From an uncultured archaeon (GTDB lineage Archaea > Thermoplasmatota > Penumbrarchaeia > JASLWR01), in the NCBI GenBank assembly GCA_964342815.1, contig CAYFHS010000007.1:80754-144753 (forward strand): a DNA stretch of 64,000 nt, in the 5' to 3' direction. Position numbers and translations under genes: made by a program. Below, one piece after another: positions 1 through 64,000 of the stretch. Numbering within the stretch: the first letter of the stretch is position 1; every line of letters begins with the position of its first letter. The notes beneath the pieces are model-generated. The model saw nothing but the letters and a program-made list of their open reading frames with translations. It had not been told where the DNA came from and did no database searches.

Positions 1-2093
1 TAAGCACCGAGATCGATGGGGCTGATATCCGAATCCTCCGAGCGTATCCGGACCCTGTCGGCCGGCAGCCCCAGAGCTTCCGCCGCTATCATGGGAAGTA
101 TAGTATCGGAACCCTGACCGATATCTGCGGCGCCAATGAAAAGAACTGCCTGGGTGCCGTCCTCGGAGATCTTGATAATGGCGTTTGCATGCGGAAAGAT
201 GGATTTCTTCTGGAAAGGCTCCCTTGGTTTTTGGGAATGCTGCTGCACCTGTCCTCGATATATTGCATAACCCGCCCCTGAAACAAAACCACCGCTGGAT
301 AATCCGATGCCATGGCCTGCTGGTAGTTTATCATATTTTTCCGAGAAACCCGATTCCGCCACCGCTTGGATTAGAGTGTCCTTGTATCGGCAGCTCTTGA
401 TGTCCAGGTCGTTGCATGTGTGATAATCCGCTTCCATTGAATTTATCCTTCGGACCTCCACCGGGTCCAGGGACAGCTCGTCACATATCATGTTCAACAG
501 GCACTCGAAGGCAAAGCGGGGCTGCGGCGAGCCGTGTCCGCGAAATGCACCGCAGGCCGGTTTGTTCGTCATGACCCTTCGGCCGGTATATTTGTAGTTT
601 GGAATCTTGTAGAGTGTGGGTATCATGCTCCCGGCATAGTAGACCGTCACGATCCCAAACGACGTATATGCACCCCCATCAAGAAAAATTGTACTTTCGA
701 AGGCAGTGATCTCCCCGTTTCGCTTGACGCCCATTTTCATTTTGATGTACTGTTTATGCCTGCCCCGGTGATGCAGGAACATCTCTTTTCTTGTATAGAC
801 CATCTTCACAGGGCAGCCGGTCTCTTTAGACAGCACACAGCTGATGAGGTCCAGAGGTGTTGTCTCGGCCTTTCCCCCAAAGCCCCCTCCCACAGCTGGC
901 CGTATAACCTTGATCTTCCCAAGCGGTATATCGAAAACGTTGGCCAGCATATAATGAACGTAGTGGGGCACCTGAGTTGCTGAATAGAGCACTAAAAGTC
1001 CGTCCTGCCAGTCGCTAATGGACGCATGCGGCTCAATGGGCGCCTGCTGGGTGAAGTTCCCCGTGAAACTTTCTTCCTTGATGTAGTCGGCTTCGGAAAA
1101 TCCCTGCTCAACATTCCCGAAATGGTGGTCCACTCTCGTGTTTATGTTGTTGGGATATCGCTCATGCAGCAGAGGGGCCCCGTTTTCCATGGCCTCGTAA
1201 ACGTCGAATACAGCTGGTAGTTCCTCGTAATCCACTTCAATGAGTTCAAGCGCCCTCTCGGCAGTCTCCTCGTCCACTGCTGCCACGGCGGCGACCTCAT
1301 CTCCAATGTATCGCACGATATCCTTTGCAAGCACATACTCGTCATATCGCGGAGGACTTACGCCGTACTGTCTGTCAGGAACGTCCATACCGGTGATCAC
1401 AGCCTTTACCCCTGGCAGTGCTTCGGCCTTTGAGGTGTCTATTCTCATTATCCGGCCGTGTGGGATGGGACTGTGAAGGATTTTTCCGTGTAACATTTTA
1501 GCTAATACGATATCACCTGTGTACTTCGCCCTGCCCGTAACTTTATCTCTTGCATCGTAACGTGGTAGACTCTTTCCCACTACCTTGTAATTGTCTAGGT
1601 CGTATTCTTTCGTCTCCGGTTCGTCCACATCTTCGTATTTCTTCCAGTTCTTAACCGCATCCAGTATTTTAACGTAACCGGTGCAGCGGCAGAGGTTGCC
1701 GCCAAGGGCTTCTTTGATTTTATCATCAGTAGGTTCGGTGTATTTATCTGTAAGGGCTTTAGCACTCATAACCATACCTGGAGTGCAGTATCCGCATTGT
1801 ATGGCGCCGCTGTGAACGAAAGATTTTTGCATGGGCGAGAGCTTCCCTTTCTCTTCAAGCCCTTCTATGGTGGTGATTCGTTTTCCTGCCATATTTGCGG
1901 CGAGCAGGAGACAGCTCGACAATTGCTCCCCGTCCACCAGCACTGTACAGGCACCGCATACCCCGAGCCCGCATCCCTTCTTGGTACCGGTCAGGTCAAG
2001 TTTGTCCCTGATAACGTCCAATAGAGTGGTGTTTGGTTTTACGGCGATTGTGCGCTCGTCCCCGTTCACGTTGAGGGTGATAAGCTCATACAA
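1..2093 (-). CDS. Xanthine dehydrogenase-family molybdenum hydroxylase: [2Fe-2S] small-subunit domain fused to the Mo-binding large subunit, 4-hydroxybenzoyl-CoA reductase alpha-like; 3' end runs off the window
   Basis: Not in the ORF track because it has no stop in the window. Hand translation from TTG at 2093 (SD GGAGAGGTGA, abutting the upstream stop) gives GTKKGCGLGVCGAC and QCGYC...GNLCRC [2Fe-2S] motifs, then GGGFGGK, GAFRGHGSPQP and GAADIGQGS Mo-subunit motifs. Frame spot-checked at four positions and found continuous. Confidence 0.85.
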   Translation of the reverse strand, partial: MYELITLNVNGDERTIAVKPNTTLLDVIRDKLDLTGTKKGCGLGVCGACTVLVDGEQLSSCLLLAANMAGKRITTIEGLEEKGKLSPMQKSFVHSGAIQCGYCTPGMVMSAKALTDKYTEPTDDKIKEALGGNLCRCTGYVKILDAVKNWKKYEDVDEPETKEYDLDNYKVVGKSLPRYDARDKVTGRAKYTGDIVLAKMLHGKILHSPIPHGRIMRIDTSKAEALPGVKAVITGMDVPDRQYGVSPPRYDEYVLAKDIVRYIGDEVAAVAAVDEETAERALELIEVDYEELPAVFDVYEAMENGAPLLHERYPNNINTRVDHHFGNVEQGFSEADYIKEESFTGNFTQQAPIEPHASISDWQDGLLVLYSATQVPHYVHYMLANVFDIPLGKIKVIRPAVGGGFGGKAETTPLDLISCVLSKETGCPVKMVYTRKEMFLHHRGRHKQYIKMKMGVKRNGEITAFESTIFLDGGAYTSFGIVTVYYAGSMIPTLYKIPNYKYTGRRVMTNKPACGAFRGHGSPQPRFAFECLLNMICDELSLDPVEVRRINSMEADYHTCNDLDIKSCRYKDTLIQAVAESGFSEKYDKLPAGHGIGLSSGGFVSGAGYAIYRGQVQQHSQKPREPFQKKSIFPHANAIIKISEDGTQAVLFIGAADIGQGSDTILPMIAAEALGLPADRVRIRSEDSDISPIDLGA

Positions 2094-2972
2094 TCAATCA
2101 CCTCTCCCGGCAGCCCGCTCGAAGGCTTCCTTAAGTGACTTTTCGGTGAGAACGCGGATCAATTTTTTTCGGTATTCTCTGGAACCGCGGATGTCCGATA
2201 TAGGTTTCGATTCGCCGCTGGCAGCCGCGGCCGCCTTGGAAAAGAGGTCCTCTGAAGCTACTTTGCCCGCCAGCATTTCGGACGCCCCCACAGCCACCAT
2301 TGGTACCGGTGCAACAGCTCCCAAAACAATTCTTCCCTCTTCGATAGCGTTTCCATTCAGGGTGAGGCTCGATGCAACTGAAGCAACGGCAAGGGCATTT
2401 GCTCCACGCAGCTTGAATTTTTTATAACTTATTCCGGTATTATTGCCGACTGATGGGATCATCACATGACTCAGGATTTCTCCTTCCGCGATGACCGTTT
2501 TCCTCGGGCCGTAAAATAGATTTTTGAGGGGGACATTCCGTTCACTATCCATACCGACGATGATGGCAGATGCTCCCGCGGCGATCAGAACGGGGGGAAT
2601 GTCGGCAGAGGGGACTGCGCTGGCGATATTTCCTCCAATGGTCCCCTGGTTCCTGATCTGCTTTGATGCCATTGAGGAGGCGGCTTCGGAAAGAGCCTTC
2701 ACCCACTGCCCGATAATTTCACTCTCAGCAACTTCATTTAACGATACGCGTGCACCTATCCGAACCCCGTCACCAGTTACCTCGATTCCTCTCAATCCCG
2801 CTATTTTTGCCAGTGAAACCAGATGAGATGTTTCTATATTGTGCTGCTTTAAGTCCACCAGCAGATCGGTCCCGCCGGCGATTATCCTTGCCAAGCCGCC
2901 GAATTCCAGAAGCAGGCGGCAGGCCTCCTTGATATTACCCGGCTCATGGATAATGAAATCGCGCATATTCAT
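2094..2972 (-). CDS. Mo-hydroxylase FAD-binding subunit (CoxM/CutM family)
   Basis: IAGGTDL, IRNQGTIGGNIASA and PISDIRGSREYR motifs; directly upstream of the Fe-S/Mo gene. Confidence 0.92.
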   Translation of the reverse strand: MNMRDFIIHEPGNIKEACRLLLEFGGLARIIAGGTDLLVDLKQHNIETSHLVSLAKIAGLRGIEVTGDGVRIGARVSLNEVAESEIIGQWVKALSEAASSMASKQIRNQGTIGGNIASAVPSADIPPVLIAAGASAIIVGMDSERNVPLKNLFYGPRKTVIAEGEILSHVMIPSVGNNTGISYKKFKLRGANALAVASVASSLTLNGNAIEEGRIVLGAVAPVPMVAVGASEMLAGKVASEDLFSKAAAAASGESKPISDIRGSREYRKKLIRVLTEKSLKEAFERAAGRGD

Positions 2973-3273
2973 ATGCTCAGCTCCTGTGAGATCAATCGGG
3001 GGATATGTATCAGCATAGATAAAACTTTTTTTTCAAACTATGATTTGCCACTCAGGAGAACTGGAAGGATTCATACAGTTTGGATATTCACATTAATCAT
3101 ACAATATGGGCCTACTGCTACTAGATGTAAGTCCGGATATGAAGATACAATTATCATCAGTAGGTTTCACCTCTTGGAACTATGGGTTGTTATTGTGTAT
3201 CACTCCTTATATACGATAAAATTCATATTCGTTATATGAGGGGGATTTACTGTCTAGGATATGGTGAATCCAA

Positions 3274-3669
3274 ATGAGTCAGACCGAGACAACAATCAAC
3301 GTCAGAGAAAATATCGAGATCAAGGAACTAGCAATGGCCCAGCTGCTAGCCGATGATTACTGTCTAAAGATCATAACGGGCACCGCAAAGAAAAGTATGA
3401 GCGTCAAGGATATGGCTTTCACTTATTTCATACCCTTCGCAACATGCTACAAGAAGGTGGCCCAACTGGAGGCGATAGGGCTTATAAAAGAAGATGGAAA
3501 GGTTCTCAAGGGCAGCGGGAAGAAACATTCCGTTTACCGTTCAGCTCTTAAGAATCTCGAAGTCAATTACACGGGTAATAAGATCGTATTGAAAGTTGAG
3601 CTGGAAGGCGCCGGGTCGAAAAATATATCGCTGGACCTGGTAGACGGGTCCCTGGTTACGACTAAATAA
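3274..3669 (+). CDS. Archaeal winged-helix (ArsR-like) transcriptional regulator
   Basis: LLADDYCLKII...SVKDMA...IPFATCYKKVAQLEAIGLI is an HTH pattern; divergent from the Mo-hydroxylase operon. Confidence 0.7.
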   Translation: MSQTETTINVRENIEIKELAMAQLLADDYCLKIITGTAKKSMSVKDMAFTYFIPFATCYKKVAQLEAIGLIKEDGKVLKGSGKKHSVYRSALKNLEVNYTGNKIVLKVELEGAGSKNISLDLVDGSLVTTK

Positions 3670-3747
3670 AAATATCCCGGGGAAGTTCCAACGAGTCCCA
3701 TTATACTCCGGTTTCGCTTTAGACTATTCCAAATGAAATTGTTTTTT

Positions 3748-4695
3748 CTATCCCTGATGCTCAGCAAGCTCAGATCCCCTGATGAGAGAAACGATTGCTG
3801 AGTTGTAAGGAGCAGTTATCCCCTTGGCACTGCCGTATTCAACTATTTTTTCGTTTAAAAAACCGATCTCAGTGGGGCTTCCTCTTTCAAGGTCCACGTG
3901 CATGGATGTTTTATGATGCCCTGCTTTGTCAAGATAACCCATGCACATTTCGAGAAAATCTTTATCGTATTCGATACCGTTGGCCCCGGCCACCTCGATT
4001 CCTTCCTGCAGTATCGCTTGAGCAAGTGACCTCGTTTCTTGGAGTTCCATCATCTGTTTCATTGTTCTTCTGGTTAGAGCGCAGACCGGGCTCAAAGCCG
4101 CGTTCAATATCGTTTTTGTCCACTCGTGTTTCTTGATCTCTCTCGTAAAGACGGTCTCGAGACCCGCTTCAGTGATAATCCTTGCAATTTCCCTTGCATT
4201 TTCATCCGCAGCAGAGTCAATCGTTCCAATGTAGTTGGGTGAATTGAAAAAAGAGATTTTAACGATCCCATTACCTGCCAGGTTTCCAGCGTAGTTGACT
4301 ACAATACGTAATGTTTTTTCTTTTCCGAACACACCGGCAATGGCCTCTTCCGTGTCCAGACCGTTCTGGAGGCTTATTCCAAGAATTCCTGATGGCACGA
4401 CCTGTTTGATAAGAGGAAGTATTCTCCCCATGATTGAAGCTTTTACTGAAATAAATACACCATGGAGTTCCCGCCCGGCCAGTTCATCGATTCCATTAAG
4501 GAGATTTTCTTTCGGGAAAGGGACCGTCATCTCCGCAACTCCGGTGATCCTGAGACCATTTCTAGCAATCTCGTCAAGGTGATCCTTCAAGATATCCACC
4601 AGCACAATGCTGTGTCCGGCATTTGCCAGATGGGCGCCCATGATACCACCAATTGGGCCTGCGCCGATTATGGCAAATTTCATCTTCTTATCCAT
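3748..4695 (-). CDS. panE: Ketopantoate reductase family NAD(P)-dependent 2-oxoacid reductase
   Basis: IIGAGPIGG Rossmann motif, LQNGL, WTKTILNA, TSMHVDLERGSPTEIGFLN. Start placed at ATG 4695 behind SD AAGGAGG. Confidence 0.85.
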   Translation of the reverse strand: MDKKMKFAIIGAGPIGGIMGAHLANAGHSIVLVDILKDHLDEIARNGLRITGVAEMTVPFPKENLLNGIDELAGRELHGVFISVKASIMGRILPLIKQVVPSGILGISLQNGLDTEEAIAGVFGKEKTLRIVVNYAGNLAGNGIVKISFFNSPNYIGTIDSAADENAREIARIITEAGLETVFTREIKKHEWTKTILNAALSPVCALTRRTMKQMMELQETRSLAQAILQEGIEVAGANGIEYDKDFLEMCMGYLDKAGHHKTSMHVDLERGSPTEIGFLNEKIVEYGSAKGITAPYNSAIVSLIRGSELAEHQG

Positions 4696-4727
4696 GAATG
4701 CTGCCTCCTTTACAATAAATATTATTT

Positions 4728-6269
4728 TCAACAGAATTTTTCTCTGAGCTTTCGATGCAGTTTCTTTCCAGTCCCCGTCCTTGGCATCTCATCGGGATTA
4801 ATAAAATATATTGATTTGGGTTTTTTGTATCCTGCCATCCTGCCTTTACAGTGATTCTTGAGTTCCGCCTCTGTGACGGTGATGCCTTCCTTTGGGATAA
4901 CCACGGCTACCACCTGCTCACCCCATTTTGGATCCGGAATTCCTATGATAGCTGAGTCATAGACTGCTGGGTGGGTACATATTATATTCTCGACCTCCGT
5001 GGGATAAACGTGTTCCCCTCCGGTGATTATCATATTGTCTTTTCGGTCAACGATGTAGTAGTAACCGTCCTCGTCCCTTCTTGCAAGATCCCTTGCGGTA
5101 AAGAATTTTCCCGCAAAAGAGGCCGCCGTTTTCTCGGGTAGCTTCCAGTATTTATCGAATAGCATGGGCCCGTAGGAGTATAGCTCACCCACCTCGCCCG
5201 TTGGGACCGGTTTCCCGTCCTCATCCAGTAATTTCAGGATGGCCGTGGCTGAGGATTCTCTACCGATGGAACCCGTCTTGGTATACTGTTCCTCGGGAAA
5301 CAGCGTCGTAACGATACCAGCCTCGGTGGAACCGTAACCCTCATACAATTCCACTCCTCTGAAGAAATTCATGATCTCCCTTTTCATTTCAGGCGATACC
5401 GGTGCCGAAGAGCACAACAGCTTTTTAATGCTGGATACGTCAAATCCTTTAGCTTTTTCCGTTGGTGCATTGAGAATAATATTGTAGTGGGTGGGTATGA
5501 GCGAGATGAAATTTATCTTTTCACGTTCGATGATCTCAAGTATCTCGAGTGGCCTGAACGATCTAGCGGTGTGTATGTAAAAGGAGCCTCCCATGTAAGT
5601 AAAATTGAAAGTGAAGAAAGTGGAATTAACATGGCAAAGGGGCATTATATTCAGACATATGTCGCCATGGCTGAAACCGAAATCGATGGCATTTATTAGG
5701 TAAAAAGCGATGTATGATTCATGGGATCGAACTACACCTTTTGGAATTCCTGTGGTCCCGGAGGTGTAAAGCATTATCCAGGTGTCCTCCGGGGAAACAT
5801 CGACCATCGGCAGGTCTGGTGACCCTGACCCCAAAAACTCATCATAATCCTTCCATCCTTCCGCTGATTTACCGATTATGATCTTATTTTCTTCAGGCAT
5901 GGAAAGTTCAGGAAGATTTGGTATAAATTCACTGTGCGAAAAAAGCGCTTTTGCCTCCGAATTCTCGAGAATGTACCCGATCTCGTTTCTGATCAGACGA
6001 AACATGATGGGCACTACTACTATCCCGTTACGGCAGGCAGCGAAGTACAGCTCGCAAATTTCTATGCTGTTCTCCAGTAGCAGGGCTACTTTATCGCCCT
6101 TCTTCAAACCCAGCCCAAGCATGGCGTTGGCCAGCTTGTTTATCCGAATGTCCACCTCGGGATATGTATATGACCGGTTAATATCCATCATGCAAACGGT
6201 ATTGGGATATTTCTCCGCATTTACCGCGATCATCTCGCCCAGGTTCAGCCAATTCCCCGCCATGTTCAA
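4728..6269 (-). CDS. AMP-forming acyl-CoA synthetase (ANL superfamily)
   Basis: YTSGTTGIPKG, YGSTEAG, RKDNMIITGGEHVYPTEVE and MPRTGTGK motifs. Confidence 0.92.
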   Translation of the reverse strand: MNMAGNWLNLGEMIAVNAEKYPNTVCMMDINRSYTYPEVDIRINKLANAMLGLGLKKGDKVALLLENSIEICELYFAACRNGIVVVPIMFRLIRNEIGYILENSEAKALFSHSEFIPNLPELSMPEENKIIIGKSAEGWKDYDEFLGSGSPDLPMVDVSPEDTWIMLYTSGTTGIPKGVVRSHESYIAFYLINAIDFGFSHGDICLNIMPLCHVNSTFFTFNFTYMGGSFYIHTARSFRPLEILEIIEREKINFISLIPTHYNIILNAPTEKAKGFDVSSIKKLLCSSAPVSPEMKREIMNFFRGVELYEGYGSTEAGIVTTLFPEEQYTKTGSIGRESSATAILKLLDEDGKPVPTGEVGELYSYGPMLFDKYWKLPEKTAASFAGKFFTARDLARRDEDGYYYIVDRKDNMIITGGEHVYPTEVENIICTHPAVYDSAIIGIPDPKWGEQVVAVVIPKEGITVTEAELKNHCKGRMAGYKKPKSIYFINPDEMPRTGTGKKLHRKLREKFC

Positions 6270-8350
6270 TCCCCTATTCTTATCCTTGCATCCACAACTA
6301 AAGGTCTCCTTCCCGCTTCAAAAGCGAATATGGGATTCAAGTCCATTTCCACTATCAATGGCAGTTCGGTGACCATCATGGATACACGCTGGATTATTTC
6401 GATCAATTTTTCGATATCGACACCCGCTTGCCCCCTGAAACCGGAAAGTAAGGGGTAAAGCTTCAGCGAGGCAAGCATTTCTGCAGCTTCGACCTTGCTA
6501 AGGGGAGCAATGCCGAAAGATGCATCCTTTAGAAGCTCCACCAATACTCCACCGGTCCCCGCCATAATAAGATGACCGAGTCTTTCTTCCCTTTTAGCCC
6601 CAACTATGACTTCCTTTCCCCCGGAGATAAATTTCTGAATGAAAAATTTGAAACTCAGCTTGGAAAATTTAGCGGTCATTTCAATAAGAGTTGCGCGTAA
6701 TGCATTCTCGTCTTCTATATTGACGGCAACACCCCCGACATCACTCTTGTGGACTATTTCTTCGGAATCTACCTTTACCACCACGGGGTACCCCACGGCT
6801 TCGGCCTCCTTAATCGCTTCATCAACATTTTCGGCTATACGCCATTGGGCAACTGAAATACCAAACGCTTCAAGCAATCCCATCACGTCGGACTGTGAGA
6901 GATATTTGTTTCTGTTCTTCGCGCGGATGATATCCTTGGCGTGGGCTCTGTTCACATCTTCGAATATATGAATCCCGCCCAGTTTTCTACCACGTATCTC
7001 ACCGTATCTGGTAAGGGCTACCAGAGCTCTTGCCGCCGTCTCCGGGAAGCTGTAGCATGGTACGTTTCCTTCCTTTAGTATTCTCAGCGTCTCAAGCCAC
7101 TGATGCTTGTCTGTCATTAGATTGCATACTATCGGTTTTTTCCCAACCAGATTCACCTCTGCTATCTCACGCGCTATACTTTCGTTGTCAACGAAAAACG
7201 GCGTTACGAAATTAATGTACAAGCTGTCAATGGTCTCCTCATCCATCAGCACATCCATGGCCGCCCTGAAATGCCCCGCATTTGCCGTGGCTAGAACGTC
7301 GATGGGATTGTTAATGGATGCCGCCGAGTACAATTTCTCACTTAGTACCGCTTCGGCCCTTTGTGAAAGTTGGGGTATTTTCAATCCCGCTTCCACCAGT
7401 TCGTCCGTGGCGATTATTGCAGGACCACCCGTATTCGTGATCATACCAACGGAATTACCCCGGGGAATAGGTTGAGTGGTGAAGGCCGCAGCCGCCTGGC
7501 ACAGTTCCTCCTCGTCCCTGAAAACAAGTATTCCTGTCTTTTTGAAGATCAGCTCGGTGGTGATCTCCATGCGAGCAAGACCCCCGGTATGTGACGATGC
7601 AGCCTTTGCCCCTTCCTCTGTTCGGCCCGCTTTCATACCCAGGACCGGTTTCTTGGCAGCTGCTTCTCTTGCCGCCTCCATAAACTTTCCGGGATCCGAA
7701 ATACCCTCTACATAGAGGACTATGACACGGGTTTCATCATCGTTCCCCCAGTACTGTAGAATCTCAGGAATGGAAATGTCGCAAGCGTTTCCGTTGGAAG
7801 CGTACATCCTTACTCCTACACCCAGCTCGGAGAAACGCTGGTTTATCACCTCGCCTACCCCCCCACTCTGGGCTACTATTGAGATACCCCCGACTTCGGG
7901 TTTTGTAAAAGTGAAATTGCAGTATGCTCTGACGAGAGGGTCTGTATTGATTATACCCTGGCAGTTGGGACCGAAAACCCGGATACTATGTTCTCTCGCC
8001 TTTTTAACCACAAGTTCTTCCAGTTCGGCGCCCTTTCCGCCTATCTCCTTGAATCCTGCCGTGTTGATGATAACCGTTTTCACGTTCTTCTTGCCGCAGT
8101 CGTCAATTGCAAAGGGTACGAACTTATTTGGTATCACTATATGCGCCAGATCGATCTCGCCGGCTACATCACAAATATTGCCGTAGGCTTTTATCCCCCT
8201 CACATGATCTGCCTTTGGATTAATAGGGTAGATCGACCCCTTGTAACCGAAATCCTGTAAATTTTTTATTATACGGTTGCCGATGGAAAGCTCTTTCGTG
8301 GAAGCGCCTATTATTGCCACCGATCTCGGTTTGAAAAGTGCGTCCAGCAT
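6266..8350 (-). CDS. ADP-forming acetate/acyl-CoA ligase, fused alpha-beta
   Basis: LFKPRSVAIIGAS, GPNCQG, QSGG, SHTG phospho-His motif, and C-terminal ATP-grasp (HKSDVGGV, EMDLNP). Confidence 0.92.
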   Translation of the reverse strand: MLDALFKPRSVAIIGASTKELSIGNRIIKNLQDFGYKGSIYPINPKADHVRGIKAYGNICDVAGEIDLAHIVIPNKFVPFAIDDCGKKNVKTVIINTAGFKEIGGKGAELEELVVKKAREHSIRVFGPNCQGIINTDPLVRAYCNFTFTKPEVGGISIVAQSGGVGEVINQRFSELGVGVRMYASNGNACDISIPEILQYWGNDDETRVIVLYVEGISDPGKFMEAAREAAAKKPVLGMKAGRTEEGAKAASSHTGGLARMEITTELIFKKTGILVFRDEEELCQAAAAFTTQPIPRGNSVGMITNTGGPAIIATDELVEAGLKIPQLSQRAEAVLSEKLYSAASINNPIDVLATANAGHFRAAMDVLMDEETIDSLYINFVTPFFVDNESIAREIAEVNLVGKKPIVCNLMTDKHQWLETLRILKEGNVPCYSFPETAARALVALTRYGEIRGRKLGGIHIFEDVNRAHAKDIIRAKNRNKYLSQSDVMGLLEAFGISVAQWRIAENVDEAIKEAEAVGYPVVVKVDSEEIVHKSDVGGVAVNIEDENALRATLIEMTAKFSKLSFKFFIQKFISGGKEVIVGAKREERLGHLIMAGTGGVLVELLKDASFGIAPLSKVEAAEMLASLKLYPLLSGFRGQAGVDIEKLIEIIQRVSMMVTELPLIVEMDLNPIFAFEAGRRPLVVDARIRIGD

Positions 8351-8351
8351 A

Positions 8352-9599
8352 TCATTTCTTCTCCTCTAGCTGTTCTATAAAGGCTTCGATATTGGTTTTT
8401 AGCTGCTCGTCGGATACGCATCTCATATCATTCAGGTCCCCGTTTATAACGAGTGATGGTATGCCGGTTTCCTCTTCGAGCCTCTGAGGCATGCCGTAGC
8501 GATTGTTCGAATTGTTCGGACAGGTCTTGGCATCGTGGTAAATTATACCATCGATCCTGAAAAAATCGAGCATCTTTTTTATGTAATCTTCTTTAGCAGC
8601 ATCCGAACGTACGATGAAAAGTTCCGTGTATGCTCTCGCCATGCTCTCGAATGGTTTCGAGGGATCGAAAGCGGTAAATATCCAGCTGTTGCAGTATGTG
8701 GATGCGACCACGCAGGCGTTATTTACTGAAAAAAGTTCTGAATTCGCCCTCAATCTTCCCCAGATGGGCATTCCTTCCCAGTAGAGCCGGAATCTCTCAC
8801 CCTCCACAGCCGCTTCATTATTCTCCAACCTTTCATTCAATTCTCTCAATAACAATTTGTAATAATCCACTGCCATCTGCGTTCCCCTGAGGACCACTGC
8901 AGGGCCCATATGGATGGTCCCGTCGAAAAAGGTCCAGGGTGCTGGGACCGCACTCGCGGTATCCAGAACATCTTTCCAGAGGTCCGAGCACTGGCGGGAA
9001 AGTGATAATACCCGTCTCAATTCCTCAATGTCGAAGCTGTTGCCCGAAATATCTTCAAGAGGTTCGATCATCGCTTTCATCTGACTTGCGATGGAATCAA
9101 TATGTGCCTTTGTTACATCAGTAACCCCTCTGTGGGTGCTGATACCCAGGAGGGGAACGTTGTATTCTCTAGAATACCAGGACAACCAGTCCTTAACGTC
9201 ACGACATTGGTTTGTGTTGTACGCCAGCACGTCGGGTTTGGGAACCGTTTCGATGCCCTTGTAGGCTCTGGCGAGAGGGGTAACACCCTTGACGTATGCT
9301 CCGACATCCGAGGTGAGATACGAACAGATTTCGGGAGAATAACCAAGGGCATTGGCATAGGGTATGAGATCCGCAGCCATGCGGGTTGCACCCAGCATCG
9401 CCCCGTGATTTTCTGGAAAATAGACAAGAAATCCTATGGCTCTCAGTAATTCTGCCGGACCCACGCTGGTACACCAAGCCACTTTCTGCCTATCGGTCTT
9501 CTGGGCTTCATCCAGCTCAAAGAAATACTCTGCCATGATACGGTTCATTTCCCTAGTAGCCACGATCCTTTTTCGAATTATTTTTTTGTCTTCTGCCAT
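8352..9599 (-). CDS. 2-hydroxyacyl-CoA dehydratase / benzoyl-CoA reductase subunit family (HgdA/FldB/BcrB-like)
   Basis: YFPENH, ICSYL, NTNQC and HDAKTCP (cluster Cys residues); C-terminal GIPSLVINGD...TNIEAFIE. Start placed at ATG 9599 (ORF track start is 9626). Confidence 0.85.
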   Translation of the reverse strand: MAEDKKIIRKRIVATREMNRIMAEYFFELDEAQKTDRQKVAWCTSVGPAELLRAIGFLVYFPENHGAMLGATRMAADLIPYANALGYSPEICSYLTSDVGAYVKGVTPLARAYKGIETVPKPDVLAYNTNQCRDVKDWLSWYSREYNVPLLGISTHRGVTDVTKAHIDSIASQMKAMIEPLEDISGNSFDIEELRRVLSLSRQCSDLWKDVLDTASAVPAPWTFFDGTIHMGPAVVLRGTQMAVDYYKLLLRELNERLENNEAAVEGERFRLYWEGMPIWGRLRANSELFSVNNACVVASTYCNSWIFTAFDPSKPFESMARAYTELFIVRSDAAKEDYIKKMLDFFRIDGIIYHDAKTCPNNSNNRYGMPQRLEEETGIPSLVINGDLNDMRCVSDEQLKTNIEAFIEQLEEKK

Positions 9600-9874
9600 A
9601 TGATCCCTCTTTTGCAGATCGATCAATTATCCACGGTCGTGATAAATTTCTTTATGTAGACAACCCCAAATTAAGGTAGACATTATTAATCTTTTTGTCA
9701 TATATTGTCAATGGTGTGAACAGCGATAAAATGGGTCGTGAATAGGTAAATTCACCTCACCCTCGGCCAAGCAACTTATTGGACGTTACGGGAATGCTGC
9801 CGTAGGAGATATTCTCAGTATCGTAAACCTTAGAGTTTCCTGCGGGTGTTGAAATTCGCAGCTTGACAATCCTC

Positions 9875-10107
9875 GACAAATCAAAGATTTGCCTGGCATG
9901 ACAGGTCTCGATGAATCAGAGATACTTGATGAATCAGAGATTCATCTGTACCCTCGGGAGGTATCCCTACGGGTTCATCTGACTTGCCAAGTAGCGATGC
10001 ATCCGAGGATGCATCTAATTTGCCAGGTGGTAACCTGTCAAACCGTAACTTGACAAGCTGTTACCTGCCATAGTTCGCAGAATCACAGTCCGAAGGACCG
10101 ATTCTGC
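9875..10107. repeat. Cluster of at least six adjacent hairpins, REP/MITE-like or structured RNA
   Basis: CAAATC-aaa-GATTTG (9877-9891), CCTG..CAGG, GATGAATC-aga-GATTCATC (9928-9946), GATGCATCC-ga-GGATGCATC (9996-10015), nested GGTAAC/TGTCAA..TTGACA/GTTACC (10029-10065), GCAGAATC..GTCCgaaGGAC..GATTCTGC (10077-10107). Confidence 0.6.
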
Positions 10108-10221
10108 TGAATCTTGTAAGAGGCAAACACGAAGTCTTGGAAAGTCACACTAACAATGAAATATGTGTAATATTATTAACGTGGATAACCATTTCTACTT
10201 TAAAATTCAATGTAGTTCCGG

Positions 10222-11007
10222 GTGTTAAATATGTCCGATCATAATTACTACGCTGGTATTGACGTCGGTACATCTTACGTCAAGATGGTCTTATTGGACA
10301 GAGACAATCGAATTATCGCTTCTCATATCGAGCGCTCCGGGGCGGTTCTTCAAAGATCCATCAAATCGGCTTATGACGGGGTTCTTTCCGTTTCAGGACT
10401 TCTTGAGGACCAAATTACTCATATCACGGCCACTGGATTCGGCCGAAAGAATGTGAATTTCGCAGACAGCATAAAGACGGAGATAAGCTGCCACGCCAGG
10501 GGTGCTTATTACCGTTTCGGTGAAGCCATCACGGTCATTGATATCGGTGGGCAGGATACAAAAATAATCAAAGTCGCCAAGAACGGCAAATTGCTTAATT
10601 TCAAGATGAACAGAAAATGCGCAGCCGGTACGGGTTCGTTTCTCGAAGAGATCGCTCTGAAAATGAATATCCCAATGGAGGAAATGAACGACCTGGCTGC
10701 CAGCTCTGATAATACAACGGCACTTGGGAGCTTCTGCACTGTCTTTGCCTCTTCTGAGATGCTCACGCGCATTCAGAATGGAGAACGGGTGGAGGATATG
10801 GCAAAAAGCGCCTATGAATCTGTGGTAAGACGTGTGATTGAGATGGACGTTTTTCATGGAAAGTTGGTTATAAGCGGCGGCGTGGTCAAACACAATCGGG
10901 TTATCGTCGATATACTGGAAAGACAGCTCGGGAAGGAAATCTCAATCGCTCCCAGTCCGCAGCTTACAGGGGCATTCGGAGCAGCACTTTTTGCAGGTGA
11001 AAACTGA
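10222..11007 (+). CDS. 2-hydroxyacyl-CoA dehydratase activator (HgdC/BcrA/D family ASKHA ATPase, [4Fe-4S])
   Basis: GIDVGTS, TATGFGR, EISCHARG, IDIGGQDTK, MNRKCAAGTGSFLE, FCTVFA, GAFGAA. Confidence 0.93.
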   Translation: MLNMSDHNYYAGIDVGTSYVKMVLLDRDNRIIASHIERSGAVLQRSIKSAYDGVLSVSGLLEDQITHITATGFGRKNVNFADSIKTEISCHARGAYYRFGEAITVIDIGGQDTKIIKVAKNGKLLNFKMNRKCAAGTGSFLEEIALKMNIPMEEMNDLAASSDNTTALGSFCTVFASSEMLTRIQNGERVEDMAKSAYESVVRRVIEMDVFHGKLVISGGVVKHNRVIVDILERQLGKEISIAPSPQLTGAFGAALFAGEN

Positions 11008-11108
11008 TAATTTATATTCGTAGAGCTATCAAAATTAACAAATAGGATTAAGTAGGATATATCCTCTCTACCTTACTGGTACATATTCCATTTAATCAGG
11101 AGAATACT

Positions 11109-12161
11109 ATGGCGTATGCAAACTTCCAAATTGAGATGTTACTCATCGTATTCGCGATCGCTTTTCTTCCATCAATTATACTGGTGATCATACTCAGATT
11201 CACCGAGAAATATGAAAGGGAACCTTGGGGTGCAGTATGGACCGCCTTTCTGTGGGGTGCCACCGCAACCGTTGTAATACTTATCCTTGCCAGGGGATAT
11301 TTTCTGATCTATATGAGGGATAATTATCCCGAGATAGCATCGGATAAATATAAGATGGGCCTCTATGTCAGTTGCTTATTGACCCCCATTGTGGCCACCC
11401 TCGTAAAGCTGCTGGGTCTCTTTTTCGTAAGGGATGAGTTGGATGAGGCCGAGGACGGTCTGATATACGGTGGTGTGGTGGGATTGGGTTTTGCCGCCAC
11501 CGAGATGGGGTTATACGGTTTTTTCGTCTATACCAGTTACGGTATGGAGGTGTTCGTCAATTCTGTGTTGCTGAGAACCGTATCCGTCGTCATCCTGCAG
11601 GCATCGGTTGGTGCCATTGCCGGATACGGCGTAACGAGAGCGGTGGCAAAGAAGCACAAGAAAGGTTCGCTTTGGCTTTCACCACTTTTCTTCATAGTTG
11701 CAGTTGTAGCTCACAGTGCATTTAACTATCTTGCGGGTGCCACTGTAGTCGATACAGAAAACAAGATACCCTATGCTTATGCACTGGGATTCGCTATCGC
11801 TATCTCGGCCGTAACCTGGTTCATAATATGGATCAAGATTATCCGATTGGACCGTATGGATTCCAAGAAAAATCAGGAGAAAAATAAACCGAAAGATTTC
11901 TCATCAGGAGAGAGCGGGGGCGGTAGTTCCTTTCAGGATGATTTCGATATGGGATTTGGCCCGGGTTTCCAGCCTCCGGGGGATTACGACGACGGTTACT
12001 ACGACGAAGGCTATGATGACGATTATGATGACGATTATGATGGCGATTATGATGGCGATTATGATGGCGATTATGATGGCGATTATGATGGCGATTACGA
12101 CGACGATTATTACGACGAGGGATATGACGACGAATACGACGACGAGTATTATGATAGTTAA
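11109..12161 (+). CDS. PrsW-family intramembrane metalloprotease-like protein with an acidic D/Y-rich C-terminal tail
   Basis: EREPW, DGLIYGGVVGLGFAATE and AHSAFN motifs with multiple TM segments. The canonical EE motif appears replaced (VATLVK). Confidence 0.75.
   Translation: MAYANFQIEMLLIVFAIAFLPSIILVIILRFTEKYEREPWGAVWTAFLWGATATVVILILARGYFLIYMRDNYPEIASDKYKMGLYVSCLLTPIVATLVKLLGLFFVRDELDEAEDGLIYGGVVGLGFAATEMGLYGFFVYTSYGMEVFVNSVLLRTVSVVILQASVGAIAGYGVTRAVAKKHKKGSLWLSPLFFIVAVVAHSAFNYLAGATVVDTENKIPYAYALGFAIAISAVTWFIIWIKIIRLDRMDSKKNQEKNKPKDFSSGESGGGSSFQDDFDMGFGPGFQPPGDYDDGYYDEGYDDDYDDDYDGDYDGDYDGDYDGDYDGDYDDDYYDEGYDDEYDDEYYDS
12021..12104 (+). repeat. 12-bp tandem repeat GATTATGATGGC encoding (DYDG)n
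   Basis: Five perfect copies at 12033-12092 plus degenerate flanking copies. Confidence 0.95.
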
Positions 12162-12235
12162 TAATTCCTTTTTCAGCTCAGCCGGACTTCTCGTTTATCC
12201 CTGATCTTTTTATTAAGACACGCCCAAATATCGTA

Positions 12236-12739
12236 TCATGCTTCATTGAATATTCTATAAGTCTCTTCGTCGAAGAGGCATATAATAACATTCTCGATAC
12301 TTCTGCACTCAAAAGAATTTATGGTGTTCTTTGCAATTACTGCGGCCTTATCTTTCGGGTAACCGTATATCCCGCAGGAGATGGCTGGAAAGGCGATAGA
12401 CCTGAGTTTATTCTCTTCTGCTAAGGTCAAACTCTCCGCAAAACAGCTTGTCAGAAGTTCCGATCGATCTTCCCCTCTTCTGTAAACCGGCCCAACGGTG
12501 TGTATCACATGCTTAGCCGAAAGATTATATCCTCCGGTTATGACCGCTTTCCCAGTGGGGAGTCCTTCCGGATATTTCGTACGCCTTATCTCCTTACACT
12601 CCTCAAGCAATCTTGGACCGGCTCTGCGATGTATAGCCCCGTCAACTCCTCCTCCGCCCATTAAGCCGGAATTTGCAGCATTCACGATGGCATCTACCAC
12701 CAATTGCGTTATATCTCCTCTGATAATTTCCAGTTTCAT
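12236..12739 (-). CDS. Macro domain protein (O-acetyl-ADP-ribose deacetylase, YmdB-like)
   Basis: GDIT...DAIVNAANSGLMGGGGVDGAIH, VIHTVGPV, FPAISCGIYGYP. Start ATG 12739 behind SD AGGTGG. Confidence 0.93.
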   Translation of the reverse strand: MKLEIIRGDITQLVVDAIVNAANSGLMGGGGVDGAIHRRAGPRLLEECKEIRRTKYPEGLPTGKAVITGGYNLSAKHVIHTVGPVYRRGEDRSELLTSCFAESLTLAEENKLRSIAFPAISCGIYGYPKDKAAVIAKNTINSFECRSIENVIICLFDEETYRIFNEA

Positions 12740-12775
12740 CGGGTTCCACCTGTTTAGTGCTGTCCGCAAACTCTT

Positions 12776-14683
12776 CTAGCCCCGGAAGGTCACGCGTTTC
12801 GATATATATTTCGGTAATGGAAGAGGCTTATAGGGCATTCCACCCTGCTCCACCAGTAATAAACGTTTGAAGTCCATAAGAGAGATTGTTCTTTGCTCTT
12901 TGGACCTACGGATACGCACTGTCAATTCACCCGAGCTTTGCTCCTTGTCGCCAATGACTAGAATGAAAGGTATCCATTCCTTCTCGGCAAACCTGATACT
13001 CTTTCCCACAGTCCTTCCCGTGTCATCCACATCTACCCTAACTCCGGGTAATTCACCCAAAATTTTCTCACAATACTCCAGATGCCCCTCAGAAACCGGT
13101 ATCAATCTTACCTGGGTGGGGGAGAGCCAGTAAGGAAGCATGATCTTATTTCCCTTCATGGAATCCATATGGGCTTTTTCCAGCAGTGCAAATATAACCC
13201 TTTCGATAGCCCCGGAGGGGGACATGTGCATTATCAGAGGATTTTTTTTAGTGCCGTCCTCATCTGTGAAGGTGATATCGTACCTCTTACCGTTCTCCAC
13301 ATCGATCTGATCCGTGTTCAAGGCCGATGCCTTGTCCTGGTTGTCAACGAAGTTCCATTCGTACTTCATCACGAAATAGAAGAAGCGGTCGTTCCACATC
13401 TCAACCATGGCCGGTCTCCCCCATGCCCGTACCATATCGTGTAAAAACTCCTTATTGTTGTCATAAAAATCTCTTGTTACCCTAATCGCGAACTCAAGAC
13501 CTTCGGGAAGTTCAAATCCGATATCGGAGAGAATCCTTCGGCACAGTTCGAACCTGACCATCATCTCCTTCTTGGCCTGTTGAATATCGGCGCAGAACGC
13601 ATGGCAGTCAGGCATGGTGAATGCTCTCAAACGCCTGAGACCGGTCAGCTCCCCTCGCTGCTCTACACGGAAAGAATAGCGCGTCATCTCATACAGTTTT
13701 AGGGGGAGCTGTTTGTAACTGAAAGTGGCGTCATGCAGCATCAGGAACTGGCCAAAACAGGCTGCAAAGCGCAGGAAAACTTCCTTGTCGGGAGATTTGA
13801 TCTTGTACTGCCTCGCCGGGAAGCGTTCCACGTATTCTTTCAGGGACGGATGTTTGAAATCATACATCAAAGGCGATTCGATCTCCATCCCGCCATATTC
13901 GATCACCTTTTTCGTTACGTATTCTTCGAGAAGTGACTTGATGAACCTACCCTTGGGATAGAAACGAATATTTCCCGGGTCCGAGCCCGGTTCGTAGTCC
14001 GCGATCTCCAGTTTTTGCATCAGACTGACATGTGGAGGTTCTTTCTTTCCGATCCGTGATTTATTGATTTCGTAACGGGCAAATTTCCGCAAGTTCTCGT
14101 TACCCTTGAAATCATATCCCTTGACGGCGCTTTCCTGCGATGAGATCTCTCGTAATTCCCCCTTGGTATCAAGAATATACCAGTAGGACTTTGCTTCCTT
14201 TTCCGCACGTAAAGCCTGGGAAAGTTTTTCCTTTTTTCCCTTCAGTCCCTCTCCCGTAATGCTGATCTGTCGTGAAAGCTCGGACAAGGGATGCCCCTTG
14301 CAAGATATCTTAAACGATTTGTACCATCCAAAGGGCGCTCGCAACAATTTGAAGTAACCTTGAGATAACTCTTCATATAGCGCCTTTTCCACTTTAACGG
14401 CCTCGGAGGGAGGGGCTAGATCGGAGGACAGGTGGGCATATGGATACAGGAATATTGTATTCGTGCCCACTTTCTCGGCAGCATCGAGTATTGTTTCCGC
14501 TGCTTCTTCAACGACCTCATCGATATAATCTGCGTCTCCTTTCTCCACGGCGTTGAAAGCAACAAGAACGTCGTCATCCCATTTCTGGTGCTTCAGGGAT
14601 TCATCTATCTTCTCCGCTATGTTCTTGATGGCCTTGGTGGTTTCGTATTCCATATAGTCCGAATGTATGAGCAATAGTCGCAT
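12776..14683 (-). CDS. thrS: Threonyl-tRNA synthetase, archaeal type with N-terminal editing domain
   Basis: MRLLLIHSDY, RAPFGWYKSFKISCKGHPLSELSR, LRFAACFGQF, RLRAFTMPDCH, SPSGAIER. Confidence 0.96.
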   Translation of the reverse strand: MRLLLIHSDYMEYETTKAIKNIAEKIDESLKHQKWDDDVLVAFNAVEKGDADYIDEVVEEAAETILDAAEKVGTNTIFLYPYAHLSSDLAPPSEAVKVEKALYEELSQGYFKLLRAPFGWYKSFKISCKGHPLSELSRQISITGEGLKGKKEKLSQALRAEKEAKSYWYILDTKGELREISSQESAVKGYDFKGNENLRKFARYEINKSRIGKKEPPHVSLMQKLEIADYEPGSDPGNIRFYPKGRFIKSLLEEYVTKKVIEYGGMEIESPLMYDFKHPSLKEYVERFPARQYKIKSPDKEVFLRFAACFGQFLMLHDATFSYKQLPLKLYEMTRYSFRVEQRGELTGLRRLRAFTMPDCHAFCADIQQAKKEMMVRFELCRRILSDIGFELPEGLEFAIRVTRDFYDNNKEFLHDMVRAWGRPAMVEMWNDRFFYFVMKYEWNFVDNQDKASALNTDQIDVENGKRYDITFTDEDGTKKNPLIMHMSPSGAIERVIFALLEKAHMDSMKGNKIMLPYWLSPTQVRLIPVSEGHLEYCEKILGELPGVRVDVDDTGRTVGKSIRFAEKEWIPFILVIGDKEQSSGELTVRIRRSKEQRTISLMDFKRLLLVEQGGMPYKPLPLPKYISKRVTFRG

Positions 14684-14976
14684 GTTCTCACAATTTCCTG
14701 TAGGTAAATGTTCTTGATTCTCAAGGACGGAATGAATTGTAAATCTGTCTTGTTTAAAAATACATTGCGGTGTTAATACTTTATGAAGATAATTGTATTA
14801 TTAAAATTTATTCGAGGATCATATCTGAGATTTAAAGCGTAATAAGGCTCGATTTTTTGCACTCAATAAGTATCAAAATTTTGTTAAGGGTAAAAACACA
14901 TAAAAAGGTATATATAAGCAAATATGTTGTGCGAGTAATATTACTTTTTTTAAAAAAAAATATGAATGGTGATAGA

Positions 14977-15822
14977 ATGGTAGAATGTCTGGAATGCGGT
15001 TTTGAAAACGAGGGCGATGGTGATTCATGTACTGATTGTGGAGCTACGTTGGATCTTATAGATTGTCCCGATTGTGGCGCAAAGAACGAGGCGGACTCGA
15101 GGTTCTGTGAGAAATGTGGTAGCGAGATCGAAGTTGCCGATGATTTCATAGAAGAAAAAGAAGAACCCGCGCCCCCGGTGAAAGAAAAACCCAAACCCAA
15201 GGATAAGAAAGCACCTCCGAAGAAGGAGAAACCGGCCCCAAAAGAGAAGCCGGTAGGTGAGAAGGTCGTTGTGGTAAAGATGATCTTTGCCCAGAATGAT
15301 GCAACCAAGCTCGCGAACAAAAACCTGAAGGATGACGGTAAAAAGCTATTCTCTAAGAAGATCGAGGTGGTTGAAGCGGCATTACTGAAATACTTGCCAT
15401 TGATACAGGCATCCTTCGATGTTGAGAAAAAGAAACTCTTTGGACTCGGAGGTAAGGAAAAAGGAGCCGAAAGCCTCTATTTCCACGGTATGACAGGTAA
15501 GCTGTTACAGGTAACCGACAAATTGAACTTCAGCGATATTACCCAGGCCAAGGCTGAAAACATAAAGGATTTTGATGGGGTGGCCCAATTCGAAACTCTC
15601 GCGAAGAAAATGCTTCCCAAGGGAACGGAGAAACCTAAGATCGGCGAGAAGTATATCCAGAAGAAATTGAGAAAATTGTTCGGTGCGACCCTGAAGAAGA
15701 CCAGTATGGTGTATTTACCCATTTTCAAATTCAAGATCACCAACACAAAGACGAAAAAAGCCAGGGTACTCTACGTTGATTCCGTTTTCGGTATACCCAC
15801 CGATAAAAATCCCTTCAAATAA
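14977..15822 (+). CDS. Double zinc-ribbon protein with a Lys/Pro-rich linker
   Basis: Four CxxC pairs (CLECG, CTDCG, CPDCG, CEKCG). Start placed at ATG 14977 behind SD GGTGA (ORF track start is 14857). Confidence 0.75.
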   Translation: MVECLECGFENEGDGDSCTDCGATLDLIDCPDCGAKNEADSRFCEKCGSEIEVADDFIEEKEEPAPPVKEKPKPKDKKAPPKKEKPAPKEKPVGEKVVVVKMIFAQNDATKLANKNLKDDGKKLFSKKIEVVEAALLKYLPLIQASFDVEKKKLFGLGGKEKGAESLYFHGMTGKLLQVTDKLNFSDITQAKAENIKDFDGVAQFETLAKKMLPKGTEKPKIGEKYIQKKLRKLFGATLKKTSMVYLPIFKFKITNTKTKKARVLYVDSVFGIPTDKNPFK

Positions 15823-15886
15823 GCCCTGATAGCTCAGTGAAAGGATAAACATATCCAATACTTCAGAATGAGAAAGGTGACCAATA

Positions 15887-16045
15887 ATGAATCGTATCGC
15901 AAGAATCGAGATGGTCTCTGCCATCCTAACAGCCTCCCACGTTATGAATACCTCGAAGACCGAGGAAAATTTTCACGAGATCATCAATCTTTATACAAAG
16001 TACTACACGGAATTGAACCGTATACTTCCCAAAGAAAAGAGATGA
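15887..16045 (+). CDS. Small hypothetical protein, 52 aa (MNRIARIEMVSAILTASHVMNTSKTEENFHEIINLYTKYYTELNRILPKEKR)
   Basis: Hand translation; SD AAAGGTGA upstream; fills an intergenic gap; below the ORF-track cutoff. Confidence 0.6.
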   Translation: MNRIARIEMVSAILTASHVMNTSKTEENFHEIINLYTKYYTELNRILPKEKR

Positions 16046-16076
16046 AAACGTTTTTTCCCCGTTTTCATCCTATTTT

Positions 16077-16556
16077 TTAATCTAATTTGTCTTCTTCCAT
16101 ACAGGAGCTACAGCCGATCTTCTCACCCGTTTCGAGATAATGCTTGAAATGTTCCATCCACTTTGGATCTCGTGGGGAATCTCCGACAAATTCCACGAAT
16201 TTCTCCAATCTCTGCATGGTAATCCCGCTGACGTGATGTTCGATCTGACAGGCATCGATCTCCGCCAGTTCCCGGTCAACTCCCAGGATCTCAAGAAAAT
16301 CTGCGATTACCCTGTGCCGTTCCATCAATTCTTGTGCTTTCTTCTTGCCTGAGGAAGTGAGATTGGCGCCGATGAAGGGTTTGTATTTCACAAACCCGGA
16401 TTTTTGCAGTTTTCTAAGCATCTCTGTCACGGATGGCGGTTTCACTCCCATAACATCTGCGATCTTCCCGGTATGGGCGGCTCCCTCTTTTTTTTCGAGA
16501 ACGAAAATCGTTTCGACGTATTCTTCCACTGTTTTTCGTCTCATTTTAATTCCCAC
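16077..16556 (-). CDS. DtxR/MntR-family metal-dependent regulator
   Basis: EEYVETI, VKPPSVTEMLRKL, ERHRVIADFL, ACQIEHHVS. Confidence 0.92.
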   Translation of the reverse strand: MGIKMRRKTVEEYVETIFVLEKKEGAAHTGKIADVMGVKPPSVTEMLRKLQKSGFVKYKPFIGANLTSSGKKKAQELMERHRVIADFLEILGVDRELAEIDACQIEHHVSGITMQRLEKFVEFVGDSPRDPKWMEHFKHYLETGEKIGCSSCMEEDKLD

Positions 16557-16628
16557 CTTCTTATATTTTTATGAGAAATTATTAATCTCCTAGATATGAT
16601 TCATCATTATTGGTTACCTATCCGTTTA

Positions 16629-17267
16629 TCATATGATACGAACATAGATATCGTTCGCAATATTAGTATCTACAGCAATCTGAGTTTGTCCTATCTGAAA
16701 CACATGGGAAGGGTGTCTTTGAATTATCTCAACAGTCATGCCGGGCAACAAACCCATTGCCAGGAGTTTCTGCAGATTTTTATGATTCTTGGTCAGAATG
16801 TAGACAATTTTCCCGTGTTGCCCCTTTTTCAATTCTGAAAGTGATGATACAATCCTTTCGGCGATCTTCTTTCTTTCCCTACAACATTTACCTTGTGGCA
16901 TAGATTTACCGTGGGGACATATTTTTGGGTGACCCAATAAGGTACATATGCTCTCCTCAACGCCTTCAGAGATAATATGCTCAAATTTGCATGCAGCGGA
17001 TTCCATCTCATCCTCGCCAACACCTAAAACGTCGTGGAGCAACCTTTCTGCAAGACGATGTCTGCGAATTATTTTTCTACTTTCATTACGACCCTTTGGC
17101 GTTAATCTCACCCTGTTACCTGATTTCGTTATGCATCTCGTCCTTGCCAGTTCATTGATAACGGCGATCGTACCAAGTTTCTTTCCGTCGACGAATCCTT
17201 TTTTACCCTCGACGATCTCCAACCACAGTTTTTCTAACATTTCCTGGGCCGCTTCACTTATGTTCAC
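16629..17267 (-). CDS. DtxR-family regulator with C-terminal FeoA domain
   Basis: RRHRLAERLL, ACKFEHII, LGHPKICPHG, then FeoA-like LLAMGLLPGMTVEII. Confidence 0.9.
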   Translation of the reverse strand: MNISEAAQEMLEKLWLEIVEGKKGFVDGKKLGTIAVINELARTRCITKSGNRVRLTPKGRNESRKIIRRHRLAERLLHDVLGVGEDEMESAACKFEHIISEGVEESICTLLGHPKICPHGKSMPQGKCCRERKKIAERIVSSLSELKKGQHGKIVYILTKNHKNLQKLLAMGLLPGMTVEIIQRHPSHVFQIGQTQIAVDTNIANDIYVRII

Positions 17268-17430
17268 GTTGAAACCTCCTTCTCAGAAATTTAATCAATT
17301 TCGGTTCGGGTAAAATCTCATATCCGCAGTTCGGACACTTGGACATATCACACTTTTTTATAGGGCATCCCCTACAGGCGTCCTCCGCTTCATTTTCATT
17401 GAACTCGAATCCACAAAATGTACATTTCAT
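17254..17430 (-). CDS. Small Cys-rich protein, 58 aa, in the feo operon (FeoC-like or Zn/Fe-S binding)
   Basis: Hand translation: MKCTFCGFEFNENEAEDACRGCPIKKCDMSKCPNCGYEILPEPKLIKFLRRRFQREHK. ATGA overlap with the feoB stop, and overlap with the downstream start. Confidence 0.75.
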   Translation of the reverse strand: MKCTFCGFEFNENEAEDACRGCPIKKCDMSKCPNCGYEILPEPKLIKFLRRRFQREHK

Positions 17431-19454
17431 AATCTAACTCCTAAAACTAAAAGGATTTTATTAAGGACAAAACCAACAGCCAACGCATAAAAGAGAACAA
17501 AAAAGAACATTAATAATGCGGTTTTTAAGCCTCTTTCCTTTATCATGATCATCAGTTGTGCTATACAGGGAACAAAGAGCGTTAAAGTTACAGCAGCCAC
17601 CGTGAGTTGTACCCCCGTCAATGCATTTTGCATATCGAACAATCCTGCGGCGCCATAATCCCGTCTAAAAAATCCGAATAACAATACACTTGAAGTTTCA
17701 TCCGGTAATCCTAATGAATTTACGATCGGTACTAAGCTACGTATTATAAATTGAAAAATTCCTATCAAATGAAAAAACCAGATTAAAACACTCACTAAAA
17801 TAAAGATCGGAAAAACCTCTTTGAAATACCATACCATTCTCGTATAGGTCTTTGTTAAAACGTTTGAGATTTTAGGTAGTCGAAGAGGTGGCAGTTCCAT
17901 ATAGAAAGTGGGTTTATCACCAGGGAGGATCTTTGATGCTAAAAACCCGATCAAAATAAAATTCAACAATATAGCCATGAACCATACGAATAATGCCCAC
18001 GGACGACCCGATAAAATAGCAAAAATGACACCCAATTGTGCAGAACAAGGAATAGCTAGGGCTAATAGCAACGTCGCGATCACTCTTTCCCGTTTTGTCT
18101 CCTGGGTCCTGGTAACTATGGTCGCCATTGTAACGCACCCTAACCCCAGTACCATAGGTATTACCGCTCTTCCGGTAAGGCCGATCTTTTTAAAAACTCG
18201 GTCTATTAAGAGTGCCAATCTCGGAAGGTAGCCCGTGTCCTCAATAATGGAAAACGCCAAGAAGAACGTCCCCACAATGGGTAATATGATGGCAATTGCA
18301 TATGTTAAGCCCAAAGTGATAATCCCATATTCGCCCACGATCAAATCCTGGACCGCTCTTGACTGGATATGACTATTAACAAATTCGGTTATGAAAGGAT
18401 TGATCCTTTCGCCAAACAGGGTTCCCTCGATCAGATCAACAAGTTCTCCCGCACCTAGAACACCAACGAATTGGTAGAGACCAAAGTATAATATTACGAT
18501 CAATATTGGAATCCCGGTTAAAGGTCTTATCATTGCCCTGCTGATTTTCTCTTTTATGGTACGCTTTTTGATATCTGCCGTTATTAAAGATGTTGAGATG
18601 ATTTTATTCGTTTCTCTTTGTAATCTCAATTTTATAATATAACTCAATGGATGGTTATGATTTTGATCGATTGTCTTAATGATATCGTTAATTCGCTCGT
18701 ATCTTCTTCCCTCCTTTTCTCTGACCATCCCTTGTGTGTCACCATCCTGTTGTAAGAGCAGCAAAGAAACAGCCCGCTTCGAAATCGAATAATCCCCCTT
18801 CAGATGGGATTCAATTTCTTTTATTGAAGTTTCGATGAACTTATTGAAGATTATCTGTCTTCTACCGTTCATACGATATCTTTTCAACTTTCCCATTAAC
18901 TTATCGAATCCTTCTCCCGTGGTAGCAACCATGGGAACGACAGGGGTACCTAATCTGTTTTCCAGGTCGATAAAATCTATCTTTATTCCCAGATCTCTCG
19001 CTTCATCCATCATATTTACTACTACTAATACCGGAAGGCCTGCTTCAATCAACTGTAGGGATAGTGGAAGCATCCTCTCTAAGTTCTTTGCATCAATGAC
19101 ATGAAGTACTATCTTTGGTCTTTCTTTTAATAGTATGAATTTAGCTATACGTTCTTCTTCTGTTATCGGAATCAACGAATACATGCCGGGTGAATCAATC
19201 ACTCCATAATCTTTTCCATCGATCTTACATTTTCCCTTGTCGATTGTCACTGTCGTTCCGGGGTAGTTTGACACTGTGACATATGCGCCTGTCAATTTAT
19301 TGAATATGAGACTTTTCCCAACATTAGGGTTTCCGATAAGAACAATCTTTTCAAGGCCTTCGATATTCTCGCTAACAGGTCCATGGCATTGATTTTTTGA
19401 TTCCTTTTTAATTTTTTTTGATGTGGTCTTAGTTCTCGTCACGGACAGCCCCAT
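17427..19454 (-). CDS. feoB: Ferrous iron transporter B
   Basis: GNPNVGKS, VSNYPGTT, DSPGMY, NMMD GTPase motifs plus gate/TM domains (GLGCV, IPCSAQ, MELPP). Confidence 0.96.
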   Translation of the reverse strand: MGLSVTRTKTTSKKIKKESKNQCHGPVSENIEGLEKIVLIGNPNVGKSLIFNKLTGAYVTVSNYPGTTVTIDKGKCKIDGKDYGVIDSPGMYSLIPITEEERIAKFILLKERPKIVLHVIDAKNLERMLPLSLQLIEAGLPVLVVVNMMDEARDLGIKIDFIDLENRLGTPVVPMVATTGEGFDKLMGKLKRYRMNGRRQIIFNKFIETSIKEIESHLKGDYSISKRAVSLLLLQQDGDTQGMVREKEGRRYERINDIIKTIDQNHNHPLSYIIKLRLQRETNKIISTSLITADIKKRTIKEKISRAMIRPLTGIPILIVILYFGLYQFVGVLGAGELVDLIEGTLFGERINPFITEFVNSHIQSRAVQDLIVGEYGIITLGLTYAIAIILPIVGTFFLAFSIIEDTGYLPRLALLIDRVFKKIGLTGRAVIPMVLGLGCVTMATIVTRTQETKRERVIATLLLALAIPCSAQLGVIFAILSGRPWALFVWFMAILLNFILIGFLASKILPGDKPTFYMELPPLRLPKISNVLTKTYTRMVWYFKEVFPIFILVSVLIWFFHLIGIFQFIIRSLVPIVNSLGLPDETSSVLLFGFFRRDYGAAGLFDMQNALTGVQLTVAAVTLTLFVPCIAQLMIMIKERGLKTALLMFFFVLFYALAVGFVLNKILLVLGVRL

Positions 19455-19485
19455 TTAGGTTCACCTAATTGTTAGGGATGCCTAA
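19455..19485. promoter_or_regulatory. Two tandem DtxR/IdeR-type operator palindromes immediately upstream of feoB
   Basis: TTAGGTTCACCTAA (19455-19468) and TTAGGGATGCCTAA (19472-19485) resemble the DtxR consensus TTAGGTTAGCCTAA. TATA-like TTAATATA on the minus strand at 19491-19498. Confidence 0.8.
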
Positions 19486-19533
19486 ATCAGTATATTAAGG
19501 TTTTGGGTGGATTGACCGGACAATAAAAAAAGA

Positions 19534-21087
19534 TCAATGACCGATAACAGAAAGTATCTTCCTTTTCATTCTCTTTTTCGTGTAATAATCATGAACCACA
19601 TTTACCTTTTCCTTTGTTTCCGGATGCATGTTTGTCCAATACATGCAAGTGGAAACGGTCATGGGTGTAGGCGTGAAGAATTGAAAGTTCTCAATATTTT
19701 TCATTTTCCTTATGCGTCTCGTCAGGTACGAAATTGTATCCATCGTCTCGCCCGGATGACCGATCATCAGGTATAACCTGAGAGCCTGTTTTAAGCCACG
19801 GCTTTGTGCATTATACATGTTAATAAAATCCTCGAATCTATCATTGCATTTACCCATAAGCTGAAGAACTTCTTGTGAAAAATGTTCGGGAGCCACCTTC
19901 AGCGTACCTGAAATATGATGGGCCACCAGCTCTTTTACGTATTCGGGGCTGTCAACCGCCAGGTCGTAACGGATGCCGCTGCGGACAAAAATATTTTTTA
20001 TACCGGGAATCTCTCTCGCTTCCTTCATCAGAGAGATAAGTCTTTTATGATCCCGCTCCAATCTTTCGCAACCGATACATTCCCCCTCACTGCATTCAGC
20101 ACAATCCATGCCGTACATGTTTGCCGAGGGACCCCCCAGATCATCCACATAACCCCTGAAACCGCGTATGGAATTTAAAGATCCGATCTCTTTCAATATA
20201 CTTTTTTCCGATCGCGATATCAACCGTCTGCCCTGGTGCATGGAAATGGAGCAGAAAGAGCAGGTCCCTATACAGCCCCGATGGGTCACCACCGAATATT
20301 TCATGCCTTTCAGAAGAGAATGTTGATGCATTTTCCTGGAATAATTCAAACCGTAAATCCGGTCCAGATCATCAGAGGTGTATTGGGGATACGCGAACTG
20401 AAGAATATAATTATTATTGTATTCCTGGGCCAGGTTCCGGTTGATCGAAAAGGCGGCCTGCATCTCACAGAATTTATCGGGATTCCCCATCACGTCGCTG
20501 AAAGATGGAAGTACATGGAATGATTCGTCAATCTCCCTGGATAGAACACAGGTTCCCTCAATCCCCATCAGGTCTTTTCCGCCTTTCAGCCTGGATGCTA
20601 TCTCCAGAACCTGCTTTTCACCATTGCCGTAGACCAGAATATCCGCCCGGGAATCCAGAAGGATCGACCGTCGTATCTTATTGTCCCAGTAATCGTAATG
20701 GGCAAAACGGCGGAGCGATGATTCGATCCCTCCGATCACTATGGGCACGCCTTTCATCAAGCGTTTTATAGCGTTACAGTATACGATGACCGCGCGGTCG
20801 GGTAGGGAAAAGATATTGGAGTAGGGATCATCTTTTCTCGATCTTTTCATTGGAGTATAATTATGGACCATGCTGTCCACTGAGCCGGAACTGATCCCGA
20901 AAAATAGTTTTGGCCTTCCCAATCTGGTAAAATCCCTGTCCTTCTCCGGCCGCTCGATTATACCCACCTTGTATCCCTTATTATCCAGTACCCGGGCTAT
21001 CACACCCACGGGAGAGAGGGGATGATCATCCCAGTATTCCCCGCTGATGAGAATTATGTCGCAGTTATTCTTCGTTTTCGTTATCAT
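19534..21087 (-). CDS. YgiQ-family radical SAM protein
   Basis: YWDDHP, GGIESSLRRFAHYDYW, RGCIGTCSFC, DLGGPSANMYG, LKVAPEH, FTPTPMTVSTCMY. Confidence 0.9.
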   Translation of the reverse strand: MITKTKNNCDIILISGEYWDDHPLSPVGVIARVLDNKGYKVGIIERPEKDRDFTRLGRPKLFFGISSGSVDSMVHNYTPMKRSRKDDPYSNIFSLPDRAVIVYCNAIKRLMKGVPIVIGGIESSLRRFAHYDYWDNKIRRSILLDSRADILVYGNGEKQVLEIASRLKGGKDLMGIEGTCVLSREIDESFHVLPSFSDVMGNPDKFCEMQAAFSINRNLAQEYNNNYILQFAYPQYTSDDLDRIYGLNYSRKMHQHSLLKGMKYSVVTHRGCIGTCSFCSISMHQGRRLISRSEKSILKEIGSLNSIRGFRGYVDDLGGPSANMYGMDCAECSEGECIGCERLERDHKRLISLMKEAREIPGIKNIFVRSGIRYDLAVDSPEYVKELVAHHISGTLKVAPEHFSQEVLQLMGKCNDRFEDFINMYNAQSRGLKQALRLYLMIGHPGETMDTISYLTRRIRKMKNIENFQFFTPTPMTVSTCMYWTNMHPETKEKVNVVHDYYTKKRMKRKILSVIGH

Positions 21088-21183
21088 TTAAACGGGTCCG
21101 TAATCTATATGAGGGTTTGAATTTGTATCTTGCGGTTTCAGGGGTCGTCCCTAACCCTGTACGATAGGAAAAAGAAAGGGGTT

Positions 21184-21272
21184 TCAGGGGGAAGTCTGCC
21201 AAGTTATGTCTTGGCAGATGCAGTAAAGCCTGAAGGGGCATACAGAGTGTCAACGGGCATCTTTCCCCCTGA
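21184..21272. repeat. Small inverted-repeat element, MITE/REP-like
   Basis: 10-bp IR TCAGGGGGAA (21184-21193) / TTCCCCCTGA (21263-21272), enclosing a perfect 9-bp hairpin TCTGCCAAG-ttatgt-CTTGGCAGA. Confidence 0.55.
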
Positions 21273-21301
21273 CATACAAATACGATTTTTTCATCAAAGA
21301 A

Positions 21302-21949
21302 TCAATCCCAGGCCACATCGTCGTCTTTTTTCTTGAATTTGATAAACACTCTGCCGGCCACGAAACCTGCCACGGGCATCATCAGCGAAACAATTATGAA
21401 GAAAAAACAGGGACCGCCGGATGCAACGATCTCAATTTTCTCCGGGAGTGGAAGGTTAGTTACCACAAGCATGGTCAAACCTCTCGAGGCAAAGGCTGCC
21501 ACACCCACCAGCATACCGGTCCACCTCCCGAATTTCACTCCGGATATAATAATAATAAAAAAAAGCAAGGCGGTTAAAAAGAAAGTACCGATGAGACAAA
21601 CGGTGTTAAAGGTTATCAATTCCTGCTTCAGGGCTGGTGCCGAGAGGGGGACCGTCAAAATGCCCAACAAGAATCCCAGAAGTATGAATATCACGGTTAC
21701 GAATTTTCCATAGCCGTACATGCGTTTGTAACTCTTGGCAGTTTCCTTGGGACCGCCGTAATTTGCAATGGCAACCATTGCATTCTGCCTGCTCATTCCA
21801 CCGAGATCCAAAGCGCTTTCGTGGAGATGGGATCGCACCTCATCGAGGACGTTGTTCTTCGTCTTTTTCGACATAAATCGTAGTTTCTTTCGCAAACGCT
21901 TCAGATAATCCTCTATCTCGGGAGAGCTTTTGTTTGAATTTTGGTTCAC
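21302..21949 (-). CDS. PadR-associated membrane protein with a HAAS/DUF1700-like N-terminus
   Basis: IEDYLKRLRKKL...VLDEVRSHLHE...YGGPKETAKSY followed by TM helices. GTG start at 21949 overlaps the PadR stop; SD GGAGG. Confidence 0.75.
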   Translation of the reverse strand: MNQNSNKSSPEIEDYLKRLRKKLRFMSKKTKNNVLDEVRSHLHESALDLGGMSRQNAMVAIANYGGPKETAKSYKRMYGYGKFVTVIFILLGFLLGILTVPLSAPALKQELITFNTVCLIGTFFLTALLFFIIIISGVKFGRWTGMLVGVAAFASRGLTMLVVTNLPLPEKIEIVASGGPCFFFIIVSLMMPVAGFVAGRVFIKFKKKDDDVAWD

Positions 21950-22302
21950 AGGTATACCTCCAGAAGTTTTGTTGTTCCCCCGATCATCAGGTCCCACTGT
22001 GCAAGAGCAGCCTTGAGGGTTTCACGGCCCTTCTCGGTGATTGAATAATAATTGCGAGGTGGACTGCCCTCGCCCACCACCCACTCACTGATAAGATAAT
22101 CACGCTTCTTCAAGCGGTGCAGTATGGGATAAAGGGTCCCCTCTTTCAATGTGTAATAACCATCGGTTCCGGTCTTCAATTCCTTGATTATCTGGAAACC
22201 GTATTTACGCTCCTTGGAGAGAAGGGCGAGGACACAAAGCTGAATCCCGCCCTTCTTGAACTCCTTGTCCCATTCCTTTTCCTTCATGCAATCCTCATTC
22301 AT
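21946..22302 (-). CDS. PadR-family transcriptional regulator
   Basis: KKGGIQLCVLALL, YGFQII, EGTLYPILHRL, PRNYYSITEKG. True start may be ATG 22287. Confidence 0.93.
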   Translation of the reverse strand: MNEDCMKEKEWDKEFKKGGIQLCVLALLSKERKYGFQIIKELKTGTDGYYTLKEGTLYPILHRLKKRDYLISEWVVGEGSPPRNYYSITEKGRETLKAALAQWDLMIGGTTKLLEVYL

Positions 22303-22345
22303 CAGTTTTATTCGTTTTTTCTGTATGATCCAGCCTTAAGTACGT

Positions 22346-23929
22346 TCAATATACGTTATCTTTTTTGCGCCGTCTTTTTCTTACGACGCTTATTGATATG
22401 GCCACGGCTATCGCCACCGTTGCGATGGCAAACTGGAGACATACTCCGGTGGTGGAGAGAACATTCAGGCTTATGGTTGACAGCCCTTCTATTATGAGTG
22501 CTCCGCAGCTGAAGGTCGGGTCATGGAATATCTCGCCGCCAGCAGGGTAGATATAACCGCCCATGATTATGAGCGCATAGCCAAAACCGTCGTCATTTTC
22601 ACCTCTTCCCTGCTGGTTCTGTCCGGCGTGGACCTGATAGAACATGAAATCGGTGTCCCCGTCCACGTCAACGTCGCTGATCCATGAAAGCTCACCCATG
22701 CGATGCCAGTTGTCCTTGAAAGTTATGTGCTCCTTTGCCACGAGTGTGGCATTAGTAGGCATTTCGCGAGGATCGGAAATAGCCGCATCAACCATTTCTC
22801 CTGCATTGTCATATTCATATTCGGCCACGCCGAGAGCTCCTTCTATACCGGTCACGAACTGTTTGTCGAACCATTCGTTCACGATATCAGGCACGAATGT
22901 CCCGAAGATGGTGAAACTTTCGAGCATGAGTTTCGAGTTTCGGCTCATGTTTTTAAAATCCCACCCCTTAATGTAATGATCATACTTGTAATCGGCATTT
23001 ACGGAAATTCCCTTGAAATCCCTTTTTTCAACACTTTTGGTGTCGCTGATCTGCGGATCCTTACCTCCATTGAAATCCACTTCAACCTCGTACCAGGGAA
23101 TATCCTTTATCTCAAGGCCCTCTTCTACGGACACCTCGATATGAAAGCTGATCGTCACCTCTTCGAGACAGGTATCGGTAGTATTGTCGTTTACGAATTC
23201 AGGGTCCCAAACGTTCCCATTTCCATCGCCGTACTCGAGGTTCTCCGCTGTCAGAGCGAAATCGAATCCTAAAATGTTCGGGTCGTCATCGGGAATGATC
23301 TTGATTTCGCTTCGATTCCATGAAGTGTTCAGATCGAGAGCTTTGATTACCGGTTCGGTGGCGGTGAACGAATGTTCCATATTTCCCAGGCCCTCCTGGT
23401 TTCTTTCGAAATCCCAAAGATCGTTATCTGCTCCGATCACTTCCCCCACTTCCTCCATGAACATGTTCTTTTTACGGTAACCCACATCCTGGAACTCGAT
23501 AAAGCTGAAGAACTTGTGGCCGTAGACAGTGACAACGGGGATCCCTATTTTTTCCACTATTATGTTTCCTTGGGGGTCCATTATGGTGGCTCCGCCAAGA
23601 TACCGCAGCTGGAACGTGGCCATCATTATACTGTTGGGATGCTCTTCCGTGCCGTAAAGAATATAGAACCAGGCATCATTGCTTAATTTGAATGCCACGT
23701 AGTCGCCCATATCTCCGGCTTTCGTCTCATTTTTATCTTTGTTCTCATCCCAGGGCGAAGTGTTATTCTCATCAATAGTACCCGTTTTCATAACCAAGTT
23801 GCCATCCAGAAAACTCTGTTCGGATTCTCCTGCGAACGCCATTCCGGAGATCGAAATTACTCCTGTAAGCATCAGGGACACAACCATAATCGCTTTCAAC
23901 CATGTTATTTCCTTTTTTTCATCATTCAT
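22346..23929 (-). CDS. Hypothetical surface protein with N-terminal signal/TM and C-terminal TM anchor
   Basis: Hydrophobic N-terminus; C-terminal hydrophobic helix followed by RKRRRKK; SD AAGGAGGTG before ATG 23929. Confidence 0.7.
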   Translation of the reverse strand: MNDEKKEITWLKAIMVVSLMLTGVISISGMAFAGESEQSFLDGNLVMKTGTIDENNTSPWDENKDKNETKAGDMGDYVAFKLSNDAWFYILYGTEEHPNSIMMATFQLRYLGGATIMDPQGNIIVEKIGIPVVTVYGHKFFSFIEFQDVGYRKKNMFMEEVGEVIGADNDLWDFERNQEGLGNMEHSFTATEPVIKALDLNTSWNRSEIKIIPDDDPNILGFDFALTAENLEYGDGNGNVWDPEFVNDNTTDTCLEEVTISFHIEVSVEEGLEIKDIPWYEVEVDFNGGKDPQISDTKSVEKRDFKGISVNADYKYDHYIKGWDFKNMSRNSKLMLESFTIFGTFVPDIVNEWFDKQFVTGIEGALGVAEYEYDNAGEMVDAAISDPREMPTNATLVAKEHITFKDNWHRMGELSWISDVDVDGDTDFMFYQVHAGQNQQGRGENDDGFGYALIIMGGYIYPAGGEIFHDPTFSCGALIIEGLSTISLNVLSTTGVCLQFAIATVAIAVAISISVVRKRRRKKDNVY

Positions 23930-24112
23930 ATAAGGCACCTCCTTGACGGGCAGGCTCGAAGACGGCTCACCTGCCTTATCAATATTTAGTACTTAGCAAC
24001 ACTAAGTAGTTAGTTATATTTAAGGCTTTTCATAGAAAAGGCAATAGAAAAAATTGAGAATATATATGATATATTATGTAGAGAAAGGATGCTGCTAAAC
24101 GAGATAAAATAA

Positions 24113-27100
24113 TTAAAGCCCTTCCACGTCGAGTCCCCTCCTCCAAATCCACCGCTCCACCATGAACTTGTTTCTGTCCTCGCCATTGTATTTTTCAATC
24201 TTGAATTTCTCCCCTTTCTCCTTTCCCACGAAACCGGCTATCATCTCGCCCCCCTTGAATAGAACATACCAATCCCCTTTTCCGAATTTTCTGTGAATGT
24301 CATCATGTAGGTAATACCACAGAGGATCTTTGGGCGGGAGAATGAATTTACGGAACATCTTGATGCCATCAAGTAGCTCGAGATCACTTTTAAGAATATA
24401 ATGAATTTCCTTAGACTCCTCCTGAAGATATCCCTTTACGAGAACTCCCTTACGGGTCAGTTTGTTAACGGTCTCCCTCAGTTCTTCGAGCGAGAACTCT
24501 GCACCTACATATTGTCGTAATCTCGGAAGCGTAAATACACCATAATTCTCGAAAACATTCCTTATGCACTGCCTCCTTGCTCTTTTTTTCGAAAGGTTGG
24601 GAACTTCCCCCACCTTCACGTAAGTGTTCTTGGCATCCTTGACAACGTAAAGAGCGTCAATCAGTTCCTTTTTCTTTTCGAGATACACGGTTCTTCCCAA
24701 AGATGTTCTCTCGAACCATTTCTTGTCGCTGACCACAAAACCTGTGGGTATGACATCGAGAAGGTACTTCGCTGTGGGTGATATTCTTCTTTTCAACGCC
24801 ACCTTGAACCTCTCCATATTCTGAGTTGTGGTGAACATCTGCCTAGCCGGGATCAATATTCCTTTCACCAGATCATTGTATTTTGCGTAGGCGTTCAGAG
24901 TGATGTCGTCGTCCTGGGTTCTCAGCCGGATCTCCTCGGTACTGCTGACAGTCCCGAAAGTCTTTATCAGATCCTTTGGGTCTTCGAAAATATTATCGGG
25001 ATGAACGTGCTGTTTGTAGCATACATATTTCAGTATTTTGTCCATGGGATAGGTCTTCTCCACCATATTGCCCATAACGAGATAATCATTCATCACCACC
25101 AAACCCTCATTCTGGAAAGCTTCGATTATCCAACTACCCTCCGCCAAAAGCTGTTCCACGCTTATTTCGCTGATATTCTCGATCTTTATGACGTCTATAT
25201 CGAAATTGGAATAGAAATCCAGCAGATTATCCAGTTCCTTTACCAATAATGACAGGATATGGCGAGAGGTAATATTGTCTTCCGGTAGTGGGGCCGTCCC
25301 GGGACCCAAGCTGGAGAAACTTCTTTCGGGAGCGCTCGAGACCATTTCAATATTCAAAATCCGGATTGAATCCTTTTTCCTTTCCAACCTCAGAGCGGCA
25401 AGGGGTTCGTTACCTTCCGTTAAGAGATGGCTCCATATCCCTGTGAATCTCAAAAAGGCCTTATGCACGATGAGATGGAAATATGAATGCGTGTCCGAAA
25501 TTATACTGGTGAAGACAGATCTCTTTGCATTTCCTTCTTTTATCTCTACTAGTGTCTCGAAGTCCTTTGTCGTGACCAGCATTTCTGTGGGATAGGGATT
25601 CTCGACGAAAACACGCTTTATTTTTTCTTCAGCAAATAGCTCGGAGATTACTTTTTCGAGTTCCTCTCCGAAAAGCCTGCTGTGTTCCTGAAGTGTGCTA
25701 ATTGTCATAGGGCCGTATATACCGAGCAGATAGCTGACGAGGTCTTTTCTGGAATGGTTGATGTAACTGGCGATCTCTTCTTTTTTGGTTGATGGATCAA
25801 TTTTCTCAATTTCGTCTTCCCCATGGAAAAAGATATCGTCGAATGTTTTATTCTCAATATAAACAAAACCCACAGCTGATGCCATATCAGCCGAAGGAAC
25901 GTGTGCACGTCCCAACCAGAGATTTTTTTCCAGTCGATACAATGCCTCGTAAATCTGTGCCCTGTTTAGGTTAACTTCCTTGTATATCTTGGATCTTTTC
26001 ACTCCTGGATTCTGCATTATGTATTTCAACAGAGTCTGTTCGACAGAGTTCAACGAGGAAGTCCGTCTTGCCCATACGAATCGTGATACACGATCTCTTG
26101 GCAGGAAATACATACTGGAGCGGATAAAGCGCACCTGCAGCAGAACGGCGTCTTTGATGCTCGATAACCATTTGCTTTTTGTGAACCTTTTACTCCGCTG
26201 GAATATATCTAGGGGGGATCCGATGATATCGCCCTTTTCAAGTAAATCCTTGAACTCGTCGCGTCTTTCGAAAAACTTCCGATAAGCGAAATTGTTGAAA
26301 CCGTCGGTGGCCAGAACCACGCTCCCTTCATTTTTAAGCCTAAGGGAGCGGTAATCCCTGCGTGCGATATAATAATCGTGTTTGTCGTCCTTAATTATCG
26401 AATCCTTTATGACATCAGCCTCTCTCTCCAGTTCTGAAAGCACCAATAATAGGTTAATGTTCTTGAGAGCGAATGGGAAATGAGCTTCCAGCTCCCTATG
26501 GGTGAAAGGACCGAATCTGTGGAGAAAATCCACCAGCAGTTTCTTTATAATCTCCACCCTGCTCATAGGTACGGTCTTGTCACCGATTTCCCCCGAACTT
26601 ATCCTTTCCAAAACGGTATTGTATTCATCCTTTGCAGCCTTGACAAAGCCCTTGATGTCCTTGTAGAATGAAGCGTCCCTCCTGAAATGCTCGTCTACCA
26701 TCTCTCTTGAAAAACGCGCGGGAAAACCGTCAACACCAATGCTGCTCCCATATCCGATTATCTCCTCGAAAAGCTCTCCGCCAAGCTGCTTGAACACCAT
26801 CAATTTGGTTGCAAGGGATGATACGTCTGTTAGAGAAGTGACTATCAGCGAATGGGAGAATGTCGATGGCCGAGTGGAATAGTCCTTAACGTATAACTGT
26901 ATCTCACCTCGTGCGATCTTGTTTAATACCTTTTTAGCACCAGTAAGATCCATGTATTGATTCATAACCTCGTTATGGGCTTCCTTGAAGACGGGCATCT
27001 TCATTAATACATCTTGAGGAACGTCACTTAATATATCAAGAGCCGTTCGTTGTTGTTTCTTTATTGATATCTCGTATCCCTTATAATTCTTGAGAATTAT

Positions 27101-29473
27101 GAATCCCCTGTTGGCGCAATGAAGAAAACGCCGCTTGAACAGTTCGCTCTCCTGCAGATCTTCCTGGAGCGCACGTTCGATGTTCTGTGTGTGCAAGATA
27201 TTGAAAATGTCGTAGAGTTTGAATGATTTCACCTCTTCGAGAGTCAGCATTATACCGTTGTCGCTAATGCTGTACTTGATCTTGCCTCCGTATCTATTCG
27301 TAAGGAGGGGGGCCAATGCCCGGGCAATAACTTCATTCACTCTTTTTCCGAAAACGGAGTGAATGATGATGTGTTTCATACGCAGGTTGTCAATATACCC
27401 CTCGACCAGAATCTTTCTTCCCGACGGTACCACAAAACCCTGAACGATCTGTAAAAATATATGGTCCAGCAGGAGGTGGCAGCCCTTCTCGTCCAACGAA
27501 TATTGATCTTTAAGAGTATTTACAATATCCTTATGATAGAGTTTATCGAAACTTCCCGTTTTCTTCGTATGAAAATCTTTCTGTGAGATGGACAATTCCT
27601 TTAACAATCTCCTATCGAATCCCTTTTCCAGCAAACTCGCTTCCAGAGTCGAGAGGAACCTCCCTACATCAACGCTCAGATCGGTAGTTCTCGAAAAGAA
27701 TTCCCCTGACCAGGATGGAAGTGTCGGTGTAATCCCACCGGCATGTTTCACGTACACCATGGACCCAATTGCCTTGATGAACTGATATGAGCGGCCACCA
27801 AGAAGGAAAACATCGTTCTTCGTCAATTTCTCAACGAAGGAATCCGATAGAGTTCCCAGATATGAACCATCCTCGGCTCTTCGGACCTTGTACTCCATTT
27901 GTGCGGGTATGGTTCCCACATTCAGAAAATATATCATTCTTGAGAGCTGTTTTGTTCCAATTTCTTTTTCGTCTTTCGAATATAGAATCTTCGGATATAT
28001 CCTGTATTTTATCAGGTCTTCGGTGGAAAGGAACTCCAATATGTTCTTGAAACTTTCACGTGTAAGTCCTTGAAAAGGAGCGCTGCTGATTGCTACATTG
28101 AACACTTCGTCTTCGCTCTTATCGCCCTCCAGGCTCATTCCAATTACAGCTTGGGAAAGAACATCCTCACACATCCTGGGAATTGTGATATCGTCCATCT
28201 TTGACTTCAGGATGTTGCGGGCAATGGTGCAGCACTCGATCAATTCTTCGATCTCAAGGGCAATGAATCTTCCCCTGGTAACCACTCCCATGGCATGTCC
28301 GGCTCGGCCTATTCTCTGCAGTCCTCTTGAAGTGGACTTGGTGGAACCCAACTGTATTACCAGATCGATATGGCCCACGTCGATCCCAAGCTCCAGCGAG
28401 GAGGAGGTCACTACTGCCTTCAATTCACCCCATTTAAGTTGATCTTCTATCCGAAACCGCGTCTCCCTCCCCAGAGAACCGTGGTGGGTGGCAACACTGG
28501 TCATTCCCTTCTCTTTCAACATGTGGGTGATCTTTTCGGTCATATTGCGTGTATTCGTAAAAACGATGGTGGAATCGTATCGATCGACGTATCCTCTGAT
28601 CATCTCAACCGCGTTATCCAGTCGATCTTTGTAGAGCTGGTCCAGAGAATCGAAAGCAGGAATAACCTTAATGTCGTATTTCATGGAACCCTTGTATTCG
28701 ATTATGGTTATGTCCCGCCACTTTCCATCCGAGCGGCCTACCAGAAAACGGGCGATATCTTCTATTGGTGATTGGGTTGCTGAAAGACCGATCCTTACAA
28801 ATTCCCGTGCAACCATGTTCTGAAAACGCTCCAGCGACAGTGAAAGGAGCGTCCCTCTTTTGGAAGCCGCAAGATCGTGTATCTCATCGATGATCACATA
28901 CTCGGTTTGCTTTAATTTATTTACAAATTTTGAGGTGGAAAGACCTATTGATAGACTTTCGGGAGTCGTAATAAGAATGTGTGGGGCCGTACGGGTCATC
29001 TTCTGTTTTGCCTGGGCCGTGGTATCTCCGGTTCGCATACCCACACGTATCTCCTGGGGCAGCAATTCTTCAATATCCGTTAGCTCATTGACGTTGTTTT
29101 CACGTATCTCTTGCCCAACCCTCTCGCGGGCAACTTCGTATATTTCCTGAAGAGGAGTTTCGAGATTCTTTTCGATATCCCGGGCGAGCGCTTTCAAAGG
29201 TGAGATATAGACACAATAGGTTTTATTTTGCAGTTTATGATTTTTTGCCAACCGGTATAGGTGGTTTATGATCGAGAGAAAGGCGGTCAGCGTTTTACCG
29301 GACCCTGTGGGTGAGGATATCAGGAGATTCTCTCCTTTATCGATAAGAGGAATGGACATTCTCTGCGGGGGAGTGAAACTGGCAAATTTCGAAAGGAACC
29401 AGTTATGTACGTCCACATCGAATTTTTCGACTATCTTAGCCGTATCATAAGGTGTATTTGAATAGCGTATCAT
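24113..29473 (-). CDS. lhr: Long-form Lhr-family DEAD/H helicase with extended winged-helix C-terminal region
   Basis: SPTGSGKT, YISPLKALARDI, DEIH, GLSAT, HHGSL, SSLELGID, LQRIGRAGH; about 900 extra C-terminal residues. Confidence 0.9.
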   Translation of the reverse strand: MIRYSNTPYDTAKIVEKFDVDVHNWFLSKFASFTPPQRMSIPLIDKGENLLISSPTGSGKTLTAFLSIINHLYRLAKNHKLQNKTYCVYISPLKALARDIEKNLETPLQEIYEVARERVGQEIRENNVNELTDIEELLPQEIRVGMRTGDTTAQAKQKMTRTAPHILITTPESLSIGLSTSKFVNKLKQTEYVIIDEIHDLAASKRGTLLSLSLERFQNMVAREFVRIGLSATQSPIEDIARFLVGRSDGKWRDITIIEYKGSMKYDIKVIPAFDSLDQLYKDRLDNAVEMIRGYVDRYDSTIVFTNTRNMTEKITHMLKEKGMTSVATHHGSLGRETRFRIEDQLKWGELKAVVTSSSLELGIDVGHIDLVIQLGSTKSTSRGLQRIGRAGHAMGVVTRGRFIALEIEELIECCTIARNILKSKMDDITIPRMCEDVLSQAVIGMSLEGDKSEDEVFNVAISSAPFQGLTRESFKNILEFLSTEDLIKYRIYPKILYSKDEKEIGTKQLSRMIYFLNVGTIPAQMEYKVRRAEDGSYLGTLSDSFVEKLTKNDVFLLGGRSYQFIKAIGSMVYVKHAGGITPTLPSWSGEFFSRTTDLSVDVGRFLSTLEASLLEKGFDRRLLKELSISQKDFHTKKTGSFDKLYHKDIVNTLKDQYSLDEKGCHLLLDHIFLQIVQGFVVPSGRKILVEGYIDNLRMKHIIIHSVFGKRVNEVIARALAPLLTNRYGGKIKYSISDNGIMLTLEEVKSFKLYDIFNILHTQNIERALQEDLQESELFKRRFLHCANRGFIILKNYKGYEISIKKQQRTALDILSDVPQDVLMKMPVFKEAHNEVMNQYMDLTGAKKVLNKIARGEIQLYVKDYSTRPSTFSHSLIVTSLTDVSSLATKLMVFKQLGGELFEEIIGYGSSIGVDGFPARFSREMVDEHFRRDASFYKDIKGFVKAAKDEYNTVLERISSGEIGDKTVPMSRVEIIKKLLVDFLHRFGPFTHRELEAHFPFALKNINLLLVLSELEREADVIKDSIIKDDKHDYYIARRDYRSLRLKNEGSVVLATDGFNNFAYRKFFERRDEFKDLLEKGDIIGSPLDIFQRSKRFTKSKWLSSIKDAVLLQVRFIRSSMYFLPRDRVSRFVWARRTSSLNSVEQTLLKYIMQNPGVKRSKIYKEVNLNRAQIYEALYRLEKNLWLGRAHVPSADMASAVGFVYIENKTFDDIFFHGEDEIEKIDPSTKKEEIASYINHSRKDLVSYLLGIYGPMTISTLQEHSRLFGEELEKVISELFAEEKIKRVFVENPYPTEMLVTTKDFETLVEIKEGNAKRSVFTSIISDTHSYFHLIVHKAFLRFTGIWSHLLTEGNEPLAALRLERKKDSIRILNIEMVSSAPERSFSSLGPGTAPLPEDNITSRHILSLLVKELDNLLDFYSNFDIDVIKIENISEISVEQLLAEGSWIIEAFQNEGLVVMNDYLVMGNMVEKTYPMDKILKYVCYKQHVHPDNIFEDPKDLIKTFGTVSSTEEIRLRTQDDDITLNAYAKYNDLVKGILIPARQMFTTTQNMERFKVALKRRISPTAKYLLDVIPTGFVVSDKKWFERTSLGRTVYLEKKKELIDALYVVKDAKNTYVKVGEVPNLSKKRARRQCIRNVFENYGVFTLPRLRQYVGAEFSLEELRETVNKLTRKGVLVKGYLQEESKEIHYILKSDLELLDGIKMFRKFILPPKDPLWYYLHDDIHRKFGKGDWYVLFKGGEMIAGFVGKEKGEKFKIEKYNGEDRNKFMVERWIWRRGLDVEGL

Positions 29474-29626
29474 GCTTTGACCGTTTTTACTATTATCTAT
29501 ATAGTCTAGCCCAGCATACCACGGTAGAAGCTAAAGCACAACCTATTTATTATTAATATTTAAAAACGTTTGCACTGTTTTTATCCGCAGAGTCTTAATC
29601 CGCAAGTGAGAAGGAGTAGAGGTGGA

Positions 29627-29698
29627 ATGGAATCGAAAACAAAAGCGTTTGATCTAGTTAGAAAAATACGTCCGATAATTGGATTATTGGATAGGTAA
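29627..29698 (+). CDS. Putative 23-aa small protein (MESKTKAFDLVRKIRPIIGLLDR)
   Basis: Strong SD GAGGTGG just upstream, AT-rich TATA-like sequence near 29551-29566, downstream hairpin GGCAGGGG..CCCTTGCC. Confidence 0.4.
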   Translation: MESKTKAFDLVRKIRPIIGLLDR

Positions 29699-29964
29699 CG
29701 GCAGGGGACGAGCCACCAATTACTTCTCTGGGTACCCTTGCCGGATAGCTTCGAGACATTAATCCACCTTTCATTATTGACGACTGGATACTTCTTTTAC
29801 TCTTAAGTCATTGATATGAATTAGGGCATATGGCCCTGAGCGAATAAAAAAAAACCGAAATGTAGATATATAATCCTTCCTTTCAACTTCCACCCCGTTT
29901 TGGCATGCCAATGGCCTATCTTGTGATAGGCTGGTTTCATCAGCGGGTACTTTTCATCGCTAAT

Positions 29965-30039
29965 GCTCCCATGGTGTAGTCCGGCCAATCATTCTGGCCT
30001 TTCGAGCCAGCTACTCGGGTTCGAATCCCGATGGGAGCA
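29965..30039 (+). tRNA. tRNA-Glu (anticodon TTC), no encoded CCA, no intron
   Basis: Acceptor stem GCTCCCA/TGGGAGC; anticodon arm CTGGC-CTTTCGA-GCCAG; T-loop GGTTCGAATCC. Confidence 0.96.
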
Positions 30040-30250
30040 TTTTTTTGAAAAAAAATGCGACTCAGAAGCGAACCGTAGGTTTGCCTTTGCTAGGAGCATA
30101 ATTTTGTTATAAATTATGGGACTAAGAAGTGAGTAGGGGCCTTGCCTTCGCTAGGAGTATATTTTTATTAAAATATACGACTCAGGAGTGAAACGTAGTT
30201 TTATCTCCGCTAGGAGCATAATTTTGTTATAAATTATGGGACTAAGAAGC
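30034..30250 (+). repeat. tRNA-linked tandem repeat of about 60 bp, with 120-bp higher-order period
   Basis: GGAGYAT at 30034 (the tRNA 3' end), 30093, 30154 and 30213. Each is followed by an AT-rich perfect hairpin and GACTMAGRAG. 41 bp are identical at 30089-30129 and 30209-30249. Confidence 0.9.
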
Positions 30251-30287
30251 AAGCTGTTTGCTCATGCCCGCGGCACTCACTTTTTTC

Positions 30288-30650
30288 TCATTGCTTAAGC
30301 CAATCACCACTGGGTATCTTGAAACACCCCCAAGGTAATTTATCGACATAATACAACCAGCATTCTCCGAAATCGGTGATAACCTGTTTCCTGGTGTAAT
30401 GATCGGGGTAACCGTCGAGATCATCTATACCTCCAAGTGAGGCTTCGTCTATCTCGTAAATCTCAGCGATAATGCTGCCTTCGCTTTTCGTGATATACGG
30501 AAAAGAACCATTGGAATGCATTTTCCAACCCTGTAATTCAACTGTTCCAAGGTATTTTGCATCGGCGAGATATGGATGATTAACGCATCCGTTTCTCAGA
30601 GTACCGTAGACCGCCACCCTCCACTGTTTTCCTACAATAACATTTGTCAC
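30288..30650 (-). CDS. Gamma-glutamylcyclotransferase (AIG2-like) family protein
   Basis: VAVYGTLRNG, EIYEID, IDDLDGYPDHYTR, WLYY. Confidence 0.88.
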   Translation of the reverse strand: MTNVIVGKQWRVAVYGTLRNGCVNHPYLADAKYLGTVELQGWKMHSNGSFPYITKSEGSIIAEIYEIDEASLGGIDDLDGYPDHYTRKQVITDFGECWLYYVDKLPWGCFKIPSGDWLKQ

Positions 30651-30679
30651 CCGTTCCCTCCAAAAGAATTCGTTTTCGG

Positions 30680-30973
30680 CTACAAAATATAAAAATAGAC
30701 TATTGCCCCCAATGCGGCGATATTCAAGATTGTGATAAAGATAGTAAGAATGAAAAAACTCTTCTTTTTCGTCTTGTGACGCACCAGAAGCATTGCGGTT
30801 ATGGCACCCCAGACACCTCCCACGAGAGCTAAAAGATGGAGAGTTTTCTCGGGTATGCGACGGGAATTACGTCTGGCCTTAATCTTGTCCGCCCAGTATA
30901 CGATAAAAGTGACAAGATTGATGAAAGAAAGATATATCCCCACTGCAACGAGTATCTTGTCCATGTCAAACAT
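30680..30973 (-). CDS. DUF1294-family small membrane protein
   Basis: YWADKIKARRNSRRIPEKTLHLLALVGG..GA...RHKTKK. Confidence 0.88.
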   Translation of the reverse strand: MFDMDKILVAVGIYLSFINLVTFIVYWADKIKARRNSRRIPEKTLHLLALVGGVWGAITAMLLVRHKTKKKSFFILTIFITILNIAALGAIVYFYIL

Positions 30974-32059
30974 CTATTTCTTTTCTCCATGGTAGGAGAG
31001 GCTCAATATCCAATCGCCCTTATTCAGTTTTGTCTCGTTTGAAAAGTCCAGAAAAGGTTTCCCCTTCCTGTAAGCGGTGATTATCTTATGACCATCGCCT
31101 ATTGGAATATCCTTTATCAGCATTGTTTTTTCCAACATATGTTGGGAGATATCGAGACCTTCCATTTCTTGACAGATATCCACGATGAAATCAACTACCA
31201 GATTTTCCCCGATTGAGTTGGCGAGAAGCAGTCCGTTAATGGTGGAAGCGGGGATCATCTGGTTTACACCGGCATCCTGCACGATATCCATATTCTGTTC
31301 GTCTTTCACGGAAGCAATGATGCGTACTTTCTTGTTCAGGCGTCTTGCTTTGAGACTAATCATCACGGTGTCCTCATCGCTAGATATTGGCACAATTAGT
31401 GCTTTGGCGGATTCGATCCCCGCCTTTTTCAATACCTCGGTGTTGAGAGCATTACCCACTACAAGATCCACTCCCTGGGCTTTCATCTCCATGAAATCCT
31501 TCGTTCCATCTATCACTACACAATTATCGCCGCGGTTTACCAACTCTGAATGGGCAACCTCTGTCGTAGCGTTCCAACCTACTATAATAATGTGATTCTT
31601 CATCTTTGATTTTTTCATTCCTCTCATCTTCATTAAACTCAACTCCACCAGACGTGAGCCCAGTTCTCCTATGACAATACCCAGAACGCTAATTCCCAAA
31701 AGTGCCACTACGTAATACACGACCCGCCCTTCGTGAGTTGCTGGAGAATAATCTCCGTAACCAACGGTTGTAACTGTCGTGAAGGTCCAATAGAACGATG
31801 TGTGGTACCCAATGGGGTAAGTAAGATCGCTGTTGTTAATTGCTTCTTGTCTTGAAGCATTCCTATTGCTCGATAGGTAATCCTGAATCGTCGCCTGGTT
31901 CTCTTCGTCTATTCCAATATTTTCATAATACCTAAAGCCGAAGGTCCCCAAAAAAAATGTTACAAGAGTTAGTACTATGATCATCATCATTGTTCTCTTC
32001 GTAAGTACTTTCAGTATGGATTTCAAAACCCGGATAAAAATATGCACCATTGTTCTCAT
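30974..32059 (-). CDS. Potassium channel with TrkA_N (RCK) domain
   Basis: TVTTVGYGD selectivity filter; HIIIVGW and GNALNTEVLKKAGI RCK domain. Confidence 0.93.
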   Translation of the reverse strand: MRTMVHIFIRVLKSILKVLTKRTMMMIIVLTLVTFFLGTFGFRYYENIGIDEENQATIQDYLSSNRNASRQEAINNSDLTYPIGYHTSFYWTFTTVTTVGYGDYSPATHEGRVVYYVVALLGISVLGIVIGELGSRLVELSLMKMRGMKKSKMKNHIIIVGWNATTEVAHSELVNRGDNCVVIDGTKDFMEMKAQGVDLVVGNALNTEVLKKAGIESAKALIVPISSDEDTVMISLKARRLNKKVRIIASVKDEQNMDIVQDAGVNQMIPASTINGLLLANSIGENLVVDFIVDICQEMEGLDISQHMLEKTMLIKDIPIGDGHKIITAYRKGKPFLDFSNETKLNKGDWILSLSYHGEKK

Positions 32060-32107
32060 GTAAGAGTTATTTATTATTACCTTTTTCGGTATTTATTTTT
32101 TATACGT

Positions 32108-34132
32108 TTATAGACCTCTAAACCGATATTTTTCTCCTGGCTCAAAATTCTCAACGGGACATGGGCCAAGGCATTTCCGGCACATAATGCAGAGTGTTGC
32201 ATCCACAAGCACCTTTTCACGCTCACCCATATCCTCGAGAGAAAGAGCCCCTGCGGGACACCTGCCGAGACAAACTCCGCATCCCAGGCAGTGAATAGCT
32301 CTCTTTAAGACGGAAATGGCATCTTTGACATTGAGATCAATGCTGCTTTCTTCGCCCTCGATCGTAAAAAAGGTTTCATAAATTTTTATTATACCACCTT
32401 TTAAGTCCTCTATCTTCAGTATTTCGTTATCGTGAGACACGATCCTTCCAAGGATGGAAGCCAATCGGGCCACTTCCTTCAATGAAACCTTCCTGTTGAA
32501 ATGTCCTTTCACTTGACAAGTCACCGCTTGTCCTGTTTGGTGAGCCAGCAGGGTCGCCTTTACCACTGAATCAATCCCTTTCGTACCCCCTCTTGTCAAG
32601 GATCCCACGGATAATGCTGAATTCATTTCTGCCGGAATATTATCATCGGAGGGATCAGGGAAGAGGTCGTAAGAAGTGGATTTCCGCTCTTTGAGAACTT
32701 GGTTTACGCTGCCGGGATAGTGTCTCCACCTCCAAAGACCCAGATCGATCCACCTTGACGAAAATCCCTTCTCTTCCGCCCACCTTTTCAGATATTCGAA
32801 AAAAGTATTGCTGCCGTCATAACCATCCCGTATCCCTTTGAGATCCGCCACCGATGAAGCCGGACAAAGCCAGCACCCGATCCTCGCGGGACCTCTTTCA
32901 TACCAGGGATTGTAGGTACCTTTCTCCCGGAAGATATATAACCATACCGTTAGAGCGTTCCACTTCTGTATGGGTGAGAATCCCTGCTGATTGGGCACCC
33001 AGGGATTGATCCATTTTTCTCCTTTCTTTTTTCTCTGCAGGGATTCATACTGTCTCTGACCTATAAACGAGAGAAGGCCTTTAGGGTATTTTTTCTTGAT
33101 CAACCTTGTGGCTGGGCCCAGCTTGCATATCTTGCAGCACCAGCGGAAATCCTTTGACGGAGGTCCGAAATACTCAAGAGCGCGGTAGAATGCATCACCG
33201 GCATCGAATGTTACGATTTCCAGTGAATATTTATCTGCAACCTCGTGTACGTTCTCGATGGTCTCGGGAAGCTCGAGACCCGTGTTTATAAAAAGAAGAT
33301 CCGGCTTGTAACCGGCCTCCAATACCAACAAGAGGGTAGCCAACGAGTCCTTTCCCCCGCTGTAAGATACAGCCATTGGAAGATGGGTATCTTCAATCAC
33401 CTGCCGGATGAATTTCCTGGCCTTGTTCACCTTCGCGAGGAGCATATACGCGTTGGCTTCCACTGCCCGATCCCAGCTCGGCTCAATCTCGGGAATGAAA
33501 ACGGGATAATCTTTTCCGCTGGTTCTACGTCGGCTCTTTACCGCCACACCCCTTTTTTCTCGAATCATCTCAACACTGGTCATCTGGGCGGCTCCCGACA
33601 TGAGGATTGAGCCGTGTTTGTCACAAACCAGCACCTCGTCTTCTACCTCGAACTCTCCAACGACCTTCGTGATTCCCGGGGCAAGACAGCTGGCTCCCTT
33701 TTCTATAAAGGGAATCGCCCCGTCATCAACAATAACAACATTGCTGGTGGCCATCTTATCCAGCAGCGACATACCAAAGTCCTGAGGTATGAAAAAATAA
33801 CGTCCGGATAAAAGCTTGAATTTCAGATTTCCAATCACCCTGCCGTGGATGATGATCTCGTCCATTCTGTCCAGAGAAGGAACGCTGTTCAAAACTACCA
33901 ATGATCCCTTCCCGATCAATTTCTCAACTGCTGCCGGACCGAACTGCAATGCAATAACTTCTTTTATTCTGATGATGTCCGCATCGAATGCAGGCCTTAT
34001 ATCACCCGGGGGTGTATGTTTAACTCTAAAAGTTGTGCCATTACATATGGAGCATTTTCTCTGCTCAATTATTGGAAGATCGCAATTACCGCACCATCTA
34101 AGCGACAACTCACCAAGTATTACCCGACCCAT
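32108..34132 (-). CDS. PAPS-reductase-family protein with PUA and 4Fe-4S domains
   Basis: SYSGGKDS, RWCCKICKLGP, GQRQYES, RIGCWLCP; PUA region (GASCLAPGI); C-terminal CLGCGVCLGRCP and CIMCRKCLGPCP. Confidence 0.88.
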   Translation of the reverse strand: MGRVILGELSLRWCGNCDLPIIEQRKCSICNGTTFRVKHTPPGDIRPAFDADIIRIKEVIALQFGPAAVEKLIGKGSLVVLNSVPSLDRMDEIIIHGRVIGNLKFKLLSGRYFFIPQDFGMSLLDKMATSNVVIVDDGAIPFIEKGASCLAPGITKVVGEFEVEDEVLVCDKHGSILMSGAAQMTSVEMIREKRGVAVKSRRRTSGKDYPVFIPEIEPSWDRAVEANAYMLLAKVNKARKFIRQVIEDTHLPMAVSYSGGKDSLATLLLVLEAGYKPDLLFINTGLELPETIENVHEVADKYSLEIVTFDAGDAFYRALEYFGPPSKDFRWCCKICKLGPATRLIKKKYPKGLLSFIGQRQYESLQRKKKGEKWINPWVPNQQGFSPIQKWNALTVWLYIFREKGTYNPWYERGPARIGCWLCPASSVADLKGIRDGYDGSNTFFEYLKRWAEEKGFSSRWIDLGLWRWRHYPGSVNQVLKERKSTSYDLFPDPSDDNIPAEMNSALSVGSLTRGGTKGIDSVVKATLLAHQTGQAVTCQVKGHFNRKVSLKEVARLASILGRIVSHDNEILKIEDLKGGIIKIYETFFTIEGEESSIDLNVKDAISVLKRAIHCLGCGVCLGRCPAGALSLEDMGEREKVLVDATLCIMCRKCLGPCPVENFEPGEKYRFRGL

Positions 34133-34299
34133 TTTTACACAGTTCCATATTATATAATCCTCTTTGGACGCGGTTGGATTAAAGCGTCATCGGTTATAAT
34201 TCATCGGTCTGGTTTTTCGTCATCAGATTTTTATCGATAGAATGATGATTTTGAAATGGAATGTAAAAGTATTTAGAATATTATTTCGTTCAACTGGAT

Positions 34300-37200
34300 A
34301 TGCGCTTTTCAGGGAACTGTATTCTTTTTTTCACGGTTCTTTTTATTTGTCCATTATTGATTTTACCACTAAATTCCGCGGGTATTGCCTCTATTTCTTT
34401 GGAAAAAGATACGGCGTCTCTTACCGTTAATAATGATATTAAGCTTACGAAAAATGAAATATCCAATGCTCTTCACTGGTCCAATACTCCGGTGACCAGG
34501 GACCCATGGCAGCTTGAATACCTGGAAACTTCACCGGTTTCAGCGAGCGGTGGGTCCGTAGATTTCCTTTATTCATCAAATGATCTATCTGTAAAACCAG
34601 GTGTCCGTTACAGGGCCGGCCGGACAGATCCATCCCTCGTTGACCTGTATGTCGAGTCGGATCTCTATCTACTACCAATGGTTAACGAAACCATATCACA
34701 GTACGTTTACGATAAGACTGTTCTCGGAGATTACCAGATCGATGTATACTCTGTCTCGTCCATCAGCCCAAGTGATTTCCGGGAACAACTTCATTGGTCC
34801 TACATAAATGGAACCACCGGGGCGGTACTGTTGGGTGATCTTCCCGAAGTGATATTTGAGATGAACGATTCCTTTGGCGGTTATGAATCCTTCCCTTGTG
34901 ACCTGTATTTCATGGATGTGGATGGAGAATGGGCCGATAACGACAGCAATGGCAAAATGGATTATCACGGTGGTGAATTGGAGGCAGACATATGGATCTC
35001 CAGGATCAAACCATCCATGATCCCAACCGAACTTGAGAGCACGCTGACTGTGGATTATTTTGGAAGGGTGCATTCCTATTTCATGGGCGACCTGAGGGTA
35101 AATCATACTGCGCTTCTATACATAGACGACGATTGGGCTCCCTGGGGCGATCTTTATGCCTGGAATATTTCGGCATTATATCCCGAGCCGGTTCTCGTGA
35201 ACAACATCGCTGATACAAATGGGGGCGATTATATCGATAACAGGGTCACCGCAGGGTACGAGTTCATACAGGTTCATGTTCACTCGTCCCCAACAGTCCA
35301 CTATTTTGCACAGGGAGGTAACGTTCATGCCTCTCAGGTAAGAGTAGCTCAGCCCCAGTCCCTGTTCATGAACCTTTTCTGCTGCAGCGGTAGCGATTAT
35401 GATGCCGTGGCCAATTTCGGGGCGACATATATGTTCTTTGGCAGGGGGCTTGCTACAATAGGAAGTACAAAAACAGGCTCAATGCTGAATTTCGGTGATT
35501 TCTATACTCCCCTGGCAAACCACCGCTCCATGGGTGAGGCTTTCCTCGACTGGTCAAAAACCACCATGGAACGCTCCCGGGAATGGCATTATGGAATGTC
35601 TTTGCAGGGAGACGGGCTTTTATCTCCGAAATACGATTCCATCATGTACCCGCCGGAGTTCACGGATAGAAACAACGGCACTCTTAGAGTAAATGGCTCG
35701 ACGCCGGAGAATATACTTATCGATATTGACATTACAACCCAGAAAGGCTCGGTTCTTGATACAGCTGAATATCGGATAAACAATGGTCCCTGGATAGGAC
35801 TGTTTTCCGAGGACTGCTTCGATTTCACCAATGATTGGAACATATCCAAGAATTCCCTCTCTGAAGGAAACAACACAATAACGGTACGAGCTGAGACCAT
35901 TTTTAATGTAGGAACGAATTACAACCTCACCATTATGAAAGACACTCTGGCACCTGCAAATATTGTAATGAAGGTGGAAGACGGAACGGGTTACGTCAAC
36001 GAACGGGATGTGATATTGGGAGTGAATGCATGGGATGTCAGCGGTCTGGATATGATGAGTACCAGTACTGATGGTATAAATTGGGCTCCATGGGTGAAAT
36101 ATGCACCTACGATGCCCTTCCGCTTGCCCGATAGCGAGGGTATTCACGATATCCACCTAAGGATAAGCGATACATTTTTCAATATCGAATATACCAGGAT
36201 CCAGGTGGAGTTGGACCGCGTTCTTCCCAAAGGGTGTAATATTAGCATCAACAATGGGAATCCTTTTACCTCTTCGAGAAACGTTACTCTCACTATAAGC
36301 ACTTTGGAAAATATGTCGAATCTCACCCTAATGTCCGTGTCGATGCTCGATTACTGGCTCCCTGACTGGATTCCACTCAAGGAAGAGATCACGTATGAGC
36401 TTGAAGGAGAAGAGGGAATATTTCAGATTTTCATGAAGGTAAGGGACCGTGCAAACAACACTTCTCCCGTACTGAGCTCCACTATCACCTATGACCCCAC
36501 TCCACCGATGCCAGTGAAGATCGTGGCAAACAACGGAGTTCTGTTGACCAATGACACCACAGTTCATCTTGAATTGAAAGCCCATGACAACACGAGCGGT
36601 ATAGATAAAATGAGATTCGGTTTCGACGGCCTGGAATGGAACCCATGGGTGAATTATTCGAAAGATACTGAATTGATTCTCCCGGAAGTGGATGGAGAGA
36701 TAAATATATACTTCCAGGTTTTGGATGGGGCCGGTAACGTTTACGATAGAAACGACGTTTACACGACCCTGATCCTGGATACAACTCCGCCGATATCCGA
36801 TGTGATTCCATCGAATCCACCTGATGGATCGAATGGATGGTACGTGACAATTCCTAATATTGAGATCGAACATAATGGTATTGCAGCCTATTACCGATTG
36901 GATGATAATAATTTCATTTTTTACGAGGGGCCCATTACACTGAAGGAGGGTGAAAGTGTCCTGAACTACTATTCGGTGGACATGGCCGGGAACTCTGAAA
37001 AAATCAATAAGAAGACGTTCAAAGTGGATACCATTCCCCCTGTTTATGGCGTCAATGAGATATGTCGCACTGAGAAGAACCTGCAAGGGTGGTATCATGA
37101 TGAAGTTGTTCTTGAATTTTCTTCTGAAATTACACCAATGAGCCGGGAAAGCATCCGCCTGGAGACTCCTGCCCTTGTGGATCTTACCGGAAGCAGGTTT

Positions 37201-38145
37201 ACCATCGACGTCGACGGTATCAATTTTATTCAGTACTGGGCGCTGGATGAAGCCGGAAACATTGGTCGAAAAACAAACATTACCATCATGATCGACAGGG
37301 AACCGCCGCGATTATCGGCCAAACATCGTGTTGAAGGAAAAAAACTTATTCTTGATTTATCGGCTTCGGATAATGTGGGTGAGCTTGTTTTCGATATAGA
37401 TCCGGGTGACGGTTCCGGTAAGACGGAAACGGGGGAATTTCACTGGGAACGACAGTACAAGGAGGGAAATTACAGGCTGATAATCGTTTGCAGGGATGAG
37501 TCGGGCCTCACATCGAAAAAATACGTAAACTTCACTATAGAGCGTGTGATGTTGGATAATTTCTACGGGGAAAGTGGGGTGACCATTGCAGGATACCTTG
37601 CAATGGGCGGATTCATCTTTTTCATTTTTATTATTTTTATTCTGATCAAGAGAAAGCGGAAGGTGCCTGCGAAGGTGGGCCTGTTTGATAACGACACAGG
37701 ACAAGCGGTGACTTGTCAAGAAGATACACCGCCGAAGAAAAGAATCCCGTCCCATAAGAGAAAGGTGGAAATGGGCCCCATGAGAGCCGAAAAAAATAAA
37801 ATTCGAAAAGAAGAAAAATCCGATGAATGGGAAGAATGGATAGGTCCTGATACCAAGGTGGATGATGATCCGGCGGACGTTGGTCTGACAGACGTTCCGG
37901 AAAAAGCGGAAACACTACCAGATAAGGAAGCTGACAAGGTATCTGATTGGCTGGAAGAAGATTTCTGGGAATGGAACGATGGGGAACCGGAGGAAACGGA
38001 GGAAACGGACGAAACCGTGGAAACCGTGGAAACCGTGGAAACCGGGGAAGAAATAGGGTGGTTGGAAGATGGAGAAAACTGGGACGATAATGATGAATTC
38101 GAGATATGGGGTTCGCAGCATTTCTCAAACGACAATAATACCTAA
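34300..38145 (+). CDS. Large secreted, membrane-anchored protein with a peptidase C25 (gingipain)-like domain and Ig-like repeats
   Basis: Signal peptide; DLYFMDVDG..ADIWISRI, HVHSS (His), LFCCSG (Cys), GEAFLDW and MSLQGD resemble C25; repeated beta modules; TM near aa 1095-1115; acidic tail. Confidence 0.65.
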   Translation: MRFSGNCILFFTVLFICPLLILPLNSAGIASISLEKDTASLTVNNDIKLTKNEISNALHWSNTPVTRDPWQLEYLETSPVSASGGSVDFLYSSNDLSVKPGVRYRAGRTDPSLVDLYVESDLYLLPMVNETISQYVYDKTVLGDYQIDVYSVSSISPSDFREQLHWSYINGTTGAVLLGDLPEVIFEMNDSFGGYESFPCDLYFMDVDGEWADNDSNGKMDYHGGELEADIWISRIKPSMIPTELESTLTVDYFGRVHSYFMGDLRVNHTALLYIDDDWAPWGDLYAWNISALYPEPVLVNNIADTNGGDYIDNRVTAGYEFIQVHVHSSPTVHYFAQGGNVHASQVRVAQPQSLFMNLFCCSGSDYDAVANFGATYMFFGRGLATIGSTKTGSMLNFGDFYTPLANHRSMGEAFLDWSKTTMERSREWHYGMSLQGDGLLSPKYDSIMYPPEFTDRNNGTLRVNGSTPENILIDIDITTQKGSVLDTAEYRINNGPWIGLFSEDCFDFTNDWNISKNSLSEGNNTITVRAETIFNVGTNYNLTIMKDTLAPANIVMKVEDGTGYVNERDVILGVNAWDVSGLDMMSTSTDGINWAPWVKYAPTMPFRLPDSEGIHDIHLRISDTFFNIEYTRIQVELDRVLPKGCNISINNGNPFTSSRNVTLTISTLENMSNLTLMSVSMLDYWLPDWIPLKEEITYELEGEEGIFQIFMKVRDRANNTSPVLSSTITYDPTPPMPVKIVANNGVLLTNDTTVHLELKAHDNTSGIDKMRFGFDGLEWNPWVNYSKDTELILPEVDGEINIYFQVLDGAGNVYDRNDVYTTLILDTTPPISDVIPSNPPDGSNGWYVTIPNIEIEHNGIAAYYRLDDNNFIFYEGPITLKEGESVLNYYSVDMAGNSEKINKKTFKVDTIPPVYGVNEICRTEKNLQGWYHDEVVLEFSSEITPMSRESIRLETPALVDLTGSRFTIDVDGINFIQYWALDEAGNIGRKTNITIMIDREPPRLSAKHRVEGKKLILDLSASDNVGELVFDIDPGDGSGKTETGEFHWERQYKEGNYRLIIVCRDESGLTSKKYVNFTIERVMLDNFYGESGVTIAGYLAMGGFIFFIFIIFILIKRKRKVPAKVGLFDNDTGQAVTCQEDTPPKKRIPSHKRKVEMGPMRAEKNKIRKEEKSDEWEEWIGPDTKVDDDPADVGLTDVPEKAETLPDKEADKVSDWLEEDFWEWNDGEPEETEETDETVETVETVETGEEIGWLEDGENWDDNDEFEIWGSQHFSNDNNT
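38011..38046 (+). repeat. 9-bp tandem repeat GAAACCGTG encoding (ETV)n
   Basis: Three perfect copies plus GAAACCGGG. Confidence 0.85.
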
Positions 38146-38152
38146 TCTATTT

Positions 38153-38341
38153 TTATTTGAAACATCCCAACATACAACTGTTAATCTTTATTCCCAGTTC
38201 GGATAATATTGCAGCCATTCTGTTCGTTTCAACATCCCATTGGCCAGCCATGGCTTGAGCGTCAGGGCAGTTTATTTTCTCTTTACTGTAATTCTTCCTA
38301 AGATATTCTATTAGTCTTCTTTCCTGTGGGGTATAATCCAT
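38153..38341 (-). CDS. Small conserved hypothetical protein (C...IKINSCMLGCF type)
   Basis: INCPDAQAMA...ILSELGIKINSCMLGCFK matches a pattern I recall from a small-protein family in anaerobes; from memory, unverified. Confidence 0.7.
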   Translation of the reverse strand: MDYTPQERRLIEYLRKNYSKEKINCPDAQAMAGQWDVETNRMAAILSELGIKINSCMLGCFK

Positions 38342-38405
38342 AATTTCACGTCCACTTATCTATTTATATTATTAGAGTTAATCAATCGCCAGGCTCTTTT
38401 CTGTT

Positions 38406-39890
38406 TTATGAACAATGTAGGAATCTATTTGCGATCTCTCTCAATGTATCTTTGTCGTCTCGAATTCTCCTGCTCAATTCTTCATCTCCGAAGTCCATTA
38501 AGGATTGGGCCACTGCATCGAGCATGTATGATGGGAATACGCCATGGCGTTGATATTCTTCTCTGTTTTCTAATATTCTATCCGCTGACTCTTTGCAGGA
38601 GCCAGGTAGTTGGGGTAAATTTTTCCTTTTTTCCCCAAAGCTCTTAGAAAAAATATTTTCTTCAATGTATAGGTTTTCCGCCAATTCCAGAGCGTCGTTC
38701 ATCTCCAGCCCAATTCTTGCGGCTACCGCCATCCCAGCCAACAAAAGGTGGATATTGGCAGAGCCGTCCGGTGCCCGGAACTCAATGGTCTGCCTGTGCT
38801 TTACACAAGGAATTCCCCCCCTATCACCGGGATTGGCCTTTCTCACCATTTCATGAACGTTTTTCCCGCTCAACGGGAGCCTTACAAGTACTGAACGGTT
38901 CCGATCGCCCCAACATACATTTGTAGGAGCTTCCTGATTGGGTACCATTCTCATGTAGGAAACCGGTACGGTGTTTCCAAAAGCGCATAGGGACGGTGCG
39001 AGACTCAGGAGACCCGCAATAACTTTCTTAGCCTCCGCGCTCAATTCATCTCCACGCAACATAATGTTTTGATCTTCCCTCATAAGTTTTGTATGGATGT
39101 GAAGTCCGTTTCCAGCCAAATCCATGATTATTTTTGGTACGAAACTCACAGTGACCCCGTACCTATATGCTAAAGATCTCAGTATCCATTTGGCTAGGAC
39201 AATTTGATCCGCGGCATCTTCAATAGGCCCCAGGCTGAATTCGATCTCATGCTGTTCAATGTCAACATCATCGAGAGATACATATCCCACCTCGGAATGC
39301 CCGTATCTTATTCGACCGCCAGCCTGTGTGATCAACTTCATTGCCTCGCAGCGCAGTTTTTCCCATTTGATGAATGGTGTTGACCCGCTGTAACCTTTCT
39401 GTGTTGGATTGGGGTATAGATCAACTTTTTCGGATATAATGTAAAACTCCAACTCGGCCATAGCTTCTATGCTTAGGCCGGTCTTTTCCTTGAATACTGT
39501 GTGTGCCTTTGCCAAAATGTTACCGGGTGAGCCCCAAAAAGGTTCCCCTTCGTTTGTGTAATATGTGCATAATAGGTCAACGGCGGGGATGGAGCTAAAA
39601 GGATTTACATAAGCGGTCCCGTAGCGGGGAATTACGTAGAGATCGCTTGAGGCCGCACCGACATAGGGAAAAATGCTGGAACCGTCCACTCTCTCCCCCG
39701 CTGAGAGTATACGTTCCAGTTCCTCCCTGCTCGAGATAATGAAGTTTAGAGTCTTCAACCTGCCGTCACCACCAACAAAACGGAAATTAATCATCTCGTA
39801 ATTGTTATCCATGATAAATTTGACCAGATCATTCCTGGAAAAGGCCGAGGAAGGTTTCCCAAGGTACCTGACTATCTCATTGGAATTCAT
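38406..39890 (-). CDS. glnA: Glutamine synthetase, GSI family
   Basis: ELEFY, HSEV, QHEIEF, AGNGLHIH, RMVPNQEAP, RNRSVLVRLP, IEFRAPDGSAN. Confidence 0.9.
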   Translation of the reverse strand: MNSNEIVRYLGKPSSAFSRNDLVKFIMDNNYEMINFRFVGGDGRLKTLNFIISSREELERILSAGERVDGSSIFPYVGAASSDLYVIPRYGTAYVNPFSSIPAVDLLCTYYTNEGEPFWGSPGNILAKAHTVFKEKTGLSIEAMAELEFYIISEKVDLYPNPTQKGYSGSTPFIKWEKLRCEAMKLITQAGGRIRYGHSEVGYVSLDDVDIEQHEIEFSLGPIEDAADQIVLAKWILRSLAYRYGVTVSFVPKIIMDLAGNGLHIHTKLMREDQNIMLRGDELSAEAKKVIAGLLSLAPSLCAFGNTVPVSYMRMVPNQEAPTNVCWGDRNRSVLVRLPLSGKNVHEMVRKANPGDRGGIPCVKHRQTIEFRAPDGSANIHLLLAGMAVAARIGLEMNDALELAENLYIEENIFSKSFGEKRKNLPQLPGSCKESADRILENREEYQRHGVFPSYMLDAVAQSLMDFGDEELSRRIRDDKDTLREIANRFLHCS

Positions 39891-40252
39891 GGATATGGAG
39901 TCTTGTTTCGTTTACTCAACCGCCTTTATTTGCGTCCTTTACTTATGCAGTAATTGTTAAGAAAATCAAGTGAATAATATAAAAACAGTTGTTAATTTAT
40001 TTTTAAAATTGAAAGAGATATGAAACGATGGATTATTATCACAAAAAAAATTTCCCTTTCACCAATACAACTTTTCTATTTGTTACTTCATTAATCTAAC
40101 CCCTATACTATGCATAATCATAGATAATTTTATTATAACCACCAATAACCGAGCGCCCTTTCTCAGGATATGATAACGGAGAGTAATTATAAAATAACAA
40201 GAAGTAATTTATCCTTACAGATATTCTCCCTGGAACTGATTGGAATTTAGAG

Positions 40253-40495
40253 GTGACAATTATGAGTATAGAAACCCTGATGGAACTTGAAAAAAAGATC
40301 GTAAGATATATTGACGAAGTTGTAGAGGACGAGATCATCGATGTGGACGAGGTTGTAAAACTGGCAAAGTACGCAAACGAGATCACAAGAAAGATCGATG
40401 AAGACGGTATAGTGGATCCGGATGAACAGGTAGTTTATGACCGGGTCTCGGGAAAGTTACGGGAATTATTCTTGAAATACGATATCGAAGGATAG
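40253..40495 (+). CDS. Small acidic protein with two D/E-x-I-x-D-x-D-E motifs, possibly metal-binding
   Basis: DEIIDVDE and DGIVDPDE; SD GAGGTGA before ATG 40262. Confidence 0.65.
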   Translation: MTIMSIETLMELEKKIVRYIDEVVEDEIIDVDEVVKLAKYANEITRKIDEDGIVDPDEQVVYDRVSGKLRELFLKYDIEG

Positions 40496-40845
40496 ACGGT
40501 ATAATAAACTCATTAGATTAGCCTATACATCGAGGATCTGTTTCACGGGTCCACCACAGGTATAGGTAACATGAGGGCTTCCGTGGGGGTGTTTTATGGC
40601 GGCCCCAATGATTATATTCTATGTAGGACGGGATTTTGAATTCCGCAGAATAAGTCCTATTGGGCCTTCATAAATAATTCGGATATTTGGAATCTACCAG
40701 TACCCCCGATTTCCACCGGAAATCTATTGGCGGCGATTCCACGAACGTTGTCGAGCTTCAGACCCTTGACAATATATAGATATTCCATACGGCTTTTCTG
40801 AGGGAAAGTATTATAATATGGGTTCACAGATATTTTTGTGATTTT

Positions 40846-43470
40846 ATGAATCCCGAGAAACCCACGGAAGAGGAAATTTCCAGGTTTTTAAAAAAGATCG
40901 ATCACTGGAAAGAACTGGGTTTCGAAACAGACGGATTGGAACTGCTTTTAAGGAACGATTTTGCCAAGTTCAAGGAGAGAAAACTCCAGATACTTGCAGG
41001 GCAGATCTCGGAAATGGGTGCTTCAGAAATAAAAGATCGTGGAGAGGGGAATGAGGGACAGCAACCAAAAAGTGAAATTATTTCAAGCCCTGCGGTTGAT
41101 CAGGCTGATCTTCCCGTCGTTGAAAATGAATCATTTGATCGCTCTGATTCAATTGAACTCCCTCCAGAATCCATTCTATCCATAAGTACTGATGATATGG
41201 ATGATGAAGGGGGAAGGAATCAGAGACCGGATATGGGAAACGGAACTCATGGTATTTCTGATTTTACCGATACAGTCGAAGACAAGCAGTACGAAGAGGA
41301 GATGGAGGAGTCCGAAAAGGATTTCCTTCTGGTTGGTAAACCAAAACGCGAAAGCAGGACCTCTGAAGAGATTGTTGAGGGAGTAATCATACTGGATAAT
41401 GTGGAGGAACCAGAGGAGGACGACCGGTATAACTATTATGATATTCCACCCCCTATGCCCATCAAGCCAGAAACGAAAATAATACCCTCTCGAGATAGTA
41501 ACACCGGCCGAAAGCGCCGGGAGCCCGATCACCGGAAGAGAGATACGGTGATCGCCGTAGCTGTCATGCTTGTACTGGTCCTAGCCGGTATGGGTATCCT
41601 GAAACCCGAGCTCTTCGATTTGCCGGATATTGGCTGGTCCAACGGGAACTCTCCCGACCCGGGAAAACCCAAGATTACCATTACTGAACCGATGAACGAT
41701 GCAACGTTCCAGGCTGGCCAGCTCATCACGTTTGCAGCCAAGGTCGATTATCCCAACGGCAAGATCGATAGTTATGAATGGGATTTCGGAGACAGCAGTA
41801 ATGCAAAAGGCAGCTCCGTAACCCATTTCTACACTCCGACCAATGATCAACATTTTCAAGTGAAATTCTCGGTGAAGGTCGCCACGGGGGAAACCTATGA
41901 GGAGAAGGTCTCGGTGAGAGTGAAACCTATGACGGTGGTACTACCGGAGAATAAAGATGGGCTAGCCGCTTCGTATGATCTTTTATCCAATGTTTTGTTC
42001 CAGGATCCCGAAGGAATCAATATGTTCTCCGACGAGGCGAACGACATCTCGGTCACGGAAGTTGAACTCCAGGGGTTCGGTACGCAAGAAGTTGAATACA
42101 GTATCCCGGCTGAAGAGGTGTACGATGGATTCCTCCTAAAGCACTCAGTCTACTTGAGAGAAGTAAATATCGCTCAGAACCTCAAGGGAAACGCCACCAT
42201 CGCCTACTCCAATATTTTCGGGCAGAACACCGAGATTAAAACGCGCTTGTCCGGAAAAGCCGATATGGATAATTCCAACCATTACGACCTCACGACCCAC
42301 GAACCTGTACAAAGCGAGCTGAAGAGCTCTCTTGAGCTGTACTCCGATCTGGACGAGGACACACCGTACAGTATGGTAGACGATATAAGCAATTACCAGG
42401 ATTTTTCCGTACCATCCATGAACATCGATCTCACGGAGATCAGGGAAAACCGAACCTTTCGCGTGGGGGACGGAGAACCCGGCGGAGTTGGCAATCTCCA
42501 TTACATGTGGAGTATCAAGAAGATCGACAATGTAGCCGGAATTCCTACACTCCTTGTCGATGTAAAGATGGACCGGGAGCTTTTAAGCTCCTACGGGATA
42601 AGCGACCACACCATTCATCTGTGGATCGCTGACGGAAAAGCGCTTCCACTCAAATACGACATGATAATAGTGCAGCAGGACGGAGGGGAGTTATTCTCTC
42701 TCGCTCTTACCGGGACCATGAAGCTGTCCTCCTACTCAGCGGGAACCGAACTGATATCCGATCTCAACTGTCCCCATGAATTCAACGATACCAGCCATCA
42801 TGCCTCCCGGAGGGACGAGATAGAGCCCATAATGGAAGCTGATTTCAACGAGATTGATTATATTCCCTCCGCCGGAAATGATACCAATAATTTTAATGAT
42901 TTCACCATCGAAGATGCTATGCAGCGGGTAAGTACAGACAGTACCTTCATCAGTTATATAACGGAACACGACGAGGCCTTCAGTATCGATTCCAGGTGCA
43001 ATGTCACAGGCGGAAGAACTCTATGGAATATAACCTTCGGCGAGATGGGATCCAGCTCGGGGCTGAACTTTCTCGTGTATGACGATGGGGGGATATCCTC
43101 CAAAACGGTAAAGGTAACGGAGGTGAACCTCGATACGAGGAATATTGGAGAGGTATTGAGTTATGGCGGCAGTTTATATGTTTTCCAGGAGCATACCGGT
43201 ATCCGAGACATTTTCTTCCCGAATGGCCGGCTCGATCTCACCGAGACCATGGCAGGTGCCGGCACCCGACTCCCCACGCTGTCCGCGGAGGCGTTCTATA
43301 CCGGGAATGTCAACAATCTGGATTTCGGTTTTTTCCTTTCGGCAGGCTCGCAGACGGGTCAAGCCACAAATGAGAAGATAGCGGTTCTGAACGGGAGGAC
43401 GGGACAGATACTGTATATTATGGAACACATGGAAACCATGCCGTCACTGGACACGGTTCTGTTGATCTGA
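40846..43470 (+). CDS. Membrane protein with acidic cytoplasmic N-terminus, a single TM and an extracellular PKD domain
   Basis: TM VIAVAVMLVLVLAGMGIL; PKD motif SYEWDFGDSS...VTHFY. Confidence 0.75.
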   Translation: MNPEKPTEEEISRFLKKIDHWKELGFETDGLELLLRNDFAKFKERKLQILAGQISEMGASEIKDRGEGNEGQQPKSEIISSPAVDQADLPVVENESFDRSDSIELPPESILSISTDDMDDEGGRNQRPDMGNGTHGISDFTDTVEDKQYEEEMEESEKDFLLVGKPKRESRTSEEIVEGVIILDNVEEPEEDDRYNYYDIPPPMPIKPETKIIPSRDSNTGRKRREPDHRKRDTVIAVAVMLVLVLAGMGILKPELFDLPDIGWSNGNSPDPGKPKITITEPMNDATFQAGQLITFAAKVDYPNGKIDSYEWDFGDSSNAKGSSVTHFYTPTNDQHFQVKFSVKVATGETYEEKVSVRVKPMTVVLPENKDGLAASYDLLSNVLFQDPEGINMFSDEANDISVTEVELQGFGTQEVEYSIPAEEVYDGFLLKHSVYLREVNIAQNLKGNATIAYSNIFGQNTEIKTRLSGKADMDNSNHYDLTTHEPVQSELKSSLELYSDLDEDTPYSMVDDISNYQDFSVPSMNIDLTEIRENRTFRVGDGEPGGVGNLHYMWSIKKIDNVAGIPTLLVDVKMDRELLSSYGISDHTIHLWIADGKALPLKYDMIIVQQDGGELFSLALTGTMKLSSYSAGTELISDLNCPHEFNDTSHHASRRDEIEPIMEADFNEIDYIPSAGNDTNNFNDFTIEDAMQRVSTDSTFISYITEHDEAFSIDSRCNVTGGRTLWNITFGEMGSSSGLNFLVYDDGGISSKTVKVTEVNLDTRNIGEVLSYGGSLYVFQEHTGIRDIFFPNGRLDLTETMAGAGTRLPTLSAEAFYTGNVNNLDFGFFLSAGSQTGQATNEKIAVLNGRTGQILYIMEHMETMPSLDTVLLI

Positions 43471-43516
43471 GGACAGAGATTTCACTTATTTGCACCAAAA
43501 GTACAGGAGAGAATGG

Positions 43517-45256
43517 ATGACGAAAATCAATCTGGCCGAAAAATACCGCCCCCTAAGCCTTGAGGAAGTCATGGGCAATACCAAGATAAAGACTGAAATG
43601 AAGGCATGGGCCCAGACATGGAAACGGATCGCGCCAAGTTGGAAAGGTTTTAGTTCACTGGACAAGAACGACGAGCTTGTACGGGGCGAGAGGGGATTCC
43701 GCCCTGCGTTGGTCCTTGCGGGACTGCCTGGCATTGGAAAGACCACCTGCGCTCACGCCCTGGCAAGAGAAATGGGTTGGGATGTGATAGAGCTTAACGC
43801 CTCGGATGCCAGGAACCGAACTCGGATAAGGGATGTGGTGACGAGAGGAGCCTTGAACCAGGTATTGAGTTTCGATGAGGACGGATCATTCAAGAGCTAT
43901 AACGACGGTAACATGACCCTTATCATTCTTGATGAAGCAGACAATCTTTATGATCGGAGCAAGGATGGTGGGGATGATCAGGTAGAGGATTTTTCAGACC
44001 GGGGTGGGAAAGACGAGATCATCAAAGCGATACAATTGACCCGTCACCCGATACTATTGATCGTGAACGACTGGTACAAGCTCATGGGTCCAAGGGGAGG
44101 AGCGCTGCATTCGTGTACCAGGACCATTAGATTCCGCGAACCTACGAAGGACATGATCAAGAAGGTCCTGGTAAGGATATTGAGAAATGAGGGGATACGG
44201 GCACAACCGGCGGTAATAGATATAATCGCTGCAAGGGCCAAAGGAGATGTCCGTGGAGCAATCAATGACCTCGAGAGTCTTCTGATAGGTCGAAATGAGA
44301 TCACCATGGAAAATATATCAGCCTTCGACCGTCACAGGGACAAGAAAAAAAAGATCTTTGATCTGATGAAGACCATCCTGCTGGAACTGGACATGAACCG
44401 CGCGATAAAATCTCTCTGGGAAGCAGATGAGAGTATTGGAATGGTCCTTGAATGGGTTGCTGAGAATATACCTCGAGTCTATAACGACAAAGAGGAACTG
44501 GCCCTTGGAATGGAAATGATCTCGAAGGCGGATGTGTTCGAGGGGCGGATACTGCGGCATCAGTATTACCGATACAGGCGGTATATTGGTCAGCTTATTA
44601 CCGGCGGTGTGTGCATAGCCAAGAGACGAAGGCACGGATGGAGCAAGATGCAGTTCCCGGAGCACATCAAGAACATGTCCCGTACGAAAAGAAAACGGCG
44701 GGTGGAAAGGACCCTTGCACGAAAGATATCTAGGAAGCTCCATGTGTCCACGGGATATGCAATTTCCGTTTTCGTACCCTACTGGAGGATAATGGCAAAG
44801 TCGGATAACCGACTGGTGTTCAATACTATATACGAAATGGGTCTCGATAGCTACGAGTCCGCTGCATTGATGGACCGGGATAACGTCAGATGGCTTTGGA
44901 AGCAGTACCTCGAATACCAGAAGAATCGAATTCGTGATTCAATTGGGGGCGGTGTAAAGGCCGACGCCGACGAAGCCACCAAGCTCAAAAAAATCTCCTC
45001 GGTCATGAAAGATGATGAAGAATCACCACAGTTGGAAGTTCAGCGAAAAATTCGTAAAAACCATGATCCTGCAGTGTCATTAATTCCTGAAAGCCCGGGT
45101 TCCTCCGAACCCGTTTCTATCAAAATCCCCGATCTGTCCGAACCCCCTACTCTCGAAGTGGCTGATCCCGCCAAACCGGAAAGCGGCACACGTGAGAAGA
45201 AAAAGGATAAAAAAGAGAAAAAAGACGCACAAATTTCTCTGGACAGCTTTTTCTAG
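43517..45256 (+). CDS. rfcL: Replication factor C large subunit
   Basis: LAEKYRP, GLPGIGKTT, IELNASDAR, IILDEAD, GDVRGAINDL, WVAENIP; start placed at ATG 43517. Confidence 0.92.
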   Translation: MTKINLAEKYRPLSLEEVMGNTKIKTEMKAWAQTWKRIAPSWKGFSSLDKNDELVRGERGFRPALVLAGLPGIGKTTCAHALAREMGWDVIELNASDARNRTRIRDVVTRGALNQVLSFDEDGSFKSYNDGNMTLIILDEADNLYDRSKDGGDDQVEDFSDRGGKDEIIKAIQLTRHPILLIVNDWYKLMGPRGGALHSCTRTIRFREPTKDMIKKVLVRILRNEGIRAQPAVIDIIAARAKGDVRGAINDLESLLIGRNEITMENISAFDRHRDKKKKIFDLMKTILLELDMNRAIKSLWEADESIGMVLEWVAENIPRVYNDKEELALGMEMISKADVFEGRILRHQYYRYRRYIGQLITGGVCIAKRRRHGWSKMQFPEHIKNMSRTKRKRRVERTLARKISRKLHVSTGYAISVFVPYWRIMAKSDNRLVFNTIYEMGLDSYESAALMDRDNVRWLWKQYLEYQKNRIRDSIGGGVKADADEATKLKKISSVMKDDEESPQLEVQRKIRKNHDPAVSLIPESPGSSEPVSIKIPDLSEPPTLEVADPAKPESGTREKKKDKKEKKDAQISLDSFF

Positions 45257-46911
45257 TCTTTTTTCAACTTGGAAACTAACACGATCAGTATGAGGACTGC
45301 CGCCACTATTACAGCAGCGACTATCATTCCCGTGCTTAATTCGCCTTCCGCCGCAGAAGGATCCGCCCCAAAATGGGGTATTTCCTCTCCGTGGCTCCAG
45401 CTAATGGTGGTCCCGTTGATTTCCGCGGTAATTTCAATTCCCGCAGGGAGGTTTGCAGCAGAGGTCAATTCGAAGGCGGCGTATCCCAAACCGTCCGTTT
45501 TCGCGTTATAAACAGTCCCATTCAGTGAGAAGGCGACCCCGACATCTGATAACGGTTTCCCTTCCAAATTCGTTATAGGCCCTATGTCTATCCTCCTTAG
45601 AAGACGTAGGGTTCCAAGCGAACTGTCTGAATTCGTTATGGCGATGGTCCGGGTTTGAGTTGAGTATCCTTCCAGGCTTAATGTAAGTGTGTAGTTTCCC
45701 TCCGAAAGGCCGTCCATGGTGAAATTCCCGCTGCTTGCATTCACTGTTAGCTCGGAATATCCAATTTTAACCTTGGTGGTAGTTGGCAGGACCCTGCCCG
45801 TGATCTTGTAAAGAATGATCTGCGTTATCATGGTGAAATTTATTTCCCTGAGCTCGATGGAAAATGAAAGTACGGTTGGAGTATCCACATACCCCTCTGC
45901 GCTTGCAACAACTGTCCAGTTACCCGGTGGAATGCCTTCCAGCATATAGTATCCGGTAGAATTGCTGCGTGCCGTGAGATTTTTATATTCCCTTTGCGTT
46001 TCATTTGTGACGTTCCCGGTGATATTATCTACAATGACCGTGTCCGTGTAGGTTACAACAACAATTGTTGCATCGGCCACGGGATCTCCGTTTACGGAAA
46101 GTATTAATCCTCCGAGCTCCCCGGTTGTGTCGGGAGGTATTTCCGGTACCCACGCAACCAGCGTGAATTTCTTTTCAACATTGTTGTCGATGGTCAGCAG
46201 CTTAAATTTGAATTTTTCCGAATCGAAGAAACCGGTGGCATTCACTTTTACGAAGTACGGCTCTTCCACTATTGGCAGGGTTTGGGTGTAATGCCCAGTA
46301 ATGTTTGCAGTGGTATTGTAATATTTGGTAGCATTAGTGTTATTGTCGTAGTAATGAATGAGGATATCAGCTTCTGGTACTGGCAAGCTATCGTTACCAA
46401 GGCCCCATGTGACCTGACCGTAAAGCTTACCCTCATCGGGAACCGGTAGAATAACATTGAATCCGGTTCCGTTCTCAACTATGGATTCATTAGCAATGGC
46501 ATCGGTAACGTTGAAAGTATATGTGTAGTTGCCGGGAGTGTCGAAACTAGACAGGTACCAGTAAGTAACACCTAAACTGGAATTGACCGCCGGGTCGAAA
46601 TTCATGATGTGGTAGCTGCCGCCACCGCTGATTCCCCTTGTTACATTCGTCATGTCGAACTTTATCCGTACGTCTCCGACGTCACCGTCGGCATCGGTGT
46701 AGGTGACTGTGAAATTGATCAGGTCTCCGGTCATGATAACGTCCTCGAGTACCGTGGTATCGTTCAATGTGGGCGCATCCGCCCTTGTAGAATTTTCGTC
46801 GTAACCGCCCACGGGGCTACCTTGGGAGCATAATATCAGTACCGGCAGAATCAGCGAAAGAACCGCAAGCGTCGTTAAGAATTTTCCATTATTCATTGTC
46901 ATGTTACACAC
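45253..46911 (-). CDS. Secreted, membrane-anchored protein with carboxypeptidase-regulatory-like (Ig) domains
   Basis: Signal peptide; NSTGYYMLEGIPPGNWTVVASAEGY and GNFTMDGLSEGNYTLTLSLEGY; C-terminal TM; many N-x-S/T sequons. Confidence 0.75.
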   Translation of the reverse strand: MCNMTMNNGKFLTTLAVLSLILPVLILCSQGSPVGGYDENSTRADAPTLNDTTVLEDVIMTGDLINFTVTYTDADGDVGDVRIKFDMTNVTRGISGGGSYHIMNFDPAVNSSLGVTYWYLSSFDTPGNYTYTFNVTDAIANESIVENGTGFNVILPVPDEGKLYGQVTWGLGNDSLPVPEADILIHYYDNNTNATKYYNTTANITGHYTQTLPIVEEPYFVKVNATGFFDSEKFKFKLLTIDNNVEKKFTLVAWVPEIPPDTTGELGGLILSVNGDPVADATIVVVTYTDTVIVDNITGNVTNETQREYKNLTARSNSTGYYMLEGIPPGNWTVVASAEGYVDTPTVLSFSIELREINFTMITQIILYKITGRVLPTTTKVKIGYSELTVNASSGNFTMDGLSEGNYTLTLSLEGYSTQTRTIAITNSDSSLGTLRLLRRIDIGPITNLEGKPLSDVGVAFSLNGTVYNAKTDGLGYAAFELTSAANLPAGIEITAEINGTTISWSHGEEIPHFGADPSAAEGELSTGMIVAAVIVAAVLILIVLVSKLKKD

Positions 46912-47037
46912 CTTTTAGCTATTTTGTTGCTAAACAATAGAATCCATATTTATGTTTTTTCAGCGGTTTTAAAAAAATTTTTCGGGCTTTTTATTATTAT
47001 TTTAGGCTCATTTAAAGTAAATAAAAATAAGTCTATA

Positions 47038-47535
47038 TTAGTAGTGTGAAACGTCCATCCCAGCCGCCTCCCTCAATACCAGTAATTCCATGCGCTTCCC
47101 AGCCAGGTCCACAGGAGGGCCATGACCGATCCCATCACACAATGTGCTAACTAAAAGCTTTTCCGGCGGGTGCAGGTAAAAAGGGTATGATCTGCACGTA
47201 AAAGACCTGTCAGGGTAAATATTGCATTTGTTTCCTCCTTCATCGTAGCAGGGACATTTCCCGTTCACGTCGAAAAAAGGATAATAATCCCCGGTGCTTT
47301 CGTCGAATATCACGCTGTCGATAGGTAAATGATCCTTCAAACGCCGAAATTCCTTCCAGGAAAGCTCTATCTGCCAGTCCCGGGTGCAGCACTTCCCGCA
47401 TCTAAGGCAGGTCCATCTCATACCGGGGGTAACGGGTATGAGTTCATGGGGTATCTCCCACCAGTTCCCGCTTTCATGCAGTACCTGAAATTCACGGCCG
47501 TGGATATGTATTACATTTTTACAATTAGAGGTCAT
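47038..47535 (-). CDS. YkgJ-family (CxxCxxCC) Fe-S/Zn cluster protein
   Basis: WTCLRCGKCC, CPCY, CNIYPDRSFTCRSYPF; start ATG 47535 behind SD AAGGAGG. Confidence 0.85.
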   Translation of the reverse strand: MTSNCKNVIHIHGREFQVLHESGNWWEIPHELIPVTPGMRWTCLRCGKCCTRDWQIELSWKEFRRLKDHLPIDSVIFDESTGDYYPFFDVNGKCPCYDEGGNKCNIYPDRSFTCRSYPFYLHPPEKLLVSTLCDGIGHGPPVDLAGKRMELLVLREAAGMDVSHY

Positions 47536-47733
47536 TTCGTATCCTCCTTGGGATTGGGGAAAGCCTGCAGGCCGTCCAATTATGAGGGGAATAAAAAACA
47601 ATTCAAGTATACTAACAACACATTGTATATAGTATATGAAGTAATTTCTAATAACTCAATTTTCAGTATAGATTGTCGGCATTAGATGCTAATGCAAATC
47701 GTCATTAATGATGATCAGATACAATTTTAAACG

Positions 47734-49269
47734 GTGAAATACTTGAAATATTTGAAAATAAAGTTACTTGATATTGAAGTTGGAAATACACCTATTGTAG
47801 TCCTACATAAAAAAGATGCAGATGATTTGGGTGTTCATATCTCAGATCGAATAAAAATACAGGATGGGAAGTGCACACATACAGCTATTGTTGATATAAC
47901 TGACACGTTTCTAATACCTGGCGATATTGGTCTTTTTAAAACTCTCTCAAAAACAATCTGTGCCGAAACAGGTACAAAAGTTAAAGTTATTCCCACAAGA
48001 AAGCCTCCTTCTATTAGATTCATACGGAAAAAGATGGATGGCCAAATCCTTACCGAGAACGAAATACAAAGAATTGTACAAGATATTGTAAATAATGATC
48101 TATCTCAGGTAGAACTCTCTGCATTTATTACATCGGTGTACGTTCGCGGACTTAATACTCCTGAAATCGTGTCGCTTACAAAAAATATTGTTACACACGG
48201 ACAAACACTTGATCTGGATGTTCGGCCGATAATCGATAAGCATTGTATAGGAGGTATTGCAGGAAACAGAACTACCCTTATAGTTGTACCCATTATCGCC
48301 GCTGCTGGGCTTTATATTCCTAAGACCAGTTCCCGGGCTATTACTTCACCTGCTGGTACAATTGATTCTATGGAAGTTCTTGCTCCAATAAATTTTAACA
48401 TCGAAGAAATGCGAGATATAGTAATGAAAGCTCATGGGTGTATTGTTTGGGGAGGGGGAGTAAATCTTGCTTCTGCGGACGATAAATTAATTAAAATAAG
48501 ATATCCTCTTAAAATCGACCCTGAGCCTTTATTGTTGGCTAGTATTTTGGCTAAAAAGAAAGCAGTGGGGGCTAATAAAGTCCTCATTGATATCCCCGTT
48601 GGTCACGGTTCAAAAATAAAGGAGACGAAGTATGCAAAAGAATTAGCAGCAAATTTTATTAAAATTGGAAATAAAATTGATATTGATGTTGAATGCGCTA
48701 TTACTCCCGGGGATCGACCTATAGGAAAAGGTATAGGGCCTCAACTTGAGGCCCGAGATGCAATACAGATATTGCATGGCAAGGGTCCCTCAGACCTCCG
48801 AATGAAATCACTTTCTCTTGCAGGAATTCTTCTTGAGATGGGTGGTATTGCCGAGAAAGGAAAAGGATTTAGAATTGCTGAGAATATACTTAACAATGGA
48901 AAGGCATTGGAGGCAATGCAATATATCATTGAACTTCAAGGGGGGGATCCAAGACATCTGGATATTGAACCTCAATCGCTAAACTTTTCAGTTAATTCTC
49001 CTCATAAAGGTAGAATTTATGATATCGACAATAACGCGGTAATAAAAATCGCCAGGGCAGCAGGAGCTCCTGTCGATAAGTATGCAGGTCTTGATTTCCA
49101 TGTTTCGAGAGGAGCCTTGGTGAAAAAGGGAGAACCGTTATTCTCAATCAATGCTGAAAAGGAATACAAACTTGACGCAGCTATCGAGGCTGTAAAAAAA
49201 TGGAAACCCATTATATATGAGAAAATGATCCTTGATAGATATTCTGGCTCAGAAATATTACTCGAATAA
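47734..49269 (+). CDS. AMP phosphorylase (thymidine phosphorylase family)
   Basis: DKHCIGGIAGNRT, KTSSRAITSPAGT, ASADDKLI, IGKGIGPQLEA; N-terminal extension typical of archaeal AMP phosphorylase. Confidence 0.92.
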   Translation: MKYLKYLKIKLLDIEVGNTPIVVLHKKDADDLGVHISDRIKIQDGKCTHTAIVDITDTFLIPGDIGLFKTLSKTICAETGTKVKVIPTRKPPSIRFIRKKMDGQILTENEIQRIVQDIVNNDLSQVELSAFITSVYVRGLNTPEIVSLTKNIVTHGQTLDLDVRPIIDKHCIGGIAGNRTTLIVVPIIAAAGLYIPKTSSRAITSPAGTIDSMEVLAPINFNIEEMRDIVMKAHGCIVWGGGVNLASADDKLIKIRYPLKIDPEPLLLASILAKKKAVGANKVLIDIPVGHGSKIKETKYAKELAANFIKIGNKIDIDVECAITPGDRPIGKGIGPQLEARDAIQILHGKGPSDLRMKSLSLAGILLEMGGIAEKGKGFRIAENILNNGKALEAMQYIIELQGGDPRHLDIEPQSLNFSVNSPHKGRIYDIDNNAVIKIARAAGAPVDKYAGLDFHVSRGALVKKGEPLFSINAEKEYKLDAAIEAVKKWKPIIYEKMILDRYSGSEILLE

Positions 49270-49477
49270 ACCGTTAAAAATATTAGTCTCTAAAATATTG
49301 CTCCCTGAGTTCTTTTAACGTTGAATTCCTTCAAATTACCACCTGAAACTTTTTGTGGCGTGTCTGCGCTGGCAAGGGCGGGCCAAAAAGTTTTAGCATT
49401 TCCAAAAAGCCCGCTCCTACCTGCTCGGCACGCAATATCGTAATTATATCAGCAGAAAGGTATGGGAAGTGTTACCC

Positions 49478-50779
49478 CTATTCTACCGAGTCATCTGCTG
49501 GAACATACCCCCATTTATCCAAAGCCTTTTTCAGCTCATTATGGTCTTCCGCGTAGCTGTCGAGGGATATTCCCTGGTACACCGCGTCAACTGCCTGGGA
49601 CATTGCTCTTGCGCCCCCCAGCACACCGTCAGGGTGACCTGCCACACCGCCGCCCGCCTGTATCTGCACGTCCATTCCCGATATCGACACCAGTTTCTCC
49701 ACCAGACCCGGATGCATCCCGCCCGAGCAAACTGGCATAACATTCTTGAGGCCCATATCGTTTATGAGTATGTTGCGGGATGCCATGTCCTCCTCAGGAT
49801 CACCGTGCATCTTACCCACTCCGAAGGTCCCGATATGGAGCCCGTCGCCGCCGGAAAGTCGTGAAAGTAATGAAACCACTTCCATGGCCATACCGTGGTA
49901 CGGCGAGCGGGTGAAAGCCCCATGGAAGGTCCGATGAACGTGAAGAGGCACACCCAGGTCAGCTTCGGCAAGCATCTGGAGCGCGCTGTAGCCGGATGTG
50001 AGCACATCCACCATTATCTGGCTCGCCCCGTTGTCAACAGCTCTCTCAGCTATCTCTACTATGTCCTTTACATAGGTTGAAACATTCAGGGCGTGCACTA
50101 TTCGATGGCCTGTCTCATCCCAAACCCTGTCGATGGCTTCAGCAATGGCGGGGACCCGTTCATCGATCCTGTTGAAGCTCTGGTCCACAAGCGTTTCGTC
50201 GTCCTTCGAGTTTGTGAGACCTCCCATACCGCATTTGTAAACGTACTCGGCGGTTTGCTTCGGATCGAGACCAATTTTCGGTTTCACTATGGTACCAACT
50301 AGGGGCCGGTCCGGACGGGCCAGCACCTTCCGGAGACCCTTTATGCCGAAATTTGGGCCCGGAAATTTCCTAATAACACTGTCGGGGAAAAGGCAACTCA
50401 ACAATCGTACGTTCTTTAGCTCCAGCAGGCCGTAGAGATTGCCGGCGATCACCGAGAGTATCTGTGGAATATGACCTATTTCTATGGAGAATTCCTCCAA
50501 GGGGTAATTCACGGTTGTTCGGGCTACATTTAGCAGCTGCCCTTCCACTGTTTTCTTCCCAAGGTCCTCAAGCTCGGTCACCCTTGCAGCCAGTCTTTCG
50601 AATATGTCGTCTGACAGGGTGGATGCCTTGGTCCAGGTCCCGGTGGACTGCTCGGCCGCAATGGCGTTAGCGGCATTGACTATGGGAAGATCGGTCTCCA
50701 GATAGTACTGGCACGTTATGTACTGGCTTTGATCGAGTTCCTCCCCGAGGCTCAGATATTTTAGATCACCGTATCGCAT
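49478..50779 (-). CDS. rbcL: Archaeal form III RuBisCO large subunit
   Basis: EQSTGTWT, GNLYG, KPKIG, KDDE, HVHR, HIGT..GK (loop 6 Lys), SGG and QAGGG; the catalytic residue set is present. Confidence 0.9.
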   Translation of the reverse strand: MRYGDLKYLSLGEELDQSQYITCQYYLETDLPIVNAANAIAAEQSTGTWTKASTLSDDIFERLAARVTELEDLGKKTVEGQLLNVARTTVNYPLEEFSIEIGHIPQILSVIAGNLYGLLELKNVRLLSCLFPDSVIRKFPGPNFGIKGLRKVLARPDRPLVGTIVKPKIGLDPKQTAEYVYKCGMGGLTNSKDDETLVDQSFNRIDERVPAIAEAIDRVWDETGHRIVHALNVSTYVKDIVEIAERAVDNGASQIMVDVLTSGYSALQMLAEADLGVPLHVHRTFHGAFTRSPYHGMAMEVVSLLSRLSGGDGLHIGTFGVGKMHGDPEEDMASRNILINDMGLKNVMPVCSGGMHPGLVEKLVSISGMDVQIQAGGGVAGHPDGVLGGARAMSQAVDAVYQGISLDSYAEDHNELKKALDKWGYVPADDSVE

Positions 50780-51098
50780 ATTTTACTCCTCCTGGCCCGG
50801 ATAATCGGGTCATATTTCCAGTTATCCGGCCGATGATAATAAGCTGTATGAAGCATAATCAATCGCTCGTATTTGAAATATTGCATGGTGTATTCTTCCA
50901 CGCCCATTAACAGCTGACAATCTTTTCTCGTCCGCCGCGGGGTGGATTTTCATTTAAAAAGTATAAGCTTTTTTCTGATTTATCGGAAAAAACCTCTGTG
51001 ATTTAAGAATATCCTTAAGTACTTATATAGTAATTATCGGGGAACGCTCGATATATGAATAATTCACTTTTGATCTTTACCAAGGTGAGACTGCTAGC

Positions 51099-51974
51099 AT
51101 GGAAAAACTGGATAATAAAACAAGAAAGACTATCCTTCGGGCCCAGAAAAATGAAATTACAGAATATCACATTTACAGGAAACTGGCCCACTCAATGAAG
51201 GGACCTTATAACAAAATTATCCTGAACCGTGTTGCTAAGGACGAGATGCGGCATTATCATCTCTGGAAAGAATATTCGGGGGAAAATGTCAAACCCAGTA
51301 AGTTCAATATATGGAAATACTTCATGATCTCAAGGATATTTGGCATAACATTCGGAATCAAAATGATGGAAAGGGGAGAAATTAGTGCCCAGGCCGTTTA
51401 CACAAAGATATGCAAAAAAATACCTGAAACCGAATGTATCCTGCATGATGAGGAAAAACATGAAAAAAAATTGATCGAAATGATCGATGATGACCGGCTA
51501 AAGTACACCGGTTCCATTGTCAGGGGCCTCAATGACGCTCTGGTGGGTATCATGGGGGCCTTGGCAGGCTTCACATTTGCATTCGGTGACCCGAAATTGA
51601 TCGGCTCCATTGGGCTGATCACAGGAATATCCGGCAGTCTCTCAATGGGAGCCTCCGAATATCTGGCATGCAAATCGGAGGAAAGCATAAAACACCCGGT
51701 TAAGGCATCTGCCTACAGTGCAGGCGCATTTCTGATGACCGTGATGTTTCTCATCGCCCCCTATTTTTTTCTGGACAATGTATATATTTCGCTGCCTGTA
51801 ACGGTTTTGATAGCAATATTTCTTATATACGTGTTCAATTTCTACATATCCGTTGCAAAGGACCTATCCTTCAAAAAGAGATTTTTAGAGATGACGGGAA
51901 TAAGTCTGGGAATCGCCGCCTTGACATTTGGTATCGGATTATTAGTCCGGTACTTTTTTAACATCGATTTTTAA
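51099..51974 (+). CDS. VIT1/CCC1-family iron transporter with N-terminal ferritin-like domain
   Basis: EMRH, DEEKHE, GLNDALV, SLSMGASEYL. Confidence 0.9.
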   Translation: MEKLDNKTRKTILRAQKNEITEYHIYRKLAHSMKGPYNKIILNRVAKDEMRHYHLWKEYSGENVKPSKFNIWKYFMISRIFGITFGIKMMERGEISAQAVYTKICKKIPETECILHDEEKHEKKLIEMIDDDRLKYTGSIVRGLNDALVGIMGALAGFTFAFGDPKLIGSIGLITGISGSLSMGASEYLACKSEESIKHPVKASAYSAGAFLMTVMFLIAPYFFLDNVYISLPVTVLIAIFLIYVFNFYISVAKDLSFKKRFLEMTGISLGIAALTFGIGLLVRYFFNIDF

Positions 51975-52219
51975 AAAAACCGAAGCGCGGAAACCAATTG
52001 GTTTGGTAAAGCGAGATATGGGGGCCAATTTCCAAAAAGCAGACCATGTTTTATTCCATTGGCCGGGATGATAATGTTACAGGGTAAATAAAAGCATATG
52101 TTCCTGCCCCCTATCAGTAAATCCGAAAGCGATCGTCGATGCTTGTATAGAACCGTCATTTCGAATCGATCTGTGAAACGAAACTTTCTCACTTTAAGAT
52201 TTGATTTGGCGGATGATAT

Positions 52220-52335
52220 TAATCCTATTGTTCGAAGATTGTTCTACTTGAGTTCGAAAATTGTTCTAATTCAATTCGAAAACTGTTCTACTTGAGTTCG
52301 AAAATCGTCCTAAATGGGTTCGAACATCGTCCTAG
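52220..52335. repeat. 22-bp tandem repeat (about 5 copies) with an 11-bp sub-period, upstream of a promoter
   Basis: TTCGAA at 52231, 52253, 52275, 52297 and 52319; unit approximately TTGTTCTACTTGAGTTCGAAAA. Confidence 0.9.
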
Positions 52336-52412
52336 AAATATTAAATAGTTATAAAAAAATAGATTACTTAGAATCGGAAAAGATCCGAGAAATATAATGA
52401 AAGGTGATAAAA

Positions 52413-53990
52413 ATGAAAAAACGAATGGCAATTTTGACAGGGACCCTTCTTCTAGCGGTCTCCTTTTTCAGCATAGTTTCGGCTATAGATCCTCTCGATG
52501 GCAACGACCCCTATTTGGACCCCGATCACGATGGCGTTTCAAACGTGCAGGAATTCGATTGGGGAACCGATCCGAACAATCCCGACTCTGACAATGATGG
52601 ACTCCCGGATGGTTGGGAGATCCTCTACGGAAGAGGTACCGGTGGACTTTCCGGTCTCGATCCCATGGATCCCACCGATGCCAATGAAGATGCCGATTGG
52701 ATAACAATAAATCAGATACCGGCAGAACAGAATTCCCAGGGGTTGTACACCGGACTGCCCTACACCAATTACGATGAGTATTTCCGACGTAATGCTGATA
52801 ACGCCTGGTCGCCGACAAACCCCCTGAACGGGGATACTGATAGCGATGGAAGACTTGACCCCGACGATGCCTATCCATTAGATTCCAGAAGGCAAGACGA
52901 TATGGGCAATGCCGGGGTAACCGGTGGAAGCGGAGGGGACAGCGACGGGAACGGAATACCTGATGGTACCGAACCGGGAAATCCCAATGCCGACAGTGAT
53001 GGAGACGGCGTCTCAAACGGCCAGGAAGCTCAACAGGGCACCGACCCCGGTAACGCTGACAGCGATGGCGATGGACTTTCCGACGGCCAGGAAGGGCAGA
53101 TGGGAACCGATCCGAACAATCCCGATACCGACGGCGACGGCCTGAGCGATGGTGAAGAAATGGGCCAGGGCGGGGAACCCGGTGAAGGCGAGCCTGGTGA
53201 GGGAGAACCCGGCGAGGGTCCCGGAACTGATCCAATGGATTCCGATTCCGATAATGATGGAATGCCCGACGGTTATGAACAGGCAAACGGATTGGATCCT
53301 ACCGACCCGAGCGATGCAGGGGAAGACCCAGACGGCGACGGTCTAACCAATCTGGAAGAATATCATGCTGGTACGAACCCGAACAACGCAGACTCGGACG
53401 GAGATACCCTTACCGACAGCGAGGAGCTGGATATGGGTACCAATCCGCTTGATCCGGATACCGACCACGACGGCATTATCGATCCGTGGGACCCGAATCC
53501 GCTGGAGTACGATCATCGTATGAAGACCGATGTGGTCCTCAATCTCGTAAACGGGCTGCCCCGGTTCGGGGACGGCGGCGAAGAGAATGACATTGTTCTC
53601 CGAAAGGGCGAAACGATCCTTCTGGAGGTTGAGCTTGGTTTCGAGGATGACCCCGGTACCGCGGCGTTTCCCGAGATCTACCACGACATACCCAACGGAT
53701 GGGGACCTGTGAACATAACGGTCTACTTCAACCAGTCCTCATACGGGCCTGATAACATCCCAAGGACCGCTGATGATGAAATATCGGAAGGTGTTGCCAC
53801 CTCCACCGTGGGCTGGAGTGCCGTGAACAATGTGGTAAGGTCCAGTGGAAACATGAAATATTTCAGGCAGAACATCCAGGTAACTGTCCCCGACAGGGTT
53901 TTTGCAGGAGCTGTTGCCATCGTTCTGCACGCGGACATAGGATACCCTGGTATGTTCAACTACGAAGACAGCTGGACCGTAGTATTATAA
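52413..53990 (+). CDS. Secreted protein with thrombospondin type-3-like Ca-binding repeats (DxDxDG..D..E...GTDP)
   Basis: Signal peptide; many D[ST]DGDGLxDxxE..GT[DN]P repeats; GEPGE x3; SD AAAGGTGA. Confidence 0.85.
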   Translation: MKKRMAILTGTLLLAVSFFSIVSAIDPLDGNDPYLDPDHDGVSNVQEFDWGTDPNNPDSDNDGLPDGWEILYGRGTGGLSGLDPMDPTDANEDADWITINQIPAEQNSQGLYTGLPYTNYDEYFRRNADNAWSPTNPLNGDTDSDGRLDPDDAYPLDSRRQDDMGNAGVTGGSGGDSDGNGIPDGTEPGNPNADSDGDGVSNGQEAQQGTDPGNADSDGDGLSDGQEGQMGTDPNNPDTDGDGLSDGEEMGQGGEPGEGEPGEGEPGEGPGTDPMDSDSDNDGMPDGYEQANGLDPTDPSDAGEDPDGDGLTNLEEYHAGTNPNNADSDGDTLTDSEELDMGTNPLDPDTDHDGIIDPWDPNPLEYDHRMKTDVVLNLVNGLPRFGDGGEENDIVLRKGETILLEVELGFEDDPGTAAFPEIYHDIPNGWGPVNITVYFNQSSYGPDNIPRTADDEISEGVATSTVGWSAVNNVVRSSGNMKYFRQNIQVTVPDRVFAGAVAIVLHADIGYPGMFNYEDSWTVVL

Positions 53991-54050
53991 TATTTTTGGG
54001 ATGCGGGTTTTTGCCCGCATCATTTTTTTCTCTTTTTTGGAGGTAGTAAT

Positions 54051-57000
54051 TTGGCAAGAAATCCCGAGAAATACGTCCTGATAATGGCTCTTTTAATAAT
54101 ATTGATCGTTGTAGCTGCGGTCTTTTCATCAGCTGTTCAAGGAGAACCGTCTAATGAACGAACAACCGAGCGCGGTCGGGCTCCATGGGTTCCGTTCAGG
54201 TCAAGCATTAGCAGTATTAACGTGACTGTGGATATCAATCATTCCTTTACCACCACGGCAATTGAGCAGGTTTTTTACAATCCATTCAGGCGCCCGCTCA
54301 GCGATACTTTCATGTTCAAGGTCCCTCAAGATGCCTTTATTACGAATTTCTCGGTTGAGCTCGATGGTAAGATACATTACGCCGGGCTTATGGAGAAGGC
54401 GAAAGCGGAAGAAAGCTACCGGGATGCCGTGGCAAAGGGGCATTCCGCCGGATTGCTGCTGTCGAGAGATACCAGAAAATTCCCATTCAGCCTCAATTTC
54501 GCTCCCTCCCAGGTCATAAAATGCCGGTTGATATACGAAGAATTCACTTCATTATACCTCGCTCGATACAAATATGATCTGTTCCTGCACGGCATCAACG
54601 GTCACAGAATTGTTCCCAGTCTAAATATCAACATACGTGTAAATTCTCTCGTTCCATTGAGCGGGATTAACGCCACGGGTAATTTTAAAGATCCGCAAAT
54701 TAAGTGGGAATCCCCGGAAAAATGCAATATCATTTTCAGTGAAAACGACGTCAAAAAAATATCCAATCTATTCTTCAGGTTCGAAACCGCAACGCCTCCC
54801 CTTGGCGGGAGGTTAATGAGCTGCGAACGTGATAATAAAACGTATTTTCTTCATCTGTTCTCCCCCACACAGGACAGCCTCGGAGCACTTCCCATAAACA
54901 AGAACATCATCTTCGTGCTGGACAAATCAGGTTCCATGAGCGGAACAAAGATAAAACAGCTCAGATCCGCGTTCTCGGACATAATTCAGTCCCTGGACCG
55001 GAGTGATTCCTTCAACGTGATAATGTTCGACAGCTACATCAAGAAGTACTCGGAAGAGCTGGTCCCCGCATCCGGCGAGAACCGGTCCGGTGCCATCAAA
55101 TATGTAAATAATAAAGTTGCTTCAGGATGTACCAACCTCTACGACGGTACGGCCTTGGCCATGACGCAACTATCGATGGCTTTATCTGAAAATAATTACA
55201 AAATGCCTCTGGTCATAATGCTTACCGATGGTCTCGCGAACCGGGGTGAATTCATTTCGCCCAATTCAATTCGTAATAATATAAGAAAACTGAACGATTT
55301 CGATGCGACCCTGTATTGTCTGGGTTTCGGGGATGACGTGGACTTCGATCTGCTGAATCAGATGGCTCTCGATAACAACGGAATGGCCCGGAAGATCTAC
55401 ACCGACACCGATGCCGTGGAACAGCTGGTGGAATTCTACAGGATGGTCTCCACCCCGCTGATGAGAAATCTGACATTTTCATATTCGGGAAGCGGTATCG
55501 AGGTATACCCGGATAGGATGGATTGTCTTTTCGACGGTTCGGAAGTTATAGTGGCGGGCAGGACTGACGGTGTCATCGAATCCCTGGACTCCACCGTTAC
55601 GGGACAATACAGTGACGGGAGGATCAGTATATCGTCCAATTTCGATATCGAATCCCTGAACGAAAGCGATATCGTCCCACGATTCTGGGCATACAAAAAG
55701 ACAATTCACCTGATGGATCGGATAAGCAGGGAAGGGGAACGGGAGGAATTTGTCGATGAAATAGTGTCCCTGTCGCTGGAGTTCGGTTTCCTCACCAGAT
55801 ACACCGGATTCTTCGTCGATGTTGGCTCTTTCACAGAGGGTAGCGGGTCCTGGAATGGGTACCCGGAAGATTGGGCGGACGATCCCTGGGACCCCGGAAA
55901 CAACGGCGGGAGCAGTGGCTGGGATCCAGGAAATATGGGAACCGATCCCAATAATGAGGACACCGATAACGACGGAATACCCGATTGTATCGATCCGGAT
56001 CCACTGGATTACGGCGGCGATCCAGAGGACTGGGGAAATTACGACTATGATCACAATGGAATACCCGATAACGAAGAACCGGATAATCCCCACGCGGATT
56101 CCGACGGCGACGGCTTGACTAACCGGCAGGAAGCCGAGAACGGGACGGATCCCCTCTACTGGGATACCGACGGTGACGGGATCGGGGACTGGTACGAGGT
56201 GTTTTACGGTTCCGACCCGTGTGACCCTGAATCAACCCCGGACACGGCAGACCCCGATGATGACGGATTGTCGAACATATTTGAGCGGGAACTGGGCACG
56301 AATCCACATGATCCGGATACGGATTCCGACGGATTGGACGACGGGCAAGAACTGGAGTGGCGCACGAATCCCTTCGATCAGGATACCGATAAGGACGGAC
56401 TATCGGATGGCATGGAAATCGATTTTAGCTGTGATCCGCTTTTCGGTGACAGCGACAACGACAGCTTTTCGGATGGATTCGAGGTACTGAGCAGTACAGA
56501 CCCAATGGACCCCCAATCGTTCCCGGTGCCTTCCGATACCGATTGCGACGGACTGTCCGATATCATTGAGCGGGAGATTGGCACCAATCCCTTTGACCCT
56601 GACAGCGACGATGACGGTTTTCTGGACGGGGACGAGGTCAGGGTGGATCATGACCCCCTGGACGCCAGCTCGCATCCGCCTTACTGGGATATGGACTGCA
56701 ACTTCATAATGGATCAATTCGAGCCCGAAAATCCCAATGCGGACAGCGACGGAGACGGCGCGCTCAATGCCCAGGAGACGCAGTACGGCACCGATCTTAT
56801 GGATAAAAATTCCTTTCCCGTTTTTGCGGAAAACGGCGATACCATGGAATCTGCGGATGATAATCGATATATTATGAACCGATTAAATTCAGATGGTGAC
56901 AGCGACGGCTTCTGCGACGCTTTCGATTTTTATCCGTATGATCCGGAAAGGTGGAACGGTCCCGTCGAGCTATGTGACAGGGACGGTGACGGGGTTGCGG

Positions 57001-57662
57001 ATCGGGATGACACGTTTCCATACGATCCTGTTGAATGGGCCGACGCTGACGGTGACGGAATCGGGGACAACCATGACCTATTTCCACTGGATCCGGAGGA
57101 ATGGATGGACACGGATGGCGACGAGCGGGGGGATAACAAGGATGCATTCCCCTTTAACTCATTCGAATGGAGCGATGCCGACGACGACGGTTGGGGTGAC
57201 AATATAGACGATTTTCCAAACAACCCCGACAGATGGGAGGATACCGATGAAATTACTGGCGGAGCCTTCGATGAAAAGACCGCGAGTAAAAAAGGTACGC
57301 TTCTTGATAATCCGTTGATTGCAGGAGACTTCTTGAGTGAGAACGGCGGTGACAACGACCCTATGCTGATCAATCTCGGGCAGTACATTCGTGAGGAAGA
57401 AGAGGATGAATTCGAATCCATTGAAACCAATAATGGAAACTTGAAGCAGGAAAGTTCGTCATCAGGGGATCCCTGGTTCATAATTCTCATAGTCCTTTGG
57501 ATAATAATCGCTGCCGGAGTAGTTGTGATAATCCTTCTCAGTATGAACTCGAAAAGGGAGTCCGATAATCTTGATGAATATCCGGACAAAACCGGGCGGG
57601 TGGTACGGGAAATACCTATAAAAAACAGATACCTGCCCCGTGACCAGTATATCGCAAGATGA
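54051..57662 (+). CDS. VIT + vWA domain surface protein with TSP3-like repeats and a C-terminal TM (ITIH-like)
   Basis: VIT (FTTTAIEQVFYN, FMFKVPQDAFI); vWA MIDAS DKSGS, T and LTDG; FLTRYTGF; Ca-binding repeats; TM WFIILIVLWIIIAAGVVVIILL. Confidence 0.88.
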   Translation: MARNPEKYVLIMALLIILIVVAAVFSSAVQGEPSNERTTERGRAPWVPFRSSISSINVTVDINHSFTTTAIEQVFYNPFRRPLSDTFMFKVPQDAFITNFSVELDGKIHYAGLMEKAKAEESYRDAVAKGHSAGLLLSRDTRKFPFSLNFAPSQVIKCRLIYEEFTSLYLARYKYDLFLHGINGHRIVPSLNINIRVNSLVPLSGINATGNFKDPQIKWESPEKCNIIFSENDVKKISNLFFRFETATPPLGGRLMSCERDNKTYFLHLFSPTQDSLGALPINKNIIFVLDKSGSMSGTKIKQLRSAFSDIIQSLDRSDSFNVIMFDSYIKKYSEELVPASGENRSGAIKYVNNKVASGCTNLYDGTALAMTQLSMALSENNYKMPLVIMLTDGLANRGEFISPNSIRNNIRKLNDFDATLYCLGFGDDVDFDLLNQMALDNNGMARKIYTDTDAVEQLVEFYRMVSTPLMRNLTFSYSGSGIEVYPDRMDCLFDGSEVIVAGRTDGVIESLDSTVTGQYSDGRISISSNFDIESLNESDIVPRFWAYKKTIHLMDRISREGEREEFVDEIVSLSLEFGFLTRYTGFFVDVGSFTEGSGSWNGYPEDWADDPWDPGNNGGSSGWDPGNMGTDPNNEDTDNDGIPDCIDPDPLDYGGDPEDWGNYDYDHNGIPDNEEPDNPHADSDGDGLTNRQEAENGTDPLYWDTDGDGIGDWYEVFYGSDPCDPESTPDTADPDDDGLSNIFERELGTNPHDPDTDSDGLDDGQELEWRTNPFDQDTDKDGLSDGMEIDFSCDPLFGDSDNDSFSDGFEVLSSTDPMDPQSFPVPSDTDCDGLSDIIEREIGTNPFDPDSDDDGFLDGDEVRVDHDPLDASSHPPYWDMDCNFIMDQFEPENPNADSDGDGALNAQETQYGTDLMDKNSFPVFAENGDTMESADDNRYIMNRLNSDGDSDGFCDAFDFYPYDPERWNGPVELCDRDGDGVADRDDTFPYDPVEWADADGDGIGDNHDLFPLDPEEWMDTDGDERGDNKDAFPFNSFEWSDADDDGWGDNIDDFPNNPDRWEDTDEITGGAFDEKTASKKGTLLDNPLIAGDFLSENGGDNDPMLINLGQYIREEEEDEFESIETNNGNLKQESSSSGDPWFIILIVLWIIIAAGVVVIILLSMNSKRESDNLDEYPDKTGRVVREIPIKNRYLPRDQYIAR

Positions 57663-57882
57663 TGGGAAGGATGACTTTGCAATGATTGGCTCGAATTCCC
57701 GTATGGCGGTAAGGACCATTTTTCTTATTTCCTAATTCCAAATAACTCGATGTGCAACAAAAATTCAACCGACCCCGCGGAACTTCTTTTATGCCGTTAG
57801 CGATTTCCGAAAAAATTTCCATGCGAAACTAATTATAATATTCTTTTCAATATTGTTTATATTATTACCAAGCCCGGTGAAG

Positions 57883-59229
57883 ATGATGATGTCTACTAAA
57901 CAAAAGTATCTAAGCGCGGCTGTGATCGCTGGATTGATGGTCATTACTTCAGTTTTCATAGTTAACTTCTCAGTAAACGAACCCGAAGATAAGATTGCTG
58001 AGGAAAAACACGTGGCAAAATGGACCTCCTTCTTCTGGTTATGCGGCGACGGAAATCTCGCTGACTGGAACATGATGCTTTGTAATCTTCATTATCTTGA
58101 GATGGTTGAGAACAGCGAGGACGTAAATCTCATCGGGATACTGGACCGGAAGGAAGATGGTGATACAAAGCTTCTGAAGATCGAAAAAGGAAATTCCACG
58201 GAAATGCCCATCACCCTTATAGACGAGACCTGGACCGACAGCGAACTTAACCTCGGTGACCCGGAACACCTTTTAAAGTTCCTCACCTGGGGTGCCGATA
58301 ATTACCCTGCCGAAAACTACAACATTCATCTCGTGAACCACGGCGGCGGTTGGCGGGGCATGTGCTGGGACGAGAGCTCCAACGATCATCTTTCGCTGCC
58401 GGAGATCAGAGAGGTTTGCGAGGGAATGAAGGAGCACGTGGGGAAGAACGTGGATATCCTGTCCACTGAAGGCTGCCTCGTGGGAATGCTCGAATTCGGG
58501 TATGAACTTCGGGAAAGCGTGGATTACTTCATCGGCGGTTCCACATATGGGTGGGGGGCGGAGGCCGAACCCGATAAGGACATTTGGGATGCCGGGAACT
58601 GGCAGTATGATGAATGCTGGGGCCGCCTTGTGGAAAACCCGTCAATGAGCCCTGAAGAACTTTCACTGGTGATGGTCGAAACATTCAAACCATACGGCCC
58701 CTGGACCGCGCCTCCATTCATACCCAAGGAAGGCTATTCCGACGTTATGGCCGCTTACAATCTATCGAAGATCGAAAATCTGACAACTGCCGTGGATTCC
58801 ATGGCCCGCGAGCTTCTTGGCAAGGTGACCGGCCCTGGCCAGGCCGTGCGTCAGGCGAATCTCATAAACCACGTCATTGGTCATCCTGAACTGCCCGACT
58901 GTCAGTATACGGAGTATTTTTCAGCCCAGATGGACTGGATTGGTTTATCGACATACACGAACTTCGACCTTTACGATTTTGCCCTTCAGCTTTCCAAACC
59001 AGCCTCGGCAACCCTACAAAATTCCCATTCGGATGACGTTATGCAGCTGGTGGAAGAGACCGTAATGGCTTACAGGAACGTGGAAGCCGACGGCGGGCAC
59101 CCCGATGCTCACGGTATTTCCATCTACATACCGTACAGGTCATCGGAATACAATCCCGATTACGAGGAGATACAATTCGCACAGGACACCCAGTGGGACG
59201 AGTTTATAAAAGCAGTCCACTGGACGTGA
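57883..59229 (+). CDS. Clostripain-family (peptidase C11) cysteine protease
   Basis: WGADNYPAENY, NHGGGW (His), TEGCLVGMLE (Cys), HGISIYIP, WDEF. Confidence 0.88.
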   Translation: MMMSTKQKYLSAAVIAGLMVITSVFIVNFSVNEPEDKIAEEKHVAKWTSFFWLCGDGNLADWNMMLCNLHYLEMVENSEDVNLIGILDRKEDGDTKLLKIEKGNSTEMPITLIDETWTDSELNLGDPEHLLKFLTWGADNYPAENYNIHLVNHGGGWRGMCWDESSNDHLSLPEIREVCEGMKEHVGKNVDILSTEGCLVGMLEFGYELRESVDYFIGGSTYGWGAEAEPDKDIWDAGNWQYDECWGRLVENPSMSPEELSLVMVETFKPYGPWTAPPFIPKEGYSDVMAAYNLSKIENLTTAVDSMARELLGKVTGPGQAVRQANLINHVIGHPELPDCQYTEYFSAQMDWIGLSTYTNFDLYDFALQLSKPASATLQNSHSDDVMQLVEETVMAYRNVEADGGHPDAHGISIYIPYRSSEYNPDYEEIQFAQDTQWDEFIKAVHWT

Positions 59230-59635
59230 ACTTCATTTTTTTATCTATTTTGAAGGTTCAGAGAAGGAACCCAGACCCGCGTCGACCTGACCCTATTTTA
59301 AACAGGGGATGACGGATAGAGCCAGGGTCTTATCTGTGGATACCGGATACTTTTCAGATGCTTCAACTTTCAAACTCACTTTCACTCCTTCTTACTTTTT
59401 TTTTTATCCTACAACGTACGATCCAAACGTAATTCGTCGGAAGAACTCTATCCGCATTCACTACCCGAATCTCCACCACTGGCCCCTCATCAGAATTCAA
59501 TTTTACCGAATCATTATATAAAAACTTTACTTTCACTGACCTCTCCCCCCCGTTAACGTTTTAATAATATCATCCTGAATAAGGGTATATAAGAATTACA
59601 GAATCGAAGAGCAAATCGGAACGCGGTGGTGAAGA

Positions 59636-60811
59636 ATGAATCCCGAGATTACTATTTGCATATTACCGGACAACCGGATGATAACAATGTTTCCCTACAA
59701 TTCCCTATACAATGCAAAGATGCGATGCATCGAGGGTTCACGATGGCACGAGACTGGCAAGTTTTGGAGCTTACCGTACGAAGAGAATGTACTTGAAAAA
59801 ATAAAGGAAAAATTCAGTCGACAGAATATTATCATCGACTATTCTCTGGCAGAGCAGCCGCAGGTAAACGAAAGACAAACAAACGGAGCCTGGTGGAAAG
59901 AGATAAAGGAAACCGCAAAGAAGGAGCTTATGCTCAGGGGCTACAGTCCAAGGACCAGGCGGGTGTATATGGATCACATAAGACGCTTCTCTTTCTATCT
60001 GGAGAAGTCACAAAAAAATCTGGGAGCGGAGGTGGTTCACGATTACCTGATGAACCTCCTTGAGCGAAAGAAAGCGGTCCTATCATATTACAACGTCGCC
60101 GTCAGTTCATTGAAGTTCCTCTTCAGGTACGTTGTGAAACTGGACGAGGTCTGGCGCTCTATAGAAAGGCCCAAGCCGGAACACAGACTTCCAACAGTCA
60201 TGTCCAGAGATGAGGTAATGAGATTTCTTCTTGCACAGCGCGATCTCAAGTACAAAGCCATTTTCATGCTTGTTTACTCATCAGGTATCCGGGTCGGTGA
60301 AGCGGTAAAGCTAAGAGTGGAGGATATTGATGGGGATCGGAAGATGCTTCGAGTCAGAGGTGGGAAAGGAAGGAAAGATCGGTACACCATACTCTCCACG
60401 GTGGCGCTTCAAGCGTTCTCTGACTATTTAGAAGCCTACCATCCTGAAGGAAAATGGCTTTTTCCCGGAAGAAACGAAGGGAAACACCTCACCCCAAGGG
60501 CAATAGAGATAATGTTCAAGGAAGTGGCAAAACGTGCTAAGATAAAAACGGACGCAACGGTTCACACGTTAAGGCACAGTTTCGCCACCCATCTTATTGA
60601 GCGCGGGATAAACCTGAGATACGTTCAAGAGATGCTCGGTCATCGTAAACCGGAAACAACCCAGATCTACACACACGTGTCGCGAAAGGACATGGCGGGG
60701 ATAGAGAGTCCATTGGACAGTATCTTCGCTGTGGAAAAGAATTTGAAAAATGAAAAAACTGTACGTGAAATACGAGAATCACGACATTTCGACGAAAATG
60801 AGGTTCATTAA
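59636..60811 (+). CDS. IntI-related tyrosine recombinase lacking the IntI-specific insertion, with an extra N-terminal domain
   Basis: SAM-like LRGYSPRTRRVY; catalytic R (SGIRVGE), K (GGKGRKDR), HTLRH, LGH and Y (TTQIYTHV); IntI-like SPLD tail. Only 60 aa lie between KDR and HTLRH. SD GGTGGTGA. Confidence 0.9.
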   Translation: MNPEITICILPDNRMITMFPYNSLYNAKMRCIEGSRWHETGKFWSLPYEENVLEKIKEKFSRQNIIIDYSLAEQPQVNERQTNGAWWKEIKETAKKELMLRGYSPRTRRVYMDHIRRFSFYLEKSQKNLGAEVVHDYLMNLLERKKAVLSYYNVAVSSLKFLFRYVVKLDEVWRSIERPKPEHRLPTVMSRDEVMRFLLAQRDLKYKAIFMLVYSSGIRVGEAVKLRVEDIDGDRKMLRVRGGKGRKDRYTILSTVALQAFSDYLEAYHPEGKWLFPGRNEGKHLTPRAIEIMFKEVAKRAKIKTDATVHTLRHSFATHLIERGINLRYVQEMLGHRKPETTQIYTHVSRKDMAGIESPLDSIFAVEKNLKNEKTVREIRESRHFDENEVH

Positions 60812-60887
60812 TATATTCCATACCAGATTCTTGACAATCAAGTGGTTGAGGAAGAGTTTTTTTCGCAGAATACGGGGATATACCGGT

Positions 60888-60927
60888 TTTTACGAACTTT
60901 CTAGTCGGCAATAGGGGAGTTATGCGT
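60888..60927 (+). other. attI-like primary recombination site, predicted crossover G60919|TT
   Basis: GTTATGC core 108 bp after the recombinase stop, complementary to the first attC R''. Upstream TACGAACT and GGCAAT-agggga-GTT form a degenerate simple site. Confidence 0.6.
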
Positions 60928-61129
60928 AATTTAACACACCCCACCCAGGCACACCCGATTTGAATTGTCCTTCTTTAGAGGGATAATGGGGATCCAAGAT
61001 ATAACGAAGAAGAGTTTGAATTATCCGCTATCATTTCAGGCATCCCTGATGAGGGATGGCCTGAACTGGTGAAGAAATTGTCCGCTTGTAGCAGATTTTA
61101 TATGGCAGTTTAGCGATAAGGATGACGAG

Positions 61130-62524
61130 GTGTATGACATAGCAGAAGCCACATTGTCCCAGTATCTCCAAAATGGGGAAGGAGAGACCGTTGAATTCAA
61201 GGAAATTCTTCCCAATAAGGAAACTTTGGCGAAGATATTTTCCGCTTTTGCCAACAATATGGGTGGAACCCTTCTCGTTGGAATCTCTGACTGTGGAGAT
61301 GTCATCGGGGCGTCCTTGAATGACTCGATCAACAGACTCATTGTCGATGTAGCTTCGAACAATTGTGAGCCTCCAATCAGAGTAAAGGTTTCAAAATTAC
61401 ATGATGAGGTAAAAGAGATAATCGCAATTCATATCCCGAAAGGTAAACGTCTTCATTCTGTTAGAGGTCGATGTTTTCTACGAGTTGGATCAACCATCCG
61501 AAGGCTAACAATGGATGAGATACAAAGGGCTATGTTCGAAAAAGGGATGTTAGAATTCGATAAGATGCCAGTAAATAACGCTACGTTTGATGATGTCGAT
61601 GAAGAAAAAGTGAAATGGTTTTTAAGGAAGGCTCAAGCAGAACGGAATTATAATGTTGACCCTAAAACACACTTTAAGGAGGTAATGGAAAGGTTACACC
61701 TGATAGAAAATGGAAAGTTGACAAGTACTGCCATCCTCATGTTTGGAAAGGATCCGCAGAGATTTTTCCTTCAATCAAGAATCAAGTGTGGGCGATTAAA
61801 AGGGACTGATGGATTGGATTTTCTTGATATGAAGGTTATCAAAGGAACCATTCCCGAATTGAGAAATGGGGCAATGAAATTCATTACAAATCATGCTCGT
61901 CATGGAATTTATTTCGATGATAATCAACGACATGATCGATGGGAATATCCATTGAGAGCTCTTGAGGAAGTATTGAACAACGCCTTAGCCCATCGCGACT
62001 ATTCCTCAAATGCAGATATTCAAGTATCCATTTATGATGACCGGATAGAGGTTTGGAATCCCGGCGAGCTATTAGAGCCGTTGACACCTGCGGACTTAAA
62101 GAAAAAACACAACTCCATTCCAAGAAACAAATTACTCGCGGGGACAATGTTCTTGATAAAATATATTGAAGAATGGGGGACAGGTACCAACCGTGTCATG
62201 AAAAAAATGAAGAAATATCATCTTCCGGAACCTGAATTTCAAAATATATCAGGAGGATTCGAAGTATTGCTAACCGGACCAGGAGAGAGTTTTAAGGACA
62301 AGATCGGTTCTGACGATTTACCTATTCTTGACATCAATGAACGACAGAGGAAGGCACTTGAATATCTTCATGAAAAGGGAAGGATAACAAGATCGGAATA
62401 CTGTAAATTAACCAATTTAAAAGCAACTCAGGCAAAAAAAGAAATCAATATCCTTATCAGGAAGAAGATAATAAAGAGAATTGGTAAGGGTCGGGCGACA
62501 TATTACACTTTAGCGACCGATTAA
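61130..62524 (+). CDS. Cassette 1 gene: Schlafen/AlbA_2 domain + 'RecG C-terminal'/HATPase-like domain + winged helix
   Basis: GEGETVEFKE, SAFANNMGGTLLVGISD, EEVLNNALAHRDY, DDRIEVWNPG, RNKLLA, EEWGTG, C-terminal GRITRSEY..GKGRATYY. Confidence 0.88.
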   Translation: MYDIAEATLSQYLQNGEGETVEFKEILPNKETLAKIFSAFANNMGGTLLVGISDCGDVIGASLNDSINRLIVDVASNNCEPPIRVKVSKLHDEVKEIIAIHIPKGKRLHSVRGRCFLRVGSTIRRLTMDEIQRAMFEKGMLEFDKMPVNNATFDDVDEEKVKWFLRKAQAERNYNVDPKTHFKEVMERLHLIENGKLTSTAILMFGKDPQRFFLQSRIKCGRLKGTDGLDFLDMKVIKGTIPELRNGAMKFITNHARHGIYFDDNQRHDRWEYPLRALEEVLNNALAHRDYSSNADIQVSIYDDRIEVWNPGELLEPLTPADLKKKHNSIPRNKLLAGTMFLIKYIEEWGTGTNRVMKKMKKYHLPEPEFQNISGGFEVLLTGPGESFKDKIGSDDLPILDINERQRKALEYLHEKGRITRSEYCKLTNLKATQAKKEINILIRKKIIKRIGKGRATYYTLATD

Positions 62525-62553
62525 CGACTGATTAGCGACCGATTAGCGACCGC
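62510..62553 (+). repeat. 11-bp tandem repeat TTAGCGACCGA x4 spanning the cassette 1 stop codon
   Basis: Copies at 62510, 62521 (TTAACGACTGA), 62532 and 62543. Confidence 0.85.
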
Positions 62554-62666
62554 AAATCTGAAGGATAGGTTTTAAGCGGATAATTCAAAGAAAGAGAAGG
62601 ACAATTCAAATTTTACCCCCGTCCGTATTAAACTCTGCGTCGCTACGCTCCTTGGCCCTAACGGGC

Positions 62667-62773
62667 ACGCATAACTAACGAGTTCTCGACTACGCACGAT
62701 ATTTTCATTCGTGCTCCGTCCAAATTACCTCCCTTCGGTCGGAAACTTCGAGAACCCGCCAGCCGTTATACGA
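62667..62773 (+). other. attC-like site 1
   Basis: R'' GCATAAC (62669-62675), L'' GTTCTCGA (62682-62689), inner hairpin GCACGA..TCGTGC, L' TCGAGAAC (62748-62755), R' GTTATAC (62765-62771); 103 bp core to core. Confidence 0.8.
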
Positions 62774-62950
62774 AATATCGACACCGTCTTACGATAAATA
62801 TAAGAAAAAGTTTGGTGGACGTTTAACATCCAAAGAAAAATCCTGTCCTTCATCAAGTCCAAAGTTGAATGAGATTGTATCTCATAGTAAAGTTATTTCA
62901 GTAATTATTAAGTACATATATGTGCATACACGTATTAAACGGGTGATAAA

Positions 62951-63175
62951 ATGGTCAGTATGACACTAGCAATACCGATAGAATTGAAGAGACAGATGGA
63001 TGGATTCCCTGAAATAAACTGGTCAGAGACTGCGAGAATCGCGTTTAGAGAGAAAGTAGAAGACCTCCGGTTTTTACAGGAGTTCAAATCTAAAAGTGAT
63101 ATGACCGAAGAAGACGCGTTGGAGTTGGGAAGAAAGGTAAACAAAGCTCTTCAGAAAAGATATGAGGAGAGTTAA
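62951..63175 (+). CDS. Cassette 2: archaeal RHH-type antitoxin
   Basis: MVSMTLAIPIELKRQMDGFPEINWSETARIAF; SD GGGTGA; upstream TATA-like TTATTAAGTA and near-palindrome GTACATATATGTGC. Confidence 0.85.
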   Translation: MVSMTLAIPIELKRQMDGFPEINWSETARIAFREKVEDLRFLQEFKSKSDMTEEDALELGRKVNKALQKRYEES

Positions 63176-63177
63176 TA

Positions 63178-63588
63178 ATGGATTTGGTGGTGGATGCCAA
63201 TTCTTTCTTCGCAGCACTTATAAAAAGTGGAGAAACAGAACGGTTATTCTTCGTAGATCAGTTACATTTCTATGCTCCAGAATTCCTGATAGATGAGATT
63301 GAAAAATATCGACATACATTGTTAAGAAAAACTCACCGTTCGGATATAGAGTTCGAAAGGTTCATGCGAACCTTGCAGAAAAAAATACATTTCGTACCGA
63401 TGGAGGAAATCAAACCTCTAATGCCGATTGCTCGAAAAATATCACCCGACCCGAATGATACTACGTATTTCGCAGTCGCGTTGAAAATTGGAGCATCCAT
63501 TTGGTCGAATGACAAACCTTTAAGAAGTCAAAATAAAGTTCGAATATATACGACGAAAGAGTTGATTGACCTTTTTCCTGCTGTTTGA
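63178..63588 (+). CDS. Cassette 2: PIN-domain (VapC-like) toxin
   Basis: VVDAN, IDEIEKY, DPNDTTY, WSND acidic PIN residues; translationally coupled to the antitoxin. Confidence 0.9.
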   Translation: MDLVVDANSFFAALIKSGETERLFFVDQLHFYAPEFLIDEIEKYRHTLLRKTHRSDIEFERFMRTLQKKIHFVPMEEIKPLMPIARKISPDPNDTTYFAVALKIGASIWSNDKPLRSQNKVRIYTTKELIDLFPAV

Positions 63589-63795
63589 AATCCATTACAA
63601 GAGCTTGTTTTGATAGTATCCACTCGAATTACTCCAAGCATCGAGATTTTATTTGGGTTTCGGACAGGATTATATAAAAAATTAAGTAAGAAAATACGTC
63701 CACGAAAAGAGGACTATCGTAAGAGGACCGGAAAATCTTTGTTTGGTGGACTTCTTAAAAGCAGCAAGAGGAAAAGAAAGAGCGAAGGAAATCCA

Positions 63796-63939
63796 TCGCA
63801 TAACTCAGCTTTTCAGAAGTTCTCCAAGAATATCTTGAAGAACTACACCCCCAAAACGATTTCCCGGCGTTGCCGATAAACTGCGTCGTCGCGACGCTCC
63901 TCCTTGGCCCTATCGGGCTCGTATAACTAGCCGTTAAAT
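63796..63939 (+). other. attC-like site 2, degenerate or collapsed
   Basis: TCGCATAAC (63796-63804), hairpin AGTTCT-C-CAAGA..TCTTG-A-AGAACT, a 27-bp motif shared with site 1, and TCGTATAAC-TAGCC-GTTAAAT (63919-63939). Confidence 0.55.
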
Positions 63940-64000
63940 GCTTAGGTCTAAGGGGATAACTACAAGTATTAAATTAATAGACGATAAACTAATATTCCCA

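Follow-up and report, generated by a model that had tools for sequence, protein, structure and literature searches.

What makes a tyrosine recombinase an integron integrase? To our knowledge, the hallmark of every known integron integrase is an insert of about 40 aa. This additional domain has been described in published work as necessary for attC recombination. The end of a 64-kb stretch of DNA from an uncultured marine archaeon (the window, 64,000 nucleotides) raises the question anew, as a cassette array begins there directly beside a recombinase gene that lacks the insert. We consider it likely that the locus is a chromosomal integron of a Thermoplasmatota archaeon and that its integrase is this adjacent, same-strand, insert-less recombinase. 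The sequence evidence supports the original prediction, in which a non-IntI recombinase would run a cassette platform.

Cassettes and attC sites of the array

The array starts at G|TTATGCGT (60919), 108 nt past the stop codon of the recombinase gene, and carries 12 attC sites over ~18 kb. The window stops inside it: a search for further sites past 64 kb followed the array from the end of contig C7 to C69 and then C14, two other contigs of the host genome. The four 9-mers that had been predicted are all in place (GTTATGCGT at 60919-60927, ACGCATAAC at 62667-62675, GTTATACGA at 62765-62773 and TCGTATAAC at 63919-63927). Over the full array, R'' is the inverse of the preceding core or R' at 9/9 bases in 11 of the 12 cassettes, whereas the match of R'' to the R' of its own cassette is only ~8/9 bases.

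The sites are mutually similar (mean column identity 67%) and belong to a repeat family with 20 covariance-model matches in the host genome; the attC of cassette 1 scored 75.3 bits with model R1 (E 2.4e-15). This site had been read as a 103-nt attC-like hairpin, and its bottom strand does fold with R'' and R' paired, leaving an unpaired bubble and a 12-bp L stem (-22.5 kcal/mol, z = -4.35). The L stem has compensatory changes in 5 of its 8 pairs, with 87% of cells paired, against at most 40% with slid partners. Given the covariance-model matches, this covariation and the 9/9 rule, the pattern is more than chance. The small hairpin 5' of R'' also covaries, two of its pairs staying paired through two-sided changes in 9 and 4 sequences.

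The cargo consists of single modules, one of them a TA pair, as anticipated (Table 1); the antitoxin is further assigned by a PF26688 RHH_12 match on an identical gene. The third site, at 63919, calls for a correction: its inverse 9-mer is present, but the site is truncated and the contig aberrant from 63934. The complete attC, of 123 nt, is found in assembly L012 and on C69 of the host genome, and in a sibling assembly cassette 2 extends ~37 nt beyond the window end. The array is of the integron type, as had been claimed: its attCs have the integron architecture, its cassettes are delimited at G|TT, and an attI lies beside the recombinase.

Table 1 Features at the end of the window (positions in the 64,000-nt stretch)
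Feature	Position	Strand	Details
Tyrosine recombinase, 391 aa, candidate insert-less integron integrase	59636..60811	+	Pfam Phage_integrase 1.4e-41, Phage_int_SAM_4
N-terminal extra domain, aa 1-70	59636..59845	+	HARP-like beta-beta-alpha-beta-beta-alpha-beta fold; AlphaFold pLDDT ~90
SAM-like core-binding domain, aa 95-169	59918..60142	+	Pfam PF13495 3.9e-12
Catalytic domain, aa 190-350, without I2 insert	60203..60685	+	Pfam PF00589
attI region	60812..60927	+	L box 60905-60918; R box GTTATGCGT 60919-60927; upstream repeat-like motif 60863-60879
Cassette 1	60920..62765	+	From attI G|TT to the G of its own R'; R'' ACGCATAAC exact inverse of attI core
Cassette 1 cargo, 464 aa, AlbA_2 (Schlafen-type)/HATPase_c_4/winged-helix	61130..62524	+	Pfam PF04326 5.7e-20, PF13749 7.4e-25
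Small conserved hairpin GGCCC-TAA-CGGGC	62654..62666	+	Directly 5' of R''; in 17/18 sites
Cassette 1 attC, 103 nt	62669..62771	+	R'' 62669-62675; L''/L' stem; branched centre; R' 62765-62771
Cassette 2	62766..64000	+	Begins TTATACGA; R'' TCGTATAAC at 63919 exact inverse
Cassette 2 antitoxin, RHH/VapB-like, 74 aa	62951..63175	+	NCBIfam VapB 4.2e-5, under cut-off
Cassette 2 toxin, PIN_2, 136 aa	63178..63588	+	Pfam PF10130 4.9e-24
5' hairpin and R'' of cassette 2 attC	63906..63933	+	Matches L012 through 63933; site incomplete in contig
Anomalous contig tail, outside attC	63934..64000	.	48/67 bases unlike L012; unique in genome

The adjacent recombinase and its relatives

The insert is missing from the recombinase, in agreement with the original prediction: the interval from KDR to HTLRH measures 60 aa, against 100 in IntI1. 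Scored with the IntI model TIGR02249, the protein reached 203.5 bits (cut-off 265) in two pieces, skipping model positions 169-233, while the generic Phage_integrase profile matched it well (Table 1). In the PDB comparison, XerA (4A8E) aligned as one stretch and VchIntIA (2A3V) as two, with the query short by ~41 aa, and in the structure model the extra helix is absent between the beta hairpin and the helix at 287-300. The catalytic residues R219, K247, H310, R313, H336 and Y345 are invariant across the family alignment, and the C-terminus reads ...SPLD.

The protein also carries an additional N-terminal domain. Pfam HARP (PF07443) matched 15 of 23 family N-termini (best E 7.7e-5) and gave no match on the N-terminus of the host recombinase itself; the top PDB match of the family profile was the SMARCAL1 HARP domain (4O66, E 0.08), and the fold matches were weak (UvsW N-terminus, Z 7.3; XPB damage-recognition domain, Z 6.1; HARP, Z 4.2). 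From the relatives and these weak fold scores we call the host copy HARP-like. Its 70 aa have the fold class and sequence pattern of these structure-specific DNA binders, with a weak match for the host copy, but are fused to a tyrosine recombinase rather than a helicase. Short forms of the recombinase, lacking this domain, lie divergent to arrays in genomes G026 and G027, with the common attI motif and 9/9 matches to the cassette rule. As these short forms also adjoin arrays, the domain is not needed for the system.

Could the enzyme instead be the XerA of its host? It passes the NCBIfam XerA_Arch equivalog cut-off by 2 bits (222.4 against 220) and no other XerA-like gene was found in the host genome, as is likewise the case in G026 and G027; its role might accordingly be that of chromosome-dimer resolvase, alone or in addition. 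The 'attI' would then be dif, the cassettes would hitchhike like IMEX (CTX phage), and the array would be a by-product, unless the enzyme had both functions. The Xer family also supplies the nearest HMM family and the closest solved structure, P. abyssi XerA, and shares the absence of the I2 insert. In single-recombinase Xer systems (XerS/difSL, XerH/difH) dif adjoins the gene, as the attI does here, and the integrating form of CTX phage is a folded single strand. We nevertheless regard this explanation as unlikely. In Bacteroidota, Spirochaetota and Gemmatimonadota, long forms with the N-terminal extension coexist with ordinary XerC/D-type proteins in the same genomes, so the long-form enzyme there is an extra, dedicated one. 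The closest homologue outside, at 76% identity, and its site lie in another gene neighbourhood, which suits a portable module better than a terminus-bound dif, and the cassettes are promoter-less, single-gene units whose attC sites obey the G|TT rule, unlike the phage-like IMEX.

The relatives instead favour the reading of the enzyme as an integron integrase. Homologues in Spirochaetota, Bacteroidota, Gemmatimonadota and other Thermoplasmatota have a common attI signature and the same cassette rule. An exact inverse 9-mer with a hairpin follows 9 of the 30 GTTA sites just past the gene, compared with 32 of 1,291 controls, and the loci with this pattern include Spirochaetota, Flavobacterium, Polaribacter, Algoriphagus, Aquiflexum and Gemmatimonadaceae. 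A broadened attC model found 22 sites at 8 loci, all of them downstream on the same strand or upstream on the opposite strand. In G005 (44% identity), attI GTTAGGCGA is followed by one ORF and then an attC with R'' TCGCCTAAC; the 47% homologue has an attI and an attC at 65 bits, and its two samples diverge at R'. The 76% homologue keeps the 110-nt attI stretch despite its different neighbourhood, with no attC within 10 kb, and the L067, L076, L113 and Persicobacter long-form loci gave no chain or model match in the 4-10 kb downstream. Homologous recombinases were seen to adjoin such sites in several phyla, as the prediction required, and at the level of sequence the lineage is linked to the arrays. 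We propose that this lineage, with its SAM_4 domain and SPLD tail and without I2, is widespread and related to both XerA and IntI; the deep nodes of a small recombinase tree are not resolved.

Alternatively, a canonical IntI, encoded on unassembled DNA or in another cell, might act in trans on the array, which would then be a CALIN unrelated to the neighbouring recombinase. The host genome is 88.9% complete, in 116 contigs, so such a gene could lie on its unassembled part; Cury et al. is cited in favour, and in E. coli the bacterial IntI1 recombines a Thermoplasmatota attC (table S1 of Ghaly et al. 2022). We find this less likely still. Profile searches found no bona fide IntI elsewhere in the host assembly and none over the TIGR02249 cut-off in the 37 genomes of the class, host included, although 11 of these have attC matches. 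Moreover, the attI is physically tied to the recombinase family, in both orientations and across phyla. Canonical IntI was not found in four of the five bacterial genomes with such arrays. The fifth, from Gemmatimonadaceae, has one 1.3 Mb from the insert-less type, co-oriented with an array of its own whose different attC type is unmatched by our attC model; this genome holds two systems, each with its own attC family.

Cassette change at the attI

The crossover at the attI would fall between 60919 and 60920. The non-coding stretch after the gene is conserved in the 76% and 85% homologues, and the motif TCGCAnATAnnGGA|GTTA recurs 3' of homologues in many phyla; the upstream repeat-like motif was recognised by eye, without statistics. 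Contigs often stop 12-300 nt after the gene, as expected if arrays are strain-variable.

Variation of cassette content at the G|TT point in related assemblies had been set beforehand as a test of the prediction, and it was found. Assemblies L011 and L012 agree at every base over 11,291 bp that include the recombinase gene, itself identical to that of the host, and then differ exactly there: a 5,955-bp block, with GTTATGCG on either side, holds five cassettes, and past it the two agree again for at least 3,930 bases. We read this difference as recent activity at the attI. The attI and the attC at the far edge of the block have only this 8-nt core in common. Independent assembly of several samples yielded both arrangements (L012, L014 and the host genome versus L011). 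That the array is an inactive fossil, the difference being due to homologous recombination, replication slippage or mis-assembly, is suggested by the likeness of its attCs and by the possible collapse of repeats in metagenome assemblies, but is highly improbable: 8 nt are too short for homologous exchange, the breakpoint coincides exactly with the canonical crossover core, independent assemblies gave both arrangements, and the recombinase is intact, with every catalytic residue present.

Candidate mechanism and known systems

The locus shares much with canonical integrons such as those of IntI1 (class 1) and VchIntIA (Vibrio cholerae superintegron): an attI beside the integrase gene, tandem and mostly single-gene cassettes, TA cassettes among them, G|TT boundaries, an R'' matching the core ahead of the cassette, attC sites of the form R''-L''...L'-R' with an unpaired central bubble, and an enzyme with a SAM_4 N-domain and SPLD tail. 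In contrast, the archaeal enzyme has the HARP-like domain and lacks the I2 helix, its gene lies on the same strand as the cassettes, and its attCs have the 5' hairpin as an added module and a three-way-junction centre.

Our model suggests that the insert-less recombinase would bind an attI made up of the L and R boxes (TCGGCAATAGGGGA|GTTATGCGT) and the upstream motif, placed ~100 nt past the stop codon of its own gene, and would catalyse recombination at G|TT with the folded, single-stranded attC of circular cassettes. Newly captured cassettes would thus join the array at its gene-proximal end, and excision would proceed by attC x attC or attI x attC recombination. In canonical integrons, the I2 helix reads extrahelical bases. 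We hypothesize that the HARP-like domain may stand in for this helix, aiding recognition of the folded, branched attC or of an attI accessory site.

Integrons with inverted integrases (Spirochaetes, Chlorobi, Cyanobacteria and others) have the same co-orientation of gene and array; compared by description, their integrases differ in that they are reported to have the additional domain. The canonical IntI of the Gemmatimonadaceae genome is one example with a co-oriented array. Arrays of attC sites in archaeal MAGs, including Thermoplasmatota class E2, and attI sites directly downstream of the integrase gene were reported previously (Ghaly et al. 2022, Sci Adv, PMC9668308). In that study most elements were CALINs, and only IntIs with the IntI-specific domain were accepted, six in 75 genomes and zero among the Thermoplasmatota listed; an insert-less candidate integrase would escape this method. 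Since the survey lists E2 genomes with attCs and zero IntI, it is plausible that standard finders call the archaeal array a CALIN. We found no published description of an insert-less type of integron integrase. Given that insert-less relatives adjoin arrays in many bacteria and archaea, an entire class of integrons probably escapes the standard tools.

The recombinase and its N-terminal domain

The original prediction described an integron-like cassette system driven by a tyrosine recombinase without the IntI insertion. We recovered the predicted reading frame; its product combines a SAM_4 domain for core binding with a catalytic domain of the Phage_integrase family. Its match to the integron integrase profile TIGR02249 (203.5 bits; cut-off 265) was split into two pieces, with model positions 169-233 skipped. 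The P. abyssi XerA structure aligned with the recombinase in a single stretch and VchIntIA in two, about 41 residues of the latter being absent from the recombinase. The interval between the KDR and HTLRH motifs, predicted to be 60 aa, measured 60 aa; it is 57-63 aa in family members and 100 aa in IntI1 (from a plasmid record). AlphaFold models made with family alignments had a Xer-like body and no extra helix at the I2 position. By profile, structure alignment and motif spacing, the recombinase lacks the additional domain (I2) that is specific to IntI and lies near patch III, as had been claimed. This domain is the defining feature of integron integrases in the literature and in IntegronFinder, and its gain is, per published work, the step that enabled single-stranded attC recombination. 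Recombinases without intI_Cterm found near attC sites in complete genomes have been judged not to be IntI (Cury et al. 2016).

The main alternative to an integron recombinase is that the protein is, or also acts as, the host XerA at a dif-like site. It passed the XerA_Arch model NF040815 marginally, at 222.4 bits against an equivalog cut-off of 220 (model positions 5-259 of 263), and a search of the genome, which is 88.9% complete, gave no second XerA-like gene. XerA proteins typically have a two-domain architecture of about 270-300 aa; the recombinase has 391 aa, which include a further folded domain (about 70 aa) and a linker.

This extra domain (residues 1-68) was predicted as beta-beta-alpha-beta-beta-alpha-beta with a pLDDT of about 90, followed by a disordered linker, in the AlphaFold models made with family alignments. 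The Pfam HARP family PF07443 matched 15 of 23 homologous N-termini (best E 7.7e-5); the recombinase's own N-terminus gave no match to it at E <=1. When the family profile was run against the PDB, the best match was the SMARCAL1 HARP domain 4O66 (E 0.08). VIA-align paired the domain with the UvsW N-terminus (Z 7.3), the XPB damage-recognition domain (Z 6.1) and HARP (Z 4.2; rmsd 1.9 over 48 residues), scores that lie within the noise range of the tool, as do the Foldseek matches at E 0.1-0.2; Foldseek found nothing for this domain at E <=0.001. A fold search with the whole model returned Xer and IntI structures only, and the ESM Atlas only unnamed Bacteroidota clusters. UvsW, XPB and HARP domains of this kind are all structure-specific DNA binders. 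Because the fold matches share this property, a role of the HARP-like domain at the folded site would fit, and we offer it as a lead rather than as a result.

The cassette array and its recombination sites

The window covers the final 64 kb of its contig (C7), which places the array locus at a contig end; the genome assembly has 4.35 Mb in 116 contigs, and its 16S gene scored 1,513 bits against the archaeal SSU model. The array starts 108 nt 3' of the recombinase stop codon. All four 9-mers named in the original prediction lay where it had placed them. The predicted cargo was likewise present, with AlbA_2, HATPase_c_4 and wHTH domains in cassette 1 and an RHH antitoxin with a PIN_2 toxin in cassette 2. 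Beyond the window, overlaps gave the order C7 end, contig C69 reversed, contig C14 reversed, so that the array holds 12 attC sites over ~18 kb.

Coordinates of features in the window, elsewhere in the genome and at related loci
Feature	Contig or locus	Position	Strand	Remark
VIT/VWA protein and peptidase C11 genes	window	54051-59229		upstream of recombinase
Tyrosine recombinase	window	59636-60811	+	391 aa
attI R box	window	60919-60927		array start
Cassette 1	window	60920-62765	+
Cassette 2	window	62766-64000	+	runs past window end in sibling assembly
5' hairpin region, cassette 1 attC	window	62637-62666
5' hairpin region, cassette 2 attC	window	63883-63918
Divergent tail	window	63934-64000		replaces remainder of cassette 2 attC
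Solitary or degenerate attC	C1	~202 kb
Solitary or degenerate attC	C2	82-84 kb		three copies
Solitary or degenerate attC	C4	15.9 kb
Solitary or degenerate attC	C18	26.4 and 27.7 kb
Solitary or degenerate attC	C42, C47, C68
Genes past attI of 76% homologue	L016	11167-21167
N-masked stretch	L042 (G026)	~10832-10925		between short-form attI core and first cassette
Recombinase fragment	L149 (G012:C206)	1769-2386		232 aa

The attC sites were searched for with a profile and then with a covariance model, R1, built on 19 sites, which matched 20 sites across the genome. Each site consists of R'' (GYATAAC), 3 nt, an 8-bp L'' stem, a branched centre, L', 6 nt and R' (GTTAYRC). The alignment of the 19 sites and their folds showed the imperfect inverted repeats R''-L''/L'-R' of attC and its hairpin folding around an unpaired spacer. 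Over 27 modelled pairs, 87% of the cells were paired, compared with at most 40% when the partners were slid, and five of the eight L-stem pairs had changes on both sides. For the attC of cassette 1, the bottom strand folded at -22.5 kcal/mol (z = -4.35) with R'' and R' paired, and the top strand at -15; this difference in fold energy is only suggestive of bottom-strand recombination. Rfam has no family for these sites, its sole match in the window being a tRNA.

In 11 of the 12 cassettes, R'' was complementary at 9/9 positions to the 9-mer that begins with the G of the R' in front of the cassette (or with that of attI), against about 8/9 for the cassette's own R'. This pattern marks crossover at G|TT, in which the 3' portion of every R' goes with the cassette that follows.

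Natural variants differ at the start of the array. The identical protein occurs in two public assemblies (loci L011 and L012), and L012 is identical to the window through position 63933, with the third attC complete. L011 and L012 are the same over 11,291 bases, a segment that runs from RuBisCO past the recombinase and across the intergenic DNA to GTTATGCG. After this point L012, like the window, has 5,955 bp containing five cassettes, and L011 goes straight to the sixth; past the block the two are identical again for at least 3,930 bases, and the edges of the block have only an 8-nt core in common. Other contigs with the same gene end 120-147 nt past it, as expected where strains differ. The polymorphism, exactly at the site next to the gene, together with retention of that site with the gene in homologues, identifies attI, and the five-cassette difference is evidence that the array has probably been active recently. 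Read-through transcription from the co-oriented recombinase gene could reach the array.

Several smaller features accompany the sites. A small hairpin (GGNCC-TAnC-GGNCC) lies just 5' of R'' at 17 of 18 sites (alignment A6), its pairing kept through changes on both sides, and at many sites another hairpin lies farther upstream. These elements, outside canonical attC, may serve as a terminator or as a module that binds protein. Outside the main array, solitary or degenerate attC copies also occur: one of those on C18 is collapsed to R'', 4 nt and GTTATGG, and the C4 copy keeps the 5' hairpins and breaks inside R''. The AT-rich tail of the window differs from the sibling assembly at 48 of 67 bases and may reflect either a chimeric contig end or a junction present in a minority; an insertion-sequence end was considered and not adopted, as the sequence is single copy in the genome.

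Recombinase homologues and their arrays

Among the 37 genomes of the class, five others had full-length homologues, and four of these lie on contigs that end 48-313 nt past the gene. A GTTA-type core was present about 100 nt past the stop codon of the copy from the same genus and of every 41-44% homologue, and in genome G005 the gene was followed by an attI (GTTAGGCGA), one ORF and an attC with R'' TCGCCTAAC. A 76% homologue from another metagenome has other neighbouring genes and retains the attI stretch of 110 nt, with no attC within 10 kb. At its locus, RadC follows attI, and then, on the opposite strand, a ResIII helicase, an N6_N4 methyltransferase and a UvrD/PD-(D/E)XK protein; these genes look like a defence island. 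A 47% homologue had attI and an attC at 65 bits, and its two samples diverge at the R' of that attC.

R1 gave no match at the locus of the 76% homologue, even with filters off, and few in bacterial loci. Since R1 was too specific, we broadened it to R2 (47 sites). In 80 loci from GTDB species genomes, R2 gave 22 matches in 8 loci, each downstream on the gene strand or upstream on the opposite strand, in agreement with the predicted association between homologues and arrays. We also applied a model-free test, in which a GTTA 20-230 nt past the stop had to be followed by its exact inverse 9-mer and then a hairpin and GTT. It was positive at 9 of 30 sites (9 of 22 loci) compared with 32 of 1,291 controls (2.5%), the positive loci belonging to Spirochaetota, Gemmatimonadaceae, Aquiflexum, Flavobacterium, Polaribacter and Algoriphagus. 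The cassette rule also holds in 8 other loci. The loci share a motif before the crossover, roughly TCGCAnATAnnGGA|GTTA, often with one or two similar copies upstream as judged by eye. Neither R2 nor the 9-mer walk found anything in the complete Persicobacter replicon or in several Bacteroidota loci.

Genomes G026 and G027 have short forms of 266-273 aa, without the HARP-like domain, which are divergent to their arrays and have the attI motif on the 5' side. Their arrays gave 9/9 matches to the cassette rule, and one cassette is 4.7 kb. Part of the G026 locus, near its attI core, is N-masked. In both genomes the gene adjoining the attC array (L042, L044) is the sole XerA-like gene found (E <=1e-40), a point on the side of the host XerA reading, and XerA itself doubling as integrase is a possibility there.

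Canonical integrases and the wider lineage

No canonical IntI over the TIGR02249 cut-off was found in the 37 genomes of the class, including the present, 88.9% complete one; 11 of the 37 have attC matches. Canonical IntI was also absent from four of the five bacterial genomes with long-form arrays, those whose recombinase has the HARP-like domain. The fifth, a Gemmatimonadaceae MAG, encodes one (343 bits); it and the long-form gene are separated by 1.3 Mb on contig CAWBNF010000001.1 (loci L055 and L154). The IntI has about nine attCs of one type, to which R2 gives no match, and the long form has eight of another, each gene being co-oriented with its own array; this genome therefore holds two systems, each with its own sites. 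In a class relative, G012, a recombinase fragment with about 88 aa between RDR and HTLRH and a continuous IntI-model match over 92-306 may be an insert-bearing IntI-like gene; no attC match was found in that genome.

In a small-sample tree, XerC/D-type proteins were set apart from all others (100/100). The four IntIs formed one clade (98/99) placed among the short forms; the long forms did not form one clade, and the deep forks are open. IntI diversity in this tree is poor because the homologue search with IntI1 gave only its close relatives. Two XerA-like rows with absurd branch lengths were probably mis-extracted and are to be ignored. The topology is compatible with IntI having arisen as a derived branch of an insert-less lineage, which it does not establish.

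Structurally, the array qualifies as an integron on all criteria but one, the criterion by which the integrase is defined. That the adjacent recombinase runs it appears quite likely from the sequence comparisons. The data suggest that the domain-less recombinases form a coherent lineage, which has an attI signature and attC families of its own and has turned over cassettes recently. The broader proposal, that a large tyrosine-recombinase lineage (SAM_4, SPLD tail, no I2, often a HARP-like N-terminus) runs true integrons in Archaea and many bacterial phyla, we consider evenly balanced. If it is true, the I2 helix is not needed for cassette recombination at folded attC sites, canonical IntI is a derived branch inside the lineage, and the HARP-like domain is a second, independent way to recognise folded or branched recombination sites. 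Many CALINs (attC arrays without integrase), most archaeal ones included, would then be complete integrons whose integrase is rejected by definition in current tools.

Published archaeal attC arrays are mostly CALINs, and the six IntIs reported in 75 genomes were all accepted for their IntI domain, with attI just downstream of intI (Ghaly et al. 2022, PMC9668308). In the same study, the Thermoplasmatota E2 genomes have 4-16 attCs and zero IntI in the table, and one Thermoplasmatota attC was recombined by IntI1. We found no published description of domain-less integron integrases or of this lineage in a search that covered subscription journals thinly, so that novelty is unproven. Suicide-conjugation assays already in use could test the system directly. 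Confirmation by experiment would change integron censuses, offer an explanation for many orphan arrays and provide a natural test of what folded DNA sites require of a recombinase.

Upstream of the recombinase, the window carries the gene for a 1,203-aa VIT/VWA protein with many thrombospondin-type-3 repeats and a peptidase C11 (clostripain-like) gene, both kept in the sibling assemblies and unrelated to the array.
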